Of a DNA stretch of 25,871 nucleotides, positions 1-25,871 are shown piece by piece; positions within the stretch are counted from its first letter, which is position 1, and each line of letters opens with the position of its first letter. Position numbers and translations under genes: made by a program. The DNA comes from a virus. Below the pieces are notes generated by a model, which saw only the letters and a program-made list of their open reading frames with translations, was not told the DNA's origin and searched no databases. The stretch is from IMG/VR virus record IMGVR_UViG_3300033141_003137. One strand, 5' to 3'.

Positions 1-330
1 TCGTACTTCATCGGCGTCTTCGAGGGCGACGAGCTTGAGCTTGGTCGGACGAAGGTCGGGGAAAGCAAGACGCCGATGAAGCGCATCCGCGGGCTTCAGG
101 CCCAGCAGGGGTCTGGGTCGGTCCAGCTTTTGTTCCTTGGAGTGACGAAGCGCTACCACGAGAAGGAGCTGCACCGACGATTCACGGTGGAGCACGAGGT
201 CTTCGAGTGGTTCAGCTCGACGGAGAGGCTACTGGAGTTCGCTCAGAGGGCGTGCAGCCCGGCAGACCTTCACAGTCTACCGGGCTACGACTCGAAGTGG
301 GATGCTACGGCTCGGGGGTTATGGCCTTGA
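1..330 (+). CDS. 5'-truncated GIY-YIG/T5orf172 (MUG113-like) domain protein; in frame from position 1
   Basis: Frame-1 translation runs SYFIGVFEGDELELGRTK...KRIRGLQ...ELHRRF...EWF to a TGA at 328-330. The pattern KxGxT / RxxxL / ExxLHxxF / EWF resembles the T5orf172 GIY-YIG family. Confidence 0.5.
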   Translation, partial: SYFIGVFEGDELELGRTKVGESKTPMKRIRGLQAQQGSGSVQLLFLGVTKRYHEKELHRRFTVEHEVFEWFSSTERLLEFAQRACSPADLHSLPGYDSKWDATARGLWP

Positions 331-357
331 CGCCCAGCTGTTCTAGGTACTCGGGCT

Positions 358-1230
358 TCACCTCGACACCGAGAAGAAGGGTAGGAGAGCGTCGAGCAGA
401 GCTTCCTGTTGAGGCGTGGTGGCGATGAGAACAGCCCGTCGGTAGGGTTTACAGGCGACGTGTTGGTAGTCGCGGGGACTGCCCCAGTAGCAAGACTCGC
501 AGGTCGCGGGGTCTTGTGTTCCTTGCCAGTTAGGGCACTCGCGACAGTCACCATCCTTGTCGGTGTTGCAAGAGGGGCACAGAGGCTGAAGAGCGTCGAG
601 CCCTTGTTGTTCGACGAGTGAGTTACCGACCAACTCAAAGGGCACACGGTGATCAGCCTGAAGAGTTCTGTCTCCCTGGACGCCGCAGCGAACACAGCGG
701 CCCCCGTGGCGATTCTGCACCTCGGCCCGTTGTTGTCGTGACAGGTTGCGGCGACCTTCCCTTAGTTGGACGAACAGTTTGGGGGCGAACCTGTAGAGTG
801 TCGTTTGGCGACCTTTGGGTGAGGTCACCCGTTCACGGCTAAGGGGTAGGCCAAGTTCCTCGACGTGTCTGATGGCCATGGGGTCGTAGCGTTGTTTGAC
901 CTCTTCGGTGGTGACGGCGCCTTGAGCAAAAATGAGGTCACGAACATATCTGACCCGTGGGGGCAACTCCGGGCTGAGCAGGGCCTCGACGAACGCCTTG
1001 GTGGACTTGCTGACGAGGTCTCGGACGACGGTTCTGTCGGCCTGGGGGACAGCTTGAAGGATGGCTTGAACCTGTTGGTCCCCGGTATCGACCACCAGGA
1101 CTGCTTCGGGCTCGGGAATGAAGTCCTCGACGGAGCCAGTGGCCTCGGGTGGCGGCAGTGGAGGGGGAGCTGGTTTTGCCTCGGGCTGTTGGAACATCTC
1201 CATGAAGGAGGCAGGGTCGTCGTCATGCAT
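358..1230 (-). CDS. HNH endonuclease (McrA-like HNH core) with N- and C-terminal extensions; start at MHDDD (ATG complement at 1228-1230)
   Basis: Core reads CVRCG...LQADHRVP...GNS...LQPLCPSCNTDK (CxxC ... DH ... N ... CxxC). The longer track ORF reaching 1539 is an N-terminal artefact: a divergent + gene starts at 1272 and an operator-like palindrome lies at 1243-1261. Confidence 0.7.
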   Translation of the reverse strand: MHDDDPASFMEMFQQPEAKPAPPPLPPPEATGSVEDFIPEPEAVLVVDTGDQQVQAILQAVPQADRTVVRDLVSKSTKAFVEALLSPELPPRVRYVRDLIFAQGAVTTEEVKQRYDPMAIRHVEELGLPLSRERVTSPKGRQTTLYRFAPKLFVQLREGRRNLSRQQRAEVQNRHGGRCVRCGVQGDRTLQADHRVPFELVGNSLVEQQGLDALQPLCPSCNTDKDGDCRECPNWQGTQDPATCESCYWGSPRDYQHVACKPYRRAVLIATTPQQEALLDALLPFFSVSR

Positions 1231-1242
1231 AGACGTTCTACC

Positions 1243-1261
1243 TACACCGCCCGTCGGTGTA
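1243..1261. promoter_or_regulatory. Perfect inverted repeat TACACCG-cccgt-CGGTGTA between divergent genes (operator/promoter core, class A)
   Basis: Seen directly in the sequence. CGGTGTA at 1255-1261 lies exactly 10 nt before ATG 1272. The mirror half lies 12 nt from the minus ATG at 1230. Confidence 0.6.
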
Positions 1262-1271
1262 TCAACCAACC

Positions 1272-1487
1272 ATGACCTCTGCACGAGAGCTGCTGCGTCT
1301 GTTGACCTTCCGGGTTGTGGCTCCTGAGGGTGAGCGGCACGCGCTGTTGTTGCCGGTAAACGACCGTGAGGGGCTGGACCTGGCTCTACGAGTGGGCGGC
1401 GAGACCCAGCTGATGCACTTGGACGAGGCGGACCTGAACAAGGGGCCGGTGGAGCTGGCGAACGAGATTTTGGGGATGCTGAAGTGA
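1272..1487 (+). CDS. hypothetical small protein (71 aa)
   Basis: ORF MTSARELLRLLTFRVVAPEGERHALLLPV... with a class A motif 10 nt upstream. Confidence 0.5.
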   Translation: MTSARELLRLLTFRVVAPEGERHALLLPVNDREGLDLALRVGGETQLMHLDEADLNKGPVELANEILGMLK

Positions 1488-1523
1488 CGGACCTCATAGC
1501 TGCCAGGGCAGCCATTCGGCGAT

Positions 1524-2012
1524 GTGACGGTCTTTGCACAGACGAGCGTTTCGGCCACGGACGAGTACCCCATCCAGGAGTACGAGGACTACAGCTGGAA
1601 GTTCAAGGCGGGTGCTCGAACGCGACGTGACGCGTTTCGGGGTGTTTTGGCCGAGGTTGAGGCCAAGGTGCCGACCTGGGAGAAGCAGCTAGACCAAGAC
1701 TTGGTGTTTGCGACGCGCGTGGGGGGCCGTGTACGAGCTTTGAAGCCTGAGATGTACTGGCGGCCGGAGGGCATCAAAGTGGCCTACGAGACCAATGAGG
1801 ACGTGTCAGCGGCCATGCGGAAGGCTGAGGTTTCCATCGCCGTTGGCGATGTCTTCGACATCGTGAGTCACAAGCCTGGCAAGCTCTTGGTGCGGGCTCC
1901 CTGCGGTGACGACTTCTGGGTCTACCGGTGGAAGTTCTACAGCTGTCTGACGACGAACACTCCTGGTGAGCGGATCCCTAACCCTCACTACGAGTTCTTG
2001 GAGGTGCTGTGA
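1524..2012 (+). CDS. hypothetical protein (GTG start called by ORF track)
   Basis: 162-aa ORF with coding-like composition (W/Y/F/K content, high GC3). Its stop is followed immediately by the next gene's start (TGATG junction at 2010-2014). Confidence 0.45.
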   Translation: MTVFAQTSVSATDEYPIQEYEDYSWKFKAGARTRRDAFRGVLAEVEAKVPTWEKQLDQDLVFATRVGGRVRALKPEMYWRPEGIKVAYETNEDVSAAMRKAEVSIAVGDVFDIVSHKPGKLLVRAPCGDDFWVYRWKFYSCLTTNTPGERIPNPHYEFLEVL

Positions 2013-2317
2013 TGTGGGGCCTGACGCCGATACCGAAGAAGTGGACCATCTTCTTGGGCGGGTTGTTCGTGCTGGGACTGATTGCTGTCGTGGTGGGGCT
2101 GGTGTTGGTAGTCGTTTGGTCGGGGCCTCAATCGGTGGAGCACTGGAAGCAGGCGGACTCCTACGAACGAGACACGGTTATCGTGTTGCTCATCTTCATG
2201 AGCTGGATGACGAGGTCAAAGACGGAGTGCAAGTGCGGATCACAGAGGTTGAGGGGCCACACACCGTGGCCCCAGCTCCAGGAATGCAGACGGGGTACGG
2301 CTTCTGCTTGGACATGA
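2012..2317 (+). CDS. small membrane protein
   Basis: Hydrophobic stretch IFLGGLFVLGLIAVVVGLVLVVVW plus a second hydrophobic segment. ATG at 2012 overlaps the upstream stop. Confidence 0.45.
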   Translation: MWGLTPIPKKWTIFLGGLFVLGLIAVVVGLVLVVVWSGPQSVEHWKQADSYERDTVIVLLIFMSWMTRSKTECKCGSQRLRGHTPWPQLQECRRGTASAWT

Positions 2318-2460
2318 CGTCGGCGATGGGCTGTCCTGGGGTCTACGGCGGGTACGTTCGAGGTCCTAACCTGAGCTGTGAAAGTATAGGGTTTTGGACC
2401 TGCACGGGCCTGTTCCGGGCGGACTACGCCTGGGGCTACTGGCGAGTTGTAAGTCACTAG
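2314..2460 (+). CDS. small Cys/aromatic-rich protein (48 aa), translationally coupled via ATGA at 2314-2317
   Basis: MTSAMGCPGVYGGYVRGPNLSCESIGFWTCTGLFRADYAWGYWRVVSH. ATG 2314 overlaps the TGA of the previous gene. High GC3. Confidence 0.3.
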   Translation: MTSAMGCPGVYGGYVRGPNLSCESIGFWTCTGLFRADYAWGYWRVVSH

Positions 2461-2463
2461 GGG

Positions 2464-2497
2464 TCAACAAACCGGGCAGGTCCCTCGTAGACAGGTT
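2464..2497 (+). promoter_or_regulatory. Class B start-associated element (TCAACAAAC-N11-CTCGTAGAC, then 4 nt to ATG 2498); the only + strand copy
   Basis: Sequence gtCAACAAACcgggcaggtccCTCGTAGACaggttATG matches the consensus of the 7 minus-strand copies. Confidence 0.5.
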
Positions 2498-3580
2498 ATG
2501 GCCAAACAAGCCGAGCGTTTTCACGTAGGTCAAGTCATCGGGCAGCGGACGATTCTGAAGCTGCTGGGCACCCGAGGTCTGAAGAAGAAGGATACGTGGT
2601 GTCATGCTCGCTGCGTCTGCGGGTCAGAGCAGGATATCAAAGCATCTTCGTTGAGGCGCACCGAGAGCTGCGGGTGCCTCAAACGACCACAGCCCGGCGA
2701 AGTCTTCGGGGTTCGGACTGTGGTGTCGTCAGGGCCGAGGACTATCAAGGTACGCTGCGTCTGTGGCTCTGAGCAAGACCTGACCAGTCGGTACGACTTG
2801 AGGTATGCCTACTCGTGCGGGTGTGTGAAGCCGCCACAGGATGCAGAGGGACCTCGACGGGCTCGGATCGAGCAAAGGGTTCGACGAACCGACCTCAGCC
2901 AGTATCTTCTGGACATCGTCAGGAAGCGACAGGCCGTCCGAGATGGCAAGCTGGAGTGCTCCCTGACGCCGAAGGACTTTCAGATCCCGACCTTGTGCCC
3001 TGAGCGGAACGTTCCCTTACGGCTAGGCAACGGCGGCCAGAAGACAGCGAACAGCCCGACTGTGGTTCGTTTAGACCTGAGTTTGGGCTACGTGCCGGGC
3101 AACATCCGGATCATCTCGTGGGCGGCGGCCCAGGATCTCGCTCAACGACAACGAGCTGAGAAGAAGGCGGCTGCTCTAGCTATCGTTGAGGTAGCTCAGA
3201 GGGCTGAGCAGGAGGCCCAAGAAGTAGCTCAGAGGGCTGAGCAGGAGGCCCAAGAAGTAGCTCAAAGGGCTGAGCAGACGACTCGAAACATCGAACGACG
3301 AGAGAGGTGGATCAAGAGAACGGAGCAGTGGATCAAGGAGCTGGAGCGACCTGTCTACGACAAGAGGGTCTCGACCTTACCGTGTAGTGTTCGACTGGAT
3401 CGGGCGTTACAGCAGTTGGGGGTCGAGACCATCATGGATCTGTTGGCCTTGGGGCCGAAGTGCTTCCACGAGCAGCGAAACGTGGGTCGCACATCGGTCA
3501 AAGAGCTGGAGTGTCACATGAGGGATCTTGGTGTGATGTGGCCGAACCCGGCGACGATTTGGCTGCTCAACGAGGGGTAG
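2498..3580 (+). CDS. putative DNA-binding protein: duplicated CxCGSEQD...CGC zinc-motif, in-frame 11-aa tandem repeat, C-terminal RpoA alphaCTD-like helix-hairpin-helix
   Basis: Internal duplication HARCVCGSEQD...SCGCLKRPQ and KVRCVCGSEQD...SCGCVKPPQ. C-terminus LPCSVRLDRALQQLGVETIMDLL...RNVGRTSVKELECHMRDLG fits the alphaCTD HhH pattern (LSVR..N.L...GI.T..DL....G.KS..E....L...G). Confidence 0.6.
   Translation: MAKQAERFHVGQVIGQRTILKLLGTRGLKKKDTWCHARCVCGSEQDIKASSLRRTESCGCLKRPQPGEVFGVRTVVSSGPRTIKVRCVCGSEQDLTSRYDLRYAYSCGCVKPPQDAEGPRRARIEQRVRRTDLSQYLLDIVRKRQAVRDGKLECSLTPKDFQIPTLCPERNVPLRLGNGGQKTANSPTVVRLDLSLGYVPGNIRIISWAAAQDLAQRQRAEKKAAALAIVEVAQRAEQEAQEVAQRAEQEAQEVAQRAEQTTRNIERRERWIKRTEQWIKELERPVYDKRVSTLPCSVRLDRALQQLGVETIMDLLALGPKCFHEQRNVGRTSVKELECHMRDLGVMWPNPATIWLLNEG
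3191..3277 (+). repeat. 33-bp in-frame tandem repeat, about 2.6 copies (gtagctcagagggctgagcaggaggcccaagaa), encoding VAQRAEQEAQE repeats
   Basis: Two perfect copies at 3191-3223 and 3224-3256, then a partial third copy with one substitution. Confidence 0.85.
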
Positions 3581-3583
3581 TCT

Positions 3584-3600
3584 CGGTGTATGAGGGGACC
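3584..3600 (+). promoter_or_regulatory. Class A element CGGTGTA-N10-ATG (CGGTGTAtgaggggaccATG) with GAGGGG RBS
   Basis: Exact 10-nt spacing to ATG 3601. Confidence 0.55.
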
Positions 3601-3921
3601 ATGGGAGTGTTCCACCAACCTGACAAGACGAAGTGCCACTGCTGCGACGCCCTCAACTTCGGCGAGCCTGCCCCTGACTGTTCGGACTGTGGGGGGACGG
3701 GCAAGCCCAGGCCGAAGAAGGCTGAGCGCAAGATGGCGGATTGCTGCGACGAGGGTCGGCGGCTGATCATCGAGCTGGACAACGACCAGAAGGCGTTCCC
3801 AGGTTTCAAGCACATGAGGCTCCAGGTGAGCACCCCGTCGGGGAGCCTACACGGGAACATGCCGATCTTCTACTGCCCCTGGTGTGGGACGAAGTTCGAG
3901 GACCCTAACCCCGGTGTATAG
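3601..3921 (+). CDS. Cys-rich zinc-ribbon protein (106 aa)
   Basis: MGVFHQPDKTKCHCCDALNFGEPAPDCSDCGGTG...YCPWCGTKF. The start was moved to 3601 on the basis of the RBS and class A motif, rather than the track start 3460. Confidence 0.55.
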   Translation: MGVFHQPDKTKCHCCDALNFGEPAPDCSDCGGTGKPRPKKAERKMADCCDEGRRLIIELDNDQKAFPGFKHMRLQVSTPSGSLHGNMPIFYCPWCGTKFEDPNPGV

Positions 3922-3928
3922 AGGACCT
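3912..3928 (+). promoter_or_regulatory. Class A element CGGTGTAtagaggacctATG with AGAGGA RBS
   Basis: Exact 10-nt spacing to ATG 3929. Confidence 0.55.
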
Positions 3929-4096
3929 ATGAACAAGCCGATTGAGGAAATCTGCAAGACGTGCGAGTTCTGGGGCCGGTCATCGGGTGCGTTTGGGGTC
4001 TGTGTTGGCCCCGAACCGGCTGAGCGGGCGGCAGAGACGGACACCTGCAAGCACTGGAAGCTCAAGCAGGGGCTCGCTGATGTGGCAGCTCCTTGA
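3929..4096 (+). CDS. small Cys-containing protein (55 aa)
   Basis: MNKPIEEICKTCEFWGRSSGAFGVCVG...CKHWKLKQG. Start chosen at the RBS-preceded ATG. Confidence 0.45.
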   Translation: MNKPIEEICKTCEFWGRSSGAFGVCVGPEPAERAAETDTCKHWKLKQGLADVAAP

Positions 4097-4388
4097 AGAG
4101 GTCGCCGACTACCCTGACGGCGAGCCATTCCACCATCATCCTCCCCACCAGCGGGTCTACGGCTGGAAGGGCGAGCAGTGGCCGAAGCTGGTGATCACCC
4201 TCTACGGTGGTGATCCCTTGGCTGTGACGCATGATCCCGTCGTTGGTGAAGAGCCCTTCGTGGGGTTGAAGGTCTCGTGCTCGGCCCAGAAGTCACCGGA
4301 GCACTGGTGGCATGACGACTACCCCATCCCTGTCGAGCTGCTACCGGACCTTATCCAGCTCTTGGAGAGCTACCCCTCCGGTGTATGA
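4080..4388 (+). CDS. hypothetical protein (102 aa)
   Basis: MWQLLEEVADYPDGEPFHHHPPHQRVYGWKGEQWPKL... Overlaps the 3' end of the previous gene by 17 nt in another frame. Confidence 0.45.
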   Translation: MWQLLEEVADYPDGEPFHHHPPHQRVYGWKGEQWPKLVITLYGGDPLAVTHDPVVGEEPFVGLKVSCSAQKSPEHWWHDDYPIPVELLPDLIQLLESYPSGV

Positions 4389-5104
4389 TGACTGGCATGA
4401 TGGTCTTCAAGCAGATGGATGAGTGGACGACCCCCAAGCTGACGGGGTTCACTGGCATCGACCTGGGCAACTACGAGGTCGCCAAGGAACTGAGCCCTGT
4501 CATCCAGCAAGCGATGGTGGAGCGGCTGGACGTTCTCTGTTCCCAGGTTCATCTGAGCAACAACCAGATCAAGGTCTTGTCTGAGGACTACGGTGTTTCG
4601 TACGAGCAGGACCTCCCCGAGGGATTCGTAGAAGCGTTGCGGGTGGTGTCGGCGGGACCTCGCCCACCGTGGCCTGTCCCTGAGCCTCCGCCGGAGGTAG
4701 CGGCCCGGCTGGACAAGCTCGATGAGATTTTGTTCAGCCCACATGGGATGGGGTTGAAGGGCCGTGTGTTCATGAACGCGGTGACGTTTGCGGACGTTCG
4801 GAAGTGGCATCGCAATCAATTTGAGCCCATCTCTGAGGCGGCGTTGCTCAAGATGGGGTGGATGGGTAAGCTCTACCATCCGATGTTCGACTACCAGGGA
4901 GCTTACAAGGCAGGGATGACCTTGGAGACGGGGCGGCAAATCTGGCTCACGCGATTGGTGCCTCCGCACTTCCTCTTCATCGACAAGCTGGAGACGATGA
5001 CCCCGTTCCCTCGGGCGGTGGCTCCGTCTGACGACGAGCTGATCCCCTTGCAGGACGACTGTGTGGCGAAACCGATCCCGATCCCCCAGGAGTTGGAGTC
5101 ATGA
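4385..5104 (+). CDS. hypothetical protein (about 235 aa; start at 4385, 4388 or 4397)
   Basis: Long coding-like ORF. CGGTGTA at 4379-4385 lies 11 nt before ATG 4397. Confidence 0.55.
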   Translation: MMTGMMVFKQMDEWTTPKLTGFTGIDLGNYEVAKELSPVIQQAMVERLDVLCSQVHLSNNQIKVLSEDYGVSYEQDLPEGFVEALRVVSAGPRPPWPVPEPPPEVAARLDKLDEILFSPHGMGLKGRVFMNAVTFADVRKWHRNQFEPISEAALLKMGWMGKLYHPMFDYQGAYKAGMTLETGRQIWLTRLVPPHFLFIDKLETMTPFPRAVAPSDDELIPLQDDCVAKPIPIPQELES

Positions 5105-5859
5105 AGCGACGAGACATGTTGAAGGGCGTGGCAGTGGCCGCTGCGGGTACGTTCATCAGCCTTCGAGCTACCAAGGGTGAGGCCAAGACGGTCCAGACCC
5201 TGACGAGCGAGACGTACAGCGGTGAGACCCGTCGGATGAAGGTCGAGCTACACGTCTACCCGGACAAGGACGGCAAGTTCAACGGTCGGTTCCAAGAGCT
5301 GGTGGAGGACTGGTGGCAGCGCAACGATGAGCACTTCCGACCCGTCGAGGCCATCGCCTTCGAGCCCTTGATGGAGGACGGTGAGCAGTGGCTCGTTCAC
5401 TCGGCGTGGAAGTCCGTCTCGAAGGACAACCTCTCGACGCTCTACACCGAGGGTCGGAACATCTTCCGCGAGCACCGGTGGAGTGTCATCGACCGAGCGG
5501 TCTACCTCCGTGAGATGGGCTACTGGCGGCAGGAGTACGGGCCGCAGTTCAAGGGGATGCTCGATGGTGGCGGCATGTCGCCCGGCACCGCTCACTGGCG
5601 CATGTTTCGTCGGGTGGTCCGCAAGAGGCTTCACAAGGTGGTGGTTCGGTTCGAGGCGGTCTCGTTGGCGGACATCGAGCGCTACTCAGATGGTGAATAC
5701 GGCCAGCTGGAGCTGGAGGCTCTGGTGTGGGAGGACCTCCGCAAGGAAGGCAAGCTCACCCCTCGGACCTACTTCGAGCAGCAGAATGAGCGATTCGACC
5801 GGCTGGGCCAGCTGGAGGTTGAGGCTCTTGAGAGTTCTTCGATGACGCCGTCGGTGTGA
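5101..5859 (+). CDS. Tat-signal (twin-arginine) exported protein
   Basis: N-terminus MKRRDMLKGVAVAAAGTFISLRA has an RRxxLK motif followed by a hydrophobic stretch. ATGA overlap with the upstream gene. Confidence 0.55.
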   Translation: MKRRDMLKGVAVAAAGTFISLRATKGEAKTVQTLTSETYSGETRRMKVELHVYPDKDGKFNGRFQELVEDWWQRNDEHFRPVEAIAFEPLMEDGEQWLVHSAWKSVSKDNLSTLYTEGRNIFREHRWSVIDRAVYLREMGYWRQEYGPQFKGMLDGGGMSPGTAHWRMFRRVVRKRLHKVVVRFEAVSLADIERYSDGEYGQLELEALVWEDLRKEGKLTPRTYFEQQNERFDRLGQLEVEALESSSMTPSV

Positions 5860-6059
5860 TGAAGCGGGGATTCCAACCGATTGGAGAGCGGCCTGGAGGC
5901 AAGCGAGTCCTCAAGAAGGTCCAGCTCTCCGACGGTCGTGAGATCGAGTTTGAGGTCTTCGTCATCGATCAGCCGCCCCCTGCCGAGGTGGAGACTGGAG
6001 TCCAGCCGAAGTGTTCCCCCGGCAGCTTCGGTCACGTACCTCGGCGGGGGTCTAGCTAG
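5859..6059 (+). CDS. small hypothetical protein (66 aa)
   Basis: MKRGFQPIGERPGGKRVLKKVQLSDGREIEFEVFVIDQPP. TGATG overlap with the upstream stop. Confidence 0.35.
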   Translation: MKRGFQPIGERPGGKRVLKKVQLSDGREIEFEVFVIDQPPPAEVETGVQPKCSPGSFGHVPRRGSS

Positions 6060-6276
6060 CTTCCTGGTCGATCATCTGGTCGACCAGGAGGTATGCCCGC
6101 TTTGGCCCAATGGTGGGCTTCAGCTCGTCGAAGGTACCCATCAGCTCGTGGGAGCGCTCTTCGATGATGGCCCAGCAGGAGTCACACCAGGGGCCAAGGG
6201 GCTGCTGGTAGTCACCGCGGGTGTAGATCCGTTCGGGACCTGAGTTGGGGCAACCTGCTTGCTGGCACTTCGTCAT
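6052..6276 (-). CDS. Cys-rich zinc-finger small protein (74 aa)
   Basis: MTKCQQAGCPNSGPERIYTRGDYQQPLGPWCDSCWAIIEE. Confidence 0.5.
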   Translation of the reverse strand: MTKCQQAGCPNSGPERIYTRGDYQQPLGPWCDSCWAIIEERSHELMGTFDELKPTIGPKRAYLLVDQMIDQEAS

Positions 6277-6320
6277 GTGGCTAGGAGGGCGACTGTAGCA
6301 GCGACAGTGATGGGGATCAC

Positions 6321-6746
6321 CTACCGTGTACCGACGAACGACTTCATGACCTTGAGCAGTGGGTTGGCCACTTCCATCCCGTCCATGGTCTCGTTGAACT
6401 TGAGGTCCTTTTCCATGTGTCCCCGCATGGGGTGGTCGTAGCGGACTTCACCTTCGAGGGTTTCGCCTCGCCAAGACAGCTCGACTCGTAGCACCCATTC
6501 GAGGTCCGCGGCGTCGGTGCCGTTGACGATGATGTGGGGGGCGTTACCACCTTCGACGTTTTGGATGGTGGTGCGTCCTGGGAAGCGGTTGACCATCTCG
6601 GTCAGGGCTGTGAGGATGTCCCTCGCCCAGCCGACCTTGATCTCCCAGATGGTCATGTGCTGGAGGTTGAGGCTCCGACCGCCGAGGACGACCTCGAAGG
6701 CTTCCTTGCTGTGGCCTTGGCGAGCCAGCTCTGCTGCGTCCCTCAT
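6321..6746 (-). CDS. hypothetical protein (141 aa)
   Basis: Coding-like ORF inside the minus-strand block 6052-7482. Confidence 0.5.
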   Translation of the reverse strand: MRDAAELARQGHSKEAFEVVLGGRSLNLQHMTIWEIKVGWARDILTALTEMVNRFPGRTTIQNVEGGNAPHIIVNGTDAADLEWVLRVELSWRGETLEGEVRYDHPMRGHMEKDLKFNETMDGMEVANPLLKVMKSFVGTR

Positions 6747-6769
6747 ATCGGTGGTGACCTACAAGAAGA

Positions 6770-7039
6770 CTACCTGGGCCGAGGCCCCTCTTTGACCCTG
6801 GCAACGACACCGCCTTCTCGGGCAGCGTTGTAGGCGTAATCGTACTGGCTGTTGGGGTCGGAGACCCTCTCGATAGAGCCAAACTCCTGACGAAGGTGGG
6901 TCTCCAAGTCCTCTCGGGTTGAGAACCATCTGCGAGCGCCCCAGCCGAAGTGGGCACAGAGCTGCTCTTTACGGGGCTGGGGCTGCTCCAGGGGGCCACC
7001 CAAGATCATGTCGTCGAAGAGACAGAGCTGCTGTGTCAT
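6770..7039 (-). CDS. hypothetical protein (89 aa)
   Basis: ATGA overlap with the upstream gene (7036-7039). Confidence 0.45.
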   Translation of the reverse strand: MTQQLCLFDDMILGGPLEQPQPRKEQLCAHFGWGARRWFSTREDLETHLRQEFGSIERVSDPNSQYDYAYNAAREGGVVARVKEGPRPR

Positions 7040-7482
7040 TGGGGCTTCCCATCGCCTTCCATCATCTTGTGGAGATGAGCTTCAGGGCCTTCTCCGTGGA
7101 TGACCTTGGCCTTACCCATGGCGGTCATGCAGGCAGCCATGGCATGCATCATGGTGACACCGGGATCAGGTTGGCTCCAACCCCCTGAGTTGCGCATTTC
7201 CAGGAGCAGGGCCTTGGGGTCCTTGTTGACCTTCTTGGCCACTTCGATTCGCTGGTCGGTCGTTTGGAAGTAGATCCTCATGGGTTTCTGGGCGGCCTTA
7301 GCGGCGTGGAGCATGTAGCGGAACCAGGAGCCGCAGCCCTTACACTCAAAGCCAATCCAGGTGTTGAAGACGGTGTTGCCTTGGTGTTCCTTGGAGGCGA
7401 TGAGGCGACCCTCCCCGCAGTCGTGCTCGCAGACGGCTGTGAAGAACTCGCGGATGTCTTTGAAGTCGATGGGATCGCTCAT
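7036..7482 (-). CDS. hypothetical Cys-containing protein (148 aa); first gene of the minus block
   Basis: MSDPIDFKDIREFFTAVCEHDCGEG... A class A motif (complement of 7493-7499) lies exactly 10 nt upstream. Confidence 0.55.
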   Translation of the reverse strand: MSDPIDFKDIREFFTAVCEHDCGEGRLIASKEHQGNTVFNTWIGFECKGCGSWFRYMLHAAKAAQKPMRIYFQTTDQRIEVAKKVNKDPKALLLEMRNSGGWSQPDPGVTMMHAMAACMTAMGKAKVIHGEGPEAHLHKMMEGDGKPQ

Positions 7483-7512
7483 GTGGTGTACCTACACCGG
7501 ATCACGTGATCC
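7483..7512. promoter_or_regulatory. Divergent control region: everted repeat GGTGTAccTACACC (7485-7498) overlapping the 14-bp perfect palindrome GGATCACGTGATCC (7499-7512)
   Basis: Seen directly in the sequence. The TACACCG half serves minus gene 7482 at N10. Confidence 0.55.
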
Positions 7513-7535
7513 TTTGATGCCGCCTGCAAATCAAG

Positions 7536-8297
7536 ATGGCCTACTCCTACGACAGACGAGCGTCCGCGATGCTCAGCCCCGAGTACCTGGCCAAGCTCAT
7601 TTCGAAGCTCGACCCGATGCTGGTGGCCGACGCCCCCATGAGGCTTGAGCGGCTCCGAAAGGACCTGGCCAGCGAGGCGTTGCCTCCTTTCCCCATCGCG
7701 GGGCTAGAGGACTACCTACGGGATTGGCGCGTTGGTGAAGACGAGATTGAGCACGTCCTCAGCATCAAGCTCCGAGCCCCTCGGAAGAAGCGACAGACCA
7801 GGACCTTCTCGGACGCCTACATGGCAATGGGAAAGTTGATGGGGGTTTCGATCATCTTCGACGGGCGGCTCATGCACGAGGATTCTGCCCCCGCTGCTGT
7901 CGAGGCGTGGGCCAAGGGGTTCCGTAAGGTGAAGCCCAAGGCCAAAGCTCTTTTTGCACAGCTGGTCAAGAAGGTTGAGCTGCAACGTCCCTATGGGTCT
8001 GAAGACGCCATGTGGAAGCACAGCGATGTGATGGCCCTCTCGGTCAAGGCTTCGCCCCCAACGCCGGTCTCCGCGGCTCGATCAATCACCCATGAGCTGG
8101 GGCACGCGGTCGAGGAAGCCCGAAACGTCAACCTCATGATCGCACCGTGGGGGGAGCCTCCCTTCATCACGGACTACGCCGAGTACAAGCCGCACGTCGA
8201 GGACTTCGCTGAGAGCTTCCGGGTGTTCATCGAGCGTCCCAGCGAGCTACGAAAAGTGGCTCCGGCCAAGTACGCAGCTCTGCGAACGATTGTCTGA
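7536..8297 (+). CDS. putative zinc metallopeptidase (HExxH)
   Basis: SITHELGHAVEE with acidic residues downstream. 253 aa. Confidence 0.45.
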   Translation: MAYSYDRRASAMLSPEYLAKLISKLDPMLVADAPMRLERLRKDLASEALPPFPIAGLEDYLRDWRVGEDEIEHVLSIKLRAPRKKRQTRTFSDAYMAMGKLMGVSIIFDGRLMHEDSAPAAVEAWAKGFRKVKPKAKALFAQLVKKVELQRPYGSEDAMWKHSDVMALSVKASPPTPVSAARSITHELGHAVEEARNVNLMIAPWGEPPFITDYAEYKPHVEDFAESFRVFIERPSELRKVAPAKYAALRTIV

Positions 8298-8305
8298 TCG
8301 CTGTT

Positions 8306-8322
8306 CGGTGTATGAACCAGGG
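8306..8322 (+). promoter_or_regulatory. Class A element CGGTGTAtgaaccagggGTG; the GTG opens a 49-codon Arg-rich frame
   Basis: Exact N10 spacing to GTG 8323. Confidence 0.35.
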
Positions 8323-8341
8323 GTGAGGGACACGCTACAGC

Positions 8342-8363
8342 GGAGGAACCGACCTCCTTTGAA
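8342..8363 (+). terminator. Possible weak intrinsic terminator: GGAGGaaccgaCCTCC followed by TTTGAAG
   Basis: 5-bp GC stem, 6-nt loop and a short T-run downstream of the 7536..8297 gene. It conflicts with a coding reading of 8323-8472. Confidence 0.25.
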
Positions 8364-8485
8364 GCCCCGTACTGATCGGGATCGGCGGTCGTGCTCGAAC
8401 CGTCGGACGCCCTGTGACAGGTGGGAAAGGTTGCTGTGCCGGAGTAGAAGCCCGGCCCCTCGCACTTTTTGATGTAGGTGAAGTC

Positions 8486-8818
8486 ATGGGAAGCCAAGCG
8501 AACCTGTGCTGGATGTTGAATGCACCCGAAGAGGTCGAGTGCCCCTCGTGCAAGCGGACCTTCTCGACGTACTTCGACGACTACGACATCGACAGCCCCT
8601 GCAACCCGGAGCCCGGCATCTGGAAGCTCCGGACCCAGTGTCCTCATTGCGACGAAGAGGGCCGCGAGACGTCCGTGGTCATGGATTTTCGGGTCCAGCT
8701 CGTGCCGACGGTCCCAGACGGCCCATTGTCGGCCCCAGGAGGCCCCTCAGGGGCCGTTCCGGGCTCTGAGCGGGTCAGTGGCTCCTTAGACCGACCAGGC
8801 TCTCAGGAGGACTCCTAG
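8486..8818 (+). CDS. Cys4 zinc-ribbon protein (110 aa)
   Basis: MGSQANLCWMLNAPEEVECPSCKRTF...QCPHCDEEG with GGTGAAG RBS. Confidence 0.5.
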   Translation: MGSQANLCWMLNAPEEVECPSCKRTFSTYFDDYDIDSPCNPEPGIWKLRTQCPHCDEEGRETSVVMDFRVQLVPTVPDGPLSAPGGPSGAVPGSERVSGSLDRPGSQEDS

Positions 8819-9169
8819 GTGCCTTACACGCTGGAGCACGGTTCCTACTATTTCCGGAATCGCCCAGATGGGCCGATTCGGCTCATGACCGATCAGGTGG
8901 CGCTGGCCTACTCCCACGCCTGTGATACCCCGGATGAGCCCGACTGCACGGGCTGGGTCATCCACAAGCACGGCTGTCCGAGTGATGTCCAAATCTGGTG
9001 GCAGGAGAACAGGGAGGTGGCCAAGCCTCTCTTCGGAGAGGTCAATCTGGTGACCTTCCCGAGGAAGTTCGACGCGGGCCGCATCAACGACATCATCGAG
9101 CATCCTCCCCAGTTGGCGGTGTTGCTAGACGAAGCATTCAAAGCTGCCTTGGCAGAGAGCAACGACTGA
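8819..9169 (+). CDS. hypothetical protein (GTG start right after the upstream TAG)
   Basis: 116-aa ORF MPYTLEHGSYYFRNRPDG... with Cys/His. Confidence 0.45.
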   Translation: MPYTLEHGSYYFRNRPDGPIRLMTDQVALAYSHACDTPDEPDCTGWVIHKHGCPSDVQIWWQENREVAKPLFGEVNLVTFPRKFDAGRINDIIEHPPQLAVLLDEAFKAALAESND

Positions 9170-9450
9170 TGGAACAGCCTGAGTACATCTTGAAGAACGG
9201 CACTCGTGTGCAGGTTCACGAAACCCTGCCTTCAACCACCGGCATGATGATCAAGGCTGAGACCCTGGCGCATCGGACACCCGGCGTGAGGGGGCAGATC
9301 AGCGGCATCGTTGGAGGCCACGGCGGCGACGTGTATTGGGTCCGCCACGATGGCGACGAGGACACGGGCTCAGCCTATGGCTTCTGGGAGATGGAACTGG
9401 AGCCAGTGACTCCCCCGAGTCGCTACGACGTTCTGATGGGTGACGACTAG
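9169..9450 (+). CDS. hypothetical protein (93 aa)
   Basis: MEQPEYILKNGTRVQVHETLPSTTGMMIKAE... ATGA overlap at 9167-9171. Confidence 0.5.
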   Translation: MEQPEYILKNGTRVQVHETLPSTTGMMIKAETLAHRTPGVRGQISGIVGGHGGDVYWVRHDGDEDTGSAYGFWEMELEPVTPPSRYDVLMGDD

Positions 9451-9582
9451 TGCTCGACCGCGCAGGCCCAAGAGCGTGGCTGGTGGACCCGTCGGTGAGC
9501 ACGGTGGTGGCCCGCATCTTCTGGATCTACGTTTGGGCCGAGTTCGGCTGGTTCAGGACAGCCAGTGAGCACCATGAGTTCC

Positions 9583-10164
9583 TCAAGCGGGCTCGGGCTT
9601 GGGAGCACTGGCTAAGGGCTCATCGAACAGTGCGTCTCTGAGGGCGTCTTCGAACTGGACGAAGAGGGCGAGGATGGTGGCGGCCCGTTGGGCTGGCATT
9701 TCACCCTGGTCCCGGAGGTGCTCCACGACCAGGGCTCGCTCGTCGGGGCTGGTCTGGATCCAGTTGTCGAGAGCGATGTAGAGAGCCCGGCGTTTGGCGT
9801 CCTGTGGGGCGCTGGTGATGTCGCTCTCGTCGAGCTTGAGCGGCTTGTAGCCGGGCGGAGCCCACATCTCGCCGTGCTTGAGTCCCTGGGCTGGGGCGTC
9901 GAGTGCCCCGATGCCGGTTTGTCCCAGCTCGGCCCGGAGCTTGGCGACGATCTCCGGGTCGACGGTGACTCCCTGTGCCTTCATCTTGGCGAGGGACTCT
10001 TCCATCACAGCCAGAGTCCTGACGAGTTCCGGGTCTTTCGGAAGAGGCGAGCCCTCGCGCTCTTCGAGAGCCTTGGCTACTCGTTTGATGGCCTTGGTGA
10101 GATCGGGCAGCTGGCGCTCGAAGAACTTGCGGCCTGCGACGGTCTTGACGAACTCAATCATCAT
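9583..10164 (-). CDS. hypothetical protein (193 aa)
   Basis: MMIEFVKTVAGRKFFERQLPDLTKAIKRVAKALEE... with GGGAAGG RBS about 8 nt upstream. Confidence 0.55.
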   Translation of the reverse strand: MMIEFVKTVAGRKFFERQLPDLTKAIKRVAKALEEREGSPLPKDPELVRTLAVMEESLAKMKAQGVTVDPEIVAKLRAELGQTGIGALDAPAQGLKHGEMWAPPGYKPLKLDESDITSAPQDAKRRALYIALDNWIQTSPDERALVVEHLRDQGEMPAQRAATILALFVQFEDALRDALFDEPLASAPKPEPA

Positions 10165-10276
10165 GCATGTGCCTTCCCGAAGTCGGGCTCGTGGGTGACC
10201 TTCTTGATCTTGGTCTTGGTGGTCTCTTCGATCTTGCCGCTCTCGGTGTCATGACTCTTGATTCTCCAGACATTGC
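10165..10276 (-). CDS. Unannotated short coding frame (GTG start about 10276; about 40 codons; ...DTESGKIEETTKTKIKKVTHEPDFGKAHA); either a micro-gene or a +1 frameshift extension of 10249..10518
   Basis: About 83% GC3 in this frame against about 39% and 50% in the other two minus frames. Its TGA overlaps the ATGATG start of 9583..10164. Confidence 0.3.
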
Positions 10277-10518
10277 TCACAGACGCACTGGTGGGGGGAC
10301 CCCTGCTCGACCTTCCGGGGCTCGGGTTTGGCCTTCACTCCCCTGTGGACCTTGAGGGGTTTGGCTTCTACCAGGATGACGGTAGCGCCCTCGTAGTCGC
10401 CCTCTCGCTCGGCCTTGAGGGCCTTGGGCGGCAGGACGTGACACTCGTGGTCGACGGGCTTGCCGTCGCTGAGCCTGTGGCCCTGGTTGCAGTAGGTGGT
10501 GCAGTAGATGTCGCCCAT
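10249..10518 (-). CDS. Cys-rich small protein (89 aa)
   Basis: MGDIYCTTYCNQGHRLSDGKPVDHECH...HQCVCEQCLENQES. A class A motif lies 10 nt upstream (complement of 10529-10535). Confidence 0.5.
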   Translation of the reverse strand: MGDIYCTTYCNQGHRLSDGKPVDHECHVLPPKALKAEREGDYEGATVILVEAKPLKVHRGVKAKPEPRKVEQGSPHQCVCEQCLENQES

Positions 10519-10527
10519 GATCTTCTC

Positions 10528-11142
10528 TTACACCGCTGCTGCGGCTTCCTTGGCGGCTTTGGCATTGACCTTGGCCCGCTTGATGTGGTTGAGGATGCCC
10601 TCACCGATGTCTCGTTGGTGGAGGTTGTCGGTCAGGTAGACTTCGAGGGCCAGGATGGCGTGTGCCATGACTCGGATCTGCTCGGCCTGGCTGAGGGCCT
10701 GGATAGCCGTTCGACCTCCGCACCCGAAGCTGACATCGGTGGAGATCTTCATGGCCTTCAGGACGGGGGTGCCCACGTGGAAACCCTTGTCCATGGGCTT
10801 GGTTCGGCTGAGCTTGATGCCTTCCTTCACGGCCTTCTCCAGGTCCCCCTTCGGGGTGTAGAACTCGGTGATCACGTCCAGCTCACCGGAGACCTCGCGA
10901 CCGAAGCCGAGCTTTTGGACGAGCCGAATCTCGATGCCAAGGGCAGTGGGCTTGACTTCCGCAAAGGCGTTGCCGACCAAGCCGGCGACGACCTTCTCGG
11001 CCTCGTGCTTCATCTTGGGAGCGATGGTTTGCAGAAAGTAGAGGCTGAGGGTGTCCTTGAGAGCCTGGTTCACAGGGTCTACGGGGAGAGGCCCTGTCGC
11101 TTTGGGAGCAGCCTTCTTGGTGGTGCGCTTCTTGGTAGCCAT
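10528..11142 (-). CDS. hypothetical protein with Lys/Ala-rich basic N- and C-terminal tails (204 aa); possible nucleic-acid-binding
   Basis: MATKKRTTKKAAPKA...KRAKVNAKAAKEAAAAV. AGGAGAA RBS 9 nt upstream. Start moved to 11142 from the track start. Confidence 0.55.
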   Translation of the reverse strand: MATKKRTTKKAAPKATGPLPVDPVNQALKDTLSLYFLQTIAPKMKHEAEKVVAGLVGNAFAEVKPTALGIEIRLVQKLGFGREVSGELDVITEFYTPKGDLEKAVKEGIKLSRTKPMDKGFHVGTPVLKAMKISTDVSFGCGGRTAIQALSQAEQIRVMAHAILALEVYLTDNLHQRDIGEGILNHIKRAKVNAKAAKEAAAAV

Positions 11143-11175
11143 GATCTCGGTTCTCCTGGTGGGGGCGTCAGGGAC

Positions 11176-11276
11176 CCGAAGCTGCCGACCTCCTAGCGTC
11201 GTTTCCGGAACGACAGAACCACCTCTGGTAGCGACCCTTTGGTGAGGAGAGAGAAGCTCTCGCATCGGCAGCTTCG
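11176..11276 (-). promoter_or_regulatory. Structured 5' leader of 10528..11142: 13-bp perfect inverted repeat CCGAAGCTGCCGA / TCGGCAGCTTCGG separated by 73 nt, with an inner hairpin GTCGTTtccggaAACGAC
   Basis: Seen directly. Lies between the class B element (11303-11336) and the RBS. Confidence 0.5.
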
Positions 11277-11302
11277 GACCTCCGACGATCCGTTGCTCTG
11301 AC

Positions 11303-11336
11303 CCCACTACGAGCTGGAGCCGAAGTTGTTGAGCCC
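11303..11336 (-). promoter_or_regulatory. Class B element (minus sense CTCAACAACttcggctccagCTCGTAGTGG); the only copy with a long (about 150-nt) leader
   Basis: Matches the 30-nt consensus. Confidence 0.5.
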
Positions 11337-11369
11337 CTGATGATCAATTGTTGGCGGAGCCCAGGAGCG

Positions 11370-11669
11370 CTACCGACCAGGCGGCTTCTTCGGCAGGGGA
11401 CCGAAGTCCAGCAGGCCATCCTTCTGGCCAGGGTCTCGGCGCTTGACCTTGACGACCTCCCTCGGCGGCAGCTCCTTGTTCTCCAGCCGATGTTTGAGGA
11501 AGAGGGCCTCGACCCAGGCCCGTTGCTTCTTGCTCAGCTCGATGATCTTGCCGTTGATGAGGTCGTCGTACATGGCCTGGAAGGCCCGCTTCTCGCTCCG
11601 GCTGAGGGCCAGGGGAGACAGCGTCAGGAGCGCCCGAATCATCTGGAGTCCACTGCGCTTCTTGATCAC
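11370..11669 (-). CDS. hypothetical protein (about 100 aa; GTG start predicted by class A N10 rule; alternative ATG at 11642)
   Basis: Minus sense CGGTGTAtggtcactccGTGATCAAGAAG... The frame continues as MIRALLTLSPLALSRSEKRAFQAMYDDL. Confidence 0.45.
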   Translation of the reverse strand: MIKKRSGLQMIRALLTLSPLALSRSEKRAFQAMYDDLINGKIIELSKKQRAWVEALFLKHRLENKELPPREVVKVKRRDPGQKDGLLDFGPLPKKPPGR

Positions 11670-11690
11670 GGAGTGACCATACACCGGTCG

Positions 11691-11712
11691 AGGATCTTCT
11701 TGTGAAGATCCT
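11691..11712. promoter_or_regulatory. Perfect hairpin/palindrome AGGATCTTC-ttgt-GAAGATCCT between divergent genes; contains ATCTTCTTGT, 17 nt before ATG 11721
   Basis: Seen directly. The same ATCTTCTTGT-N17-ATG arrangement recurs at 21822-21848. Confidence 0.55.
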
Positions 11713-11720
11713 GGGGCACC

Positions 11721-12158
11721 ATGCTGAAGATCGCCAGCCCTCAAGAGCTACAAGCCGAGCTGAAGTCCATCATCGCCTTTGTTCACGCTTCTGAGAAGCC
11801 CGACCGCCAGGTGGTTGCGAGCAAGCTCCGGGGCCTCGCTGACCGCCTAGCTATTGAGAAGTTGGCTGGCCAGGACACGATGGCCAAGGATGTCGTGGAG
11901 TTCCTCGGTCAGATTGAGAATGCCATGAAGCGGGGAACGCTCCCGGCGAAGTGGCGTATCTGGCCCGAGTGGACAATGGGCAACTCCGCTGTCCAAATCA
12001 ACGTGACGGTCGATGAAAGCCATCAGTGGGAAGTGACCTCGAAAGGCTTGGGGGTCGGCAACGACCGTGGGACGGACCTTCGCAAGCTCAAGGCATGGTT
12101 CTGGGACGTTTTCGAGATTGGGGGCGACCGGGAGCTGAACTGGGAGCGGGAGCGATAA
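11721..12158 (+). CDS. hypothetical protein; N-terminal 45 aa paralogous to the 21042..21821 product
   Basis: MLKIASPQELQAELKSIIAFVHASEKPDRQVVASKLRGLADRLA aligns with MRKIASPQDLQADLQDLLAYSQSAEPSRAKLASDLRDLADRVA, also at the nucleotide level. Confidence 0.55.
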   Translation: MLKIASPQELQAELKSIIAFVHASEKPDRQVVASKLRGLADRLAIEKLAGQDTMAKDVVEFLGQIENAMKRGTLPAKWRIWPEWTMGNSAVQINVTVDESHQWEVTSKGLGVGNDRGTDLRKLKAWFWDVFEIGGDRELNWERER

Positions 12159-12169
12159 GGGCCGCTAGT

Positions 12170-12373
12170 CTACGCGAGGACGCTCGGGTTGTCGGCCGTG
12201 GTCACGTCCAGGTGCTGGCCTCGCTTCTGGATCTTGATGAAGCCCGACGAGGTGGCGATGTCGAAGTCGTCGAGGTTGCGTCGGCCTGACCTGAACAGCT
12301 CGTCCTTGACGAACTTGGGGTCCTCGGTGGCGAGGCACTCGCTGGTCTTGCGGTTGAAGAAGACGGTGATCAT
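12170..12373 (-). CDS. small hypothetical protein (67 aa)
   Basis: TGATG overlap with the HNH gene's stop. Confidence 0.4.
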   Translation of the reverse strand: MITVFFNRKTSECLATEDPKFVKDELFRSGRRNLDDFDIATSSGFIKIQKRGQHLDVTTADNPSVLA

Positions 12374-12771
12374 CAGCTAGCTCCTGGCTCGAATCGTTGC
12401 TTCAGCTTCTCGTAGAGGAAGCGGGCGTAGTTGTCAGAGAGGCCCTTGAACCGACCTCGCCCTTTGATCGCCATGTCCACCCGGTTGTCCACGTGATTTC
12501 CGCGTAGAAGGTGAGCGGGATTGGCACAAGCAGGGTTGTCGCAGAGGTGGAGGATGGTGTCGGACGGCTTCAGCTTCTTGCCGTACACCACCTCGTAGAT
12601 GACACGGTGGACCTTCTGGACTTTCCCGTTGGCCTGCATGGCACCGTAGCCCCTCTTGTCCTTCGCGAACTTCCAGAGCCAGCACTCCCCATCGGGGACA
12701 TCCCACTCAAGGCCCAACCAGAGTCGCACTTCGAGGGGCACTTTGAACCGAGGCATAAGAAAGTTTATCAT
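12373..12771 (-). CDS. HNH homing endonuclease (HNH_3 type)
   Basis: MINFLMPRFKV...WLWKFAKDKRGYG...HRVIYEVVYGK...HLCDNPACANPAHLLRGNHVDN. The start region is locally AT-rich. The track ORF's extension to 13110 is a shadow. Confidence 0.75.
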   Translation of the reverse strand: MINFLMPRFKVPLEVRLWLGLEWDVPDGECWLWKFAKDKRGYGAMQANGKVQKVHRVIYEVVYGKKLKPSDTILHLCDNPACANPAHLLRGNHVDNRVDMAIKGRGRFKGLSDNYARFLYEKLKQRFEPGAS

Positions 12772-12861
12772 GAATCCAAACTTTCTTGTGGTCCAGGGGG
12801 TCACGGTGTCGAGAGGTCGCGGAGTTAGGGCCTGGCACGCTCCATGCTCTAGCTGCTGGTC

Positions 12862-13104
12862 ATGCTCGTCAAGTTCTCCTGCGGTTGCATCGGGTTCCTC
12901 GGCCTCTCGGACAAGGCGCTCGTCGTCTCGCCCTGCGACACGGATCGGTACGACCCGGACATCCACCTCTTCTGGCGGGACCTCTCGGACAAGACCCACG
13001 AGGTCCTCGACCCCGAGAAGGGGCAGAAGCTCATGGACGAGGTCGGTGCCTTGGTGTTCGACGGTCAACGCTACCGGGAGATCCGCTCCCTGTTGAGGCT
13101 CTAG
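12862..13104 (+). CDS. small hypothetical protein (80 aa)
   Basis: MLVKFSCGCIGFLGLSDKALVVSPCDTDRYDPD... It shares a CTAG stop overlap with the convergent minus gene at 13101-13104. Confidence 0.4.
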   Translation: MLVKFSCGCIGFLGLSDKALVVSPCDTDRYDPDIHLFWRDLSDKTHEVLDPEKGQKLMDEVGALVFDGQRYREIRSLLRL

Positions 13105-13340
13105 TTCCAAGCCCCTGCGTCCATCAGGGGTTGGGTGTCGAAGCGGCCTGGGTGCTTCTCGCGGATCTTCATGGCGTGAGAGCCCAGGGCCTTCTCCAGG
13201 TCGCAGATGTACCGCTCGGAGGTTCCGATGTATTTGTTGGTCGAGACGACGTTGAGCTTGTGCAGCCAGACGGAGACGGTTTCCTCACCGTCGATGGCTG
13301 TGGCCAGCCGGCGAAGGGCGTTGGCGAGCTTGCTTCTCAT
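13101..13340 (-). CDS. small hypothetical protein (79 aa)
   Basis: MRSKLANALRRLATAIDGEETVSVWLHKL... ATGA overlap with the PARG-like gene's stop. Confidence 0.4.
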   Translation of the reverse strand: MRSKLANALRRLATAIDGEETVSVWLHKLNVVSTNKYIGTSERYICDLEKALGSHAMKIREKHPGRFDTQPLMDAGAWN

Positions 13341-14116
13341 TGCTGGAATGCCTCTTGGAAGGGCCTGAAGGAAGGGCCGCCTCCGTAGATCGGGAAGACG
13401 ACCTTGTCGAAGATGCCACTGAAGTCGCTGTTCAGGTGGGCTGCGAAGATGCCAGCTACCTCGCGGGCGTTGTTGCCGAAGACCCCACAGCCCCAAGCTC
13501 CCAGGATGAGGATCTCGGTCCCGTGGTGAGCAGCAACATCCAGGATGCGTCGGGCTCGACCAGCCATGACTGCGTTAGCGTGGGAGTGCTCATTCCCTTC
13601 GAGGGCTCCCCTGTTCACGGCGGGGGAGGTGATGAAGGCGCCCTTGTAGGGCTGGTTCAGGAGGTGTCCGTGGTCGTCCCGGAAGACCCAGACCTCGGGT
13701 GAGTAGATGATGCCATCCGTGTAGAGCCCGGAGCGCTCAGCCCGGTTGACCTCGTAGAAGGGCGAGTCCTTCAGACCTCCGATGAGGGTCGAGGATCGAG
13801 CGATGCTCTCTTCCTGGGCGACCGTCCCTCGAAGGAACCCTCCGCCGGGGTTCTTGGCCGAGGCGAAGTTCAGGGCAGCGACTTTGCTGTTGGGGTCCTG
13901 GTGGTCTCGCAGTGCGGCCAGGGTCGACTGCTGAGTGACCTGGATCACAGACTCCAGGTACAGCTGGGGGAGGGGGTTGAGGGGCTCGTCTGGTGGGTGG
14001 TAGACCGCGCCCTGCTCAGGTGGCAGCTGGAGCAGCTTCCCCGAGGGGGTTCGGTACTGTCGAGACATGGTGGTTTGGACAGCTTCTTTGGCCATCCTGA
14101 TGAGTCGTTGGCTCAT
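13337..14116 (-). CDS. bacterial-type poly(ADP-ribose) glycohydrolase-like macrodomain protein (DUF2263/TIGR02452 family)
   Basis: Carries the PARG signature GGG-x7-QEE in the context ALNFASAKNPGGGFLRGTVAQEESIARSSTL. 259 aa. Confidence 0.7.
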   Translation of the reverse strand: MSQRLIRMAKEAVQTTMSRQYRTPSGKLLQLPPEQGAVYHPPDEPLNPLPQLYLESVIQVTQQSTLAALRDHQDPNSKVAALNFASAKNPGGGFLRGTVAQEESIARSSTLIGGLKDSPFYEVNRAERSGLYTDGIIYSPEVWVFRDDHGHLLNQPYKGAFITSPAVNRGALEGNEHSHANAVMAGRARRILDVAAHHGTEILILGAWGCGVFGNNAREVAGIFAAHLNSDFSGIFDKVVFPIYGGGPSFRPFQEAFQQ

Positions 14117-14118
14117 GC

Positions 14119-14418
14119 TCAGACCTCCAAGACCTTGGTGGCCTCGTATTGGACGAAGTCCACCTCGAAGGAGCCCTCCGCCTGTGCTTGACGAGCCCGA
14201 GCCCGAGCCTTGTGCTCGCTGGTGGTGATCTCGCCGATGTTCTGGTCTCTGGTGCTGGTTTTCATGACGGCGTAGGCGGTGACGTAGCCAGCCAGTCCGC
14301 GGCGACGGTCGGCCTCTCGGACCTTGTCGTAGCCGTTGAGGTTTTCGTAGATCCCTCGGCCATACCAGCCAAAGGCAAGGGACGTGATGATCGCGAGGAT
14401 GACGGAGAAGGCAGTCAT
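14119..14418 (-). CDS. small membrane-anchored protein (N-terminal TM helix)
   Basis: MTAFSVILAIITSLAFGWYG, then a charged tail. Confidence 0.5.
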   Translation of the reverse strand: MTAFSVILAIITSLAFGWYGRGIYENLNGYDKVREADRRRGLAGYVTAYAVMKTSTRDQNIGEITTSEHKARARARQAQAEGSFEVDFVQYEATKVLEV

Positions 14419-14424
14419 AGGAGC

Positions 14425-15123
14425 CTAGCGTTTGGGTGGGAGGGCTCTAGGCGACATGCCTGATGGGGGTAGCCTCCCCTCCTTGGCCATCGAAGCTTCG
14501 GCCATGGCGATCCTCGAAGATCGACGGTCGTCGATGGCTGAGGCGTTGCCGAGCTGGTGGGTTCGGTTGTAGCCATCCAAGAGTTCGAGGTCTTGGCGGG
14601 GTCCTTGCCCGAGCCGCTTCATGGGGTCAGGAGCCCAGGGGTCAAAGTCCTGGTTGGCGATGTCGAAGAAGCTGTCGGCGAGGCGCATGATGCCGCCACC
14701 AGTGGCGGGGAAGACCATCGTGAAAGCGACCGTGTGTTCTTCGTAGGAGCGGGGGTCAGCTCGGAAGGCAGACTTGCAAACGACACCGAAGCCGGCTGTG
14801 CAGTAGCGGACGATGCGGAAGTCAGCGCTCGCCACCACAGCACCATCGTGCCGGGCCTCCTGGAAGTCGTCAGGGCGTTCGAACAGACGCCAGAAGGGCA
14901 GCACGTGTTCATGAACCTCGAAGCCGTCCTCGCCCTTGATGGGGTAGGTGTTGACGGGCTCAATGAAGACGCCGTCCGTCTTGCCGAACTCGGGATCGGT
15001 CGTTCCACTGAGACGCACGGTGCCTTCGGACACACCAGCCTTAGCCAGCGTGTGGATGTGCATGTACCGCGGGTTCCTCAAGTGGTCGAAGAGGGGCCTT
15101 GGTGTGGTGGCTTGGACAAACAT
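14425..15123 (-). CDS. hypothetical protein (232 aa; start at ATG 15123)
   Basis: A class A motif lies 10 nt upstream (complement of 15134-15140) with a GAAGAGG RBS. MFVQATTPRPLFDHLRNPRYMHIHT... Confidence 0.5.
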   Translation of the reverse strand: MFVQATTPRPLFDHLRNPRYMHIHTLAKAGVSEGTVRLSGTTDPEFGKTDGVFIEPVNTYPIKGEDGFEVHEHVLPFWRLFERPDDFQEARHDGAVVASADFRIVRYCTAGFGVVCKSAFRADPRSYEEHTVAFTMVFPATGGGIMRLADSFFDIANQDFDPWAPDPMKRLGQGPRQDLELLDGYNRTHQLGNASAIDDRRSSRIAMAEASMAKEGRLPPSGMSPRALPPKR

Positions 15124-15139
15124 GACCTCTTCATACACC

Positions 15140-15187
15140 GGAGAGCCAAATAGAGAACGGACCCCCAGGGGTGACTAGGAGTCCGTT
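15140..15187 (-). terminator. Candidate intrinsic terminator (minus sense AACGGAC...CCCCTGGGG...GTCCGTT then CTCTATTT)
   Basis: 7-bp outer stem with an inner CCCC-T-GGGG palindrome and a T-rich tail downstream of 15235..15990. Confidence 0.3.
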
Positions 15188-15234
15188 GCCGGTGGGTTGT
15201 CTAGGCCCACCTGGTCCGCCGCCTACACCGAAAG

Positions 15235-15990
15235 TCAGCTTCCCTGATCATCCTTATACACCGGCCAGCCGTTGAGCCTGTGCGCTTCATCGAGTGTGGC
15301 CTCAACAAAGGGACCGGCCTCGTCGATGAACTTGTGAGCCACGCTGCCGAAGCCCATTCCCTCTTCGGCCCACATCCCTTTAGCTCGAATGGCGACCTGC
15401 GCCATGGCGTTGTCGATCTCGGGAGGGCTCAGGTGTCTGAGCGCACAGGTCACCATCTCGATCTGGTCTTCCGAGACTTCGACCTTCGAGACCGCTACGA
15501 GGTTGGTCAAGACCTCTCTGACCGACTCGCGTGCTGCGGTGACGTGGCTTTCGCTCACGGGCTCGGGCTTGGGTCGCTTGCTGTCGAGCTGGAAGTCCGC
15601 CTCGATTCTCGGCATGAGCGGCCGAAGAGCTTCGGGGGCGGTCAGGTCCGGAGGGCCGATGAAGATGAGTCTCTGGAGGTGGCGGTTGTTGAGCCTGAGC
15701 TGATCGTTGTTGGTGCTGAGGTGTTCAACAATGTCGGGATCGCCAAACCAGTCGCCTGGGTTGCGAATGAAAACGAAAACAATCTCGTCCCTCGTGGGCA
15801 TGTGCTCAGGCAGGTCCTCGAAGGTCGCATCCTCGACGATCTTCACCCTGTCCTTCTTGGGGTCGAGCTTGGTCAAGAGCCCACTGACGAACTCGTCGGG
15901 CTCTGTGGTTGCGACGTAGAACATCGGAGTCAGGCATCTGATGTGGAAGAGGACGCCGAAGTCCTGATTGAACAGTTTGTTGAACGCCAT
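15235..15990 (-). CDS. hypothetical protein (251 aa)
   Basis: Coding-like ORF. The TACACCG half-site lies 9 nt upstream of its ATG. Confidence 0.5.
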   Translation of the reverse strand: MAFNKLFNQDFGVLFHIRCLTPMFYVATTEPDEFVSGLLTKLDPKKDRVKIVEDATFEDLPEHMPTRDEIVFVFIRNPGDWFGDPDIVEHLSTNNDQLRLNNRHLQRLIFIGPPDLTAPEALRPLMPRIEADFQLDSKRPKPEPVSESHVTAARESVREVLTNLVAVSKVEVSEDQIEMVTCALRHLSPPEIDNAMAQVAIRAKGMWAEEGMGFGSVAHKFIDEAGPFVEATLDEAHRLNGWPVYKDDQGS

Positions 15991-15999
15991 ACTAGGTCC

Positions 16000-16025
16000 T
16001 ACACCGACGGGGTCGTTTCGGTGTA
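16000..16025. promoter_or_regulatory. Inverted repeat TACACCGA-cggggtcgtt-TCGGTGTA at a divergent junction (class A, both halves used)
   Basis: N9 to minus ATG 15990 and N10 to plus ATG 16036. Confidence 0.6.
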
Positions 16026-16035
16026 TGAATCTTCC

Positions 16036-25871: not shown

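Follow-up and report, generated by a model that had tools for sequence, protein, structure and literature searches.

Judged from their sequences, genes A and B belong to a large and previously undescribed family of small proteins, in which a module of 43-47 residues, predicted to fold as a helical hairpin, stands at the N-terminus of tails that are otherwise unrelated. The explanation that we tentatively favour, although we rate it at somewhat less than an even chance, is that the module would be a shared docking or packaging tag which comes with a promoter cassette of its own, and that it would resemble in function the capsid targeting sequence (CTS) of phage T4 combined with the promoter-early stem-loop (PeSL) cassettes of T4-type phages.

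The shared N-terminal module and its carriers

The window, that is the whole stretch of 25,871 nucleotides of viral DNA that was analysed, has a G+C content of 61.5% and is tightly packed with small genes. Recognisable domains are rare among these genes when Pfam and PHROG are used for comparison, and the matches obtained include a microbial PARG, two HNH-type endonucleases, an RNA polymerase alpha-CTD-like protein and ArdC. The two module-bearing genes and the features that adjoin them are located as follows.

11721..12158, plus strand: gene A, 145 amino acids, consisting of the module and an orphan tail without cysteine
11721..11852, plus strand: residues 1-44 of gene A, forming its N-terminal module (subtype A, SEKPDR loop)
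11370..11642, minus strand: divergent neighbour of gene A, 90 amino acids when read from its own ATG
21042-21821, minus strand: open reading frame of gene B, 259 amino acids as read
21429..21821, minus strand: gene B proper (codons 1-131), with module, linker and a beta-rich tail domain
21693..21821, minus strand: residues 1-43 of gene B, forming its N-terminal module (subtype B, PSR loop)
21401..21433, minus strand: remnant of the normal C-terminus of gene B with its stop codon, readable in another frame only
21068..21392, minus strand: separate small gene downstream of gene B, homologous to L030:6573-6899

A comparison between the protein products of gene A and gene B revealed a match over residues 1-44 only, within which 24 of 44 residues are identical (55%) and 34 of 44 are positives (E 1e-11). 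Past residue 44 the two proteins are unrelated, as the preliminary description of this DNA had claimed for everything that follows the N-terminus. However, the near-identity of the two N-termini that it had claimed at the levels of protein and DNA is not borne out by the identity of the residues, nor by that of the DNA, which amounts to 62% (pS 0.61, pN 0.31), and in a blastn comparison of the two modules the first 42 nt alone were aligned, at 81%. It was also misleading to call the module duplicated. Gene A carries subtype A and gene B subtype B, and synonymous sites are near saturation, from which it follows that the two genes are old paralogues and not the result of a recent copy. A third copy of the module was not found in the window by tblastn or with a broad HMM, the next best matches having E values of 0.31 and 1.0.

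The open reading frame of 259 residues at gene B is evidently not a single gene, as it runs in frame into the next one. Protein P0159 (153 amino acids) is 100% identical to residues 1-131 of gene B and then continues to a normal end. In the window, this normal C-terminus can be read at positions 21433-21401 in a different frame, where it agrees with the P0159 end at 10 of 11 residues before a stop codon is reached. Since the P0159-type end and its stop lie out of frame, a frame-shifting deletion must be assumed after codon 131, at about position 21429. The downstream gene at 21068..21392 matches L030:6573-6899 at 66% identity over 63 residues and then, in another frame, at 60% over 42 residues; it is itself frame-shifted near position 21197 and has a signal-peptide-like N-terminus.

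A profile made from the two N-termini of the window detected 537 clusters at E<=1e-3, and 209 clusters at E<=1e-10, in a collection of 1.84 billion cluster representatives. In a word-indexed search, gene A matched 18 other proteins. For 15 of these 18, the alignment covered 30-43% of the query, which corresponds to the module, with identities of 64-93%; P0003 is a full-length homologue of gene A (88%), and P0006 and P0007 align with it past the module at lower identity. The module begins at residue 1 in 144 of the 158 proteins examined, and in the remaining 14 the start codons look as if they had been called too far upstream. The idea of an N-terminal tag shared by otherwise unrelated proteins, already put forward in the preliminary description, is therefore strongly supported: other genes do carry the module, in 537 clusters, and nearly always from residue 1 onwards. 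A description of this family was not found in the full text of the literature, nor under the topics of huge phages and of MVP in phages, in a search that covered articles proper as distinct from supplementary protein-family tables.

According to the loop, modules were classified as PSR (89), SEKPDR (45) or HGHGPEGKPDR (21) subtypes, with three modules left unassigned. Like the window, which contains two copies in 26 kb, L016 also carries two subtypes; L013, L016 and L032 have two copies each, and a 228-kb viral contig has four. Among 144 sequences, M1, P7 and R29 are invariant, and K3, I4, A5, L10, E13, P27, A33, L36, L39, A40 and R42 are conserved in at least 90%. Values of pS in the module reach 0.65-0.70, as opposed to 0.27-0.28 for pN, and with pS near saturation and pN low it is the peptide, rather than the DNA, that is conserved.

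An AlphaFold2 model of the module, obtained with the alignment of 144 rows (pLDDT 78.9), consists of two helices (residues 7-23 and 29-46) joined by a short loop, and residues 1-6 are coil in this monomer model. In the AlphaFold2 model of P0159 (pLDDT 82), helices 7-21 and 28-42 are followed by a low-confidence linker (43-48), a helix (49-58) and six strands. Using Foldseek, nothing was found at E<=1e-3 for the module in the PDB and BFVD, or for P0159 in the PDB. A wide VIA-align search with the module returned generic hairpins only (Z<=5.9). Similarly, twenty modules compared to Pfam at E<=10 gave scattered weak matches only, NCBIfam gave no match for the module, and a single PDB sequence-profile match (E=1) was taken as chance, as were two sub-cutoff NCBIfam matches of P0002 to beta-lactamase models. 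As modelled, the hairpin is a generic fold without a known family by sequence or fold. A regulatory ligand-binding head, which the preliminary description had named as one possibility, is unsupported, as a two-helix hairpin of 44 residues such as the one predicted has no pocket. Complex prediction with two copies of the module, done without controls, yielded scores of 0.26 and 0.29 against a mark of 0.42, which weigh neither way.

The residue that follows ...ADRVA is G in 52 cases or A in 44, and S/K/P/T-rich positions come next. Motifs of the type [SAG]-x-E are present in 105 of the 158 proteins; cleavage by a prohead protease at such motifs was considered and rejected, since they are located inside the loop rather than at the end of the module. 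In the 158 proteins, no consistent protease motif was recognised at the module end.

The upstream box and a possible exchange of cassettes

The preliminary description had reported the same sequence 17 nt upstream of both ATG codons, which is exact in both copies, and a perfect hairpin of 9 bp at gene A, which is real. This sequence is referred to here as the box, and its core was located at a third site in the window.

11693..11703, plus strand: upstream box of gene A, GATCTTCTTGT, ending 17 nt before the ATG (11721)
21839..21849, minus strand: upstream box of gene B, GATCTTCTTGT, ending 17 nt before the ATG (21821)
11691..11712, plus strand: hairpin of gene A, AGGATCTTC-TTGT-GAAGATCCT, with a perfect stem of 9 bp and a TTGT loop, containing the box
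6761..6768, minus strand: box core at the third site, CTTCTTGT with AGGT after it, which precedes the ATG of the module-less gene 6321-6746 by 14 nt

The exact 11-mer GATCTTCTTGT occurs twice in the window, at genes A and B. When up to one mismatch was allowed, three matches were obtained in the window compared to 0.36 expected, and none of 100 shuffles gave three. The hairpin at gene A has a folding energy of -19 kcal/mol (z -4.3), and none of 200 shuffles was equally stable. This hairpin is specific to gene A and not common to both genes; no fold matching it was found in the upstream region of gene B (z -0.33), and the palindrome is missing at gene B and in most loci. At other loci, a different hairpin (GTGCCC...GGGCAC) is often present between the box and the ATG. 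In 10 of 23 loci a hairpin in this interval has a z score below -1, its register being variable and its occurrence not universal. Of what the preliminary description had observed, the box, the hairpin and the shared N-terminus stand while the near-identity is overstated, and of its interpretation the shared N-terminal tag stands, the duplication is misleading, and the ligand-binding head and a link to a vault-like shell, discussed below, are not supported.

Of 35 distinct module genes taken from the window and related loci, 23 carry the box core YYTYTT[G/A/T]T at a distance of 13-25 nt upstream of the ATG, and in 13 the distance is exactly 17 nt. Several of the other 12 genes have looser variants. 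The consensus of the box is [G/A]AT-YYTCTT-G/A-T, at a position some 17 nt upstream of the ATG. A stricter 8-mer was found 60 times in 185,809 nt of window and loci; an open reading frame follows 30 of these occurrences, and 20 of the 30 are module genes, in a set of sequences that had been chosen for containing module genes. The 8-mer is also found before five further genes with an ATG start that look real and lack the module, among them gene 6321-6746 of the window. As the box precedes module-less genes too, it is an independent regulatory element rather than a piece of the module, to which it is coupled preferentially but not exclusively. Its sequence is promoter-like, and the box may act as a promoter. 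In the region 11300-12400 around gene A, a search for sigma-70-type promoters gave zero sites. The sequence ACACCGG upstream of the gene A box is the reverse complement of the CCGGTGTA-type upstream motif of the divergent neighbour (11370..11642). Also, a GTAG-type core is common to the box and to two classes of upstream motif in the window, which are CCGGTGTAGGT and a CTCAACA...CTCGTAGTG element.

Relative to a conserved MVP-like operon, module genes are found at positions that differ between the window, L030 and L024. In 45 pairs of proteins with homologous tails, the identities of module and tail mostly move together, and 16 pairs have a module identity that exceeds the tail identity by more than 10 points. 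In the group of gene B orthologues, tails are 86-88% identical but modules only 61-66%, and the same tail family can be found under different module subtypes, for example in P0014/P0067 and in P0010/P0145. This pattern fits mainly vertical descent with an occasional exchange at the junction of module and tail, in which recombination may have made use of the module.

Composition of the tails and nature of the carrier elements

The 154 tails of at least 30 amino acids were sorted into 117 BLASTP groups, 98 of them singletons. Median lengths are about 132 residues for family proteins and about 88 for tails. None of the 50 longest family members has a Pfam domain, and one of 144 members has a PHROG match. 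Gene A has no match in Pfam, PHROG or NCBIfam, and the only homologue of its tail (residues 48-145) among 5.8 billion proteins is P0003 (88%). For the same tail, the ESM Atlas gave no usable feature match, and all neighbours had TM<0.5.

Although unrelated in sequence, the tails have a distinctive composition. Cysteine makes up 0.11% of 16,035 tail residues and is completely lacking in 141 of 158 tails, whereas it makes up 1.58% in the other open reading frames of the window and 1.78% in 224 neighbouring open reading frames of related loci, comparison sets that were picked by length and codon-position G+C and that may include some false genes. Lysine amounts to 10.4% in tails, compared to 4.7-5.3% in the comparison reading frames, and the net charge is positive in 70% of tails. 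A membrane-like segment was found in none of 156 tails. Base composition does not explain this signature, since the G+C content of genes A and B equals that of the window. A lack of cysteine that is independent of fold is what we would expect of proteins that leave the cytoplasm or that cross a channel unfolded. The avoidance of cysteine thus suggests a common destination outside the reducing cytoplasm, or passage through a channel, and, being independent of fold, in a phage it points to the virion.

Loci with the module encode EF-Tu, an intein-containing RNR, pol III delta/delta', Cpn60, two sigma factors and PhoH-PIN, as well as dCMP deaminase, thymidine kinase, TnpB and dihydroorotate dehydrogenase, and the elements that carry it look like huge phages. 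The module-bearing 228-kb IMG/VR contig (228,619 bp; 45% complete according to CheckV) has four copies that are divergent, and the genes next to them include an RNA ligase, a Thg1-like gene, a kinase, a methylase, a helicase and orphan genes. No recognisable structural genes were found around these four modules, which counts against a packaging tag. No match to terminase (PF17289, Terminase_6C) was found in the two large viral contigs G001 and G003, so that even the capsid-forming nature of the elements rests on their IMG/VR labels and on gene content. A relative of the module was not found in one genome per prokaryotic species, and tblastn gave no match in collections of cultured phages and plasmids. 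In L027, a module gene is located about 4 kb downstream of a gene that matches the PHROG 'head maturation protease' (E 2.6e-10); Pfam and PDB sequences lent this lead no support, and a homologue was not found in four large phage records.

Possible functions of the module

Each member of the family would be a self-contained cassette composed of a promoter-like box, a hairpin of 43-47 residues, a short flexible linker and a small soluble domain that varies. The N-terminal position and conservation of the hairpin, the linker, more than 100 unrelated soluble domains, several copies per genome and a box of its own together make up the anatomy of an address or docking tag. The hairpin would then be a common docking or address tag binding one conserved partner, by which a changing repertoire of small proteins may be brought to one place, most likely to the virion, either to the inside of the capsid for co-injection with the DNA or to the surface of the particle. 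Box and 5' coding module would provide some 150 bp of shared sequence, and recombination in this stretch could move or exchange cassettes. In a bolder version, a clade of huge phages would use the module as a universal and mobile label of 44 residues with its own promoter, by which a large and rapidly changing arsenal of small cysteine-free proteins for the next host would be loaded into one compartment, the virion or, which is very unlikely, an MVP shell of the phage; this we consider rather doubtful.

The scaffolding protein of phage P22 has a helix-turn-helix coat-binding domain which docks inside the procapsid and which has been used to load foreign cargo. As a short amphipathic alpha-hairpin with basic residues that serves as a dock, it would resemble the module; however, it is C-terminal and belongs to a single protein, and its absence from the structural neighbours listed is no evidence against the likeness for so small a fold. 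The INT domain of vaults, the targeting peptides of encapsulins and the encapsulation peptides of microcompartments are short tags that are shared by diverse cargo and bind a shell protein, but no homology to the module was found, and genes for encapsulin or microcompartment shells were not seen.

In phage T4, the CTS is a conserved N-terminal tag on diverse, mostly basic small internal proteins (IPI-III, Alt), as described in two articles (PMC3012670, PMC5694885). The tag is the only part common to diverse small phage proteins, and several genes per genome, in variable regions, carry it, which is much like the situation found here. However, the T4 tag has 10-20 residues and is removed by the prohead protease, whereas the module has no recognisable cleavage site, and the greater length and structure of a hairpin of 44 residues that is predicted to be folded weaken its interpretation as a tag. 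In the giant phages phiKZ and SPN3US, paralogous head proteins have long N-terminal propeptides that are thought, in the account of one article, to target the prohead (PMC5694885). There, the mature parts are homologous (e.g., pfam12699), in contrast to the module family, which shares the N-terminus only, and neither PHROG nor Pfam linked the family to giant-phage head proteins. PeSL promoter/stem-loop cassettes have been proposed to shuffle orphan genes in T4-type phages (PMC2839356). Like the box, they are conserved promoter-type elements located directly before orphan genes, in plastic regions, and a G/C-rich stem-loop whose position varies is often present (PMC2839356, PMC4122927). They have sigma-70-like -35/-10 boxes, which were not detected at gene A (11300-12400) and from which the module box differs, and the conserved unit of the module cassette reaches 130 nt into the coding region. 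The T4 CTS, the giant-phage propeptides and PeSL are functional precedents, and none of them is a homologue.

The preliminary description had also linked the module to a vault-like shell, and the window does encode an MVP-like (major vault protein-like) protein.

17139..19850, minus strand: MVP-like gene, 903 amino acids, with Pfam matches to MVP_shoulder (3e-24) and Vault_3 (1e-8)

The hairpin might be a loading signal for cargo of the shell encoded at 17139-19850. In favour of this, genes A and B in the window and module genes in L030 are less than 6 kb away from the MVP-like gene, and in L024/L025 a module gene of the same orientation follows it at a distance of 90 nt downstream. However, module positions near the MVP-like gene differ among relatives, and such proximity is expected by chance with roughly one module gene per 10-50 kb. 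Relatives of the MVP-like protein were found at 58-59% identity in three IMG/VR contigs, including a 318-kb contig with a completeness of 93%, and at 37% in GenBank genomes of uncultured phages of 462 kb and 735 kb, and in none of these five was the module detected at E<=1. Conversely, the 228-kb contig with four modules contains no MVP-like gene, though it is 45% complete, and co-occurrence of module and MVP fails in G003, W01, W02 and G001. The suggested link to the shell is not upheld by these genomes; besides, a cytoplasmic shell would leave the lack of cysteine unexplained, and a role as vault cargo is very unlikely in our view. An interaction domain that works in the cytoplasm, without packaging or export, is a somewhat more likely, though still unlikely, explanation. 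Such a domain would pair family members or bind one factor of host or phage such as RNA polymerase, a protease or a chaperone, a hub on which the variable domains would act, or through which they would be controlled, during infection. Alpha-hairpins of this size commonly serve for dimerisation or docking, the genes around the module genes are non-structural, gene B lies just downstream of the array headed by ArdC, and the best structural neighbours include the dimerisation domains of GLD-1/Quaking, CENP-B and SIP, at Z scores of 5.0-5.9 that are tied with many unrelated ones. What a cytoplasmic domain does not explain is the roughly 14-fold avoidance of cysteine and the enrichment of lysine in more than 100 unrelated tails.

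In size and order of its elements, the module resembles ribbon-helix-helix domains, in which an N-terminal strand of about 6-7 residues precedes two helices and an intertwined dimer is formed. A DNA-binding head of this or a similar kind, with the KIAS segment as strand followed by two helices, might bind the box so that members repress the whole family, and the box accompanies 23 of 35 module genes at a fixed distance and is contained in a perfect palindrome at gene A. We consider this very improbable, as neither ribbon-helix-helix nor other DNA-binding Pfam families matched 20 modules at E<=10, nor did PDB sequences, and as only five residues, modelled as coil, precede the invariant P7, which is short for a ribbon. 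The palindrome, moreover, is missing at gene B and at most loci, the box also precedes genes without the module, and we know of no precedent for hundreds of unrelated tails on one operator-binding head. A conserved N-terminus before a hypervariable remainder, in several genes per genome, is likewise what would be seen with leader peptides that a processing or export system recognises and then cuts off, like those of RiPP or bacteriocin precursors; the small residue after ...ADRVA (G or A, 96 cases) and the lack of cysteine, which fits exported products, agree with it. However, the presumed cores are not short peptides but folded domains whose median length is about 88 residues, they do not have the abundance of Cys/Ser/Thr known from lanthipeptide cores, neither Nif11 nor NHLP nor any other leader family gave a match, and no modification enzyme or peptidase-transporter was seen beside the module genes, so that we hold a leader peptide to be very improbable. 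Finally, the 5' end might be a handle at the DNA level only, serving recombination and expression (promoter, ribosome-binding region and first codons) and encoding a peptide without function. PeSL provides a precedent, and the discordant identities of module and tail in the gene B group and the variable positions of cassettes agree with such a handle, but the peptide is conserved while synonymous sites are near saturation, a DNA identity of 62% between genes A and B is too low for efficient homologous exchange, and in the 228-kb contig the helix pattern is retained by the divergent copies although their DNA composition is different; this explanation seems to us extremely unlikely.

Returning to the docking or packaging tag, most genes of huge phages are orphans without any clue to function, and the tag would mark at least 537 clusters of small proteins from sequence alone, which probably share a destination. 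Where these proteins go is predicted independently, and in a form open to testing, by the cysteine-free and lysine-rich composition that unrelated folds have in common. The cassette of box and module would be a second example, outside the T4-type phages, of a possible shuffling of orphan genes in large phages. If the destination is the virion, the family would be a catalogue of candidate proteins that are injected for host takeover or anti-defence. A tag of this kind, if true, would be a much larger and structurally distinct counterpart of the T4 CTS, and it would offer a handle on injected anti-defence proteins and for the loading of foreign cargo.

The major vault protein-like gene and its neighbourhood

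A full-length gene for a major vault protein (MVP)-like product is conserved in huge-phage-like contigs, and a 2023 preprint reports viral MVPs from two gut phages only. The gene of the window and its relatives are the following:

Window 17139-19850 (-), full-length MVP-like gene
L030:2910-5606, relative with 74% identity
IMG/VR contigs L034-L036, relatives with 58-59% identity
LR756500.1 and LR756501.1, genomes of uncultured phages (462 and 735 kb), relatives with 37% identity

When the window, L030 and L024/L025 were compared, the slot immediately downstream of the MVP-like gene was found to vary in gene content:

Window 16550-17101 (-), single gene
L030:1726-2856, two paralogues of the window slot gene
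L024:1033-1413 (L024/L025), gene with the module (the predicted N-terminal helix-loop-helix hairpin)

A gene for a microbial-type poly-ADP-ribose glycohydrolase (PARG; E 3e-34) belongs to the operon lying downstream of the MVP-like gene and adjoins one for an HNH endonuclease:

Window 13337-14116 (-) and 12373-13110 (-), PARG gene and adjoining HNH endonuclease gene

As eukaryotic vaults carry PARP as a component, a possible ADP-ribose link would be worth a look.

Gene content of other module-bearing contigs

On one contig, L018, a module gene is accompanied by five tandem DUF7666 paralogues (4188-7618), one of which also gave a weak Imm5-like match, and this array adjoins IS200/TnpB genes, a PhoH-PIN fusion and two sigma-70-like genes. 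The phage-like contig L021 encodes, all near its module gene, a full EF-Tu, a ThiF/E1-like protein, a thymidine kinase and a PAS histidine kinase with response regulator (10963-12135, 5197-5775, 18139-20079). At L019:2321-5680, an intein with an HNH endonuclease splits a B12-dependent ribonucleotide reductase. After the reductase come clamp-loader genes of the pol III delta/delta'-like kind and a Cpn60 fragment.

The 501-aa protein of L027:165-1670 has PHROG matches to a family labelled head maturation protease (E 2.6e-10), for which Pfam and PDB sequences gave no support, and to a larger family of unknown function (E 3e-17). About 4 kb downstream lie the L027 module gene and a box-bearing gene that lacks the module.

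The end of gene B and upstream motif classes

Two frame disruptions within about 250 nt of each other were detected in window 21042-21433 (-), namely a deletion that follows codon 131 in gene B, the minus-strand module gene, and a frameshift near 21197 inside the small downstream gene, which has a signal-peptide-like start. Either regional decay or an assembly error would account for both.

A second class of upstream motif, CCGGTGTAGGT (or TATGG), is located 7-40 nt before start codons in the window and precedes these genes:

7036-7482
15235-15990
17139-19850
3942-4388
11370-11642

A GTAG core is common to the CCGGTGTAGGT motif, the box upstream of many module genes and the CTCAACA...CTCGTAGTG element of the 22153-25708 array. 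These three putative promoter classes may serve one unusual polymerase or sigma factor.
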